NCBI GenBank assembly: GCA_951406725.2
Contig: OX597838.1
Span: forward strand, 19,096,001 to 19,160,000
DNA: 64,000 bases
Reading direction: 5' to 3'
From: Octopus vulgaris
Lineage: Eukaryota
The translations under genes and the position numbers were made by a program. A model generated the notes under the pieces. It worked only from the letters and a program-made list of their open reading frames with translations, was not told the origin of the DNA and made no database searches. This document shows, in pieces, positions 1-64,000 of this stretch. How positions within the stretch are numbered: the stretch's first letter is position 1; each line of letters starts with the position of its first letter.

Positions 1-152
1 ACGGAGTGGTTGGCGTTAGGAAGGGCATCCAGCTGTAGAAACACTGCCAGATCAGACTGGGCCTGGCACAGCCTTCTGGCTTCCCAGACCCCAGTTGAGC
101 CGTCCAACCCATGCTAGCATGGAAAACGGACGTTAAACGATGATGATGATGA
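1..152 (+). mobile_element. RTE-LINE-derived 3'UTR repeat (family C), 3' end with (ATG)n tail
   Basis: GGTTGGCGTTAGGAAGGGCATCCAGC...CCATGCTAGCATGGAAAACGGACGTTAAACGATGATG. More than 15 copies in the window (e.g. 3155-3444, 11650-11961, 14882-15170, 17724-18003, 20520-20930, 23008-23476, 35540-35896, 40828-41186, 56780-57075). Confidence 0.85.
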
Positions 153-429
153 TTATGATACATATGTCTCAAGTTGTAGCCGTAATTCAAAGGGGCTAGC
201 CTTGTCATATTCTGTGTGAAGCTGAATCTCCCTGAGAACTAAGTTAATGATATGCATGTCTGTGGAGTACTCAGCCATTTGTGAGTTAATTTTATCCTCA
301 TGTGGTAATGGAAAGTGAAACTGACAGCCAATATTTGCTGTGTCTATTTATCTATATATGAACTTTTCTTTGGATTTATGTATCTACTGCTTCTCTCATT
401 TTCTCTCTTCCACTTCCTTTGTGTCCCAC

Positions 430-850
430 TTCTATTTCCTTACTACCCACAAGGGGCTAAACACAGAAAGGACAAACAAGGACAGACAAACGGATTAAGT
501 CGATTACGTCGACCCCAGTGCGTAACTGGTACTTATTTAATCGACCCCGAAAGGATGAAAGGCAAAGTCGACCTCGGCAGAATTTGAACTCAGAATGTAA
601 CGGCAAACGAAATACCTATTTCTTTATTACCCACAAGGGCCTAAACACAGAGGGGACAAACAAGGACAGACATAGGTATTAAGTCGATTACATCAACTCC
701 AGTGCGTAACTGGTACTTATTTAATCGACCCCAAAAGGATGAAAGGCAAAGTCGACCTCGGCAGAATTTGAACTCAGAACGTAACGGCAGACGAAATACC
801 GCTAAGCATTTCGCCAGGCGTGCTAACGATTCTGCCAGCTCACCGCCTTT
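430..850 (-). mobile_element. SINE family B, head-to-tail dimer
   Basis: Head GGCGGTGAGCTGGCAGAATCGTTAGCACGCC, core GCCTTTCATCCTTTCGGGGTCGAT..AAGTACCAG (resembles the Meta-type SINE domain, from memory), tail AAAGAAATAG. The second unit lacks the head. Confidence 0.85.
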
Positions 851-1289
851 TAGATGTGTGTCCCACTTCTCTCCCCACTTTTGATTTAACAATATGTATC
901 TATGTATCTACTTCTCTTACAATGTTTTTAAACATTTACAAACACAAAACGAACGCAGTCACCTCTCACTGTCTCTTTTGTTCTCTCTTTCTTTCTTACT
1001 CTCTTTCTCTTTCACGTCCTCTCTGAAACATTTAAAAACACAAAACAAACACCGTCACCACTCCCCGTCTCTTTCACTCTCTCTCTCTCTCTTACTTCCT
1101 CTCTGTCCTCCTCTTTCTAGCATTGCCACTTCTTTGAAGTAAGTGTGACACACACAACAGGCACGTACAAAAACAAAAAGCATGTTAATATTGATTATAA
1201 AAGCTTAGTGTATTTTTCCTTTTGTTTCAGACTAAATAAATTCAAATTTCTAAATTAGATAATGGCTACAGACTGAAATACAATTATAA

Positions 1290-1675
1290 CCCGCCACAAA
1301 GGAGGTGAAAGTCTGGAAAAATAGTCAAGAAATTCCAAGAGACTGGTTCCACTGCTGATCGACCTCAACATGACCAAAAAAGAAGTGTGTGGACCCCTCA
1401 GTTTATCAGAAGTACCAGAGAAAAAAATACGGCAAAATCTTCATCATTCCAGTGAAAAGCTGACTGCTACAGTAAATATAACCTGAACATCGATGTATCA
1501 AGTGCTGAAGGAGGATCTCAGGACCCACTTCTACAAGATGATCATGCAAGATGAACTCATGCAAGTTTAGAAGGCCATGAGTCTGGAGAGAAGGCGTCTT
1601 ATCCTGCATCAGATTGCTGAAGGCACACTGCCCAACCTGATGTTCACTGATGAAAAGAAATTTCATATTGAATAG
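1290..1675 (+). pseudogene. Tc1/mariner-superfamily transposase N-terminal relic
   Basis: Translates to KKFQETGSTADRP...MYQVLKEDL...LMFTDEKKFHIE (HTH region plus first catalytic D), with stops and frameshifts. Confidence 0.75.
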
Positions 1676-1815
1676 ACCTATAGGCGCAGGAGTGGCTGTG
1701 TGGTAAGTAGCTTGTTTGCCACCGGCACAGAAGCCAGTCGAGGTGGCGCTGGCATCAACCACATTCAGATGGTGCTTTTTATGTGCCACCGGCACAGGTA
1801 TCACATTCTTCTACG

Positions 1816-2383
1816 TTTATAAAACAGATATAAAAATTCCAAATATATAAATATAAAAATACATATCAATAGATAAATATCGATGTGATATATAAAACAT
1901 AATAATAATAAATTTTAGATTTAAAAGCTGTAATCCATTGGGGTAATGAAAATTTGAGATGATAAAACATTTCCATAGTCTTCTGATTATATGCTAATTA
2001 GGTAATATTAGATAACTATGAAGGTGGTAAATGCAATGTCTTAATTTTTCGAGTGGCTGGTATGTAATTGTATAATTATTTTTTCTGTATTGTGTGAAAA
2101 CATTCAGATGAGGGGAGTGTCAATTTAAAAAATATGAAATATATCATATTACTTGACACATCTCTGTAATGGCCCATAGATGGAATTTTTTAATTTTTGT
2201 ATGATTTTCGTGGTATTTTAGTACGTTCTTTTAATGTTTTATCATTTCAAATTTTTATGACACCAATGTATTACAACTTTTAAATCTAAAATCTATTATG
2301 TTTTATGTATCACATCGATATTTATCTATTTATATGTATTTATATATTTATATATTTGGAATTTTTATATCCGTTTTATAAAT
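1816..2383. mobile_element. AT-rich foldback / MITE-like element
   Basis: 1816-1972 is the imperfect reverse complement of 2233-2383. Confidence 0.75.
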
Positions 2384-2899
2384 GCATATTGACCCTCTCA
2401 TCTCAGTGCCAACAGAGTAAATTGAGGAATGTTATTTTGATGTTTGAATATATTTGGTTCTAAATATGTCCACACCTCTAGAGAAAGAAGAAAAGGAAAA
2501 ACCTCACATCCCAGTTGTAGGAAGCCTCCTACAACTAGGGATTGAGGTTGTAGGACATCCTTCCAGGTCCCACACACACCTCCAAGAACAAGTTGCAGGC
2601 TTACTGCTGATTGTAGGTTTGTGTACAGACTGCGATATAATCTTTAAAATAGACGCCTCTACCTTAGATCTAGACACATCTCGTTAACCCATGCGATGTA
2701 TGATGCAGTATGCTTTTTCTTTTGAGCCCTTTTCATATTGCAGCTTGTTTGTCTTATTCATGCCAGACACCAAACTTGTATTTGTACTGAGTGAACAAAT
2801 CTTTCAAGGGTTACGCAAAGTTTAATCAACTGTGATTTGGCATTCAAAGAAGATGGCACAGATGATTAAGAAACTTTCTTCAAAGAGTGGTTTACAAAC

Positions 2900-3950
2900 C
2901 TGTTTTGTCCTTCCGTACAAAAGTACCGTACCAGACATAATATTTCCAGTTAAACATTGTTCTTTTTTGACAATGCATCAAGCCACTCAGAGAAATTAGA
3001 TAAGCTTTCTAATAATGTGAGAATAGACTATATCTCTAAGAACACCGAATTTTGTTCCAAACATTAGATCACGGAGTGATGGCTAACTTCAAGATATACC
3101 ATCTGAGAAAAAGTTTCAAACCAGTTATGAAAGTAATTGACAGAAAAAGACAAAAAGCACCATCCGAATCGTGGCCGAAGCCAGTGCCGCCTCGACTGGC
3201 TTCCGTGCCGGTGGCAAGTAAAATGCACCAATCCGACCGTGGCCTCGCCTGGCACCTGTGCAGGTGGCGCGTAAAAAGCACCCACTACACTCACGGAGTG
3301 GTTGGCGTTAGGAAGGGCATCCAGCTGTAGAAACATTGCCAGATAACACTGGAGCCTGGTGCAGCCATCTGGCTTCCCAGATCCCCGGTCAAACCGTCCA
3401 ACCCATGCTAGCATGGAGAACGGACGTTAAACGATGATGATGATAAGCCTACACTAGGGGACTTCCGGAAGAAATTCAACATAATGTATGCTGTTGATAA
3501 CATAGCTGAGCCATAGGATGATGTGAAACCCTTATCTTTGGATGATTCTTGTAAAAAATATGTAGCCAGATGTATCCATGACTTTACAAGTTTCCACAAG
3601 CAGAAAGTTTACATCATATTTGGAAAGATATTACAACACTCACAAACAATGTCGGGTTTGAAGAGGTCATAGAAGATCAAGTGGTTGCATTGCTTGTGTG
3701 CTACACAGAAAAACTTATGAAACAAGGAACTGATGCCGTTAGAAAAAGAACAAGCTGAGAATGCAGATGATAACACGGAAATACCACCAACTCTACTTGA
3801 AACGACTGCAAGGAATATAGCTAACAGGTCGACACTTATAAAGAGGAAGGCCTGAAAGTATTTGCTGATAACAACGCTAATGATGAATGTAACATAAAAG
3901 TTACAAGGGGAGTTTACAATGAGCTCGCTTCCTATCCCAAGTTGTACAAA
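2900..3950 (+). pseudogene. pogo/Tigger-type DDE transposase relic interrupted by a family C repeat
   Basis: FDNASSH...FQTLDHGVMANFKIYHLRKSF, then after the insertion KPTLGDFRKKFNIMYAVDNIAEP*DDV; a degraded version of Tigger LDNAPGH / QPMDQGVIANFKAYY / FWKSFNI. Confidence 0.7.
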
Positions 3951-4133
3951 ATAGATGACGTGTCATATAGACATCAAACGACTTCAGATTGGTTCTTCGC
4001 CCCTCAAGCAGATGTCAATGGTGATGAGCAATAAGACAAAAGACAGCATCACTCATCCTCCCAATTACTCATTCTACCACCACCACTCACAGAGTAGTTA
4101 ACACACTAGGATATAAGAACATATCTTATTATA

Positions 4134-4475
4134 TACTCTTTACTCTTTTTTACTTGTTTCAGTCATTTGACTGTGGCCATGCTGGAGCACCGCCTTCAGT
4201 CGAGCGAATCGACCCCGGGACTTATTCTTTGTAAGCCTAGTACTTATTCTATCGGTCTCTTTTGCCAAACCACTAAGTTACAGTGATGTAAACACACCAG
4301 CATTGGTTGTCAAGCAATGGTTGGGGGGGGGGACAAACACAGACACACAAACATATACACACCCATATATATATATATATATACATATATATGACGGGCT
4401 TCTTTCAGTTTCCGTCTCACAAAGCCTTGGCCGACCCAAGGCAATAGTAGAAGACACTTGCCCAAGGTGACGCAT
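4134..4475 (-). mobile_element. SINE family A (tRNA-headed, internal (TA)/(TG) microsatellite, AAAAGAGT tail), truncated
   Basis: Matches the family A consensus seen many times in the window. Confidence 0.85.
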
Positions 4476-5099
4476 TCTGCTACCTGGAAGACTCTAGGAG
4501 AAGGGAAATTTTCATTACAGGTGATGATACAAAAAAAATGGCTATGTACTTTCAGTAATATTATCAGGAAACATTAAATCAGAGTACCATAATGTACTTT
4601 ACTTGTACTTGCAGAGGCATTCACCTGGGGTGGGTCAAGCTAGCCGCAAATAATTTCACTACATCCTTAATGAATGCTGACCAAACCAGACTGTTCGGTG
4701 CATCAGAAAACACAGATGCTGCAAGCCACGGATGTCATTCGTTGCCGAGGTGTAGACTTCATGCTCGGAATTTCAGTGAGAATACATGTTCACATGCGGT
4801 CTCCAATCACACTTTGGGACAGTGTGACCAGTAGCCGCTCATCACGCCACTGACAGTCAACCGTTGCTACTTGGGTTTTATGCGTCCGACAGTAATGTAG
4901 GACACTTAATACTAAGTGGCAACAACAACAACTAGTAGCAGCACACATCTGCAGTATTTGTCAGACGAAATATGCACATGCCATTTGAAAGTGAAGCCTT
5001 GTCATTTCAAAGTGAGATTAATGATTTCAAATTGTAACTTTGCTACTTTAAAATGAGATTAACTAGGTGCTGCTGGCTTAATTACGCACGACTCAAGTT

Positions 5100-5210
5100 A
5101 GAGAAGGGGTGCATTTTATACACAAGGTTTAGGTTTTCCAGAAGTACAGCCCCCTAAAAATCCCCTGCGTATTATACTCAAGGGCGGACTATACTCGAGG
5201 ATTTATGGTA
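5100..5210 (-). mobile_element. Terminal end of a TA-flanked DNA transposon (pogo/Tc-like TIR)
   Basis: Reverse complement TACCATAAATCCTCGAGTATAGTCCGC; the same terminus occurs on the + strand at 50761. Confidence 0.6.
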
Positions 5211-5407
5211 CTCACCTGGCCTGACATGATTTTTTTTTTACACTAGACTGGAAACAAACAGCACTGTATGACAATGACATTCATTTACAGCCAACACTTG
5301 ACGTCAGGGCAAGAGCACACGCACAAACACACACATATATATATATATATTACGTCTTATGTAAGCAAGCATATGTTTGTTTTTGAAGCGCTGAAGTGCA
5401 TCGTAGC

Positions 5408-5870
5408 ACAAGTAGAAAGGTATATTTTTTCAACACGTAAATACTGATAGAACAGCATATATAGGATACAATCCTTACAGAGCAGAAAAATCTGTCAGCA
5501 ACCAGCCATGAGACTTGAACTCACATCCCTTCAATTTCCGGTCAAAGTGCTTTACCGTTTAAGCTAAACTGCTTTACTGACAAATTTTTCTGCAATTTAG
5601 AATTTATAAACTCGTCTGGAAACACTAGATAGAATAGAATAGAAATTACATCATATATAAACAAACACAAGTTTGTTCTATTCCATCTAGCGGGCTAGTG
5701 CTTTACCATCTAGCTTAAATGGTAAAGCACTTTGACCGGAAATTGAAGGGATGTGAGTTCAAGTCTCGTGGCTGGTTGCTGACAGATTTTTCTACTCTGT
5801 AAGGATTTTATCCCGTATATGCTGTTCTACCAGTACTTATGCACTGAAAAAAATAAAGCTTTCTACTTGT
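5408..5870. mobile_element. Foldback element with tRNA-like sequence in both arms
   Basis: 5408-5566 is the approximate reverse complement of 5711-5870. The arm contains an A-box-like TAGCTTAAATGG and a B-box-like GAGTTCAAGTC. Confidence 0.75.
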
Positions 5871-6169
5871 ACGACAATACATACCTACATATATATACAT
5901 ACATATGTGTGTGTGTGTGCGTGTAGGAAAATAATATGCGCTCACTTGGAATTACAAAGAATGTACTGACAAAAGTGAAATATGACAGAGAGAAAGTCGA
6001 ACAATAAGCCCATTATCAAGTAAGAAAGAAAGAACTAGAAACATTCAAACCTTGTTTGAAAGGCTTGAGCAGACAGGAAAACACAAAAAGTAAGAAACAA
6101 AAAAAAGCAAACACAGACATGGAGACATGGAGCAGTATATAAGAGTCACGTCCTCAACATGGCTAAAAG

Positions 6170-6582
6170 GATTTAGTGACCCTACATAAGGGCTTAGTGA
6201 CCCTACATAGAAGAGCTTAGTGACCCTATATAAGGGCTTAGTGGACCCTACATAGAAGAGCTTAGTGACCCTACATAAGGGCTTAGTGGACCCTACATAG
6301 AAGAGCTTAGTGACCCTACATAAGGGCTTAGTGACCCTATATAGAAGAGCTTAGTGGACCCTACATAAAAGGGGCTTAGTGACCCTACATAAAAAGGCTT
6401 GGTGACCCTACATAAAAGGGCTTGGTGGACCCTACAGAAAAGGGCTTAGTGGACCCTACAGAAAAGGGCTTAGTGGACCCTACAGAAAAGGGCTTAGTGG
6501 ACCCTACAGAAAAGGGCTTAGTGGACCCTACATAAAAGGGCTTAGTGACCCTACATAAAAGGGCTTAGTGGACCCTACATAA
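6170..6582. repeat. Minisatellite, 21-24-bp unit AGGGCTTAGTG(G)ACCCTACATA(A)
   Basis: About 18 directly visible units. Alternating variants at the left, a homogenised variant at the right. Confidence 0.95.
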
Positions 6583-6978
6583 CTGCACACTTGCAAGCTA
6601 TTTCACAGATTGAGATGCATCAAAGATTGGGAGATCATGATATGCAGGATATGTGATAGTGTACTCAACATTCAGAGGTAGGTAGGTAGGTATATTCAAG
6701 TCCACAGAGACGAGAAAGTTAGGTAATGACAGAAGGCAATGTGAACCGGGAAATGTAGTGAAAACAGATGCAGGCAATGTGTTCGAGAAAGCAGACAATA
6801 CAAAGTGGGGTGAAGACAGGCAGTACAAGCAGTGTAATAGGGCATGGTGACATTAGAGTATACTGGTCACAAATGGTTCAGTTTAGCTTCCTTTACAAGG
6901 CTTTGATATGAGCTGCAGAAGCTGAGTCATGGGGGCAATGATAGCAGTGAGTGGAAAGTGGTTGGGTTATGTAATGGA

Positions 6979-7361
6979 TGGAAGCACTCCATCGGTTACG
7001 ACGACGAGGGTTCCGCTTGATCCGATCAACGGAACAGCCTGCTCGTGAAATTAACGTGTAAGTGGCTGAGCATTCCACAGACACGTGTACCCTTAACGTA
7101 GTTCTCGGGGATATTCAGCGTGACACAGAGAGTGACAAGGCCGGCCCTTTGAAATACAGGTACAACAGAAACAGGAGGTAAGAGTGAGAGAAAGTTGTGG
7201 TGAAAGAGTACAGCAGGGATCACCACCATCCCTGCCGGAGCCTCATGGAGCTTTAGGTGTTTTCGCTCAATAAACACTCACAACACCCGGTCTGGGAATC
7301 GAAACCGCGATCCTACGACCGCGAGTCCGATGCCCTAACCACTGGGCCATTGCGCCTCCAC
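6979..7361 (-). mobile_element. Full-length tRNA-derived SINE (family F, OR-type-like) with TSD
   Basis: Head TGGAGGCGCAATGGCCCAGTGGTTAGGGC...GGTTTCGATTCCC; flanked by the direct repeat TGGGTTATGTAAT. The same head occurs at 32325-32617 (different body) and 62055-62160. Confidence 0.85.
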
Positions 7362-7462
7362 TGGGTTATGTAATAGTGAAGGACAGAAAGGAATGTTTAA
7401 GTCAGATGGTCAAATCGGTGCAGTGGAATCCTTAATTACACTGCTAGTGTAGTACCCTGTGA

Positions 7463-7795
7463 AGGCGCATGGCTCAGTGGTTAGAACGTTGAGCTTACGA
7501 TCGTGAGGTTGTGAGCTCAAATCCCAGACCGGGCTGCATGTTGTGTTCTTGAGCAATACACTTTATTTCACGTTGCTCCAGTTCACTCAGCTGTAGAAAT
7601 GAGTTGCAACATCACAGGTGCCAAGCTGTATCGGCCCCTTTGCCTTTCCCTTGGATAACACTGGTGACGTGGAGAGGGGAGGCCGGTATGCATGGGCGAC
7701 TGCTGGTCTTCCATAAACAACCTTGCCCGGACTTGTGCCTGAGAGGATAACTTTCTTGGTGCAATCCCATGGTCATTCATGACAAAAGGGGATCT
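7463..7795 (+). mobile_element. tRNA-derived SINE (family E)
   Basis: GGCGCATGGCTCAGTGGTTAG head; near-identical copy at 25981-26313. Confidence 0.85.
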
Positions 7796-7871
7796 CAGAT
7801 ATATACACACACACACACACACATTTATTATGCATCACATGTCTGGATCACCAATAGAACCAGTAACTTAC

Positions 7872-7950
7872 CACGAGCACAGCCTATGAGAAACTCCTCA
7901 CTGCACGACAGTCTTTTACACACTAGATGTGTGCATTTGCGGTTGAATAC
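7872..7950 (-). CDS. SLF1: Next coding exon of the same BRCT protein: VFNRKCTHLVCKRLSCSEEFLIGCAR(G)
   Basis: ctctttctcttccactag|GTATTC...CGTG|gtaagt; 79 nt, in frame with the 16046-16156 exon. Matches SLF1-type CTHL..RL..SEKFL.ACA.G|KW. Further exons probably lie left of the window. Confidence 0.75.
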
Positions 7951-8469
7951 CTAGTGGAAGAGAAAGAGAGACTGGTAAGAATTCTTTGAAAAAACAAGGC
8001 AATTAGATCATCATCATCATCATCACAATCATTAATATCATCGTCGTTATCATCATCAACAAGGTCACAATGACCCGGTGTGAGAACTTTCAAATGGTTA
8101 TACTCAAGTACTATCAGTGGTCATGTTCAGAATGTAAGAAACAGCAGCAAAATGTCCCTCAACTCATGCCCTGCCATTTTGAAAGAGGAATGGCACATTG
8201 TATTACGTAGCCCTAGTTGCAAAAAAATGACAGGATGGTCATGGCTGGAACATTTTTTGATCATGAGCAAAGGCAAGATTCTAAAACTAAGGTGTCACAC
8301 AAAAAGCATTGGAGTGGGTTTTGGCGCCGTGTAAAAAGCAGAGGTGACAGTGTGGCATAAAAAGCACGCAATACAATTTGTGAAGTGATTGGCATTAGGA
8401 AGGGTGTCTAGCTGTAGAAACCAATCCAAAATAGACTATAGAACTTGCTGTAACCCCTGGCTTTGCCAG

Positions 8470-9090
8470 TTTCTTATTTCTTTATTGCCCACAAGGGGCT
8501 AAACATAGAGGGGACAAACAAGGACAGACAAACAAAGACAGACATCAACCCCAGTGCGTAACTGGTACTTAATTTATCGACCACTGAAAGGATGAAAAGC
8601 AAAGTCGATCTCGGTGGAATTTGAACTCAGAACGTAAAGACAGACGAAATACCGCTAAGCATTTCGCCCACCGTGCTAACGGCTCTTATTTCTTTATTGC
8701 CCACAAGGGGCTAAACGTAGAGGGGACAAACAAGGACAGACAAAGGGATTAAGTCGATTACATCGACCCCGGTGCATAACTGGTACTTAATTTATCGACC
8801 CTGAAGGGATAAGAGGTAAAGTCGACCTCGGCAAAATTTGAACTCAGAACATAACAGCAGATGAAATACCTATTTCTTTATTACCCACAAGGGGCTAAAC
8901 ACAGAGGGGACAAACAAGGACAGACATAGGTATTAAGTCGATTACATCGACCCCAGTGCGTAACTGGTACTTGATTTATCGACCCCGAAAGGATGAAAGG
9001 TAAAGTCGACCTTGGCAAAATTTGAACTCAGAACATAACAGCAGACGAAATACCGCTAGGCATTTCACCCGGCGTGCTAACGTTTCTGCC
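8470..9090 (-). mobile_element. SINE family B multimer (3 units)
   Basis: Repeated ~185-bp units, one with the junction AAAGAAATAGGTATTTC. Confidence 0.85.
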
Positions 9091-9489
9091 AAGCCATATG
9101 TGACCCATGCTAGTACCAACATAGAAAACAGATGATAAAAGTTGATGATGATGATGATGATGTGTTCAATGATACCATCCAACATTCAGCTAAGCAACAA
9201 TGTATGAAAAACTTATTAATTATATCAACAATTATATTAACAATGCAATAAAAATATTTCAAAACAGTTCAAACGTCATTAGTATAATGAATGCTGATGA
9301 GTTAATTAAGTCTTTCCTGCTGTCACATTGGACATGTGACAGCTGCGCTAATAAAGGGCTGATACTATTTTATAAGCCAAGGTGGGTGAAAAGCAACACA
9401 AACATGGCCAGGATTGAAATTCAGAGCAGAAGGAGCTAAACAAACTACTGCAACATATCCTGCCTAACAATACCCTAACATCAGGCATT

Positions 9490-10160
9490 CAAGAGAATAC
9501 CCTCCATCAGGCATTTGCCATATTCTGAACGCCTTACTTCCCTGGGCACGGATACATTGAAACTCCGACGTTTGGCAGCTGACTTAACAGACACCCATAA
9601 AATTATTAACCATCTTACAAACAATAACTCTGAGCACCTTTTCAAACTCCACCTGTCTAAAACTTAAGATCATTTGTTTCTTCTTCCAACTGAGACGAAA
9701 CCGTTGTACAGGATCTTGTTCAGTGTCCGGTCATTACTGATATATGGAGACACCCATAAAAATATCAACCATCTTACAAACAATAACCTTTTCGAACTCC
9801 ACCTGTCTAACACCCGTGGACATATTTACAAAGTCAGAAAACAGCACAGCTCCCATGACTTTAGGAAACATTTTTTCACGCTGAGAGTTGCTGAAGCATG
9901 GAACAGACTGCCGGCATCAGTTGTTAGTTGTCGGAGCACTGCATCCTTCAAAACTTCCATGCTTCCTAAGATTTGCCAACATTACACCTGTTTTTTCTCC
10001 CCTCCATACACACACAAGCATGTATCTGACTCGTACACTGTTCACTTCCCAGACATTTGTACATTACTGCATATGCTTTATACACACTTTTGACAAGTCG
10101 TGGTGCACCTGAGCACTGTATACAATAATTTCATTATTATTATTATTATTATTATTATTT
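9490..10160 (+). mobile_element. CR1-clade LINE 3' fragment with internal partial duplication and (TTA)n tail
   Basis: LPYSERLTSLG..TLKLRRL.ADL..THKI...NTRGHIYKVRKQ...RKHFFTLRVAEAWNRLPASVV is the CR1 ORF2 C-terminus. Confidence 0.85.
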
Positions 10161-10581
10161 TAATGATTCTATTGATTAAAACACCTCACTCACACAAGCA
10201 CACATATTTACTCCAATGTATCAATAACCTGTCATGTACGTTATGTGCTGTTAACTAAATTTTCATTGATGATACTAAAAAAATACAAATATTTTCTATC
10301 TTCGAGTACTTACTAACCTTATTGTACTTGGATTATTTTCATTGTTGTATGTCTGAAATAGCTATCTATTCCCATTATCATCATCATTTAATATCCATTT
10401 TCCATGTTGGCATGGGTCGGACAGTTTGATAGGAGCCGGTCAGCTGAAGAGCTGCCCAGACTCCATGTCTGTTTTGGTATGGTTTCAACGGCTGGATGCC
10501 CTTCCTAACGCCAACCACTCTACAGAGTGTACTGGGTGCTTTTATGCAACACCAACAAAATAAATTAAAGAAATGTACCAA

Positions 10582-10652
10582 GTTCCAGCAAGTTTCGAAC
10601 TCACGACCATTTGCATGGTAAGCAGACATGATAACCACTACACTACGATATA
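10582..10652 (-). pseudogene. Decayed tRNA-Val-like copy
   Basis: CGTAGTGTAGTGGTTATCATGTCTGCTTACCATGCAAATGGTCGTGAGTTCGAAACTTGCTGGAAC resembles metazoan tRNA-Val(TAC); the acceptor stem and anticodon are disrupted. Confidence 0.65.
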
Positions 10653-10669
10653 TACAAAGAAGTACCAAT

Positions 10670-11043
10670 CACTAACAGTAGAGGAAAGTTGTGGAGGTGG
10701 AAGACATGGATGCAGTATTGAAGATTAAAGGCTAATCTCAAAATGCTGAGCCTGACAAAGGTGATGACAGAGAACCAAGATATGTGGTGCATTGCTGTAC
10801 TTGAGAAGACCTGCCCACCACAACAGAATTGAGATCCTAAAACCAAGGTATCACGCAAAGAGCATTGTTGTGGGTGTTGGTGCCATGTAAAAAGCATCCA
10901 GTATATTCTGTGAAATGGTTGGCATTCAGAACCCAAGCCAAAAACAGAATATGGAACCTGGTGCAGCCCAGCCCATTGGTCTTGCCAGTTCCTGTCAAGC
11001 TGTCCAACCCTGGGAAAATGGATGTTAACTGTTGATGATGATG
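10670..11043 (+). mobile_element. Old RTE-type LINE 3' end joined to a family C-like UTR
   Basis: RGK..R.KTW..V...L.....V.EKT C-terminus followed by a degenerate family C tail. Confidence 0.6.
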
Positions 11044-11044
11044 T

Positions 11045-11405
11045 ACAGGAGTGGCTGTGTGGTAAGATGCTTGGTTTCAGGTTCAGTCCCACTGTATGGC
11101 ACCTTGGGCAAGTGTTTTCTACTATAACCTCAGGCCGACCAAAACCTTGTGAGTGGATTTGGTAGACGGAAACTGAAAGAAGCCTATCAAATATGTGTGT
11201 GTGTGTCTTTGTCTCTGTGTTTGTCCCACCACCATCACTCGACAACCGATGTTGGTGTGCTTATGTTCCTGTAACCTAGCGGTTCGGCAAAAGAGACTGA
11301 TAGAATAAGTACCAGGCTTTAAAAAAGTCCTGGGGTCAATTTGTTCAACTAAAACTCCTTAAGGCAGTGCTCCAGCATGGCTGCAGTCAAATGACAAACA
11401 AATAA
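11045..11405 (+). mobile_element. SINE family A, divergent copy
   Basis: CAGGAGTGGCTGTGTGGTAAG head and CAGCATGGCTGCAGTCAAATGAC near the tail. Confidence 0.8.
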
Positions 11406-12761
11406 AATGTGTGTGCGTGTGTGTGGCCTATGTTTAAAGGGTTCTAGCAGATTTGTTTGTATCATTCCTTTACCATCACTCTCCCCCGCTACCTTAATCA
11501 CCAATCACTCTCACCAATCACTTTGATTCTACTAAACACTTTTGCTTCATTTAACCACTCACCCTGGTTCCTCTGCCATTCTCTCTCTCTCTCTTTTATT
11601 CACCCTCTTGGTCACAGTACCATCATAGAGTCAGGAAAGATTTTTATTGTACGTAAAAAGCACCATCCGAATCGTGGCCGAAGCCAGTGCCGCCTCGACT
11701 AGCTTCCGTGCAGGTGGCACGTAAAATACACCAATCCGACCGTGGCCGTTGCCAGCCTCGCCTGGCACCAGTGCAGGTGGCACGTAAAAAGCACCCACTA
11801 CACTCACGGAGTGGTTGGCGTTAGAAAGGGCATCCAGCTGTAGAAACATTGCCAGATAAGACCGGAGCCTGGTGCAGCCTTCTGGCTTCCCAGATCCCCG
11901 GTCGAACCATCCAACCCATGCTAGCATGGAGAACGGACGTTAAACGATGATGATGATGATGGAGTGCCAGGTGACCTCATAATTTCAGGTACCATGATGA
12001 ACCCAATACACACTGTAAAATGACTGGTGAATGAGTAGAAACAACACAGGGTCGAGAGGAGCCTTTAGCATTGTCAAAGATATGACAATCTCTCACTTGC
12101 ACCAGTGCCAGGATAAAATGCAGCCAGTGCACCACAAAGTAGTTAGTGGAGGAATGGAGACAACACAGGGCAGAGAGGACCCTTTAGTTTTCTTGAAGAT
12201 AAGAAGATGCTATGATAAAGTAGTTGATGAAGGAAGGATATCCAGCCATAAACTAGACATCAAAATGGTATGTACAAACGGGACATAGTCCTCCAATCTG
12301 AAAGGAAGGCTGTAACTCTGAATAAGAACTGACTCCGATCATAATGACAGGCCCAACCCATGTTGGCACAGAAAGCAAACATAGACGGTTATGATAATGA
12401 TAGTAATAGCGGCAAAACCCATTGAGACCTAAATTTACTACACTGACAAAAACCACAAAAGCATATAATTAAAAATTAATTGCAATTAATTCAGTAAAGC
12501 TAAGTACACAGATGTCCTTTGTTAATGAGTGAGCTACTCAAATTAAAACAACCATATGTGCAGGCATGGGTGTGTGGTATGAAGTTGGCTTCCCAACCAC
12601 ATGGTTCCGGGTTCAGTCCCAATGCATGGCACCTTGGGAAAGTGTCTTCTACTATAACCTCAGGCCAACCAAAGTCTCATGGGTGGATTTGGTAGACAAA
12701 CTGAAAGAAGTTCATCATATATATATATATATATACATACACACACACACACATATATATA

Positions 12762-12986
12762 TACTCTTTACTCTTTTACTTGTTTCAGTCATTTGACTGC
12801 GGCCATGCTGGAGCACCGCCTTTAGTCGAGCAAATCGACCCCAGGACTTATTCTTTGTAAGCCCAGTACTTATTCTATCGGTCTCTTTTGCCGAACCGCT
12901 AAGTGACGGGGACGTAAACACACCAGCATCGGTTGTCAAGCAATGCTAGGGGGACAAACACAGACACACAAACACACACACGCATA

Positions 12987-13036
<50 letters not shown>

Positions 13037-13200
13037 TACGACGAGCTTCTTTCAGTTTCCGTCTACCAAATCCAATCACAAGGCATTGGTCAGCCCGGGG
13101 CTATAGCAGAAGACACTTGCCCAAGATGCCACGCAGTGGGACTGAACCCCAGAACCATGTGGTTGGTTAGCAAGCTACTTACCACACAGCCACTCCTGCA

Positions 13201-13204
<4 letters not shown>
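12762..13204 (-). mobile_element. SINE family A, full length
   Basis: Complete head, internal (TA)n and AAAAGAGT tail. A + strand half-copy lies at 12558-12720. Confidence 0.9.
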
Positions 13205-13279
<75 letters not shown>

Positions 13280-13620
13280 AACGTCATTAGCTAAAGAAAT
13301 AGATAAAAAAAAACCTAGAGGCAATTCTCCAGTATGACCCCAGACCAATAATAATTGAAATAGGTAAAACAACATAAAAATGTGCTGTAAATCAGCTTAA
13401 AGCACGAGGCAACACAAGGTATTCATTCAAACCTTATTACAACAAAGTCTGATCAATGTATTTAACACATGCACACACCTCACCATTCAGCAACAAGCCA
13501 ATTCTTTCTCTATTCGGCATGAACAAGCTTCTTTGTAGTTATTCAACCTGCTAGAAATAGCAGCCAAATTACCTTCCTATTATAAACTGCCTGACAAAAA
13601 AAAGGAACATATCATGTACC

Positions 13621-13888
13621 TTAACTCTTTAGCATTCAAACTGCTTTACCAAATGTAATGTTTATTTATTCCTTTTTATGTTTCAGCCCTAAGGCTGTGG
13701 CAATGCTGGAGCACCATTATTTTAGATTAATTATGCATTGTTATAACTTCAAAATTTCAGTGATGTGATTGCTTCTTTTTAGAATGACATTGTAGGGTAG
13801 GTGTGACAGACCACATATTGTTAGTTTGAATATAGAACAGGTATAACATTTGGCCTAGATATTGTTGGTTTGAATGCTAAAAGGTAAA
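13621..13888. mobile_element. piggyBac-like MITE relic
   Basis: TTAA-CTCTTTAGCATTCAAAC ... GTTTGAATGCTAAAAGG-TAA termini. A related partial copy at 36322-36539 ends AAAGGGTTAA. Confidence 0.55.
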
Positions 13889-15182
13889 AAAAAAAAGATC
13901 GGATGGTCTGTTTTTGGCCACAGGTCTGTTCAGTCAAGGATGACCAGAAGCTAAACAACACTAAATGAATAAGTGACGCAATGAGTCATGTCATGAATAT
14001 AAATAGCTGAAACGGGATTTATCCAAAAAAATCTCTTCAATAATGTTACTTGACACGTTGTGTAGCTCAGAGAGTCTCTCCAGATCAAGTCACTACTTGT
14101 CCGCATTGGGAGGTCACAATTTTGATACTACAAACAGGTGGTCGCAGAAAAGACAGGCAAGATAGAATCTTCAGGTCAATCCAACCAGCAGGAGACCTAT
14201 GGGACAGACTAAAAACAAGATTATTGGATAAGATGCTTAGTCTCAGTTGGTCATTTTTTGGTGGGGGCCAGCTGGAATGTTTAATGATGGTGATTCTGGT
14301 AGGAACCCTGTGGAGGAAGAGGTGCCTGCAGACTCTACACCTACAACCTTTCCAAGAACATTGGGCAGAAAAAGAAGATGGATAGATGGATGGAGGAGAC
14401 AAATAGTAGCCAAGCCTACCTCAAATCACAACCTAGTCTTCAACAAAAAAAAAAAAAAAAAAGGGCAAGGATGCATTGCCTAACTTAGTCTTAGATACAC
14501 CAAAAGAAAAAGTCAAGATAATCACAGTGGAAATATCATTAATCCTAAAATCAGTTTGATCTGCGCTCACTTGGAGAAAGAAGGGCAGCAACCACAATAA
14601 GCAGGATCTCTGAGACTAGTTGAGAAAAAAAGTGCAAGACACCCGAAACTTGGCCCAAGTGCTTACAAAAGGTTGGATCCTACACAAGATACTCAAGAGC
14701 CAGATGGTGGAATTAAACCATGTGATAGACTAGGTTTGAATAAGATCTGTCACCTGAGTGGATCCTGGAAAAGCCACCCACAGGCCAAGTGGTGTTAAAG
14801 CATGCAATCGATTAGGTCTAAATTAGATCCACTGTCCTTGTCCCCGAGAAAAATACCCAAGAGTCAAGTGGTGGTAGTGGTCATCATCATCATCATCATC
14901 GTTTAACGTCCGTTCTCCATGCTAGCATGGGTTGGACGGTTCGACCGAGGATCTGGGAAGCCAGAAGGCTGCACCAGGCTCCAGTCTTATCTGGCAATGT
15001 TTCTACAGCTGGATGCCCTTCCTAATGCCAACCACTCCGTGAGTGTAGTGGGTGCTTTTTACGTGCCACCTGCACAGGTGCCAGGCGAGGCTGGCAACGG
15101 CCACGGTCGGATTGGTGTATTTTATGTGCCACCGGCACGGAAGCCAGTCGAGGCGGCGCTGGCATCGGCCAAAACTGTCAGA

Positions 15183-15610
15183 AGGCGGTGAGCTGGCAGA
15201 AACGTTAGCACGCTGGACGAAATGCGTAGCTGTACTTCGTCTGTCGTTACGTTCTGAGTTCAAATTCCGCCGAGGTCAACTTTGCCTTTCATCCTTTCGG
15301 GGTCGATAAATTAAGTACCGGTTACGCACTGGGGGTTGATGTAATCGACTTAATACCTATGTCTGTCCTTGTTTGTCCCCTCTATGTTTAGTCCCTTGTG
15401 GGTAGTAAAGAAATAGAAATAGGTACTTCGTCTGTCGTTACGTTCTGAGTTCAAATTCCGCCGAGGTCAACTTTGCCTTTCATCCTTTCGGGGTCGATAA
15501 ATTAAGTACCGGTTACGCACTGGGGTCAATGTAATCGACTTAATACCTATGTCAGTCCTTGTTTGTCCCCTCTATGTTTAGCCCCTTGTGGGCAATAAAG
15601 AAATAGGTAT
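15183..15610 (+). mobile_element. SINE family B dimer
   Basis: Head-bearing unit plus a headless unit, junction AAATAGGTACTTCG. Confidence 0.85.
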
Positions 15611-16045
15611 TAAACTGTCAGCCTTCTATAGTTTCTGTTCACCCAATTTCACTCACAAGACACTGGACAATAGAAGGGTACAGTTAAAAATGCTTCCCAA
15701 AGCTCTGTGCAGTAGGTATGAACCCAGAACCAAGGGATTGTGAAGCAACCTTCTTAACCACAAATCCAAAACACCAAATTAGAAAAAAAAACAATAAAAA
15801 CCATAGAATTAAATAAATTTAAACTGAGCAGATCTTTTTTTGCACAAACCTTTTTGTAGTAAATGTGTCAATAAAATAGTCATTTTTTTAATGCTTGAAT
15901 GATTACCAAACAGCGAGGAAGTAGGCCAAGTCAATTTGTATGACTGTCGCAACTGAAATTACACCTGGGCTTACGTGACTAGATACAAAAAACCACCCCC
16001 ACTACACGTTGATAAGCGAAAATACACCTCAGAGAACATACTTAC

Positions 16046-16156
16046 CTCCATCACTAAACATTCTCCTTTCAATTGTTGAACGAGAGATGCCAGCCTAGCA
16101 GTCTCAGACTCAGAGAAATTGGACAAGAGGATCACGGGAAAGTTCATTCTAATCAT
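16046..16156 (-). CDS. SLF1: Coding exon (probably the first coding exon) of a BRCT-domain protein, SLF1/ANKRD32-like: MIRMNFPVILLSNFSESETARLASLVQQLKGECLVME
   Basis: Minus strand ttgttctttcag|ATGATT...ATGGAG|gtaagt; 111 nt, phase 0, unique sequence. Fits the BRCT beta1-alpha1 pattern (cf. SLF1 IQMTGF..EKEAL..L..L and TopBP1 BRCT7 FQLSSL...IEKLGG, recalled from memory). Orthology unconfirmed. Confidence 0.7.
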
Positions 16157-16559
16157 CTGAAAGAACAAGCAGTGGTTGAAAATGAATTAATGATTTAAAT
16201 ATCAAATAACAGAGTTGCACGGCTACTACTACTACAACTACTACAACTACTACTGCTACTTTTACTGCAATTACTATTATTAACATTATTATGATATCAC
16301 TGTAAATACCACTTTCATTTATTATTGTTGTTGTTGTTAATATATTTTAAAGTAGGGCACATGTTAGTTACTCACATACTCAACGAGATTGTACAAGGAT
16401 GTATTAAGCAGAGTATTATCACTGTCAACTACTATAAAGACAAAGGAGATGCTATAGAGAGACCCAAATACACAGCTCCAAAGTAAAAAAAAAAAAAAAA
16501 ACAATTATGAAACCATCAGAAGGAGAGTTATAGCACAAATGATTAGGAATAGAAACAGT

Positions 16560-16844
16560 ATAGATGGCTCTGGGTTTGTGCCAAAGAGGGGACCCACAGA
16601 TGCCCTCTTCCCGCAGATGCCCTCTTCCCACAGAGACAACTAAGGCAACTCTCTCTTTACTCTTTTAACTTGTTTCAGTCATTTGACTGCGGCCATGCTG
16701 GAGCACCGCCTTTAGTCGAGCAAATCGACCCCGGGACTTATTCTTTGTAAGCCCAGTACTTATTCTATCGGTCTCTTTTGCCGAACCGCTCAGTGACGGG
16801 GACATAAACACACCAGCATCGGTTGTCAAGCAATGCTAGGCAGA

Positions 16845-16901
<57 letters not shown>

Positions 16902-18062
16902 GACAGGCTTCTTTCAGTTTCCGTCTACCAAATCCACTCACAAGGCATTGGTCGGCCCGGGGCTAAAGCAGAAGACACTTGCCCAAGATGCCACGCAGTG
17001 GGACTGAACCCAGAACCATGTGGTTGGTTAGCAAGCTACTTACCACACAGCCACTCCTGCGCCTACTTCCTGTGGAAGTTGTTACCAAAAAGTAAGTCGC
17101 TATATCATGTGTTGGCCTGGAGAAGGCTTCTGATATGTTACACTTTGTAACCTGTTGGCCACAGAAGAAACACAGGTGAAAAGTTGTGCAAGTCATAATC
17201 AAAGATGCAGACAGCAAGGTGAGAGTTAAAATTGAATTTAGAATACAAGCAGGGGTCCATCAGGGCTCAATTCTCAGTGTCCTATTTATTTTATTATAAT
17301 TCTCCGGGTCATAAAAGACTCTTGATAAGCTCTCAGTGGGAACTCTTGTATGTCAATAACCAAGTTCTTAAAGCCAGGTCTATCAGAGAGATAGAGAAAA
17401 AAAATTGATATATGGCAGCAAAGCCTAGAATTAAGAGGACTCATAATAAATCTAGAAAATGAGAAGTTCTAATTATCAGGAAAAAAGCCAGGGGTCAACT
17501 GGAGGTTGGCCATACTCAGTATGCAGAAAAGGAGTTAAGTAGGAACTGTGTATTATGTACGGATTCCAAACACACGATGCAGTAGGATCACAGACAGCGA
17601 TTGAAAAGGAGAGACACCATATGTAGTAGATGTGAAGAAGTAATTAGCAGTAAAAGTGCACATTTTAAATTGTTCCAAAGGATTCCAAAAAGATAATTAC
17701 CAAAATGAATTAGGCAGTGGAGGTCATCATCATCATCATCGTTTAACGTCCGTTTTACATGCTAGCATGGGTTGGACGGTTCGACTGGGGTCTGGGAAGC
17801 CAGGAGGCTGCACCAGGCCCAGTCTGATCTGGCAGTGTTTCTACAGCTGGATGCCCTTCCTAACGCCAACCACTCCATGAGTGTAGTGGGTGCTTTTTAC
17901 GTGCCACCGGCACAGGTGCCAGGCGAGGCTGGCAACGGCTACAATCAGTTGGTGCTTTTTACGTGCCACCGGCACAGAGGCCAGTCAAGGCGGCGCTGGC
18001 AATAGCCGTTTCAAAACTATTGTAGCCAGAATAAGAATGGCATGGGAAAAAATTCAAGAAGT
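16560..18062 (+). pseudogene. Degraded RTE-clade LINE reverse transcriptase, interrupted by SINE A (16655-17065) and family C (17724-18003)
   Basis: GFVPKRGPTDALF; GVHQGSILS; WELLYVNN (decayed YADD); IVARIRMAWEK. Confidence 0.7.
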
Positions 18063-18304
18063 GAAGGGCAAGTTCATTCACTCATCATAAAGATATGCCC
18101 ATGTTTCATCCCCTGCCATCTGATCAGAAACGGCTCCAGAAATTTGCAGCAGACCAGATCCAGCGTTGCCTCCTTGGGCAAGTATCTTCTACTTTAGCCA
18201 TGAGCTGACCAAAGCCTTGTGAGTGGATTTGGTAAGCAGAAACTGAAAGAAGCCCATCATGTGTGTGTGTGTCCTACCACCACCCACTTGACAACCAGTG
18301 TTGG

Positions 18305-18537
18305 TGGCGAGCTGGCAGAAACGTTAGCACGCAGGGCAAAATGCTTAGCGGTATTTCGTCTGCGTTACGTTGTGAGTTCAAATTCCGCCGAGGTCGACTT
18401 TGCCTTTCATCCTTTCGGGGTCGATAAATTAAGTACCAGTTACGCACAGAGGTCGATGTAATCGACTTACTACCTATGTCTGTCCTTGTTTGTCCCCTCT
18501 GTGTTTAGCCCCTTGTGGGTAATAAAGAAATAGGTAT
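18305..18537 (+). mobile_element. SINE family B monomer nested in an old SINE A
   Basis: Full head and core; old SINE A halves lie on both sides (18175-18300, 18538-18700). Confidence 0.85.
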
Positions 18538-18919
18538 GTTTACATCTCCATAACTTAGAGGTTTAGCAAGAGGGACCGACAGAATAAGTACCAGAATTAA
18601 AAAAACAAAGGAGTACCGGGGTCAATTCATTCAACTAAAAAAATTCTTCAAAGCAGTGCCCCAGCATGGCCACAGTCTAATGAGTGAAACTCGTAAAAAA
18701 AATAAGCAATAAAAGAGGCAGACCAAGACTTGTCACCTTCAAATCGGGTACCAACTTCCAGGGGACCCACTTTGCACAAATCTTCAAATACCAAGTCGTC
18801 CACCATTTTCTGGAATACGCTGTAACAAGAGTCCAGTTGTACAATAAAGCTCACGAATAACTGCCCAGCTGAATAGAAATCTTGTATACACAGCTGAGGC
18901 AGCTCATATCATTGAATCT

Positions 18920-19323
18920 TTTCTTTTATTCTTTTACTTGTTTCAGTCATTTGACTGCGGCCATGCTGGAGCACCGCCTTTAGTCGAGCAAATCGACCCC
19001 GGGACTTATTCTTTGTAAGCCCAGTACTTATTCTATCGGTCTCTTTTGCCGAACCGCTAAGTGACGGGGACATAGACACACCAGCATCGGTTGTCAAGCA
19101 ATGCTAGGGGGACAAACACAGACACACAAACACGCATATATATATATATACATACATACGACGGGCTTCTTTCAGTTTCCGTCTACCAAATCCACTCACA
19201 AGGCTTTGGTCGGCCCGAGGCTATAGTAGAAGACACTTGCCCAAGATGCCACGCAGTGGGACTGAACCCGGGACCATGTGGTTGGTTAGCAAGCTACTTA
19301 CCACACAGCCACTCCTGCGCCTA
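18920..19323 (-). mobile_element. SINE family A, full length
   Basis: Consensus match. Confidence 0.9.
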
Positions 19324-19743
19324 TGGTTTATTTAAATTTTCCTTAGAGTCAACAAATTCTTGTCCAAGCATGTGGCTGTCTATGAGTGTGTCTATACATG
19401 AGTGTGTGTATGTATAAGCATGTGCATGTGTTGTGTATGCATATGCTTATATGTCTGTGTGTGTGGAGTGTGCATGTGTGTGTTTCTATTTGTGTGTATG
19501 TCCATACTACCTATTGACCTACCTACCTACCTACCTACCTCCCCACTTATCTACCTACTTACATAATTAAGTAACTAACAATCCATATAACTAATTTAAC
19601 CACCTGAAACCTATCTACTTACCTATTTACCTACTTACAAATGTACCTACACTGTGTGGGTGGTGCCTGTGGCACTAGGGCATCCCTACCTTCTACATGT
19701 ATTTTCTATTTAGCATGGGCAATGTTTCATTTACAAGGACATA

Positions 19744-20173
19744 TACTCTTTACTCTTTTACTTGTTTCAGTCATTTGACTGTGGCCATGCTGGAGCACTG
19801 CCTTTAGTCGAGCAAATCGACCCCGGGACTTATTCTTTGTAAGCCTAGTAATTATTCGATCGGTCTCTTTTGCCGAACCGCTAAGTTACGGGGACGTAAA
19901 CACACCACCATAGGTTGTCAAGCCATGTTTGGGGAACAAACACAGACACACAAACATATATAGACACACAGACACACACATATATACATATATATATACG
20001 ACGGGCTACTTTCAGTTTCCGTCTACCAAATCCACTCACAAGGCTTTGGTCGGCCCGAGGCTATAGTAGAAGACACTTGCCCAAGGTGCCACGCAGTGGG
20101 AATGAAATGGAACCATGTGGCTGGTAAGCACTCTTGTGCCTAGCTACTTACCACACAGCCACTCCTGCGCCTA
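19744..20173 (-). mobile_element. SINE family A, full length
   Basis: Consensus match. Confidence 0.9.
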
Positions 20174-20188
20174 TATACTTGTATTTCT

Positions 20189-20420
20189 CTAAGTGATGGG
20201 TGTTTTGTGTGTGGACAAAATGTGGGTATCAGTTTGGCACAGTATGCCGCCATGTTGGTCTTTGGCATTTTTAAGGAGTATGAAGAACTGTTTCTTGTTA
20301 TACTCTCTCCAGTGCTCGTTTAATCTCTCCACTATACTCTTAGAGGTTGCCCCAATATAAGCTGTATTTCTGTCCTTACAAACTCCTTTCATGCACCTTA
20401 TATTGTACACTATGTCCCAA
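20189..20420 (-). pseudogene. GIY-YIG endonuclease fragment of a Penelope-like retroelement
   Basis: VYNIRC..C....AYIGATSKSIVERLNEH...H, the Penelope-type GIY-YIG signature. Confidence 0.75.
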
Positions 20421-21438
20421 GTTAAACAACTGACTATTTGGTTGGATATTTAACCAACTGACTAATAATAAAGAATGGAATCGAGGCAGTGAGTGTGTCA
20501 ATAATATTGGTACAATTACTTGTGAAGACCTGTTGAGGCAAGTGAGGATCAGAATCGAAATCGATCAATGGAAATTGCAGATGTGTTACCAGTGCCGGTG
20601 GCATGTAAGAGAACCTTCCGTTTCGCGACCGTTGCCAGCACCGCCCCGTTTCGTGTCCGTTGCCAGCCTCGCTTGGCCCTCGTGCCGGTGGCACATAAAA
20701 AGCACCATCCGTTCGTGGCCGTTTGCCAGCTCTGTCTGGCACCTGTGCGGGTGGCACGTAAAAAGCACCCACTACACTCTCGGAGTGGTTGGCGTTAGGA
20801 AGGGCATCCAGCCGTAGAAACACTGCCAGATTTGACTGGGCCTGATGAAGCCTTCTGGCTTCACAGACCCCAGTAGAACCGTCCAACCCATGCTAGCATG
20901 GAAAACGGACGCTAAACGATGATGATGATGACTCTCCCTAGACACAGCAAAATTTGCTTCAACACATGAATTCACATAAAGAATCTCACAAACCAGATAC
21001 AAAAACAAAATAAAGTAAAAATTAAACTAGAACAAGAGAGAAGCAGACAGAACAAGGACAATAGGATTAATATGGCAGATTGGAGGATACTGAGCTAGTA
21101 AATAAAATACACTGGATATTTATCAGAAGAAAACATAGAGAGATAAACTAGCTTTAATAGTGTTTAGAAGTACTTAATAATATAAGACAGCTGGATATAT
21201 ATATATATAACAAAAGACTTGCAGTTTGTAATGATTGTTAGTACTGAAAATAAGTTTAAAATTTAAATGGTTGACAGATCCTAAGTGCATAAGTAGACTG
21301 TACAGACTGTTTCCTAGTAGACTGTTCCCTTTTGTTCTTTCCTCCTATCTATAGTATTTTTTTCACTGTTAATCACTAACATTGTCAAGATGATTTTTTT
21401 TGTATGTGTATAATGAAGTTGAAAAAACAAAATGAAAG

Positions 21439-21835
21439 TAGGCGCAGGAGTGGCTGTGTGGTAAGCAGCTTGCTTACCAACCACATGGTCCTGGGTTCAG
21501 TCCCACTGTGTGGCACCTTGGGCAAGTGTCTTCTGCTATAGCCTCGGGCCGACCAATGCCTTGTGAGTGGATTTGGTAGACGGAAACTGAAAGAAGCCTG
21601 TCGTATATATGTATATATATATGTATGCGTGTGTGTGTGTCTGTGTTTGTCCCCCTAGCATTGCTTGACAACCGATGCTGGTGTGTTTATGTCCCCGTCA
21701 CTTAGCGGTTCGGCAAAAGAGACTGATAGAATAAGTACTGGGTTTACAAAGAATAAGTCCCGGGGTCGATTTGCTCGACTAAAGGCGGTGCTCCAGCATG
21801 GCCGCAGTCAAATGACTGAAACAAGTAAAAGAGAG
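21439..21835 (+). mobile_element. SINE family A, full length
   Basis: TAGGCGCAGGAGTGGCTGTGTGG...GGTTCAGTCCC tRNA-like head. Confidence 0.9.
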
Positions 21836-22542
21836 AGAGATAGGAGCGGCTGTGTGGTAAGTAGCTTACTTATTTAGAATGATGGATCCTGAGGGACCCA
21901 ACTTGTATTGACAGCCCAGAGTGGCCTTCGCAGGTGGCTGCTCTGGTGCTGGAAAGAAAGTACTGCGATGTTATAATTGACTCGTGTGAAAACGAGAATT
22001 ATAGAATTCTTTTTTGGAACCCTGGATTACGGTTGCAGGAATGCCTGCAAGTCACAAGAAAATTGCTCAGGGAGGGATTGTAGAGGTTTATCGCCTCCAA
22101 TTTGTGTATAAATTATGTGTTGTATTTGTGTGGACTTTTGAGTCCAAATATATTGTATTTTAAATTGTAAGAGGATCAATACCTCTGTATATGTGTTTTT
22201 AAAGAACAATGTTTTAGAGAAGCAGAGGGTCGGTGGGCACTTTCTGTCTTCTCCCATCCTTATCATCTTGTATTATTATCATTCGCCTCATCAATGTCTT
22301 GTCCAGCCCGCAAAGCTACCCATCTCTGTACTGCCTCTATGACAAATGAAATGAATAAAGGTAGCTTGCTTACCAACCACATGGTTCCAGATTCAGTCCC
22401 ATTGTGTGGCACCTTGGGCAAGTGTCTTCTACTATAGTCTTGGACTGACCAAAGCCTTGTGAGTGGATTTGGTAGATGGAAACTGAAAGAAGCCTGTCAT
22501 GTGTGTGTGTGTGTGTGTGTCGTGTGTCGCTGTTTGCCGCCC

Positions 22543-24775
22543 AGTAACATTTTCATGCTTAAATTTGTAAACTATGATAAGAATAATACTGGTCAGCAAA
22601 GAATTTGTCCTAAGAAAAAGAATACCTGTATCTTATATGATTTTGCATGTGTAATTCCAAAATAATGTCAAATTATCTGTATCACCCACAGTTTTTCTAT
22701 TCGACAATATCCCTCTCAGTTCCTGTTATGTGGGTTAAATTTCAGTTAAGCTGTTGAAATGTGAAGCTAACAGTTTAAGAAATACTCCTAATTCAAATGT
22801 TTATGAATAGAATTAACATAGTGAAATCATAGATCCAGCTATAGGAGTCAATGGGTCACTGAAGCTCGGCAATACTGAGTTGATGAGTCACCGATGCTTT
22901 GTCAGTAAAGGTGTGTTGTTGTGTACTAAGTTCAAGTATTCCATTCACCTTCAAGAAACTGTATAAACACCACAAACAATTTTTGCTATATATGAAAAAT
23001 ATGCAATTCGATGACTGGCATCCGTGCTAGTGGAGCGCTAAGAGCACCATCCGAGCATGATTGTTGCCAGAGCAGCTAACTGGCTTCCGTGCTGGTAGCA
23101 CGTAAAAAGCACCATTGGAGCGGGATCGTTACCAGCATCACCTTACTGGCACTTGTGCTGGTGGCACATAAAAAAACAACATTCAAGCGAGGTCGTTGTC
23201 AGTGCCACTGGACTGGCTCCTGTGCAGGTGGCATGTAAAAAACACCATTTGAGCGTGGCTGTTGCCAGTACTGCCTGATTGGCCCTCGTGCTGGTGGCAC
23301 GCAAAAGCACCCACTACGCTCTTGGAGTGGTTGGCATTAGGAAGAGCATCCAGCTGTAGAAACTCTGCCAGATCACATTGGAGCCTGGTGCAGCCATCTG
23401 GTTAGCCAGTTCTCAGTCAAATCATCCAACGCATGCTAGCATGGAAAGCGGATTTTAAACGATGATGATGATGATGTAAAATATTAAGACAATGAACAAA
23501 AAATATCTATAATAAAATTCTGTTTAATATAAATTTTTATAAAAACAAAACACGGTGAAGATTCAACACAAACAAACAAACACGCAGTTGTCATGGTAAT
23601 AAGCTGTAAATACCTCGTCAGTTGATTGGCTAAATTTACCCAAATTTTCCAACTTTACTTCCAAATAACGTCAGATTCTTTAATTTACACGATAAGGTTA
23701 TTGGTTGATCATAATCGAAATTCAGAGTTGCATCGAGACACCAAAAGTGAAAGCAATCGGATCTAGTCTTTCTCATTTGCAAAATGAGCCCCCTTTAATT
23801 TTGCTCAGATTACTTTCAATTTGGGTGTATCAATGCAACTCTGAATTTTGAACACGATCAACGAATTACTTTATCTCATAAATTAAAGATTCTGATGTTA
23901 TCTGGAATTAAAGCTGGGAAATTTGGGTAATTTTAGCCAATCAACAGACAGCAAGGCATTAATAGGTTATTATTATAATAACTGCACATTGTGTAGTGTT
24001 TCGGCCGCATGTGTTGATTCTTCATACGAGATTTACTTCACCCACACGTTTTGTTTTAATAAAAATTTATATCTATCAATTAGAATTTTATAATAGATAT
24101 TTTTCGTCAATTACTCTTTACTCTCTTTTACTAGTTTCAGTCATTTGACTGCAGCCATGCTGGAGCACCGCCTTTAGTCGAGCAAATCGACCCTGGGACT
24201 TATTCTTTGTAAGCCCAGTACTTATTCTATCGGTCTCTTTTGCCGAACCGCTAAGTGACGGGGACGTAAACACACCAGCATCGGTTGTCAAGCAATGCTA
24301 GGGGGACAAACACAGACACACAAACATATACACACATACATACATACATATATACATATATATGACAGGCTTCTTTCAGTTTCCGTCTACCAAATCCACT
24401 CACAAGGCTTTGGTCGGCCCGAGGCTATAGCAGAAGACACTTGCCCAAGATGTCACGCAGTGGGACTGAACCTGGAACCATGTGGTTGATTAGCAAGCTA
24501 CTTACCACACAGCCACTCCTGCGCCTATATCTTAATTATCTTAATATTTTATATATTTTTCATATATAACAAAAGTTGTTTGCCATCTTTATAGAGTTTC
24601 TTGGTATTTTGAAGGTGAATGGAATAACTGAACTTAGTACAGATAATTTAACATTATTTTTGAATTAAGCATGCAAAAACATAAGACACAGGTATTCTTT
24701 TTCTTGGGACAAATTCTTTGTTGACCAGTGTCATTATTATCGTAGTTTACAAATCCAAGCATGAAAACGTTACTC
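22543..24775. mobile_element. Large degenerate foldback centred near 23785, each arm interrupted by a retroposon
   Basis: 22543-22682 pairs with 24639-24775, 22924-23005 with 24548-24640, and 23495-23760 with 23805-24110, all inverted. Family C is inserted at 23008-23476 and SINE A at 24112-24527. Confidence 0.8.
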
Positions 24776-25140
24776 AACTTTGAAGTTTGGGAGACAGGCA
24801 TCCGCTTTACACAATTGTTCAATTTTTAAACCTCAGTAACTTTTTCCTACAATCTTTTTTCTACATCATAGCTTCATAGCAATTAGACTGGAAAACTTTA
24901 TTGTTGTAGATTTTCTGCTGTCTTTTAAAAAAATGCATATTTTGCAAATGAAGAAAAAAAAACTAGATCCAAGCAATCTGAGCAAAATTAAAGGAGGCCA
25001 ATTTTGTGGATCGGTTTAACTAGATCCCAAAGAATAAGTCCTGAGGTTGATTTGTTCAACTAAAGGCAGTGCTCCAGCATGGCCACAGTCAAATGACAAA
25101 CAAAAGAGTAAAAGAGTATATATATATATATATATATATG

Positions 25141-25279
25141 TAGGCGCAGGAGTGGCTGTGTGGTAAGTAGCTTGCTTACCAACCACATGGTTCTGGGTTC
25201 ATTCCCACTGCATGGCACCTCGGGCCAACCAAAGCCTTGTGAGTGGATTTGGTAGATGGAAACTGAAAGAAGCCCATCG

Positions 25280-25340
<61 letters not shown>

Positions 25341-25550
25341 TTGTGTGTCTGTGTTTGTCCCCGCCCCCAAACATCACTTGACAACCAATTGTGGTGTGTT
25401 TACATCCCCATAACTTAGAGGGTTCGGCAAAAAAGGACTGATAGTATAAGTACTAGGCTTTCAAAGAATAAGTCCTGGGGTCGATTTGCTCGCCTAAAGG
25501 CGGTGCTCCAGCATGGCCGCAGTCAAATGACTGAAACAAGTAGAAGAGTA
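25141..25550 (+). mobile_element. SINE family A with long (TG)n
   Basis: Consensus match. Confidence 0.9.
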
Positions 25551-25980
25551 TATGGTTGAAATTTACAGAAAAACAAAAGACAAAGACAGGTGTATGAACA
25601 ACAAGCAGATGTATAGTTTACTTCACCATGTGTTTACCGAACAAGACCAACAGCCACTCCTCAAAAGTAGCACAATTGGTGAACTTCTAAACTGCACAAT
25701 AAGCAATCTGTCACAGTCCAACTATTTCATTTGCCCACAATACCAAAACTGACTTGTCATCATGTTTTGCTACTACTACTGCTACCAAGAGTAAACAACA
25801 ACAACAACAAGATAAGCAACCACAGCAAATTCATCAACATTAGCACAGTTGATGACCTATCAAACCCCAACCCTTAGCCCTTCTCCACAGATCAACATTA
25901 TCATCTTATTCCACTGCTCCTGCTATTGCCACTACAACTACTATTACTCCAAATAGTGAAGAATCACTCCTTTCTTGAAA

Positions 25981-26313
25981 GGCGCATGGCTCAGTGGTTA
26001 CAGTGTCGAGTTTACGATCGTGAGGTTGTGAGCTCGAATCCCGGACCGGGCTGCATGTTGTGTTCTTGAGCAAGACACTTTATTTCACGTTGCTCCAGTT
26101 CACTCAGCAGTAGAAATGAGTTGCGACGTCACGGGTGCCAAGCTGTATCGGCCTTTGCCTTTCCCTTGGATAACACTGGTGGCGTGGAGAGAGGAGGCCA
26201 GTATGCATGGGCGACTGCTGGTCTTCCATAAAAACCACCTTGCCTAGACTTGTGACTAGGAGGGTAACTTTCTAGGTGCAATCCCATGGTCAGTGTCGTG
26301 ACCGAAGGGGGTC
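25981..26313 (+). mobile_element. SINE family E
   Basis: Near-identical to 7463-7795. Confidence 0.85.
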
Positions 26314-26551
26314 CCAGATTCCCCAGACTCCTTTCTTATCCCTACCATCCACTTCAATCTGACAGTATAACTCACAGCTCCACTACAAATCTGCTAGCTA
26401 ATCATAAAGCAAAATCTATGCACCATGAGCAAGTGTCTTCTACGATAGCCTCAGGCCAACCAAAGCCTTGTGAGTGGATTTGGTAGATAGAAACTGAAAG
26501 AAGCCCATTGTATATATGTAAATATATATGTGTGTGTGTGTGTGTGTGTGA

Positions 26552-26832
26552 ATTTTAATGCTCGGACTGGTAGGTACTGTCAGCTTCCAAATATACCATC
26601 TTCAAACTCACAAGCAAAAACACTCTACTGTACCAGTCTAATAGTCAGAGGTCCTCAAGTATTCAACGGCTTACTCAAACCAATTAGAAATATAAAAGGG
26701 ACCTCTACTGAAACTTTCAAAAAGGCATTGGATGAACTAACAACGATAGCAGACCAACCAAACATTCGAGAACACACTCAAGGGAGAACAGCAACTACAA
26801 ACTTAATCATCGACCAACTTTCAATCATAAAG
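26552..26832 (+). pseudogene. CR1/L2-group LINE ORF2 C-terminal relic
   Basis: RTGRYC...SLIVRGPQVFNGLLKPIRNI....ETFKKALD.....DQP......A.TN.I.DQ. Confidence 0.65.
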
Positions 26833-27151
26833 CGACCAAAAAAAAAAAAAATTATTGCGCTGCTCCAGCATGGCCACAGTCCAGCAACTGAAACCATTGA
26901 AAGAATAAAAGATTAGAAGAAAGAAGATATAAGACAAAGTATAAATAACAGTCGTTATGTATTTTTATGGTAGTAACTTTGCCTTACAGTTGTTTCCAGT
27001 AGTCATTATAGGTTCATTATTGATAGGTTTACTCAATTAGCCCATTGATTAGTTGAGAAGAACTGAACGACCTAAAGCATTAATGCTACTTTAGTTAATA
27101 TCTGGTTGTTTAATTTTCCTCAACCAATCAACAGGCTAATTGAGTAAACCT

Positions 27152-27545
27152 TTTACTCTTTACTCTTTTACTTGTTTCAGTCATGTGACTGTGGCCATGC
27201 TGGAGCACCGCCTTTAGTCAAGCAAATCGACCCCAGGACATTCTTTGTAAGCCTAGTGCTTATTCTATCGGTCCCTTATGCCGAACTGCTAAGAGACGGG
27301 GACGTAAACACACCAGCATCGGTTGTCAAGCGATGTTGGGGGGGACAAATACAGACACACAAACATACATATACATATATACACATATACAACGGGCTTC
27401 TTTCAGTTTCCGTCTACCAAATCCACTCACAAGGCTTTGGTCGGCCCGAGGCTATAGTAGAAGATGCCCAAGGTGCCATGCAGTGGGACTGAACCAGAGA
27501 CCATGTGGTTCGTAAGCAAGTTACTTACCAAACAGCCACGCCTAC
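27152..27545 (-). mobile_element. SINE family A
   Basis: Consensus match. Confidence 0.9.
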
Positions 27546-27822
27546 ACCCCACTTACTGGAAACAGCTGTAGGTCAAATTTACTACAATAAAGAAAAAATA
27601 TGCAATGGCCATTATTTATACCTTGTCTTGTATATCACTGTATAAAAACCAGTATAATTGGAGCACAACCACGGTTTTACAATATGGAATGGTAATGAAT
27701 CTTGGGCCCCGTCGCAAGAATACATAGAGTTCTTTACTAATCCAAATAAAATTGTTAGCCTGGTGTACTAACAGAGAGCTTAGAAAGTGTTTTGTGCTGA
27801 TTGATAATCCCTCACTAATAAC

Positions 27823-27859
<37 letters not shown>

Positions 27860-28049
27860 TCTTGAATTTGTAAAGAAAGTTTTGTTTGATTATGATTCGG
27901 AACCTGTTGAAACTTGTTTATAAAAGCTGCAAGTATCAGTCGCAATTCATTGATGCATAATCCTTTTGTGAAGAGTTAATAATCTCTCGATGAAGAGCAG
28001 AGCAATAACCTTAGTTTTGTGTATTAATTTTCTATACGATAAACCGATC

Positions 28050-28420
28050 ATGGGATAAAGCAAAGAACATATTTATCGCAAAGTGCTTTGCAAGATTTGT
28101 CAAAGTCGTATTGTAAATGAAGCAGCCGTAATGGTCGAAAAGGCTTATTGTTAAGATGCATTGAATAAAAGAACTTGCAGACATAGCAATTTCAATTTGC
28201 TTGACGAGCCTAAATCGAGATTTCCTTCTGAATTGGATGATGAAATACTAGAGGCAACAGGTGTTAGGAATCCTGTGATAGGGAGAGATATTTCCACTGA
28301 ATTTAATGCTAGCATTATGACCATTTCAAATCATTTGCTAGATTCGGTTTCAAAGTGGTAAAAAAATGGGCTCCTTGTGTTCTCTCAGCATTGAATCCTG
28401 AATAAAGGACTGATTGTTGT
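28050..28420 (+). pseudogene. Old mariner transposase N-terminal relic
   Basis: EAA..V.KAY...ALNKRTC...NFNLLDEPKSRFPSELDDEILEA....NP......EFN.S..TISNHL (mariner HTH1-HTH2 pattern). Confidence 0.6.
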
Positions 28421-29989
28421 GAATTACTATTGACATATAACCTTTGCAGCACTATTTTTAAATCAGATGAGTAGATTATTTACGCCACTTAGAAACAAAT
28501 AGAGGTTGATAATGGGAAGGTTTATCATCAGGTCCTCCTAGATGACTGAGCAACAGCTGGAACATTTCATGGAAACATCTGGAAACGAACAGGCTGTAAG
28601 AACAAGTCCTTTGCATGTCATGCAATCTTTGCAGATTGCATGACGTGTCGAGAAACCCCAGATGTGCGACAATATTGAGAAAAAAAAAAGGGGGGGGGGA
28701 CAAAGTTGAAAAAGGTGGTGAAGGTGAATTGTGCAACGTGGAGTGTCTAGGGGCCATCCAACATTATATGGGGCGATCGGGAGGAGAAAATGTGAGGGAA
28801 AGGGAGAGAAAAGGAGCAACTGACTGGGATGACGAGTAAACAAAGGTGTGAGTGGTGGTGGGAGGGGTTCATGCTGGTAGCTCAAAGGAAGGAAGACAAA
28901 AAGGAGAGCTGGGATGTTGAGGAAGCAGAGAAGTTGTTAGGGAGAGGGCTGTGAGTAAGGGAGGGCGCAAAGTGACAAGTAGATACTGGAAGATATTACA
29001 GAAGTAGAAAGATGCCAGAGGACTATCATAGATGCTGAGGTATTTGAGATGGATAAGAGTTCTTTCCCTCTTTACACACCCTAAAAAAATTCTAATCATT
29101 CCACATGTCTCCCATATTACTGATCTTTATGCACAGAATCCAAAATTTTCCAGTCTTACGGAACCTGTTAAAAGGATTTTGCTCCTGAAAAATGAATGTC
29201 ATGGAGCTCAAAAATGTGGGAGTTAATGCCCCTCTTGGGGGTGTCTTAATGTCAACCAGAGAAGTTGAATTGTTGAGAAGCTTTTTAACTTGGGTCTTAT
29301 ATGTATTGTTTCAATTTCTTTGAAATAGGAAATATATGTATGTTCACTGGGTTTGTAAAAGGGAGCAAAGCTACAGGAAACCAAAAGACGAATGATCACA
29401 ATAAGCAGTCAGCTACCCTACCCTAGTCATTACTACTCCCCAATGTAGGATTCCTCACCATACAGGTGACAGGCACAGCTGTGAGATGCATTACGGATCT
29501 ATAGCAATTGGAAGGGCATGACCTAACTCAAACATTAACAACTGTGTCACCTCTGGAGTTTGCAAATGACCACTATACCAATAGGTAACTGGACAGAATA
29601 AATTTACAATCTGTCTTTTGATAACCAGTCACTCATCTGGGAAGGCCTTGAAATCAATGTTACCATCGGGGAACAATGTGTAACCCAGTGATAATAAGAC
29701 TCAAAGGAGGTCTGCAACCAAATAACTTTACTCAACACTTTGCAACTGAATCAGTGGAGGCAAAGATGCCTTTCATTTACTTGACAATTTATGCAGCACA
29801 TTGCAGAAATCACAATCTAAGTATATCTCAAAGCAAACTCTTACACTGTTGTACCATTGAATTACAAATAACGCTCATCTTTTATGCTTGGGTGACCCTA
29901 TAGCTTCCAAGAATACAACTGCATTTGTCTTTGCTTAGATAAACTGACTAAATTGTGGGTGTTAAGTCTGCATGAAAGGGTCTTTCTAA

Positions 29990-30582
29990 CTTGTAAGAAG
30001 ATAAAGTTTTATAAATATTACTTCATTTGTGTCTAATATCTATGGTTAAAATTTCATCAACAGCAAAAATATATGAATTGTCATGGGGGTTATGATCCTT
30101 ATGCATAGAATATAATTTCCAAATTTCATAAAGATCCATTCAGTACTTCTGACTAAGTTTTGGATCATAAAAAATAACTAAAATTTGGGAGCTAAGGTCC
30201 CCATTAGGGGGTCTCAGAATCTTCATGAGAAGTGGAAACTTTGAGAATACTTCTTGATGTGTGTCAATTACCCATAGTTGAAATTTCATCAACATCAGAA
30301 ATTTACAAATTTTCATGGGGGTTCTGCCCCCTTTAAGCCATCTCAAATTCAAACCAAGCATACTGCATTATACCCGTTCTTATACATTGAATCTAAGTTC
30401 CAAATACCATAAGGATCCATTCAGCAATTTTGGGCCATGAAATAGTATGAAACACACAGCATTACCCTTCTCCCTAGGCTTGGATTTTGTGTTCCAAATT
30501 TCATTAGGATCGGTGCAGTAGATTTCGAATGTATAAGTAACACACGAACACACATAAAGACATTGACTTTTATATAATAGAT
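29990..30582 (-). mobile_element. Rolling-circle (Helitron/HINE-like) non-autonomous element relic
   Basis: Minus-strand 5' end ATCTATTATATAAAAG followed by a GT-rich tract and ...CCGATCCTAATGAAATTTGG; internal subrepeats (AAATTTCATCAAC..TCATGGGGG, CCAAAT..CATAA.GATCCATTCAG). Confidence 0.5.
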
Positions 30583-30613
30583 ATGAATATGCACATATAC
30601 ATACATGTATATA

Positions 30614-30648
<35 letters not shown>

Positions 30649-31480
30649 GAGCGTCAATAATACTTTAATTGTTCCACGTCCTGCGTTGCTGTGTTTTTTT
30701 CTCTTTTTTTCTGTGTTTTCTTGTTTGGATAAACTATATATATATATATAGTGTGTGTGTGTGTATATATATATACACACAAACATGCACATTCACACAT
30801 ATATATATAGTCACCTGTATGTATGTACTCTTCTTAAGAATTGCATCAGCTAATTATAGATTTCTGCCGGTAAACAGGTGTTATATGAATGACATCTGTA
30901 TGCATTTTTACATGATTTATACACATTTGGGGCTTTGTAACAGTCACGTACACACACCTCCCACATCCCAATAACCCCTTCCACCCATTACACTTAATTG
31001 CTTTCTCTTCTGTTGAGGTCTTGCCTTGATTTTTGCTGATGACTTTACCTGTTTAACACATGCATGCTATTCGTTGACCGGGATATGCACAAGTGCTTTG
31101 CTTCTGCGACAGATGGCTCTGGCTCTTAAAGACATGAGTGAAAGCAACCCTCTCCTCCTCCCCCCTACTCGTTCTCCTGGATAATGTAATTAGCCTGTCA
31201 CTAAGAACATTCCCACGTGATTTCATCAGTACTACAGTACGTTTCCCATTCTCAGCTCGGTGGCCTGGGAAACTGCTTTATTTTTTTTTGTATTTCTCAA
31301 CAAGTTAGGGTTAAGGGCTTTCATTCTTCCTTTTTGTTCATCTTTTTCCCTTTGTGTGTTTCACTTATTAGGCTGTGGCCATGGTGGGGCACCACCTTCA
31401 TCATCATCATCATCATCATCATCGTTTAACGTCCGTTTTCCATGCTAGCATGGGTTGGACGGTTCAACTGGGGTCTGGGA

Positions 31481-31711
31481 GGCGGCGAGCTGGCAGAATC
31501 GTTAGCACGCCGGGTGAAATGCCTAGCAGTATTTCGTCTGCCGTTGCGTTCTGAGTTCAAATTCCGCCGAGGTCAACTTTGTCTTTCATCCCTTCAGGGT
31601 CGATAAATTAAGTACCAGTTACGCACTGGGGTCGATGTAATCGACTTAATACCTATGTCTGTCCTTGTTTGTCCCCTCTGTGTTTAGCCCCTTGTGGGTA
31701 ATAAAGAAATA
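31481..31711 (+). mobile_element. SINE family B inserted in a family C repeat with a 20-bp TSD
   Basis: GGTTCAACTG(G/T)GGTCTGGGA at 31461-31480 and 31712-31731; family C halves at 31398-31480 and 31712-31842. Confidence 0.9.
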
Positions 31712-32324
31712 GGTTCAACTGTGGTCTGGGAAGCCAGGAGGCTGCGCCAGGCCCAGTCTGATCTGGCAGTGTTTCTACAGCTGGATGCCCTTCCTAACGC
31801 CAACCACTCCGTGAGTGTAGTGGGTGCTTTTTACGTGTCACCTTGAATTTATATTTTTAGTCAAATGAATTGAGCCCACTGTTTTGTTTTTTTGTAAGAA
31901 GCCTTGCTCTTAGTCTGTCAGCATCTTTTGCCAAACTGCATGTCGTAAACAAACCAACACTGGTTTTCAAGCAGAGTTGAGGATCAAATGCAGGCACATA
32001 GATATTTATATATATATATGAGGGGTTCTCTCAGTTTCCATCTTCCAAATCCACTCGCAAGGCTTTGTTCTTACTTGTACTTGTGGTGGCGTTCGCTCAG
32101 GGCGGGTTGAGCCAGCTTCTTCTCTGGTCCTGACGGCATCATGAACTATGGCAGCCCACGCTCGACAGTCCTGTGCGAGGTCACTGAAGATAGCGAGCCA
32201 TTTGTGGTTCCATCTGCGCAGACCTGCAGTTCCATCTGCGCAGACCTGAGAGTTCGGAAAGGTCCTCCTTTATCGTCGTTGCCCAGGTCTTCAGCTGCCC
32301 GCCTGTGCGTTTGTATATATATAT

Positions 32325-32615
32325 CACGTGATCACATGACCGACCAGACCATCAGATGTTGTTACACATCGCTGGTCACAATGCTTTCGCATTGTTTTAG
32401 CCTTTGAATGACGCCACCCCGCTGGCTAAGCGAGCAGGCCAACAGAAGAAAGAGTGGTGAAAGAGTACAGTAGGGATCACCACACCCTGCCGGAGCCTCG
32501 TGGAGTTTTTTTAGGTGTTTTCGCTCAATAAACACTCACAACGCCAGGTCTGGGAATCGAAACCGGGATCCTGCGACCGCGAGTCCGCTGCCCTAACCAC
32601 TAGGCCATTGCGCCT

Positions 32616-32617
<2 letters not shown>
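32325..32617 (-). mobile_element. tRNA-derived SINE sharing its head with family F
   Basis: Same tRNA-like head as 6979-7361 with a different 3' body. Confidence 0.8.
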
Positions 32618-32656
<39 letters not shown>

Positions 32657-34097
32657 GGTTGGCCCAAAAGTAGGTTTACAGTTATCACAAAGGCACTTTA
32701 AATTTCACCTAAAACATTTTATTACATTTAAATTTCTACCTTACAAACTGAAAAAAAAAGCTTGACAAAATTAACTAAACTAGCATAGAATAAAGGTTTC
32801 ATATTTTTTTATAATTAAGATCTGAACTGTTAATATACAAATGCAAAAGAGATAGTTGAATAACTGTGAACCTAGTTTGCTAGTTTATTTTGTCTCTGTC
32901 TTATCTCCTGGTGCTGTATGAACATTTAATGTGGTTTCAGAGTCAAGTTTTGGCTGCTATTTCTAGCGTGGTGGTATCTCTTAGATACCCTTAATTATAA
33001 TTTTAATAATTAATTATATTACCTTTGAGGCTTCTATTCCCATGCTAGCCACCTGATAAGATCACTATTTTAAATAACGATCTTATGCTTAGTTATATAA
33101 ATCAATATAAATATATGTAGGTACATATATATCTACATGTATAGATTAAAGCAGAAAAGAAAAGCCAAACAGTTTAGCACAATTTGACAAGGACATTTAA
33201 TTTAGTTACATAATAAAAGGTTCAGATAAAGGTTTAGATATACCTAATCCTTTTACCTTAACCTGTTTGCCTTTTCTTTTCTGCTTTAATCTATACCTAC
33301 TGACTCAAAGGGAAGCCACTTCTAGCCACTTCAGAAAGGCAGTCACAAAATCACATCAACTGCAGTTCAAACCAGAAATTCAGTGGCATACCAATTTGAG
33401 CATTCACAACAATCTATTAGCCTGAGTCACCTCTGACAAAAACTTTACAAGTCTTTTATATCATGTGTGTATGTACATACAAAGCTATATACATATGTTT
33501 GTATATATCTATATACATATATAAATGCACGTCTATACACATGTATAAATGTATGTATTTTGTCATGATAGATCGCTAGCCACTAAACCTTTTCTATAGG
33601 CTCGAAACGTAAGACTTTTTCATTTCCTGAGCATTAAACTAATACATCTATTTGTTGTTTACACACCCGCCTTCGTCTTATGTAAATTCTCATTATATAA
33701 TATATTCTTTTACTTGTTTCAGTCACTTGACTGCGGCCATGCCGGAGCACCACCTTTAGTCAAGCAAATCAATCCCAGGACTTATTCTTCGTAAGCCTAG
33801 TACTTATTCTATCAGTCTCTTTTGCCAAACAGCTAAGTTACGGGGAAGTAAACACACCAGTATCAGTTGTCAAGTGATGTTGAGGGGGACAAACACAGAT
33901 ACACACATATATATATATACAGGCTTCTTTCAGTTTCCGTCTACCAAATCCACTTAGCGTCCGTTTTCCATGTAGCATGGCCCAACGGGTCAACTGGGGT
34001 CTGTGAAGCTGGAAGGCTTCGTCAGGCCCAGTCAGATCTGGCAGTGTTTCTACGGCTGGATGCCCTTCCTAACGCCAATATATCATCATCATCATCA

Positions 34098-34561
34098 TAT
34101 ATATTTGTATGCACGTATTCTTTTACTGTTTTACTTGTTTCACTAATCTGACGGTCGGCCACGCTGGGGAGCACCACCTTAAAGGGCTTTAGTCAAAGAA
34201 ATCGACCCCAGGACTTATTCTATCATCTCCTTTGCCAAACTGCTAAGTTACAAGGGACGCAAACACACCAACATCAGTTGTCAAGCAATGGTGGGGGTGA
34301 CACACTGACACACAAAATACACACATACATTATATATATATATAAAGTAAAGGTAAAGATTCCTTCCTGAGTCACACCAATTCATAAGGGCCAGTTTCAT
34401 GGCATATATATATTCCCCACTTGGATGAGACGCCAGTCTGGAGCAGGACTACTCATTTTTGACAGCTGAGTGAATTGGAGCAATGCAAAATGAAGTGTTT
34501 TGCCCAAGAACACAATGCATTGCTCGGTCCAGGAATTGATTTATGTTCATCTATTTTGATT

Positions 34562-34597
<36 letters not shown>

Positions 34598-35203
34598 GCT
34601 TCTTTTTCAGTTTCCGTCTACCAAATCCACTTTGGTCGGCCCAAGGCTATAGTAGAAGACACTTGCCCAAGGTGCCATGCAGTGGGACTGAACCTGGAAC
34701 CACGTGGTTGGTAAGCAAGCTACTTACCACACAGCCACTCCTGCGCCTATATATAAATATATATATATATATTTGTATGCACGTATTCTTTTACTGTTTT
34801 ACTTGTTTCACTAATCTGACCTCGGCCACGCTGGAGCACCACCTTAAAGGGCTTTAGTCAAAGAAATCGACCCCAGGACTTATTCTATCATCTCCTTTGC
34901 CAAACTACTAAGTTACAAGGGACGCAAACACACCAACATCAGTTGTCAAGCAATGGTGGGGGTGACACACTGACACACAAAATACACACATACATTATAT
35001 ATATATATAAAGTAAAGGTAAAGATTCCTTCCTGAGTCACATCAATTCATAAGGGCCAGTTTCATGGCATATATATATTCCCCACTTGGATGAGACGCCA
35101 GTCTGGAGCAGGACTACTCATTTTTGACAGCTGAGTGAATTGGAGCAATGCAAAATGAAGTGTTTTGCCCAAGAACACAATGCATTGCTCGGTCCAGGAA
35201 TTG
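34098..35203 (+). repeat. Local direct duplication of a ~440-bp SINE composite (offset ~670)
   Basis: 34098-34539 is nearly identical to 34768-35203, including the junctions between different SINEs. Confidence 0.9.
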
Positions 35204-35262
35204 AAACCACAATTTTATGATCATGAGTCCAGCACCCTAACCACTAAGACACATGCCTCCAC

Positions 35263-36708
35263 TATACATGAAATTTTGATACAATATAAAGGACATAATG
35301 GAAATTAATATGCACAAGTCAAATTTTGCAACACCTCTACATCACATATGCAAAATGACATTGCTTAAATGGCAACCAATTTCAGCTTTGCACACCTGTG
35401 CTCTTTCCAAAACTTGCACCATGACATCCTCAAGAGTTTCAGACTTCACTTCTCTGATTTCTCTATTGCTGGAGATATGCTGTGACCGCAAAAACCCGGG
35501 CTGCTTCCTGCACCAGTTCCGCATAGCTCCAGGCCATTCAAAGTACCGTGGATTTCAGAACAACCTGCTGTGCTTGAGGAGACCTATTGAGTCAAGTACA
35601 TGAACATCGAAATAAATATCAAATGGAAATAGTAGTCGTGATACCTGTGCCAGTGGCACGTAAAAAGCACCACCCAAACGTGGCCGATGCCAGCGCCGCC
35701 TTGACTGGCTTCTGTGCCGGTGGCACGTAAAAAGCACCCACTACACTCACGGAGTGGCTGGCGTTAGGAAGGGCATCCAGCTGTAGAAACACTGCCAGAT
35801 CAGACTGGAGCCTGGTGCAGCCTCCTGGCTTTCCAGACCCCGGTCAAACCGTCCAACCCGTGCTAGCACGGAAAACGGACGTTAAACGATGATGATGTGT
35901 TCCTTAAGTTGTACCAGGGTTTCCAGTTTGTTGGTATAAACCCTCTCTTCCAGGTATCCCCACAAGAATAAACCTGGGCTCGTCAAGTCTGGGGAACATG
36001 AAGGCCAGTCGACATTGCTGTAGTGGGAGATTATTCTCTCTCCAAAGCACTGCCGTAACAACTGCATTGTTTCTCTTGTGGTATGAGCAGTTGCCCCATC
36101 TTGCTGGAACCATGTGTGAGGTCTCCCTTTGAATTGGCTGGGTGCAAAAAGGCCTCAATCATGGACACCTGAAAGAGAGGATTTACGTCAACAAACTGGA
36201 GACCCTGGTGCAACTGAAGGAGAACATCAATAGAGAAATCAGAAGTGGGGTCTGAAACTCTTGAGAGTGTTATAGTATAGTGCAAGTTTTGGAAAGAGTA
36301 CGGGCATGCAAAGCTGAAAATTAGTATTTAAACTGGCCATATCAGGCCAAAATATTTAATCTGTTTTATGTTCAAACTGACCAGATCCAGGCTCTCACAC
36401 CTACCCTACAATGTTATTCTACATTAAGTAATTACACCATCAAGATCTTGAAGATATGAGATAATGCATGATTAATTCAAATCAATGGGAATCAATAAGC
36501 ATTATGTTTGATAGAATAATCTGAACACTAAAGGGTTAAGCAATGGCATTTTTCATATGTGATGTAGCAGTGTTGCAAAATTTGACTTGTGCATATTAAT
36601 TTCCATTATGTATTTTATATTGTATCCAAATTTCATGCATTTATTTGTAAAGTTATGGACGTTATTAAAAATTGAAACCCATCAATGACTTTTGGGACAC
36701 CCTGCATA
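35263..36708. mobile_element. Two inverted copies of the 3' half of a Tc1/mariner-superfamily transposon
   Basis: Minus strand: WFQQDGATAHT..FGERIIS...WPSCSPDLTSPGLFLWGYLEERVY..REIR..ERAQVC..IGCHL. Plus strand from 36165: HLKERIYVNKLETLVQLKENINREIR. The TIR TTTTGGGACACCCTG-CATA ends near 36708. Confidence 0.8.
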
Positions 36709-36945
36709 TATAGAGAGACAGACAGATTTATTGCCCTACCTTATATTGGTACGATTCAGTCTGACCCCCCAAAAACTGATATTGCCAATTGGCATTATTG
36801 GGCTGTAGCTAGCATAATAGAATCGGAGTTTTTATATGCATATTCAAAACGTTTCCTGTAAATGAACATACGGTGTATATAAATCTTTATATACATGTGG
36901 GAGATAGATAGATACATAAGTGTTATGCATATATATAAATTTATA

Positions 36946-37154
36946 TACTCTTTACTCTTTTACTTGTTTCAGTCATTTGACTGCGGCCATGCTGGAGCAC
37001 TGCCTTTAATCGAGCAAATCGAGCCCGGGACTTATTCTTTGTAAGCCTAGTACTTATTCTATCGGTCTCTTTTGCCAAACCACTAAGTGACGGGGACATA
37101 AACACACCAGCATCGGTTGTCAGCAATGCTAGGGGGACAAACACAGACACACAA

Positions 37155-37189
<35 letters not shown>

Positions 37190-37318
37190 CATATATATAT
37201 ACGACGGGCTTCTTTCAGTTTCTGTCTACCAAATCCACTCACAAGGCTTTGGTCGGCCCGAGGCTATAGTAGAAGACACTTGCCCAAGCTACTTACCACA
37301 CAGCCACTCCTGCACCTA
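36946..37318 (-). mobile_element. SINE family A with an internal deletion in the head
   Basis: Consensus match; the deletion joins CCCAAG directly to CTACTTACC. Confidence 0.85.
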
Positions 37319-37540
37319 TATATGTGTTATATATATATATAAATCTATATACATGTGTTATATGTATATAAATCTATATACCGATATATGTATATATAAA
37401 TCTATAATTAAATATTTATAAATCTATATATATAGAGGTTATGCACATATATAAATCTATGTTATGGATATAAAGGTTATGCACATATAGCGGTTACGCA
37501 CATATATAAATCTATGTTATGGATATAAAATCTATACATA

Positions 37541-38054
37541 TCTATATATATAAAACTGTAGTTGTGTGAGTGTCTGTCCCCTTCGATTTAGATTCCTAAC
37601 TACTCCCACATTTTGCGGTGCAGTTTAACCAAATTCGGGTATCTTATAGTCGTGATTCATATCGAGCCCGTCTGAGTATTAGCGCGCGTCTACGATGAGT
37701 CTACGATTTAAAAAATAATTTAACATCATTTTTTATTCCATTTTAATGCATAATTTTTCGTGTGTCGATGGCGGTGGAGTTGGCATCCACGGTCACACCT
37801 GCACCTGTGTTGCTTCTCCCCCTTCTTCCCTCCCTCGTGAAGCTGTGGGGAAGGGAGTGTAAGGAAATCAATGTCGTAAACCGTTGTCAAGGAGACCAGC
37901 GTTCTTTTAGAACAACGACTTCATGGCTTGAAGACACCAAAACAGAAATGGCTAAGAAAGCCCGAATTGGCATCTATAAGGGAAGTAAGTCTCTAAAAAT
38001 GCTTATATAGTTATTTCCCTTACAAACCCGAACAACGCCGGGCGATACTGCTAG
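37541..38054 (+). mobile_element. Non-autonomous Helitron, complete
   Basis: 5' TCTATATATATAAAA; 3' GC-rich hairpin CCCG-aacaacgc-CGGG then CTAG; inserted between A (37540) and T (38055) with no TSD. Confidence 0.85.
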
Positions 38055-38739
38055 TGTATATATAAATCCAAAAGAATGTGTTATGTATGTTCTTTTATTT
38101 GCTTCAGTCATTTGATTGGGGCCATGCTGGGGCACTGCCTTGAAGGGTTTTTAGTTGAAGAAATTGACCCCAAGACTTATTCTTTGTAAACGTAGTACTT
38201 ATTCTACCAATCTCTTTTGCCGAACCGCTAAGTCACAGGGACGTAAACACACCAACATCAGCTATCAAGTGATGGTGGTGGGGGGGGACAAACACAGACA
38301 CACACAAACATATCTTACTCTTTTACTTGTTTCAGTCATTTGACTGTGGCCATGCTGGAGCACCACCTTTCAGTCGGAGAAATTGACTCCTGGACTTATT
38401 CTTTGTAAGCCTGCTGCTTATTCTGTCAGTGTCTTCTGCCAAACTGCTAAGTTATGGGGGTGGGGGCGCAAACACACAAACATCAATTGTCAAGCAATGG
38501 TAGTGGTGGTGGTGGTAAATACAGACACTAACACACACATAAATAAATATAAACATATATGACAGGCTTCTTTCAGTTTCCATCTACCAAATCCACTCAC
38601 AAAGCTTTGGTTGGCCTGAGGCTATGGTAGAAGACACCTGCCCAAGGTGCCACACAGTGGGACTGAACCAGGAATCGTGGTTGCTAAGCAAGCTACTAAT
38701 CACACAGCCACTCCTGCACTTATTTATATATATACATTT

Positions 38740-39285
38740 ATCTATCTATCTATCTATCCGCTCAGTCGAAGTCGACTCTCGGTTACTCGATGGATCAGTG
38801 TCTTCCAGTCAGTTCTATCCTGGGCCGCTTCTTTCAGATTGGCTATGTCCATTCCGGTATCACTCTTGATGGTGTCAAGCCAGCGGGTTCTTGCTCGGCC
38901 TCTTCCTCTCTTGCCACTGACCATTCCGAGCATGATGCCCTTCTCCAGGGATTTTCTCCGCATAATATGACCAAAATATGCCAATCTATGCTTGGTGATC
39001 CTAGCTTCTAGCGACATTTTCGGCCTGATCTGCTTAAGAGCTTCTCCATTGGTGAGCCTCACTGGCCATGGAATCCGTAAAAGTCTTCTCCAACACCAAA
39101 GCTCAAATGCATTAATTCTCTTCTGGTCAGCTTTCTTTAGTGTCCAGGTCTCGCATCCATATGTTGCTATTTGGAAGACAATTGCATTCACCAATTTGCA
39201 TTTGGTAGAGAGTCTGATGTATCTACTCTTCCAGACCCTACTCATGCTGACCATTGCCTCTCTGCCTAGTACTATCCACCGTCTT
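38740..39285 (-). mobile_element. 5'-truncated RTE (BovB-like) LINE with an open ORF2 C-terminus and (TAGA)n tail
   Basis: YGCETWTLKKADQKRINAFELWCWRRLLRIPW...LAYFGHIMRR..LEK.IMLG.V.GKR.RGR...RWLD; no stops; nested at an old SINE A. Confidence 0.9.
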
Positions 39286-39500
39286 ATATATATGCAAATA
39301 TGTAACAAGGATGTCCAAGTATCAATGCATTACGGCTGTTTCAAGCGGTTCTATTTAATCGATCAATGAAAACATTACATGAATTTGAAGGAAACCACTT
39401 TCGTCATATGTAGATGACCATATATAGATTTCCAATATAAAGGATAAGCCATTTTTAGCAAATTTATATTGGTACTAGAAACCAAAATAATTACATTGTT

Positions 39501-40050
39501 TCATCATCATCATCATTTAGCGTCCGCTTTCCATGCTGGCATGGGTTGGACGGTTCAACTGGGGTCTGGGAAGCCAGAAGGCTGCACCAGGCCCAGTCTG
39601 ATCTGGCGATGTTTCTACGGCTGGATGCCCTTCCTAACGCCAACCACTCCATGAGTGTAGTGGGTGCTTTTTACGAGTCACCGGCACAGGTGCCAGACAG
39701 GGCTGGCAACGGCCACAATCGGATGGTGTTTTTTACGTGCCACCGGCACAGGTGCCAGACAGGGCTGGCAACGACCACGATCGGATGGTGTTTTTTACAT
39801 GCCACCAGCACTGGTATCACAGCTACAATTTCCATTGATGTTGATCGATTTCGAATTTGATTCTCACTTGCCTCAACAGGTCTTCACAAGTAGAGTTTTG
39901 TGTCCCAAGAAGGAAAGGTATGCATAAGTGGACTGGCTACATCCCAGGTAGAGGCCATGGGTTATGGTCTCACTTGTCCTGCCGGGTCTTCTCACGCACA
40001 GCATACTTCCATAGGTCTCGGTCTCTAGTCATTTCCTCGGTGAGACCTTC
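39501..40050 (-). mobile_element. RTE-type LINE 3' end: ORF2 terminus plus family C 3'UTR
   Basis: GLTEEMTRDRDLWKYAVREKTRQDK* runs directly into the family C sequence and (ATG)n tail. Confidence 0.8.
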
Positions 40051-41199
40051 CTTACGTTATATTTATGATAGAATGAATTTAGAGAATAATGCATATCTTA
40101 TTCAGCCAATGATGATTTAGAGGGTAGCTGAGGAAAATAGTAGGGTGACAAGATATTGGAAAGGGGAGGTAGTTATTTTGTTTTATTTTTAATTATAAGA
40201 TTTTATGTGGCATATAGTCTACAACTATTTAGAATTAAATCTACTGGGAGAAATTAATATCAGACAAGCTCCCAGACCCTTATTTTACTGGGACCATATA
40301 TCTAGCTTGCTAGTGCCGCTGGACTGGCTCCTGTGCAGGTGGCATGTAAAAAACACCATTTGAGCTTGGAAGACCAGGAAAAAATGTCACCACTCATATG
40401 ATGGTAACACTTGACAACGGCACTGGCAACGACCTTGCTCAAATGTTTTTCGTGTGCCAGTAAGGCGATGCAGGTAACGATCACGCTCGAATGGTGCTTT
40501 TTACACTGGCACACTTCTGAATTTCATTAGCTTACAGATAGTTCTGCTATAAGACGCAGTGAACACATAGCTGAGTGCCTAAAAAACATAGCATCAACGG
40601 AGCCTCGAATATGAAGTGCCGTTGACCAAAATAATGTTTGTGTGTATGTGCGAATATCATTTTCGTCAAGTCAGTCTCTTGTTACTCTGAGTTTCACCTG
40701 TGGGTGCATGGGATCTTCACGCAAATTATGGCTGAAGATCTTGTACACTCACAAGTGGAACTGATTTGATACTTGATGAAAATAAAATATTAATCTCTAT
40801 TATGTTATTGAGTACTCTTTATTCAGACACGTAAAAAGCACCATTCGAGCGTGATCGTTACCTGCGTTGCCTTACTTGGCACATGAACAAAACATTCGAA
40901 CGAGGTCATTGCCAGAGCTGCTGGACTGACTCCTGTGCAGGTGGCATGTAAAAAACACCATTTGAGTGTAGCCGTTGCCAGTACCACCTGACTGGCCCTC
41001 GTGCCAGTGGCACATAAAAGTACCCACTACAATCTCAGAGTGGTTGTCGTTAGGAAGGGCATTCAGCTGTAGAAACTCAGCCAGATCAAGATTGGAGCCT
41101 GGTGCAGCCATCTGGTTTGCCAGTCCACAGTCAAATCGTCCAACCCATGCTAGCACGGAAAGCGGACATTAAATGATGATGATGATTAACATTAAACGT

Positions 41200-42460
41200 T
41201 TGTGTGTGTGTGAAGACTCCCTCAAATGCTCTAAATAGCTTCTGTTACCTAGGCAACCAAGTTAGCAGTGGAGGAGGAAGTTCTGAAAGGGTAGTAGTGA
41301 GAATAAGAACAGGCTGGGCAAAGTTCAGAGAGCTTCTACTTTCGTCGGTAACTAAGGGCTTTTCCCTCACAGTGAAAGGCAGATTGTATGATACCTGTGT
41401 AAGTACAGCTATGCTACATGGTGGTGAAATTTGGACTGACTACAAGAAGACTTGTGAAGGCTCGAAAGAAATAAATTTAGCATGTTCCACTGGATGGGTA
41501 ATGTCAGTGTGCACACACAACAGAGTGTAAGTGATTTGTGAAGAAAACTAAGTATAAGAGGCATCAGATGTTGTGTGCACGAGAGAAGACTGCACTGGTT
41601 TGGGTAATGTGATGGCAGACACCCATAAAATTATCAACCATCGTACAAACAATAACTCTGAGCACCTTTTCAAACTCTACCTGTCTAACACCTGTGGACA
41701 TGTTTACAAAGTCAGAAAACAGCACAGCTCCCATGACTTTAGGAAACATTTTTTCAAGCTGAGAGTTGCTGAAGCATGGAACAAACTGCCGGCATCAGTT
41801 GTTAGTTGTCGGAGCACTGCATCCTTCAAAACTTCCATGCTTCCTGAGATTCGCCAACACTACACCTGATTTTTCTCCCCTCCATACACACGCAAGCATG
41901 TATCTGACTCATACATTGTTCGCTTTCCAGACATTTCCACATTACTGCATGTACTTTATATGCACTTTCTGACAAGTTGTGGTGCACCTGAGCACTGTAT
42001 ACAATAATTTCATTATTATTATTATTATTATATCGATGAGGACAGCTGGATAAAGAAGTGCTGGGTTCTAATTGTGGAGGAAACCTGTGGAAGCAGGTAA
42101 ACCCAGGAAGTAGCGAGAAAGGATGCCAGGCGTCACTGGGGAAATGATAAGGGACCCGGAATTGTGTTTTGCTATATACTTAAGAAAACACATCAAGTAA
42201 AATCACTGCCTTCGAGACATACAGGCTTGTCCGTCCTTTACAAGTACCAGTGGCGCATAAAATGCACTCGGGCGCTGGTGGCACGTGATATGCATCCAGT
42301 GCACTTTTGTAAAGTGGTTGGCGTCAGGAAGGACATCCAGCCATAGAAACCATGCCACAAGAGACAATTGGGGTCTGGACTGCTCCCCCCGGTTGGCCAG
42401 CTCCTGTTCAACTGTCCAACCCATGCCAGCATGGAAAACAGACGTTGAACGATGATGATT
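41200..42460 (+). mobile_element. RTE-type LINE 3' relic with a nested CR1 3' fragment (41612-42030)
   Basis: SFCYLG..VSSGGG....V..RIRTGWAKFREL.....KGRLY...V..AMLHG.E.W, then a CR1 piece like 9745-10160, then the family C tail. Confidence 0.8.
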
Positions 42461-42613
42461 GAGATATGTGTGTGTGTGTGTGTATTACACACATGCAGTG
42501 AATTGGAAGAGAAATGAAGAGAAATATAGGCTATAACTGATGAGTTTTTATAGGCTTTATCAAAAACTCTTCCCAAATATTTTATATATATATATATACA
42601 TATACACACACAC

Positions 42614-42644
<31 letters not shown>

Positions 42645-43531
42645 TGCACACTAATAACACACACACATGTATATAGCCAACATTTGTTGAGCGCCATACA
42701 TGAAGCTGACTTTTGTAACTTTTGCTGGTTAACACAAACACACAAACACACACAGGTGAAAATTCCAAAGTGAATATTGCTACGGCTGTGTCTTTCCCGA
42801 ATGCTAAAAGTAGAAGCCAAAGTTCCTTTGAATCACATCCGACAACCTTAATAAACAAATAATAACAATAATAATAGTAGTAGTAGCAACAGCAGCAGTA
42901 GTAGTCTGTTCAATAACCACACCTTAGTGGTTTTTCGAACAGCATTCAACCACTCCAAATTTTAAAAAAAAATATCGCTTCTGTACCACATTGGATAATA
43001 TTAGGAATAGTATGTTGTTTACATTAGTAATAGCGCTTCTATAAAAACAAAAAAAGAATAAAAAGACTCAAGGCACAGAGCGGCGGGGGGAAAATTGTAT
43101 AACAGAATTAAGTTGAACTCTTGTATTTTGACTGCTACGTTAGTTGAGCAGCCCCTAAAAAAAGCCATAGGAATTGACCTGGGAGAATTTGAACTCAGAG
43201 CGTAAAGGGGCGTAACTAAATATTTCAAAGGCTTTAAACGAGGTACATTTATTTTTTTTTTAAATTATATATACACACATATATATATACATATATAATA
43301 CTCTACTATACGCACACACGCGCGCGCATGTGTGTGTGTGTCTGTGTATTATAATGGCATAGTTGCTTGTAATTATTGGTTCTAGTCATTGAATTAGCGG
43401 TCATGCTGGGGCACCTTTAAAGAGTTCCCTGTCGACCAGATCTCATTTCAATTATTAGGTGCACTTCTTTTATCGACCACCACTATTTATTTGGCTATTT
43501 ATTTGTTGAACGATTTGAGATGCGTGTATAC

Positions 43532-43576
<45 letters not shown>

Positions 43577-43989
43577 GTCGTCTGGCCTCATATCGGCTGA
43601 TATGAGGCTAAACAAACCGACCTATGATCAGATATGCTTCGTTCGATAACCACACCGTCTTGTTTTCAAACATATTGGATAATATGTCTAAGGAAAATGA
43701 ATGTCTTGTATAAAGACAGCCGGGTCGGCGGAGATTTGGCTAGGTTTTTTTTTATTTTTCTTCAAGCAACTACATGGAGGTTACCTTGTTGGTTTCGTTC
43801 CTTTGACTTAGTTCCACTGTTGTAAGGAAGCAACAAATAATGGGACAAGTAATATTAGTTTCGAAAATAACCCCTCCAAATATATCAAGCATTTCTTCCC
43901 AGAGAAAGAAGAGGGAAAAAATTAGGAAGAAAAATGGAAAAATAATGATACTGCGACAAGACCCACCACCACCACCACAACCAAAAAAT

Positions 43990-44320
43990 AAAATACCTAT
44001 TTCTTTATTAACCCTAAGGGGCTAAACATAGAGGGGACAAACAAGGACAGACATATAGGTATCAAGTCGATTACATCGACCCCCCCCCCCGGTGCGTAAC
44101 TGGTACTTAATTTATCGACCCCGAAAGGATGAAAGGCAAAGTCGACCAAAAAATAAAATACCTATTTCTTTATTAACCCTAAGGGGTTAAACATAGAGGG
44201 GGACAAACAAGGACAGACATAGGTATCAAGTCGATTATATCGACCCCCAGTGCGTAACTGGTACTTAATTTATCGACCTCGAAAGGATGAAAGGCAAAGT
44301 CGACCAAAAAATAAAATACC
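43990..44320 (-). mobile_element. Duplicated truncated SINE family B units
   Basis: Two units each bounded by ACCAAAAAATAAAATACC (three copies of this flank). Confidence 0.8.
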
Positions 44321-44669
44321 AAGTTTGTTAATGAATTATTTTTATGGTGTGTATATAATTATTGTACAGTGTGTATATATACAATTATTTTATACTATGC
44401 ACCGCACAATTATGCTATATAGTGTGGACAATTAAGCTATAATAATAGCGCAGATAATTTTTGTTACAATATTATATATATAAATGACCGTTTTATATAT
44501 ATATATATATAATGCGGACATAAACAGCAAAACATAAATAATATTATAAGATAAGAAGAAGAAGGAAGCGGCTTTTGAGTAATTAATAAGAAAAGCATTG
44601 ATGAAAAAAAAACGTATGTGGATAGAGAGAGAAAAAAGGAACAAACACCTTTTTGCTTCGTTTTCTTAC

Positions 44670-44990
44670 CTGAAAAAATTTGACATTTTTTCGGTGGTAT
44701 TTTCTATGAAATTGTCCGACTTCTCAATTAATACAGACAGAGAATGCAGCAGAACAAACCATGTCTTCTATTTTTCGCTCCTCTTCCACTTAAATTGATG
44801 ATGATGATGGATATTGTATTGAAGAATATTTCTTTATAGCAGACTGTTATTGTTGTTGCTGGTGAAATTGTTGTTGTTTTTGTCGTTGTTGTTGTTATAA
44901 AAAAGTGAGAAGAGAAGAGAAGGTGAGTCTATAAAGTAAAGTGTTTGAAATACCAGAGAAATATCGGAAAGACGCGGTTAGTACAGTCGT
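44670..44990 (-). other. Candidate 5' (largely untranslated) first exon of the minus-strand BRCT gene
   Basis: Strong donor CAG|GTAAGA at 44670/44669 in unique sequence, next to a slightly CpG-richer stretch (44960-45020) and a GA-rich block. The 5' boundary is a guess. Confidence 0.4.
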
Positions 44991-45034
44991 ATAGTGGTGG
45001 CTGACACGAGTTGTTTATCTTGATCAGAAGCACA

Positions 45035-46140
45035 GTGGAAGGGAGGGAGGAGAGAGAAAATGTGTGAGAGAGAGAGAGAGAGACAGGGAGGGGAGGAAGC
45101 GATAGTTAGTGAGAGAGAGAGGGGGAAAGCGATAGTGAGTGAGAGACAGAGGGGGGGAAAGCGATAGTGAGTGAGAGAGAGAGGGGGAAAGCGATAGTGA
45201 GTGAGAGAGAGAAAAAAGTGATATTGAGCGAGTGAGTGAGTGTGTTAGAGAGTGAGAGAGAGAGAGGGAAAGCGATAGTGAGTGTTAGAGAGAGAGAGAG
45301 AGGGAAAGCGATAGTGAGCGTGTTTGAGAGAGAGAGGGGAAAGCGATTGTGAGTGAGAAAGAGAAAGAGATATTGAGCGAATGTGTTAGAGAGAGAGGGG
45401 GAGAGCGATAGTGAGTGAGAAAGAGAAAGAAAGTGATATTGAGCGAGTGTGTTAGAGAGACAGAGGGAAAGCGATAGTGAGTGAGAAAGAGAAAGATAGT
45501 GATATTGAGCGAGTGAGTGACTGTGTTAGAGAGAGAGAGAGAGAGGAAGATAGTCAGTGAAAGAGGGGAAAAGATAATTAAAGAGAACAGGAAGAGGTGA
45601 ATAAATAGAGGAGAATATAAAAAAAGAGGAAGGTAAATAGAGCAAGATATAAACAGAGGAGAAAAAAAATAGAGCAGGTTATAAAGGGAGGGAGGGAGAA
45701 ATAAAAGAGGGAAATAGAACGGTATATAAAGAGAGGGGAGCCAAATATAGAGAGAGGAATAAATAGAGCAAGATATAAAGGGAGGGGGAGAGAAAAACAG
45801 AGGGGTGAATAAATAAAGCGGGACGTTAAGAGAGGAGAGAGAAATTGAGGAATAGAGGGGGTGATAGCAACAGATATCTAGAGGGAGGTAAATATAGAGA
45901 GAAGGGAACAGACAAGAGATATAGAGAGGGTTTACAGTGAAGAATGATAGACAAAGATAGAGATAGAAAGTAGTGAAAAGATAGAGTGGTGGATTGTCAG
46001 AAATATGTGTAGAGCGGGATATATAGACAGAAATGAGTTGACAGGGAGAGAACCAGGTAAATACGTACACACAAGGGGATGAATTGACAGAGAAATATAG
46101 GGATAAATTAAGAGTTTGGAAGATAAACAGAAGGATAGAT
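45035..46140. repeat. Purine-rich (GA) low-complexity tract including degenerate GGGAAAGCGATAGTGAGTGAGAGA repeats
   Basis: Directly visible; about 30-bp units between 45090 and 45560. Confidence 0.9.
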
Positions 46141-46710
46141 AGTTATTAACACAGATTGGTTTATTGGAGTAGCAGAGACGATCGGTCGCACGATTTAACA
46201 AAACCACTTTGTCTGTTATCAGAGTCCACTCGGTTACAAGTATTTGATCCAATTCTCCGATTTGAGGATAAAAACTCCCTTTACACTTTAAACTCCCTAA
46301 AAAGGGTCATGGGTGCTGCTCTCCCTTTAACTAAACCATTAAAAAAAGCTAGGTCAGTAGAAAGAAGGACAATAAAAAGAAAATACATACAGTTCAGTGA
46401 GATATAAATAGATATAGAGCTGACAAAAATAGATTGACAAATATTCATTACAAGTACCAGTTTGGAACGAGCAACATGTCCACTCCGATAAAAGCCACTG
46501 GTAGATAAAGATAGATAAATATGTAAGGTGGATACAGACACTTAAGAAATAAATACGAAAAGAAATAAGATAGTTATATATCGTTAAATATATGCAGGAC
46601 AAATAGAGAAACATACATAGTCTGCAGGACGCACTATTGAAGAAAACAAGCGACCAGAAAATATAGATAGGTTCTAATAATGTATGTACCGTCTAAAGTT
46701 CTTTATTTGA

Positions 46711-47100
46711 TGAGTGGCTGTGTGGTAAGTAGCTTGCTAACCAACCACATAGTTCCGGGTTCAGTCCCACTGCGTGGCATCTTGGGCAAGTGTCTTCTGC
46801 TATAGCCCCGGGCCGACCAATGCCTTGTGAGTGGATTTGGTAGACGGAAACTGAAAGAAGCCTGTCGTATATATGTATATATATATATGTATGTGTGTGT
46901 TTGTCCCCCTAGCATTGCTTGACAACCGATGCTGGTGTGTTTACGTCCCCGTAACTTAGCGGTTCGGCAAAAGAGACCGAAATAATAAGTACTGGGCTTA
47001 CAAAGAATAAGTCCCGGGGTCGAGTTGCTCGACTAAAGGCGGTGCTCCAGCATGGCCGCAGTCAAATGACTGAAACAAGTAAAAAAGAGTAAAAGAGTAA
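46711..47100 (+). mobile_element. SINE family A
   Basis: Consensus match. Confidence 0.9.
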
Positions 47101-47329
47101 ATAATCAATTTAAGATGAACAGTGCGAGCCCTCTACAAGCCCTTGTCCTTAATATTGGGGGAGAGTTTCGTTCCAAACCAGTTACAAGCTAGCTAGCTAT
47201 CTATATCTCGTCCTCTGTCGGTTTTTATAACACCTTTGATAAACCAAATTATTTCCCTGTGCAACGGGACTATAACGCGGGGAAATAAGAAACAGGTTAG
47301 CCTACCTTTTCGTCATTTTGCCGTCCAGC

Positions 47330-49385
47330 TGTGCTCAATCCAAAACTCGTGCCCAGCCCGCGGGCCTAACAATAGCGGCCACTAGTACCCGTCCCAACAA
47401 GCTCGCTCACCTCACGTCCATTCGTCGTGAGCACCCCGAGATGGATGACCCCTGATCTTGCTTCCCTCACTTCCTCTCACCCTTCCTGTTCCTATCAAGC
47501 CCCTTGACCGCTGACGTCACAGCCCTTTCCTTCCAGCTCACCTCGTCCCCACACGACCCCCTGATCTCAAAGATCACCTCCTCACTTTACTCCATGTCAA
47601 AATCTGTCACCCCCCCCCCCAGGTGGATGCCTCACATGCTGTGCTTTCCATTGGCAGGTAATCTCGTTCTCTTCCTCTCCTCCACCTTTGTTGTCCAACA
47701 AAGCGACAATCCTGCAAACATCCAAGACGTGACACGACATCCCATCCACAGGAACATTATTTTTGGAGTTAATAGCCATCACTGTTCCTCTGTAATACTG
47801 AGATGTGCAGAGTGCCTTCAGGGACATGACCCAGACTTCATCTCCCACCTCCACAAAGACAGGCTCTCTCTCTTCTGTAGGGTATTCTGATGGTCTAATA
47901 GGATGTTGCCATTCATATCTGAACATCCCTCTGTGTGGCACTGATTCTTCAGTCTGTCCTGATTGGTGCATGTTGTACCAGAACACTGGTTCCAGCAGCG
48001 AGATGTGCCCCTCTCCTCCATGGCCTTGATCATTCCATGATGTATTTCCACAATCCCATTTCCACTTGGCCTATGCACTGCTCTGAAGAAATGGTGTACA
48101 TTCCACTTATCAAGCATCTCTTTCAATGTCTCCAAATGAAATGCAGTGTCATTGTCCATCAGCAATTCATTCACAGGGCCCCCGCTCCAGGAATATCACA
48201 TTCAGGTTATGTGCAATCTCATCTGCAGTACCTATTTCTTTATTACCCACAAGGGGCTAAACACAGAGGGGACAAACAAGGACAGACATAGGTATTAAGT
48301 TGATTACATCGACCCCAGTGAGTAACTGGTACTTAATTTATCGACCCTGAAAGGATGAAAGACAAAGTTGACCTCGGCGAAATTTGAACTCACAACGTAA
48401 CGGCAGACGAAATACCGCTAAGCATTTCACCCGGCATGCTAACGTTTCTGCCAGCTCGCCGCCTTAATCTCATCTGCAGTACCTGTCCTCAATTCCTTCC
48501 AAATGGCTGTCCGACCCAGCCCTCAGTCGACCATCGAGAGATATGTCCCCCGCCGGTAGTGTGTCACATCCTCCACCAATCGTCTCCAGTTGTGCTCTAC
48601 CGAGATGTTTCCCTGCTCATGCACACCCAGAGCAGGGTCAATGGATTGACACCTATCACAATTCCCAATCACCTTTTGGATGCTTGGCCTAGTGGCATCA
48701 GCGTTGACCCTCCTGGCAAGATACAGGGTTCTATCCACACCCATATGATGCCTGGCATGCAGTCTCCTTATCTCTGAGTCACTTAAACGACACATTGCAG
48801 CTATCCCCTGCTTTGAATCACTGATCCTACCCAGCCAGATTCAGATTTCAATGGAGTGCAGCCCAGATTTCAGGGCCAGTTTCACCCCCTTCAGCGCTAT
48901 GTCCAACTCAGCCACATTGATGTGGTTGTAATCATCAGCTTTTCAAAGCCAGGCCACATACTCCACATCAACACTTCCGATTTCCAGTACAACCCCTCTC
49001 GCTATGCTGTCAGCATCACATCATACAGCCCCAATCTCCAATTTGGGCACGAACCAGTTCCCTCTTACTGGGTCTTCTGATCTCGTCCTCTCTAGGATCT
49101 CTTGCATCATCATTACAGTATGTCTAGCCCTTGTATCGCACCAGCTGATACTACCATAATTTCTTGCTCACATGGAGCTGCAAATATACTGTACTCAATC
49201 CAAAACTTGTGCCCAGCCCATGCACCTCACAATAGCAGCTGCTAGTGCCCGTCCCAATAAGCTTGGTTGCTTCATGTCCGTTCCTTGTGAGCACCCAAGG
49301 TGATAGAGGATAACCCCTGGTCTTCCTTCCTTCACTTTCTCTCTCATCTTTTCTGTTCTAGTCAAGCCCCTTCACCGTTGAAATT
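47330..49385 (-). mobile_element. Internally deleted Gypsy-type LTR retrotransposon (integrase relic between two LTR copies)
   Basis: Direct repeats 47330-47515 and 49190-49382. On the minus strand a poly-G PPT (47610-47620) abuts the LTR TG (47609)...CA (47330). Integrase motifs: H..HH.G..RT...C..CQ, D.TH, L.MVD, ELLMDN..AF, P.GNGIVE..H. SINE B is inserted at 48229-48463. Confidence 0.8.
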
Positions 49386-50760
49386 TCATCTCAGGAAACT
49401 AAGTACTTTCTGCCAAAAATCGCTGCTCAAAGCAAAAGTTTTGGCTAATGCCGTTTGCCATTTTTGTGGTTTCATTTGTATTGGTTTCTAATATTTCGAC
49501 AATTTTTCAAGCTGAACACATGGAGGAATCGTATTCATTTCCATTTTGTTTTTATCCGAAATGGAAATGAACGCCATTCATATGATTGGCTTGAAAAATT
49601 GTTAAGGTATTAAGATATTTTCTTTTAACATGCAATCAATTGTAGCTTTAATACACAACTGTGAGTGTGTGTGTGTGTGTGTTGCATCTATCTCTAACAC
49701 TCTCTCTTTATTTATATTACTTCTATGGTATTTTTTCTCTGTATTCCTCTGTGACTATGTATATAAGTCCTGATTGATACTTAATATTATACATAACTCC
49801 ACCCAAAGTAATTTTGTATTATTTTAATTATCTGTCTGAAGAATTAGTAACAGGAAATGTCGAACATCTCTGTAACTCCTATTAGTTAACAAAACATATG
49901 TAATGGAACATAAAAAGTACCAATTTTTTCCAGTCTCCTGTTTTGATAAACACACACACACACATACACATGCATATATAAATATATGTATACATGTATA
50001 TGTCAACTTTGAAAAATTCTTGGTTCATGAGATTTATCTATCTTTTTCGTGTAGTACTGGGCTTAATTGCCATTTAGTAATTATGATATATCTGCTAATG
50101 ACAGATAATTTTAACAAATTAAGTATTTATGTTTTATGGTATTTATTTGACACACTTTTGTTTCACTCTTCTTCTTTTCCCTCTCTCTCACTCTCATTCC
50201 CTGTCTCCCCATATGCATACATGCATGCATGCATGTGAGTGTATATATGTATGTATGCATGTATGTATGTAAGCATGTATGTATGTATGTTTGTATGTAT
50301 ATGAAACAAATTGTTTTGAACGGTGGGATTTGAAGCAGATAAAGCTATAAATAATAGCATGGAGAATATAAAGTTCAAAACACAACCCTTGCCTCGGAAA
50401 AAGTCAAAGGTTGCTCATGGGATTTTTTTCCATCCAAAGATTTTTTCTTTGACTCAATATTTTACATGCAATTATTTACATTTACAGCTTTACTTTTTCA
50501 GGGTCAATGAAATAAGTACCAGTCGAGCACTGGGGCCCATACAACTGACTAATCCAACCCCTTCAAAATTACTGGCCTTGTGCCAATAGCAGAAAAGAAC
50601 CCATTAAAAACAACTATTTCATATCTCTCAAAGTTCCTAAATCTTTATGATACATACATACATACATACATACATACATACATACATACATACATACATA
50701 CATACATACATACAAACATACATACATACTTGTATGAGAATACATACATAAAACAAAACA

Positions 50761-51510
50761 TACCATAAATCCTCAAGTATAATCCGCATTTTTTCCCCAA
50801 AGTCAAAATCCCTAGTGCGTACTACATACAAGGTTAAAAATGAAAATTATCCGAGTCTCTATTTGTCCGGCAATGTTTATTCAGATGCATTTTGTGATGT
50901 CGGGTGCGAAATTACCTTAAGCTAAGCCTGAAAGCAAGGAAGTCATAAAAGAATCATCCATAACTTGCAGTAAACAACATTTATTAAATGTTATTACTTT
51001 CCTTTGCAAATACTGTTGGAGGAGGTGTCCTCCTGGGGCTATTCTTTATTTTCTGGAAACAAAATGCACAAAAAAATGCTACACGTTTGCATTATGCTAT
51101 ATATACATGGAAGGACGTGTTTACTTCTTGAGAGTGATTGCTCTTCTCACCTAGGTCCACAGGTAAGGTCTCTGCATTTCTTTCTTCCGTTTGCTTCTTT
51201 TTCTGTTGTCTTTTTTCCTCCATCGCACCACACATTGTCCCCTGATGAAAGTACAATCTTCCATGATGATAATACACTAATTCACATAGCTAATGTCATG
51301 CAAAATTGGTACAATTAGCTCAAAAATAAAGTAGACCACTTTGATTGGCTTACACTATCACTGGGTCTCAATGTAACTGAACACTCATGGTGCATTTTGG
51401 AGCAGCAAGTGGGGAGGCACTTCCATCCAAAATCATTGCTGAAAGAGCTCACAAAATTTATTTGAAGACTGGATCAAAATCCCCCTGCCAATCAGGACAT
51501 GTACAACTGA
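50761..51510 (+). mobile_element. DNA transposon relics: pogo-like TIR at 50761 and a Tc1-like catalytic fragment at 51225-51500
   Basis: TACCATAAATCCTCAAGTATAATCCGC terminus; IFHDDNTLIHIANVMQNW....HFDW...LGLNVTEHSWCILE is a decayed FQQDNAPIH / WPAQSPDLNPIEHLW. Confidence 0.6.
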
Positions 51511-51520
51511 ATTCCTTGAC

Positions 51521-53135
51521 ATGAGGTTGGCCCGAAAAGTGTATAAGCTGACTATGAAGGAGTGATGCTAGAGCTATGAAATCTTGCATGCATTAATTTC
51601 AGCCCTTCTTCTTAATAATTGCATTGTTTCTTTCCAGATAAACTGACATCTGACTGTTCAAAGAACACTTCAAAAGTATCTAGTAGCAGCTTGTCTTGAA
51701 AATCAACAAAATTTAGCATTGTGGTGTTATCAAGTACCTGCAGAAAAATGGGTTTAACCCCCAAGGACATTCATGCTGACATGGTTGCTATATTATGGGA
51801 TGACACACAAGCGTTACCAGCAGTGCAAAAGTGGGTAGCTGCATTTAGGAGGGGAACGGAGAACCTTGAGAATGACCCAACATCTGGATGTCTTACAACT
51901 GCCACCACTGAGGAAAATATTGATCTTGTTCACCACATGGTGATGGCTGATAGGCAATTGACTATAAATCAAATAGTCAATGCTATTAGCATGTCTTGTA
52001 GGAGAGTTGAGAATATTCTGCACAATGAACTTGACATGAGAAAGGTTTCTGCTCAGTGGGTGCCACATCTTCTGACACCTGATCAAAAGCACACCAGGCT
52101 GATTACATCAAGGGAAAATCTGACATTGTTTTAGGGAGATCCAGCTGGTTTTTCTTGAACCTTTCCTAACCCAGGATGAGTATTAGGTTCATCACTTTGA
52201 GCCAGAGACAAAGAGACAATCCATTCAATGGAAACATCCCTCCTCACCTGCTCCAAAGAAGGTCAAGGTCGTTTTATCTGCAGGGAAGGTAATGGTCTCA
52301 GATTTTGGGGATCCAAAAAACATTGTGTTTATTGATTATCTTCAAAAGGTCCTCGGTCATCATTGGTGAGTACTATACCAACTTGCTGAGGCAGTTATGA
52401 AAGGCTATCAAGACCAACTGCCCAGGAAAAACTGACAAAAGTGATCTTGTTTCATTAGGACAAAATACTTGATTTCAATGGCTGCTGTGTGTGACTGTGG
52501 CTTTGAACTGGTTGATCAGCCACCCCTATTCTCCTGATTTGGCCCCATCATCTGTTCCCCCCAACATGAAAAAACACTTGGCTGGAAACCAGTATTGCAG
52601 TGATGCTGTTACTCTTTTACTCTTTTACTTGTTTCAGTCATTTGACTGCGTCCATGCTGGAGCACCGCCTTTAGTCAAGCAAATTGACCCCGGGACTTAT
52701 TCTTTGTAAGCCCAGTACTTATTCTATCGGTCTCTTTTGCCGAACCGCTAAGTGACGGGGACGTAAACACACCAGCATCGGTTGTCAAGCAATGCTAGGG
52801 GGACAAACACAGACACACACACATATATATATATACATATATATGACAGGCTTCTTTCAGTTTCCGTCTACCAAATCCACTCACAAGGCATTGGTCGGCC
52901 CGGGGCTATAGCAGAAGACACTTGCCCAAGGTGCCACGCAGTGGGACTGAACCCGTAGTTTTTTTTTTTTACCAACAGGAACAAAAGTGTCTTCACCAAT
53001 GGGATCCAGGCACTGCAACACCAATGGAAGATGTGTGTGGACCACAAAGAGAAATATGTTGGAAAATAAATCTCATTTGGTCACATTCCATGAGAGTATC
53101 TTGGTCGGCCTATGAGGTTTTCAGCCAACCCATAT
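51521..53135 (+). mobile_element. Near full-length mariner element (decayed transposase), split by SINE A at 52610-52953
   Basis: ORF 51721-52134 has HTH domains and WVPHLL, followed by TQDE..VHHFEPETKRQS.QW, SAGKVM, HPYSPDLAPS and GIQAL...W..CV....YV. Degenerate TIRs GGTTGGC..GAAAA at both ends. Confidence 0.9.
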
Positions 53136-53269
53136 ATTTCTGAAAGCATGAAACAATTCTATAGGTCTAGTGACTGAAACTCCAGCTGTCTATGCCCCAA
53201 CAGTTTGTCCTCTTTAGAAATCACACAGGTTACACATTTGGCTTATTTAAGTGTAGATATCTGCAAAGA

Positions 53270-53645
53270 TAGGTGCAGGAGTGGCTGTGTGGTAAGTAGC
53301 TTGCTTACCAACCACATGGTTCCGGGTTCAGTCCCACTGCGTGGCACCTTGGGCAAGTGTCTTCTACTATAGCCTCAGGCCGACCAAAGCCTTGTGAGTG
53401 GATTTGGCATATGGAAACTGAAAGAAGCTCGTCATATATATGTATATATATATATGTATGTGCGTGTATGTTTGTGTGTCTGTGTTTGTCCCTCTAGCAT
53501 TGCTTGACAACCGATGCGGTTCGGCAAAAGAGACCGATAGAATAAGTACTGGGCTTACAAAGAATAAGTCCCGGGGTCAAGTTGCTTGATTAAAGGCGGT
53601 GCTCCAGCATGGCCGCAGTCAAATGACTGAAACAAGTAAAAGATA
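53270..53645 (+). mobile_element. SINE family A
   Basis: Consensus match with a small internal deletion. Confidence 0.9.
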
Positions 53646-53716
53646 AAGATAAAGAATTGAAAAGCAGAGGAGTAAATCAGAAAGTACAAGGCATACATGT
53701 TGCATATAAATACATT

Positions 53717-54125
53717 TGTAGGATGTGTGGTTGGCACTGGTTGGGTGCCTCACACTTCCTTACATAGTCAGGGAAAGGAAAATAGTGGGAACAAGAATCT
53801 CCGAACAAATAACAATAATAATTTATTTCGCCGAAATAAGGACATCAGTAGCCTGGACGTCTTGGGGCTGGAAGCAGCAGAGCTGGTTTAAATCACCATT
53901 GTGAAGGCATTCTTCACAGATTCGCTTAAGTCATATTCGCCTTCACACGGAGCTTGTCTCGTTGCATGCTGCCGGAGGGAAGAGAGAGAATAGCGGTCAA
54001 ACCCAGCTGCGGCTCATGACTGCGCATGTGCATAAGGGACTCCCGGCAGGTCTTCCAGAAGACTAACCCTTGCACATGCATGGATGAAAATTCCAAAACG
54101 GCGTCTGGAACCATGCGTCACTACA
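53717..54125. mobile_element. Solo LTR (409 bp)
   Basis: TGTAG...CTACA termini with the 4-bp TSD CATT (53713-53716, 54126-54129); CpG-rich relative to the flanks. Confidence 0.75.
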
Positions 54126-54476
54126 CATTTATACAGATTTGAACAGTTTTGGATTTGTCATATTGCTAATAGAAAAAAATAATTGAATAAAAAGTGGTGT
54201 TTCTCTTATTTTGTCCAATCCTCCCTGTCTTTAACATGAATTCCTTTTATGGTGTTCTGAAACCTCTTTTACCCCATTTCTACAATTAAAAAATCTTTAT
54301 TACTTCTAACCTTATAGCAGTTAGGAACAGCCATATCTTGGTCAGTCAGTGGAAGGACTTCACAACCTCATATGTTCTTAAAATTTAAATCTACATCTTT
54401 GTCTGTATATCTACCTTCTCTATAATGTTGCCACTTGATTTGAATTTTTTTGTATTAATGGAAAACCTCTATAATA

Positions 54477-54893
54477 TAGGCGCAGGAGTGGCTGTGTGGT
54501 AAGTAGCTTGCTAACCAACCACATGGTTCCGGGTTCAGTCCCACTGTGTGGCATTTGGGCAAGTGTCTTCTGCTATAGCCCCGGGCCGACCAATGCCTTG
54601 TGAGTGGATTTGGTAGACGGAAACTGAAAGAAGCCTGTTGTATATATGTATATATATATATGTATGTGTGTGTATATGTTTGTGTGTCTGTGTTTGGCCC
54701 CCCTAGCATTGCTTGACAACCGATGCTGGTGTGTTTACATTCCCGTCACTTAGCGGTTCGGCAAAAGAGACCGAAAGAATAAGTACTGGGCTTACAAAGA
54801 ATAAGTCCTGGGGTCGATTTGCTCGACTAAAGGCAGTGCTCCAGCATGGCCACAGTCAAATGACTGAAACAAGTAAAAGAGTAAAAGAGTAAA
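54477..54893 (+). mobile_element. SINE family A
   Basis: Consensus match. Confidence 0.9.
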
Positions 54894-55062
54894 GAGAATT
54901 GGCTGATGAGTACTCAGCATCTTAAATCTGTTGTAATACTTACAACATTTAATAAAATGACGTAGTACGAAACGATTGTACCAAATTACCGGAGTCATTC
55001 TTGTTGCTTATTTTGAGTATATATATCGTTCGTTTAACGTCCGTTCTCCATGCTAGCATGGG

Positions 55063-55063
<1 letters not shown>

Positions 55064-55103
<40 letters not shown>

Positions 55104-55144
55104 TATATATACACATATATATACACATATATATACACACACAC

Positions 55145-55175
<31 letters not shown>

Positions 55176-55285
55176 TATATATATATACACATATATACAC
55201 ACACACATATATATATATACACATATATATATACATATACATGTGTATATATATAAATATATATTTATATCTATATATATATAGC
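55064..55285. repeat. Compound (TA)n/(CA)n microsatellite
   Basis: Directly visible. Confidence 0.95.
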
Positions 55286-55486
55286 CTTATCTTATATACA
55301 AAGAATAATATACTATATGTATGTATGTTATAATTATCAGTTTAATAAATAAATAAATAAATAAGTTAACATTTTTAATGTCCTAAAGTTGATCAACCAA
55401 CTATTGTTCTCCTCCATTTTCTGATTTGCAATATATGTATATATATATTTACATTTATGTACATATATATGTACATTTGTGTGTGT

Positions 55487-55524
<38 letters not shown>

Positions 55525-55964
55525 ATTTTCTTCTGTCATTTTGACAAAATATCATTTGAGCAGCTCAAACTGACAGTATTCCAAACTGTAAGTGGTTAAG
55601 CATTTTACAAGCACTTGTCAATGTAACCCACTCCTGTAGCAATGTGACACTGCGTGGCAGAAACACCAGTTGTTTTGAATTACACGTACACCTCATCTTC
55701 TGTGGAAGTATAAGTGCCAGGCACTTACGAAAAAACAAAACAAAAATATCCTTAGTACAGTCATTCAGTGATTAGGCAGTGTTTGACGTGACTGGCTTAC
55801 TGTACCTCAAGTGCTGTCCAGCTGAAGAGATCCCACAGTTTCTGTCTACAAATTTCACATAGAAACCAATCATAGGCTACTGAATCATCAATCAACATCA
55901 TCATTACAATCATCATCATCATCCTCATAATCATCATCATCATCATTACAATCACCATTATCAC

Positions 55965-56425
55965 CATTTGCCAGCTCTGTCTGGCCCTGTGTCGGTGGCA
56001 CGTAAAAGCACCATCCGTTCGTGTCCGTTGCCAGCATCGCCTGGCCCCGTGCCGGTGACACGTAAAAGCACCGTCCGTTCGTGGCTGTTTGCCAGCTCTG
56101 TCTGGCCCTGTGTCGGTGGCACGTAAAAGCACCATCCGTTCGTGTCCGTTGCCAGCATCGCCTGGCCCCGTGCTGGTGACACGTAAAAGCACCATCCGTT
56201 CGTGGCCGTTTGCCAGCTCTGTCTGGCACCTGTGCAGGTGGCACGTAAAAAACACCCACTACACTCGCGGAGTGGTTGGCGTTAGGAAGGGCATCCAGCC
56301 GTAGAAACACTGCCAGATCTGACTGGGCCTGACGAAGCCTTCCAGCTTCACAGACCCCAGTTGAACCGTCCAACCCATGCTAGCATGGAAAGCGGGCGCT
56401 AAATGATGATGATGATGATGATGAT
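55965..56425 (+). mobile_element. Family C repeat with expanded internal ~60-bp subunits (~120-bp dimer period)
   Basis: CACGTAAAAGCACC(A/G)TCCGTTCGTG..CGTT(T)GCCAGC repeated 4-5 times in two alternating forms. Confidence 0.85.
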
Positions 56426-57213
56426 TATCATTATCATCATTTAACATCCATTTTCTATGTAGGCCTGTGTTGGGCTGGTGTAAAGCCAGGACCTGCACCA
56501 GGCTCCATTCTCTGTTCTGGCATGGTTTCTACAGCTGGATGCCCTTCCTAATGCCAATCACTCCATAGATTGTACAGGATGCTTTTTATATGGCACCAGC
56601 ACTGGTCTCAATTCTGCTGTGGCGAATGTACCTTCTTGAGTCCAACAAGGTGCCATATATCTTGGTCCTTTGTCATATCCTTCCTAAGGCCCATTGTCTT
56701 GAGATTGGCCTTCATTACTTCGTACCATGTCATCTTGGGTCTCTCTCTACCACACGTTCTATCCACTTTAAGTGATTACCATCCAATCATGGCTGTTGCC
56801 AGCCTCGCCTGGCCCCCATGCTGGTGGCATGTAAAAAGCACCATCCAATCGTGGCCGTTTGCCAGCCTCATCTGGCACCTGTGCCGGTGGCACGTAAAAA
56901 GCACCCACTACACTCACGGAGTGGTTGGCGTTAGGAAGGGCATCCAGCTGTAGAAATACTGCCAGATCAGACTGGGCCTGGTGCAGCCTTCTGGCTTCTC
57001 AGACCCCAGTTGAACTGTCCAACCCATGCTAGCATGGAAAGCGGACGCCAAATGATGATGATGATGATGATGATGTATGCAACTTGTGATATCTACACAC
57101 GTTTGTGGGAGGGAAACTGGAGCCTAGTTATTGCCAATCAAAATTTTCCACACCAACACAGCTGCCTCTCATGCACACTAAAGCTTATTCCCCTACATTA
57201 TTTACATTGGACG

Positions 57214-59722
57214 GATATTTGTCCCCATCTTGTTTGTTGTTACCACAACCGTTTCAGCTGATTTGCTCTCCAGCCTTCATCAGGTGTCAGATATTTGTCC
57301 TCATCTTGTTTGTTGTTAACACAACCGTTTCAGCTGATTTGCTCTCCAGCCTTCATCAGGTGTCAGATATTTGTCCTCATCTTGTTTGTTGTTACCACAA
57401 CCGTTTCAGCTGATTTACTCTCCAGCCTTCATCATGTGTTAGATATTTGTCCTCATCTTGTTTGTTGTTACCACAACCGTTTCAGCTGATTTGCTCTCCA
57501 GCCTTCATCAGGTGTCAGATATTTGTCCTCATCTTGTTTGTTGTTACCACAACCGTTTCAGCTGATTTGCTCTCCAGCCTTCATCATGTGTTAGATATCT
57601 GTCCTCATCTTGTTTGTTGTTACCACAACCGTTTCAGCTGATTTGCTCTCCAGCCTTCATCAGGTGTCAGATATCTGTCCTCATCTTGTTTGTTGTTACC
57701 ACAACCGTTTCAGCTGATTTGCTCTCCAGCCTTCATCATGTGTCAGATATCTGTCCTCATCTTGTTTGTTATTACCACAACCGTTTCAGCTGATTTGCTC
57801 TCCAGCCTTCATCATGTGTTAGATATTTGTCCTCATCTTGTTTGTTATTACCACAACCGTTTCAGCTGATTTGCTCTCCAGCCTTCATCATGTGTCAGAT
57901 ATCTGTCCTCATCTTGTTTGTTATTACCACAACCGTTTCAGCTGATTTGCTCTCCAGCCTTCATCATGTGTCAGATATCTGTCCTCATCTTGTTTGTTAT
58001 TACCACAACCGTTTCAGCTGATTTGCTCTCCAGCCTTCATCAGGTGTCAGATATCTGTCCTCATCTTGTTTGTTATTACCACAACCGTTTCAGCTGATTT
58101 GCTCTCCAGCCTTCATCATGTGTCAGATATCTGTCCTCATCTTGTTTGTTATTACCACAACCGTTTCAGCTGATTTGCTCTCCAGCCTTCATCATGTGTC
58201 AGATATCTGTCCTCATCTTGTTTGTTATTACCACAACCGTTTCAGCTGATTTGCTCTCCAGCCTTCATCATGTGTCAGATATCTGTCCTCATCTTGTTTG
58301 TTATTACCACAACCGTTTCAGCTGATTTGCTCTCCAGCCTTCATCATGTGTCAGATATCTGTCCTCATCTTGTTTGTTATTACCACAACCGTTTCAGCTG
58401 ATTTGCTCTCCAGCCTTCATCAGGTGTCAGATATCTGTCCTCATCTTGTTTGTTATTACCACAACCGTTTCAGCTGATTTGCTCTCCAGCCTTCATCATG
58501 TGTCAGATATCTGTCCTCATCTTGTTTGTTATTACCACAACCTGTTTCAGCTGATTTGCTCTCCAGCCTTCATCATGTGTCAGATATCTGTCCTCATCTT
58601 GTTTGTTATTACCACAACCGTTTCAGCTGATTTGCTCTCCAGCCTTCATCATGTGTCAGATATCTGTCCTCATCTTGTTTGTTGTTACCACAACCGTTTC
58701 AGCTGATTTGCTCTCCAGCCTTCATCAGGTGTCAGATATCTGTCCTCATCTTGTTTGTTGTTACCACAACCGTTTCAGCTGATTTGCTCTCCAGCCTTCA
58801 TCATGTGTCAGATATCTGTCCTCATCTTGTTTGTTATTACCACAACCGTTTCAGCTGATTTGCTCTCCAGCCTTCATCAGGTGTCAGATATCTGTCCTCA
58901 TCTTGTTTGTTATTACCACAACCGTTTCAGCTGATTTGCTCTCCAGCCTTCATCATGTGTCAGATATCTGTCCTCATCTTGTTTGTTATTACCACAACCG
59001 TTTCAGCTGATTTGCTCTCCAGCCTTCATCATGTGTCAGATATCTGTCCTCATCTTGTTTGTTGTTACCACAACCGTTTCAGCTGATTTGCTCTCCAGCC
59101 TTCATCATGTGTCAGATATCTGTCCTCATCTTGTTTGTTATTACCACAACCGTTTCAGCTGATTTGCTCTCCAGCCTTCATCATGTGTCAGATATTTGTC
59201 CTCATCTTGTTTGTTGTTACCACAACCGTTTCAGCTGATTTGCTCTCCAGCCTTCATCATGTGTCAGATATCTGTCCTCATCTTGTTTGTTGTTACCACA
59301 ACCGTTTCAGCTGATTTGCTCTCCAGCCTTCATCATGTGTTAGATATCTGTCCTCATCTTGTTTGTTGTTACCACAACCGTTTCAGCTGATTTGCTCTCC
59401 AGCCTTCATCATGTGTCAGATATCTGTCCTCATCTTGTTTGTTATTACCACAACCGTTTCAGCTGATTTGCTCTCCAGCCTTCAACAGGTGTCAGATATT
59501 TGTCCTCATCTTGTTTGTTGTTACCACAACCGTTTCAGCTGATTTGCTCTCCAGCCTTCATCAGGTGTTAGATATTTGTCCTCATCTTGTTTGTTGTTAA
59601 CACAACCGTTTCAGCTGATTTGCTCTCCAGCCTTCATCATGTGTCAGATATTTGTCCTCATCTTGTTTGTTGTTACCACAACCGTTTCAGCTGATTTGCT
59701 CTCCAGCCTTCATCAGGTGTCA
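57214..59722 (-). repeat. Tandem array of 33 x 76-bp units, each a minimal hammerhead-ribozyme-like motif
   Basis: Unit on the minus strand: UGACAC-(C/A)UGAUGA-AGGCUG-GAGAGCAAAU-CAGCU-GAAA-CGG-UU-GUGGU(A)ACAACAAACAAGAUGAGGACAAAUAUC. Period 76 (57214, 57290 ... 59723), with one 1-nt insertion near 58542. Confidence 0.95.
57290..57365 (-). ncRNA. Best-preserved minimal type-I hammerhead ribozyme unit of the array
   Basis: Intact CUGAUGA and GAAA; stem I GACAC/GUGUU; stem II GGCUG/CAGCU; GUU cleavage triplet. Activity untested. Confidence 0.6.
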
Positions 59723-59990
59723 GATATTTGTCTTCATCTTGTTTGTTGTTAACATGTTTTTGCTGGTATACCCTCCAGCCTTCCTCAGGTGTCTTGGGGA
59801 AATTTCGAGCTTGGGTTCTCATTCCTAACATCAAAAACTACCTCAGGAATGAGAACCCAGGTTCAAAATTTCCTCAAGACACCTGATGAAGGCTGGAGGG
59901 TATATCAGCCAAAACGTTGTGTTAACAACAAACAAGATGAGGACAAATATCCATCAAATGTAAATAATGTACATAATTCCTCATCTCTTA
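59723..59990. mobile_element. Inverted (foldback) pair of Penelope-like terminal repeats with degenerate hammerheads
   Basis: 59723-59826 is the approximate reverse complement of 59845-59950. The right arm reads GACAC CTGATGA AGGCTG..CAGCC aAAA CG TT GTGTT, the Penelope minimal HHR layout with G12>A. The right-arm end (ccatcaaatgtaaataatgta) is complementary to 57193-57213 at the far left of the array. Confidence 0.8.
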
Positions 59991-60616
59991 AATATAAAAT
60001 TGTAGGTAACAAGCATATAAAAAGAAAATTTATACATAAATTTGATTGGTTCGCGTTTTAGCCACTGCTGGGTAGTGTGTTTAATTTGTTCACTGAGCAC
60101 CACCGCAAATACCCCTTGTTTTTCAAAAATCCCCCCTAAATCATAAAATAAAGGGGGAAAATTTGTCCTTTTTTTAAAATCCTGGCAGCAACACTGTAGC
60201 TGGAAGCAGGATAATAATCTAATTCTACACTTTATCACATTCAAGAATATGAACACGTTTTTAAGTACAGCACACATGGAGTCAAAAAGAAACACGACCA
60301 GGGTCAGTACTGCGTGAATGACAGCGCTCTCTCTCCCTAGCATGCAGCTTCCTATCTCAGACATGTGAGCAAGAGCACAACAGCCAAACACCGTGTTGCT
60401 GGATCTGTGAAATGCACAATTCTGTACAAGGATTTTTGTATTTTTTTCACAAACTAGGGTATGGCTTCTGTCATTAAGCTTAAGGATCATATAATGTACA
60501 AGTATAAAGAAAGAGTTAAAGTAAAAAGGGCTCATTATATTGAATGTTATCGATAATATAAAGTGGAAATAGTGGGTGCTGCAGTTCTGCAGTGCCTATA
60601 CATGAGCCGCCTCTGC

Positions 60617-60930
60617 TTGGACATGATGTGCAGTGACATGTTCTCTAGCTCCAACCTTGCAACATTACCTGCGAACCCTGGGTGTCGCCACCTGTAATAC
60701 AGAAGAGAGAAAAATCAATAAATACTGGAGCCTGGCTGGCCGCTCTCAGTTTGTGCCAGTTGCCATCATGACATTAGGTGTTCTAGGACTGTGTACTACC
60801 AATTTTCTCTGCAAAAGAGGGGTAATGGCAGTCCATGAGAGAAATGAGCCCCATAAGATGAAGCAGCTGCTGAAGTGAGTGTTGTTGGCCATTCTCCATA
60901 GCAATACCACCACAGTTTTTACCACAGGGT
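60617..60930 (+). pseudogene. CRE-clade non-LTR retrotransposon restriction-like endonuclease C-terminal relic
   Basis: W..C...LAP...Y....G.A....EERK.NKY.SL....QFVPVAI.TLG.LG....FL...G............AI...N pattern. Confidence 0.65.
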
Positions 60931-61034
60931 GTGGCTGAGCACGCTCATTTGTTCCGGGTTATGCAGCCCATCGCCGCCCCTCTTCCCTCCACCTTCCTCT
61001 GCTTTACCCCGCCACCACCTTTGTTCCTTTTCTT

Positions 61035-61572
61035 TTTTATTTCTTTATTGCCCACAAGGGGCTAAACATAGAGGGGGACAAACAAGGACAGACAAGGAGA
61101 TGAAGTCGATTACATCAATCCCAGTGTGTAACTGGTACTTAATTTATCGACCCCCGAAAGGATGAAAAGCAAAGTCGACCTCGGTGGAATTTGAACTCAG
61201 AACGTAACAGCAGACAGAGTACCTATTTCTTTATTACCCACAAGGGGCTAAACACAGAGGGGACAAATGGATTAAGTTGATGACATCGACTCCAGTGCGT
61301 AACCGGTACTTAATTTATCGACCCCGAAAGGATGAAAGGCAAAGTTGACCTCGGCAGAATTTGAACTCAGAATGTAGTGGCAGACAGATACCTATTTCTT
61401 TACTACCCACAAGGGGCTAAACAAAGAGAGGACAAACAAGGACAGACAAATGGATTAACTGGTACTTAGTTAATCAACCCCGAAAGGATGAAAGGCAAAG
61501 TTGACCTCGGTGGAATTTGAACTCAGAACGTAATGGCCTGGTGTGCTAACATTTCTGCCAGCTCACCACCTT
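61035..61572 (-). mobile_element. SINE family B trimer
   Basis: Three units joined at AAAGAAATAGGTA; the head is present only on the first unit. Confidence 0.85.
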
Positions 61573-62424
61573 CCTTTCCTTTCTCTTTTCCTTTCCTTTT
61601 TTCCGTTTCTTTCTTTTCCTTTCTTATCTCTCTTCTTTCCTGTTCCTTTGTGTTTAAATGCTCTCATAAAATAAAGACAAAATATGGCCTCTACATTTTT
61701 AGTACACAACCTCCCCCCCCATCCTCACTGCTGATTAGGTCACCTAAATAACAGAAATGATATCAAGTACTTCTATAAAACCCACAGAACATTGAAAAAA
61801 GTTTACTTTATCACTGCTTTGAGAGCTCATTACTCCTACATACCTACCACAATCAATGTCCCTATTTACAGTCAGCCTTGTGTAACCGAGGATCACATAA
61901 GATGTATTGCATAAAATTTCTACTTACTCCTCCTTCTACTTATTGCACATGGGGATTTCCCTAATCGGTATCAGAAACCTTTATTCTTTTCTGCTAAAAC
62001 CTTAGTCTTCACTAAGTTTATTTGATGCCTCGCAGTTTAGCTGGCTGAATTGTTAGGTGTTTTCGCTCAATAAACACACACAATGCCTAGTCTGGGAATC
62101 GAAACCGCGATCCTCTGACCGCGAGTCCACTGCCCTAACCACTGCACCATTGCACCTCTATGGTCGTATATTAAGTAGAGAGATATTTTAGTTTCCACAC
62201 AGTTGGATAGAAAACAGAGATAGTTTGAAAAATTGATGTGAAAGAAATGAAGCTAATGTGCTTTACTAGAAGTGCAATGTCAGTGTGCATGCATGACAGA
62301 GTGTAAGCATCTTGAGAGAAAAATTGGGTATAAGAGGCATCAGATGTAATGTGCACATGACCATACCAATATGGACAAGGACAGCTGTGTAAAGAAGTGC
62401 TAATCTCCAACTGTAGAGAGAACC

Positions 62425-62824
62425 TACTCTTTTACTCTTTTACTTGTTTCAGTCGTTTGACTGCGGCCATGCTGGAGCACCGCCTTTAATCGAGCAACTC
62501 GACCCCGGGACTTATTCTTTTGTAAGCCCAGTACTTATTCTATCGGTCCCTTTTGCCGAACCGCTAAGTGACGGGGACGTAAACACACCAGCATCGGTTG
62601 TCAAGCAATGCTAGGGAGACAAACACATACACACACATACATATATATATACATATATACGACAGGCTTCTTTCAGTTTCCGTCTACCAAATCCACTCAC
62701 AAGGCATTGGTCGGCCCGGGACTATAGCAGAAGACACTTGCCTAAGATGCCATGCAGTGGGACTGAACCCGGAACCATGTGGTTGGTTAGCAAGCTACTT
62801 ACCACACAGCCACTCCTGCACCTA
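62425..62824 (-). mobile_element. SINE family A, full length
   Basis: Consensus match, inside an old RTE 3' relic (62190-63660). Confidence 0.9.
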
Positions 62825-62860
62825 TGTAAGATGTAAATACAGAAAGACATGAGATGTGGT

Positions 62861-63195
62861 CAGTAGCAGATTGGCCAGGTTGCCAGCTTGCCTGATGGCA
62901 AGTGGGCCCCTGCCCCATCAGAATCCATATATGAGGGCCCTTGTTAGTATCTAAGGGGCCCATCCCTTTAAGTTTGAGAATATTTTATTCACTCCTGGAA
63001 GAATGCATTAATTGTTTCAGCCTGGCTGTGTTTGTAGACAGTTGAAAAGAATACTTTTAACAAAAAAAAAAAATTAAATTATAGCATTGTACTTGCAGGT
63101 GGGCCCCTTGTTGTTGCAGGCAGGCCCCCTAGTAGTTGCAGGTGGGCCCCCTTAGTTTCCTGGCAACCAATATTTTTAGACTCAGTCTGCCACTG
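62861..63195. mobile_element. hAT-type MITE
   Basis: TIR CAGTAGCAGATTG / CAGTCTGCCACTG; perfect 8-bp TSD GATGTGGT (62853-62860, 63196-63203); internal GGGCCC subterminal motifs. Confidence 0.9.
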
Positions 63196-63713
63196 GATGT
63201 GGTGGTGAAGTATGATCTTTAGCTGTGGAGTATCTATTTCTTTATTACCCACAAGGGGCTAAACATAGAGGGGACAAACATGGACAGACATAGGTATTAA
63301 GTCGATTATATCGACCCCAGTGCTTAACTGGTACTTAATTTATCGACCTCGAAGTAGCTGTGGAGTATCATGGAGGTGATGACAAGTGACAGGGACCTTT
63401 GGTGATTTGCTGTACTTGAGAAGACACGTCAAGCTAAGTGAATAGTGTCCAGCGCCGATGACATGCATAAGGCACCCATGCTGGTGACATATAAAAGGCA
63501 CCTACCACACTCTGTGGCGTGGTGGGCATTTGGAAGGGCATCCAGCCATAGAAACCAAGCCAAAACAGACTGGAGCCCGGTACAGCTCTCTGGCTCACCA
63601 GCACCAGTCAAACTGTCCAACCCATGCCAGCATGGAAAACAGATGTTATGTGATGACGATGGTGCATGCATGCATGTATGTATGTATATGTGTGTCTTTG
63701 TGTTTGTGTTTAT

Positions 63714-63992
63714 TGTGGGATGACGTCAGCAGCTGGGGAGCTGACCGGAACTTGGGGCTGACCGGAAGGGGCAGCAGTGATGCGCGCGCAGGTAGGGCAG
63801 GATTCTGCTTTTTTCAATCGAGGTCGCCGAACGGGTAAGACGGCGTCAGCACGTTGTTAAGTTTGGGAGAAGCAGCTGCTATTTCTAGCGTTCGGGTCGG
63901 TCTGTGTTGAAGGATCCATTACCGCTGAAGGGTCCCCATCTGAGCGAAGAGAAGGTAGGTGCCTATATTTCGAATCTCTCGCATACACCACA
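63714..63992. mobile_element. Young solo LTR (279 bp)
   Basis: TGTGG...CCACA termini; 5-bp TSD TTTAT (63709-63713, 63993-63997); abundant intact CpG. Confidence 0.8.
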
Positions 63993-64000
63993 TTTATCAC

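What the first reader, a model, noticed from the sequence alone, without database searches (positions are those of the whole stretch)
57190..59990. The array is one amplified arm of a foldback Penelope-type terminal-repeat pair
Seen: 59723-59826 and 59845-59950 form a ~100-bp-arm palindrome. The distal end of the right arm (ccatcaaatgtaaataatgta) is complementary to 57193-57213 on the far side of the array, so the 2.5-kb expansion occurred inside the left arm. The array units share a stem-II loop (GAGAGCAAAU) that differs from both parental arms (GAGGGUAUAU/C) while the stem is retained. Inference: this captures a ribozyme satellite being born from an inverted pLTR structure. Alternatively, the multimer was copied from a circular 76-nt RNA during Penelope reverse transcription. 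A read-through transcript would also form dsRNA between the right arm and any unit.
Basis: partly seen in the sequence, partly recalled or inferred. Interest (0 to 1): 0.7.

Follow-up and report, generated by a model that had tools for sequence, protein, structure and literature searches.

The report
Decaying ribozyme minisatellite inside transposon foldback
In what looks like octopus DNA, a 76-base piece of a jumping-gene end carrying a self-cutting RNA motif has been copied 33 times inside one arm of a mirror-image repeat and is losing that motif, which is a clear example of an already proposed route from transposon end to satellite DNA rather than a new system.

Summary
The geometry is real. 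A head-to-head foldback (arms 59723-59826 and 59845-59951, 89% identical) has 33 units of 76 bp (57214-59722) inserted between the left arm and its last 20 bases. The arms carry a Penelope-type minimal hammerhead, and only the right arm has a ~30-bp tail, as described for Penelope pLTRs. The repeat family occurs in Octopus bimaculoides. A link to a Penelope RT/GIY-YIG gene could not be tested.

The interpretation needs changing. The array shares none of the left arm's private mutations, so its founder was a third pLTR copy that separated early. This is not a satellite caught at birth. Edge units are ancestral-like and central units derived (rho 0.73), all site pairs show four gametes, and a 5-unit block recurs. 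That points to DNA-level unequal exchange or conversion, not one pass round a circular RNA. The unit junction lies 34 nt from the cleavage site. Only 10 of 33 units keep the catalytic core, a C3-to-A allele holds 22 of 33, and all units have lost the helix III palindrome. Both arms lack G12.

Verdict: a pLTR-derived minisatellite, probably decaying neutrally; a known kind with unusually well-preserved parent context.

The parts
59845..59971 (+). Right arm: short pLTR-like copy, 5' end at the palindrome centre
   Evidence: BLAST to the left arm and to unit 33 plus distal end; O. bimaculoides predicted proteins match it
59878..59923 (+). Minimal type I hammerhead of the right arm: 5-bp helix I, CUGAUGA, bulged A, 6-bp helix II, palindromic CG helix III, but GAAA changed to AAAA (G12 lost); nominal cleavage after 59918
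   Evidence: Relaxed descriptor scans against the published consensus
59972..60004 (+). One-sided ~30-bp 'tail' belonging to the repeat family, absent at the left end
   Evidence: O. bimaculoides A0A0L8FV75 (P0001) aligns through 60004; no match at the left end. Right boundary approximate
59827..59844 (.). 18-nt unpaired spacer at the head-to-head junction
59723..59826 (-). Left arm, proximal part; dead hammerhead (G12 lost, 3-nt deletion across the cleavage triplet); not homogenised with the array
   Evidence: not picked up by the relaxed scans
57214..59722 (-). Array of 33 units of 76 bp (one of 77), each a 75-bp pLTR segment starting at helix I plus a junction T
57214..57364 (-). Units 32-33: the only adjacent pair with intact catalytic cores; unit 32 has a 6-bp helix I
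57897..58657 (-). Homogenised centre: units 15-19 and 20-24 repeat the same five-unit haplotype pattern
   Evidence: the 1-nt insertion in unit 16 was set aside for the column comparison
57194..57213 (-). Distal 20 bases of the left-side pLTR, displaced 2.5 kb by the array; left end of the insertion
   Evidence: 18 of 20 match to 59952-59971

Best explanation
(1) A Penelope-like retrotransposon left a short head-to-head inverted pair of pLTR ends with a tail on one side. The anatomy is shown; the Penelope origin is inferred from three hallmarks. (2) At or soon after insertion, the left side gained a second, shorter pLTR copy running from helix I to the 3' end, joined by one extra T. This happened either by a template jump during reverse transcription or by an internal duplication (inferred; the two cannot be told apart). 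(3) The two left-side copies diverged independently. (4) The distal copy then expanded in place by DNA-level unequal exchange, slippage and conversion, most likely using the ~30-bp stretch still shared between copies. New variants spread from the centre outwards (pattern shown, mechanism inferred). (5) The hammerhead is a passenger. It is being lost without detectable selection, so the array most likely does nothing as RNA.
For: The hammerhead fits the published PLE consensus. A strict descriptor gives 10 hits in 64 kb, all in the array, and 0 in each of 20 shuffled windows. Head-to-head inverted pLTRs with a 30-40-bp one-sided tail are the typical PLE layout (PMC3846280 passages; PMC8557442 passages). 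Both O. bimaculoides copies read the arms' loop (RVY), not the array's (RAN), so the array loop is derived. The array shares no derived allele with the left arm. Derived-allele count rises towards the centre (Spearman 0.73, 0 of 5000 permutations). Neighbours are more alike than chance (p 0.003), and all 6 of 6 pairs among four sites show four gametes. A five-unit block recurs; distance to the right arm is 6.3 at the edges and 8.6 in the centre. This matches the centre-homogenised pattern ascribed to unequal crossover and conversion (PMC5411766 passages). C3-to-A is in 22 of 33 units, and C3 mutation abolishes cleavage in a PLE hammerhead (C3G tested; PMC11167929). Helix I is cut to 3 bp in 31 of 33 units.
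Against: No RT/GIY-YIG link was found. A search for longer proteins starting with the arm's open frame gave only one exonised fragment (1 of 2 candidates), and the GIY-YIG remnant at 20192-20449 has no sequence link to the arms. Unit 33 carries all the array-fixed alleles while the left arm carries none; this asymmetry needs an extra assumption under in-place growth and fits a foreign founder equally well. Three changes cluster in loop II (chance 0.06 for 5 changes, 0.47 for 10), and the array alone keeps GAAA, which could reflect a ribozyme-selected subfamily. The extra G in helix III costs only about 1 kcal/mol in a dimer (-0.7 against -1.7), so the 10 intact-core units may still cleave weakly. 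The neutrality test has only 10 events.
Confidence: 0.62

Rival explanations
1. Retrozyme route. A pre-existing dimer released a 76-nt circular RNA, a Penelope RT copied it round and round, and the multimer was inserted in register into the left arm. DNA-level turnover came later.
For: The array shares no derived allele with its host arm and alone keeps GAAA. Rolling-circle copying of hammerhead circles is a published proposal for PLE tandems (PMC4209133). A PLE protein is proposed to nick its own pLTR (PMC11167929). Unit sizes down to 51 bp are reported for non-LTR retrozymes (bioRxiv 2026.07.22.740005).
Against: The junction is 34 nt from the cleavage site, so a circle cannot have created it. 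One template predicts identical units with singleton errors, but 5 of 8 variable columns are shared polymorphisms, recombined and position-graded. The double-hammerhead fold lies about 13 kcal/mol above the MFE for each of 3 unit pairs tested (nearest-neighbour energies omit the core, and no active control was run). Eight of 9 Xenopus retrozyme constructs did not cleave in vitro.
Confidence: 0.14
2. The array is an outpost of a larger satellite family elsewhere in the genome. It entered the homologous left arm by ectopic recombination or re-integration of a DNA circle.
For: There is a sharp boundary between the left arm and unit 1 with no shared derived alleles. A single crossover in columns 66-75 would give exactly this layout (inference).
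Against: Both edges retain ancestral alleles (column 46 in units 2 and 32, column 24 in unit 31) and grade into a derived centre, as expected for long residence in place. A search with the array's 75-residue open frame found no genuine relative among 1.84 billion representatives (1 hit with 0 significant stretches); this is weak evidence for non-coding DNA.
Confidence: 0.12
3. The parent is not a Penelope pLTR but some other hammerhead-bearing SINE or a MITE-like foldback element.
For: No ORF link was shown. Rfam has no hammerhead hit at gathering score in the window, or at E up to 10 in 59560-60050. No target-site duplication was found.
Against: The motif matches the PLE minimal consensus, with the same post-GAAA 'C G U U' as several ORF-linked examples. 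The one-sided tail is described as specific to PLEs. PLE insertions without a TSD are reported. PLEs cover 6.83% of O. vulgaris.
Confidence: 0.09
4. The array is an assembly artefact.
For: Inverted and tandem PLE structures are known to trouble assemblies.
Against: The variants are structured (edge-centre gradient, shared alleles, repeated blocks), and both ends join the pLTR in register.
Confidence: 0.03

Closest known systems
pLTRs of EN+ Penelope-like elements with minimal hammerheads (Cervera & de la Pena 2014, PMC4209133; Arkhipova et al. 2013, PMC3846280; Craig et al. 2021, PMC8557442)
   Same: Minimal type I hammerhead with bulged base and palindromic CG; head-to-head inverted copies; opposite-strand motifs close together (reported at ~100-700 bp); one-sided ~30-bp tail; partial tandem.
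   Different: No ORF between the repeats; both arms have lost G12; one internal 75-bp segment is amplified 33 times.
Metazoan non-LTR retrozymes (Cervera & de la Pena 2020, PMC7229834; Li et al. bioRxiv 10.64898/2026.07.22.740005)
   Same: Tandem repeat of a type I hammerhead-bearing unit related to a PLE pLTR. Li et al. propose this very route: a pLTR amplifying locally into a tandem.
   Different: Unit of 76 bp against 150-450 bp in the 2020 paper (within the 51-972 bp of Li et al.); minimal rather than canonical hammerhead; only 10 of 33 cores intact; helix III not palindromic; no expression or dispersal shown; parent foldback still in place.
Satellite arrays under concerted evolution (Drosophila Rsp, PMC5411766)
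   Same: Homogenised centre, variant edges, multi-unit blocks.
   Different: Only 2.5 kb, interstitial, and derived from a retroelement end.

Membership tests
EN+ Penelope-like element pLTR | Minimal type I hammerhead layout (helix I, CUGANGAH, helix II, GAAAN, palindrome, NUH) | tested here: met
   Layout present in the right arm apart from a single G12 loss; GAAA intact in all 33 units. Met for the family by combining copies; no single copy here is perfect
EN+ Penelope-like element pLTR | Head-to-head inverted pLTR arrangement | tested here: met
   5' ends face the 18-nt spacer; described as the usual orientation
EN+ Penelope-like element pLTR | 30-40-bp tail at one end only | tested here: met
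   59972-60004 is shared with one O. bimaculoides copy and absent at the left end; rests on one outgroup sequence
EN+ Penelope-like element pLTR | Repeat flanks or overlaps an RT plus GIY-YIG ORF somewhere in the genome | not testable with these tools
   No eukaryotic genome collection available; protein searches gave no fused ORF, which is weak evidence; 212 window ORFs of 70 aa or more gave one unlinked GIY-YIG remnant and no RT
EN+ Penelope-like element pLTR | Target-site duplication (optional in PLEs) | tested here: inconclusive
   No shared flank word over 7 nt and none at the boundaries
Active non-LTR retrozyme | Tandem repeat whose unit holds a type I hammerhead | tested here: met
Active non-LTR retrozyme | Complete hammerhead in all repeats (figure-legend definition of Li et al.) | tested here: not met
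   10 of 33 intact cores
Active non-LTR retrozyme | At least two consecutive complete hammerheads (methods definition of Li et al.) | tested here: inconclusive
   One adjacent pair (units 32-33) has intact cores but a non-palindromic helix III; my descriptor was used, not theirs
Active non-LTR retrozyme | Palindromic helix III for dimer cleavage | tested here: not met
   0 of 33 units are palindromic (32 CGG, 1 CAGG); the computed penalty is only about 1 kcal/mol
Active non-LTR retrozyme | Self-cleavage, circular RNA, dispersed copies | not testable with these tools
   Needs RNA data, bench work and the genome; no other copy in the 64-kb window
Rfam hammerhead families | Score at gathering threshold | tested here: not met
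   expected for motifs lacking helix III (own knowledge)

The most novel reading that the evidence does not exclude
The array is the genomic footprint of one of the smallest metazoan retrozymes: a 76-nt unit, essentially just a minimal hammerhead plus linker, with its own loop II and a G.G-mismatch dimer helix. It was copied by Penelope RT into its parent's pLTR, still yields RNA circles from the 10 intact-core units, and sits beside a built-in antisense arm that could silence it. The locus would then show the pLTR-to-retrozyme transition with parent and product side by side.
Probability: 0.1. Interest if true: 0.65.

Novelty: new member of a known kind. Interest (0 to 1): 0.3.

Why it matters
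The idea that Penelope terminal repeats seed hammerhead-bearing tandem repeats by local amplification is in print, but in the parts I read it rests on co-occurrence and phylogeny (bioRxiv 2026.07.22.740005). This locus keeps the parent foldback, both original ends and a readable mutation gradient. It is therefore a convenient single-locus test of DNA-level growth against RNA-circle copying, and it warns that motif-based retrozyme counts include arrays that are decaying. It reveals no new mechanism or function. The paper searches for octopus plus hammerhead or Penelope listed no description of this repeat; repeat libraries such as Repbase and Dfam could not be checked and may well hold it.

Tried and rejected
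Rfam found no hammerhead; its miRNA hits lie below gathering score and reflect the hairpin only. Two scans of bacterial and archaeal genome contigs for stray copies gave 0 matches each. The representative-protein search with the array's open frame gave one repetitive protein with 0 significant stretches and 24-27% identity in its long alignments, rejected as unrelated. A search for full-length relatives of the GIY-YIG remnant gave 0 of 10 candidates. Pfam on 212 ORFs (those wholly inside the array left out) found no RT. No target-site duplication. A back-splicing origin of the junction, using the AG just before helix I, was rejected by inspection because the observed junction does not match the predicted one (no tool call). 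Microhomology slippage was also checked by inspection: the one shared word I saw would give a 65-bp unit, not 76. Monomer MFE folds were uninformative (z about -0.3 to -1.5). Left unchecked: cluster members of the protein hits, viral and metagenome collections, any eukaryotic genome, Lunse et al. (RNA Biol; not held, known only through PMC6765202), and the bioRxiv supplements, which may list comparable short-unit arrays.

Full report
Observation. The inverted pair is real: 59723-59826 against 59845-59951, 88.8% over 107 columns, with an 18-nt spacer. It folds as one hairpin at z -22.7. A 76-bp array of 33 units fills 57214-59722. The next 20 bases of the right arm (59952-59971) match 57194-57213 at 18 of 20; the best chance match in the window is 14 of 20. 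Read on the minus strand, the left side is: left arm, T, unit 1, T... unit 33, last 20 bases. No further copy of the repeat lies in the 64 kb.

What the repeat is. The right arm's open frame found two Octopus bimaculoides predicted proteins: A0A0L8FV75 (1 of 1 candidate, 81% identity, E 1.6e-20) and a piece of a dystrobrevin gene model (1 of 2 candidates). I read both as translated copies of the same repeat, which places the window in or near Octopus (inference). The first aligns to 60004, about 30 bp past the point where the left side ends: a one-sided tail. The motif in the arms fits the published minimal hammerhead consensus of Penelope-like elements (PMC4209133, main text parts 1-2 of 4 and supplement parts 1-2 of 3). 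My strict descriptor hit 10 places in the window, all in the array, and none in 20 shuffles. Rfam gave no hammerhead. Head-to-head inverted pLTRs, partial tandems and a 30-40-bp tail on one side are the described PLE layout (passages of PMC3846280 and PMC8557442; PMC11167929 parts 1-2 of 4). PLEs make up 6.83% of O. vulgaris (PMC13282606 supplement row). The link to an RT/GIY-YIG ORF stayed untested. The window holds a GIY-YIG remnant at 20192-20449 (Pfam E 6.6e-4, below the cutoff) with no sequence tie to the arms, and protein searches found no fused ORF.

Where the unit came from. Over the 75 shared columns the left arm has private changes at columns 10, 28, 33, 39 (with a 3-nt deletion) and 65, and no unit has any of them. 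The array has fixed changes at 22, 26, 33 and an extra G at 40, and near-fixed ones at 24 (32 of 33) and 46 (31 of 33); neither arm has them. Both Octopus copies show the arms' loop, so the array loop is the derived one. Both arms read A at column 34, where all units read G. That site is a CpG in the inferred family state and the window is CpG-depleted (o/e 0.50), so recurrent decay or arm-to-arm conversion can explain the shared A (inference). The founder was thus a third pLTR copy that separated from the left arm before either had accumulated its changes, not the present arm amplified.

How it grew. Five of 8 variable columns within the first 75 are shared polymorphisms. The number of derived alleles rises towards the centre (rho 0.73, 0 of 5000 permutations), neighbours resemble each other (p 0.003), and all 6 pairs among four sites show four gametes. 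The pattern of units 15-19 recurs in 20-24, and distance to the right arm is 6.3 at the edges and 8.6 in the centre. Ancestral alleles survive only near the edges. This is the pattern ascribed to unequal crossover and conversion (PMC5411766 passages). The 'new loop' is then most simply a set of older sweeps; its clustering is unremarkable once all 10 multi-copy changes are counted (0.47; 0.06 if only 5 are counted). A single reverse-transcription pass round one circle predicts identical units with private errors. The novel junction also lies 34 nt from the cleavage site, so a ribozyme-made circle needs the dimer to exist first. An RT-made seed or a foreign founder is still possible. The strongest point for it is that unit 33 is fully array-type while the left arm is untouched.

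Is it a ribozyme? Both arms have lost G12, and the left arm also lacks its cleavage triplet. In the array, 22 of 33 units have C3 changed to A and one has A6 changed to U, leaving 10 intact cores and one adjacent pair (units 32-33). Helix I is 3 bp in 31 of 33 units, and none keeps the palindromic helix III. Five of 10 multi-copy changes fall in the 38 of 76 columns I marked as structured, as neutrality predicts (p 1.0, low power). Against calling it dead: 3-bp helix I and a G.U closing pair occur among published motifs, the extra G costs about 1 kcal/mol in a dimer, and PLE hammerheads may need protein help. The double-hammerhead fold was about 13 kcal/mol above the MFE in 3 of 3 pairs, but with no active control this says little. 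A read-through RNA would mostly pair the right arm with the left arm (68 bases) and partly with one unit (36 bases); transcription is unknown.

Comparison. It works like a TE-derived minisatellite under concerted evolution. Its parent is very probably a Penelope pLTR (three hallmarks met, ORF link untestable). It resembles non-LTR retrozymes (PMC7229834 parts 2-3 of 6; bioRxiv 10.64898/2026.07.22.740005 parts 1-3 of 5), but it fails the all-units-intact and palindrome tests, so I do not file it as an active retrozyme. That preprint already proposes local amplification of a pLTR into a tandem. I also saw passages of PMC6765202, PMC6962438 and PMC13282606. Searches listed no account of this octopus array; repeat databases and bioRxiv supplements were not visible.

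Verdict. Observation confirmed, interpretation partly supported, new member of a known kind, interest 0.3. The live 76-nt retrozyme reading keeps about 0.1 probability.

Noticed in passing
window 20192-20449 (-): GIY-YIG endonuclease remnant (Pfam E 6.6e-4, below cutoff) that looks like the C-terminal domain of a decayed Penelope-like ORF, interrupted by SINE-like insertions; no hammerhead or link to the array family nearby; no full-length relative found.
   Followed up: partly
window 48526-48840 (-): Weak integrase zinc-binding domain match (PF17921, E 3.9e-4), probably an LTR-retrotransposon remnant.
   Followed up: no
window 5500-5573 (-): tRNA-like sequence just above the Rfam gathering score (32.1 bits), possibly a SINE head or pseudogene.
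   Followed up: no
window 6164-6582: 24-bp minisatellite, 18 copies, 88% matches.
   Followed up: no
window 432-800, 8687-9054, 43980-44320, about 61020-61520: An abundant repeat family occurs as 158-184-bp tandem dimers or longer; SINE-like by appearance, name not established.
   Followed up: no
window 55967-56400, 56778-57050; also 11651, 20650, 23045, 39663: A second abundant repeat with internal 60-68-bp tandem units ending in (GAT)n lies just left of the array; internal tandem expansion of repeats is common in this window.
   Followed up: no
protein P0003 (O. bimaculoides dystrobrevin beta isoform X1): A piece of this pLTR family is built into an NCBI gene model, i.e. exonised or mis-annotated.
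   Followed up: no
window 59845-59971 against 59723-59826: The right arm seems closer to the family state than the left arm or the array; its differences are mostly G-to-A at CpG sites, while the left arm has about 7 non-CpG changes (counted by eye). Unexplained: a later insertion or faster decay on the array side.
   Followed up: partly
window 59722 and each unit junction: The extra T at the junction extends helix I by one pair (6 bp in unit 32); probably chance.
   Followed up: partly

Follow-up and report, generated by a model that had tools for sequence, protein, structure and literature searches.

Is the tandem array of small hammerhead ribozymes at this octopus locus a mobile, ultra-small retrozyme that is cut into short RNAs, or a minisatellite that has grown in place? 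We have considered this question in a window of 64,000 nucleotides, i.e., the whole stretch of DNA that was analysed, and in searches of the genome (2.8 Gb, 227 contigs). The array lies on the minus strand at 57213..59721 and consists of 33 units, of which 32 have 76 nt and one has 77 nt. TRF gives a period of 76, 33.4 copies and 97% matches, and the units differ from each other by 2.1 bases on average. Each unit combines a minimal type-I hammerhead with ~29 nt of the 3' body of a parent family, in the order stem I, core, an extra A, a 5-bp stem II, GAAA, a very short helix III and GUU. The hammerhead assignment rests on the minimal-hammerhead descriptor given in the accessible text of PMC4209133; the Rfam hammerhead models match neither the array nor a family copy, even with E values up to 10. 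A loose hammerhead descriptor is matched by 7 of 200,000 shuffled 76-mers, and the exact pattern of the intact family ribozyme has at least 2,361 matches in the genome (at least, since diverged copies escape exact patterns), compared with 0 for the reversed control. This bears out what an earlier note on this DNA had stated about a tandem array of 33 units with a 76-nt period and a hammerhead-type layout beyond chance, and by its derivation the unit is indeed a minimal hammerhead of the Penelope type. Overall, we consider it about 80% probable that the array is a DNA-level minisatellite within one dead insertion of a dispersed non-coding retroposon, with the ribozyme as a neutrally decaying passenger, and not a mobile ultra-small retrozyme.

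The insertion that holds the array can be read as one inverted pair, whose plus arm (59827-60002) carries a tail and whose minus arm (59828-57194) does not. The plus arm, at 59827..60002 (+), is a 5'-truncated copy of subfamily A without head; its hammerhead at 59878-59923 has a G12->A change at 59911. The tail of ~30 nt at 59972..60002 (+) is found on this arm only, which is a Penelope-type insertion mark according to the accessible parts of PMC8557442 and PMC11167929. The minus arm reaches the inversion point (59827-59828) with a 5'-truncated body that has no tRNA-like head (59794..59828, minus strand). It is followed by unit 0 (59722..59793, minus strand), a degenerate hammerhead copy of subfamily A which has lost GAAA and the cut triplet and joins unit 1 via an array-type junction. 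At the far end, the parent's normal 3' end without the optional tail is found at 57194..57212 (-), bearing a mark of subfamily B. That is, the array sits within the minus arm between unit 0 and the normal 3' end, and both arms are without the promoter-bearing head of the family. Among 174 distinct copies, 8 belong to subfamily B and the other 166 to the common type A; the 3' mark at the array end is present in 7 of the 8 B copies and in 0 of the 166 A copies, while unit 0 and the plus arm are of type A. As two subfamilies meet in the minus arm, the seed of the array would have arisen where two different templates became joined at a short microhomology. The adjacent parental copies to which the earlier note had compared the units do exist, but they are themselves broken and of another subfamily than the array unit.

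For the subsequent growth, the variants within the array are informative. With five variable columns, the four-gamete test is positive in 7 of 10 column pairs. In addition, both ends of the array keep ancestral states while the middle is derived, and C3A is among the derived states. The four-gamete violations and the gradient from ends to middle point to slippage, unequal exchange or conversion, rather than to one pass round an RNA circle. We can thus propose a course of events in four steps. A parent of the anatomy seen here would have been copied in trans by a Penelope-like reverse transcriptase/endonuclease. It would have been inserted as a 5'-truncated inverted pair, in the minus arm of which a subfamily-B 3' end was joined to a subfamily-A copy at the microhomology, and a template switch or a nested insertion may have left a 76-bp direct repeat. 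This repeat would then have grown at the DNA level by slippage, unequal exchange or gene conversion, the processes to which the variant pattern points. Finally, the ribozyme would be a passenger: by sequence, it was already weakened in the founder, and C3A has since spread across the array middle, so that little or no n x 76-nt RNA would be made from the array.

Pattern searches have found six other long arrays derived from the parent family, each at a single locus with its own period and junction, and the periods range from 33 to 215 bp. On C25, a 33-bp unit is repeated 21 times (G000:C25:33647220-33647920; L167:920-1620); it holds only core, stem II and GAAA, an enzyme strand without cut site, and a paired cut site is absent in 20 of 20 scored. 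On C28, 25.6 copies of a 46-bp unit (G000:C28:27710566-27711743; L233:367-1544) have no core, and the unit begins exactly at the base after the cut site. The cut site is present in 0 of 13 scored in an array of 83 bp x 15 on C7, GAAA is present in 0 of 4 in one of 85/102 bp x about 5 on C24, and a paired cut site is found in 0 of 9 scored in one of about 215 bp x 8.5 on C2. The remaining one, on C7 (87 bp x 17; G000:C7:11043065-11044467, L170), has core and GAAA intact in 17 of 17 units, the exact ACGU palindrome in many and a stem II mismatch in most, and 2 of its 17 units are fully family-like; judged from its sequence, residual cleavage would be more plausible here than in the array of the window. 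Several dimers and one trimer of family pieces have also been found. Four or five of the six sister arrays are thus predicted to be unable to self-cleave, one of the six having no core at all. Since non-cleaving units form arrays too, array formation appears to be independent of cleavage, and competence is not enriched in arrays.

All seven long arrays, including the one in the window, lie directly behind an inversion point, compared with 22/40 and 19/30 of sampled copies (55-63%; post hoc p about 0.015-0.04). This indicates that, probably, either insertion itself gives rise to the seed or the hairpin promotes it. The same observation would suit another scenario, in which the array was written at once by a reverse transcriptase rolling round a 76-nt circle, or by repeated template jumps at insertion, and decayed later. 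The start of the 46-bp sister array exactly behind the cut site agrees with it, as does the insertion of Penelope elements as partial tandems (described in the available portion of PMC8557442). On the other hand, variants common to non-adjacent units, the four-gamete violations and the ends-to-middle gradient need later exchange between units, and arrays without cut site cannot derive from circles made by a ribozyme. Prompted by the start of the 46-bp array, truncations at the cut site have been searched for, giving 772 matches against 23 at a control position. Actually, of 30 inspected matches, 28 are internal deletions around the cut triplet or retain the upstream ribozyme, and 2 are true truncations; 3 further non-AAC matches comprise 2 truncations and 1 deletion. 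A piling up of truncations at the cut site has accordingly been dismissed, there being no clear enrichment. Overall, we regard writing of the array in one go as unlikely, though it fares best among the alternatives. A separate observation from these matches is a 3-nt deletion of the cut triplet with roughly 700 exact matches genome-wide (L240-L269). Among 9 inverted pairs, 5 have it on a single arm, and this recurrent deletion could be slippage or the footprint of a reverse transcriptase jumping across cleaved RNA.

Returning to the DNA-level minisatellite, the state of the ribozyme in its units is that of a decaying sequence. It had been stated that each unit reads CUGAUGA, which is wrong: the core is CTGATGA in 10 of the 33 units, ATGATGA (C3A) in 22 and CTGTTGA (a change at A6) in one, so that it is dead in 23. 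By established hammerhead chemistry, C3A is expected to abolish cleavage like C3G. In the accessible text of PMC11167929, C3 pairs with G8, and C3G abolishes a Penelope hammerhead. The features of a minimal hammerhead (CUGANGA core, extra base after A9, GAAA and NUH) occur together in 10 of the 33 units, and all 33 retain a site of GUU type together with three or more pairs in stem I. The family majority also has G10.1-C11.1, a palindromic helix III and a stem I of 4-5 bp, from which the array units depart. As the earlier note had rightly pointed out, stem II is closed by a G-U pair (G10.1-U11.1, 33/33 units) and the helix III segment is lengthened and non-palindromic throughout, ACGGU in 32 units and, with a further A, ACAGGU in one. 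Stem I has 3 contiguous pairs in 31 units and 5 in the other two. None of the 33 units is fully family-like, compared with 7 of 35 dispersed copies. The sole adjacent pair of units with intact cores is found at 57213..57364 (-); core, GAAA and cut triplet are present in both units, and the predicted cut sites are after 57323 and 57247.

Tandem copies could pair as double hammerheads in principle, as had been suggested. Since in a double hammerhead the core of a unit acts on the site of its partner, the 10 intact units could cut their neighbours, including C3A units, and ACGGU can pair with itself around one G-G mismatch. In predicted structures of four array dimers, the double-hammerhead fold has energies from -3.8 to -8.5 kcal/mol, against minimum free energies (MFE) of -25 to -28 kcal/mol. 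For the family majority set in tandem, it reaches -18.7 against an MFE of -33.1 kcal/mol, i.e., ~14 kcal/mol above the MFE. In the dimer of units 32-33, the MFE structure pairs an inter-unit 8-nt palindrome which was created by the C11.1 change. These energies serve for ranking only, as the fold models omit tertiary contacts and protein help, and they may understate the activity, since Penelope hammerheads can need protein help (accessible part of PMC11167929). Slow cleavage of the intact pair 57213-57364 in vitro would be possible, if on balance doubtful, and processing of array RNA in vivo would be improbable.

As for mobility, the junction pattern of the array has 31 matches in the genome, and 31 of 31 are inside the array (exact pattern, one assembly). 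The array-type 15-mer of the ribozyme gives 33 matches, 32 in the array and 1 in unrelated sequence, compared with 6 for a control. Within the limits of exact patterns, which diverged copies would escape, the array appears to have no dispersed offspring in the assembly. A genome search for the unit elsewhere had been named beforehand as one that might refute the retrozyme, and it has found the array to be unique to this locus. Non-LTR retrozymes are recognised by monomers dispersed at several loci and by a core conserved in all or most units; here there is one locus, and the core is intact in 10/33. The working rule of a 2026 preprint (bioRxiv 10.64898/2026.07.22.740005), as stated in its accessible part, asks for at least two consecutive complete type-I hammerheads, which is exactly what 57213-57364 contains. 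Applied to the array, this rule, energy filter aside, would probably count it among the retrozymes.

The proposal of the earlier note was that a minus-strand transcript could be cut by double hammerheads to n x 76-nt RNAs or circles, and such an active or recent ultra-small non-LTR retrozyme would be re-inserted by a Penelope enzyme. The tandem layout with 10 intact cores and one adjacent intact pair is in line with this, and Penelope-type open frames with reverse transcriptase (RT) and GIY-YIG do exist in the genome. Moreover, minimal hammerheads, which cleave poorly, show low cleavage as dimers and trimers in the available part of PMC4209133. In the 2026 preprint, however, cleavage failed in 8 of 9 predicted retrozyme dimers. 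There is no second locus, two thirds of the units carry the core-killing C3A, and the array is enclosed between the ends of a common type of family insertion, which has neither head nor internal promoter. Sister arrays have formed from non-cleaving pieces, and 76 nt falls inside the reported size range. Taken together, the proposal is not supported and is very unlikely in our view.

The array is seen whole in one assembly only, and no contig satisfies the 31-letter bridging rule at its junction. Two DNA runs from two studies (the source sample may have supplied one of them) do have contigs that cross the array junction with 0 differences, extending by 23-32 letters to one side and by 26 to the other, which speaks against an assembly artefact, short of proof. 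The flank 57080-57187 has no cover in any of 4 sequencing runs. Two runs presumed to be RNA yield contigs with matches to family sequence; these contigs carry no strand information, and none of those listed crosses the array junction. With an ordered mosaic of variants along the units, the junction-crossing contigs and a motif far above chance set against the single assembly and the bridging rule, an assembly artefact or a chance resemblance to hammerheads is the least credible of all the explanations.

The array does not qualify as an autonomous Penelope-like element, which would have an RT plus GIY-YIG open frame beside its pLTR: no Pfam family is found in the 27 scanned of the window's 59 open frames of at least 100 aa, and full family copies span only about 300 nt. 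Elsewhere in the window, a weak tRNA-like match (32.1 bits) at 5500-5573 (-) is probably a pseudogene or a SINE head, and a minisatellite of 24 bp x 18 is located at 6164-6582. At about 51500-52500 (+), the translation reads like a broken remnant, which we take to be of a mariner-like transposase.

The parent is more interesting than the array, for it joins a head that resembles a tRNA to a tiny ribozyme and bears insertion marks of the Penelope type. Its full copies, read from head to tail, have about 300 nt, comprising the head, an (AAT)n tract, a body with the minimal hammerhead and an optional 30-nt tail, without any RT/endonuclease frame. In its majority motif, the core is conserved, one additional base stands between positions 9 and 10.1, and G10.1-C11.1, the palindrome ACGU and a 5-bp stem I are present. 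A dimer query of the genome gave 1,647 candidates, and among the 40 scored, those outside the array are nearly all monomers. The majority sequence of 27 heads carries pol III A and B boxes. Compared with 25 distinct tRNA sequences of the animal itself (six amino acids), the head matches two tRNA-Arg best (z 9.5 and 8.7); ARAGORN finds no tRNA in 10 family loci, and the Rfam tRNA model does not match the family heads or copies. There are 813 exact head matches in the genome. Among the first 30 of these, a hammerhead follows the head within 900 bp in 20 cases, and an inverted family arm precedes it in 19. Conversely, among 40 ribozyme-anchored loci on one contig, the head is present in 17 and an inverted arm in 22. 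Nearly all inverted pairs bear the 30-nt tail on just one of their arms, namely 21 of 22 in the ribozyme-anchored sample and 13 of 14 in the head-anchored one, the two samples overlapping by at least 3 loci. Judged by these sequences, the parent is a tRNA-Arg-headed, SINE-like element, whose head and body travel together as a short, non-coding, high-copy unit.

According to PMC8557442 and PMC11167929, Penelope-like insertions are recognised by a 5'-truncated arm in inverted orientation and by a tail of 30-40 bp at one end. The parent shows both the inverted arm and the one-arm tail, which suggests that it probably owes its mobility to a Penelope-like enzyme. The usual partners of SINEs are LINEs. 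We lean slightly towards regarding the parent as a Penelope-dependent SINE, predicted to be transcribed by pol III and mobilised in trans by a Penelope-like enzyme and not by a LINE. Its insertions would repeatedly seed hammerhead minisatellites, a snapshot of the birth of non-LTR retrozymes in which most are dead on arrival and the window's array possibly still cleaves slowly. The 3' body and tail of the family have no match in 30 GIY-YIG loci compared, taken from 150 scored of 6,136 candidates, and an abundant family with a 781-aa RT/GIY-YIG frame shows no family-type end in the 4 loci read.

Some observations were made beside these searches. A young family at L081-L084 (e.g. G000:C16:20836744-20839086) has an intact 781-aa frame with RT and GIY-YIG, an upstream open frame and downstream 92-bp repeats, and no matching hammerhead was found for it. 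Another type-I hammerhead, unlike that of the parent family, looks canonical and has a long helix III; it is located beside an inverted repeat at L062:about 2950-3025 (minus strand; G000:C16 near 33.687 Mb). In L035, L041 and L129, and in L154 and L161, two other repeats replace the head directly upstream of (AAT)n, possibly microsatellite-targeting elements that inserted there.

The array is of a known kind: it is real, confined to a single locus and largely dead. Alone it matters little, apart from the caution that two intact hammerheads do not by themselves make a tandem repeat a retrozyme. The seven arrays, with their internal control, support the idea that retrozyme-like repeats start as local DNA amplification of Penelope-type ends, for which cleavage is unneeded. 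If the reading of the parent is true, a tRNA-headed element with thousands of copies and Penelope-type ends would offer a short substrate, provided by nature, with which to study the recognition by Penelope enzymes, and would also let one ask why such elements keep a ribozyme that is dispensable for insertion in vitro.

Ohshima and Okada reportedly described tRNA-derived octopus SINEs in 1994, said to be named OR1/OR2 and to be of tRNA-Arg origin. The parent shares the tRNA-Arg-like head with them, going by the description of those families, and it may be one of these families, for which the literature found reports no hammerhead or Penelope-type ends. In the open literature, i.e., outside subscription journals, Repbase and preprint supplements, we have found no description of a hammerhead-bearing or Penelope-mobilised SINE in cephalopods, and the word ribozyme is absent from the accessible text of an octopus repeat annotation of 2026 (PMC13282606).

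With the minimal hammerheads of Penelope pLTRs, as far as PMC4209133 and PMC11167929 describe them in their accessible parts, the parent shares the core, the extra base, G10.1-C11.1, the ACGU palindrome and the 5-bp stem I. Its copies are likewise single or in close pairs on opposite strands, with an optional tail of 30-40 nt. In contrast, the parent lacks an RT/endonuclease frame and begins with a tRNA-like head, and in the array G10.1-C11.1 and the exact palindrome are gone and stem I is shortened. Like Sm-alpha/Sj-alpha of Schistosoma (PMC6765202), the parent is a short non-coding retroposon in which a hammerhead lies downstream of a promoter of the pol III type. Those elements, however, carry canonical ribozymes that cleave efficiently, and they propagate in tandem, whereas the parent is mostly a monomer or inverted pair with Penelope-type ends and a minimal ribozyme. 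The pDo500 satellite of Dolichopoda also has a hammerhead per unit; it is under selection, with C3 changed in 4 of 198 sequences in the available part of PMC2837043, while C3A is the majority state in the array.

The animal non-LTR retrozymes provide the last comparison. "Ultra-small" has been discarded as a novelty of the array, since tandem hammerhead repeats of 51-972 bp with a maximum of 300 units appear in the accessible part of the 2026 preprint. Expressed retrozymes are dispersed and have about 170-400 nt, according to the accessible text of PMC7229834. The array shares with the animal non-LTR retrozymes, so far as the sources present them, a tandem type-I hammerhead unit from a Penelope-type terminal sequence, a copy number (33 units) below the maximum, and growth as the preprint proposes, namely local amplification of one such terminal sequence followed by unequal crossover. 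Known from its sequence, it differs from them in its single locus, in its minimal instead of canonical ribozyme and in the dead core of 23/33 units. Short of conservation and mobility, the array would by analogy resemble the first stage of a non-LTR retrozyme in the preprint's model.
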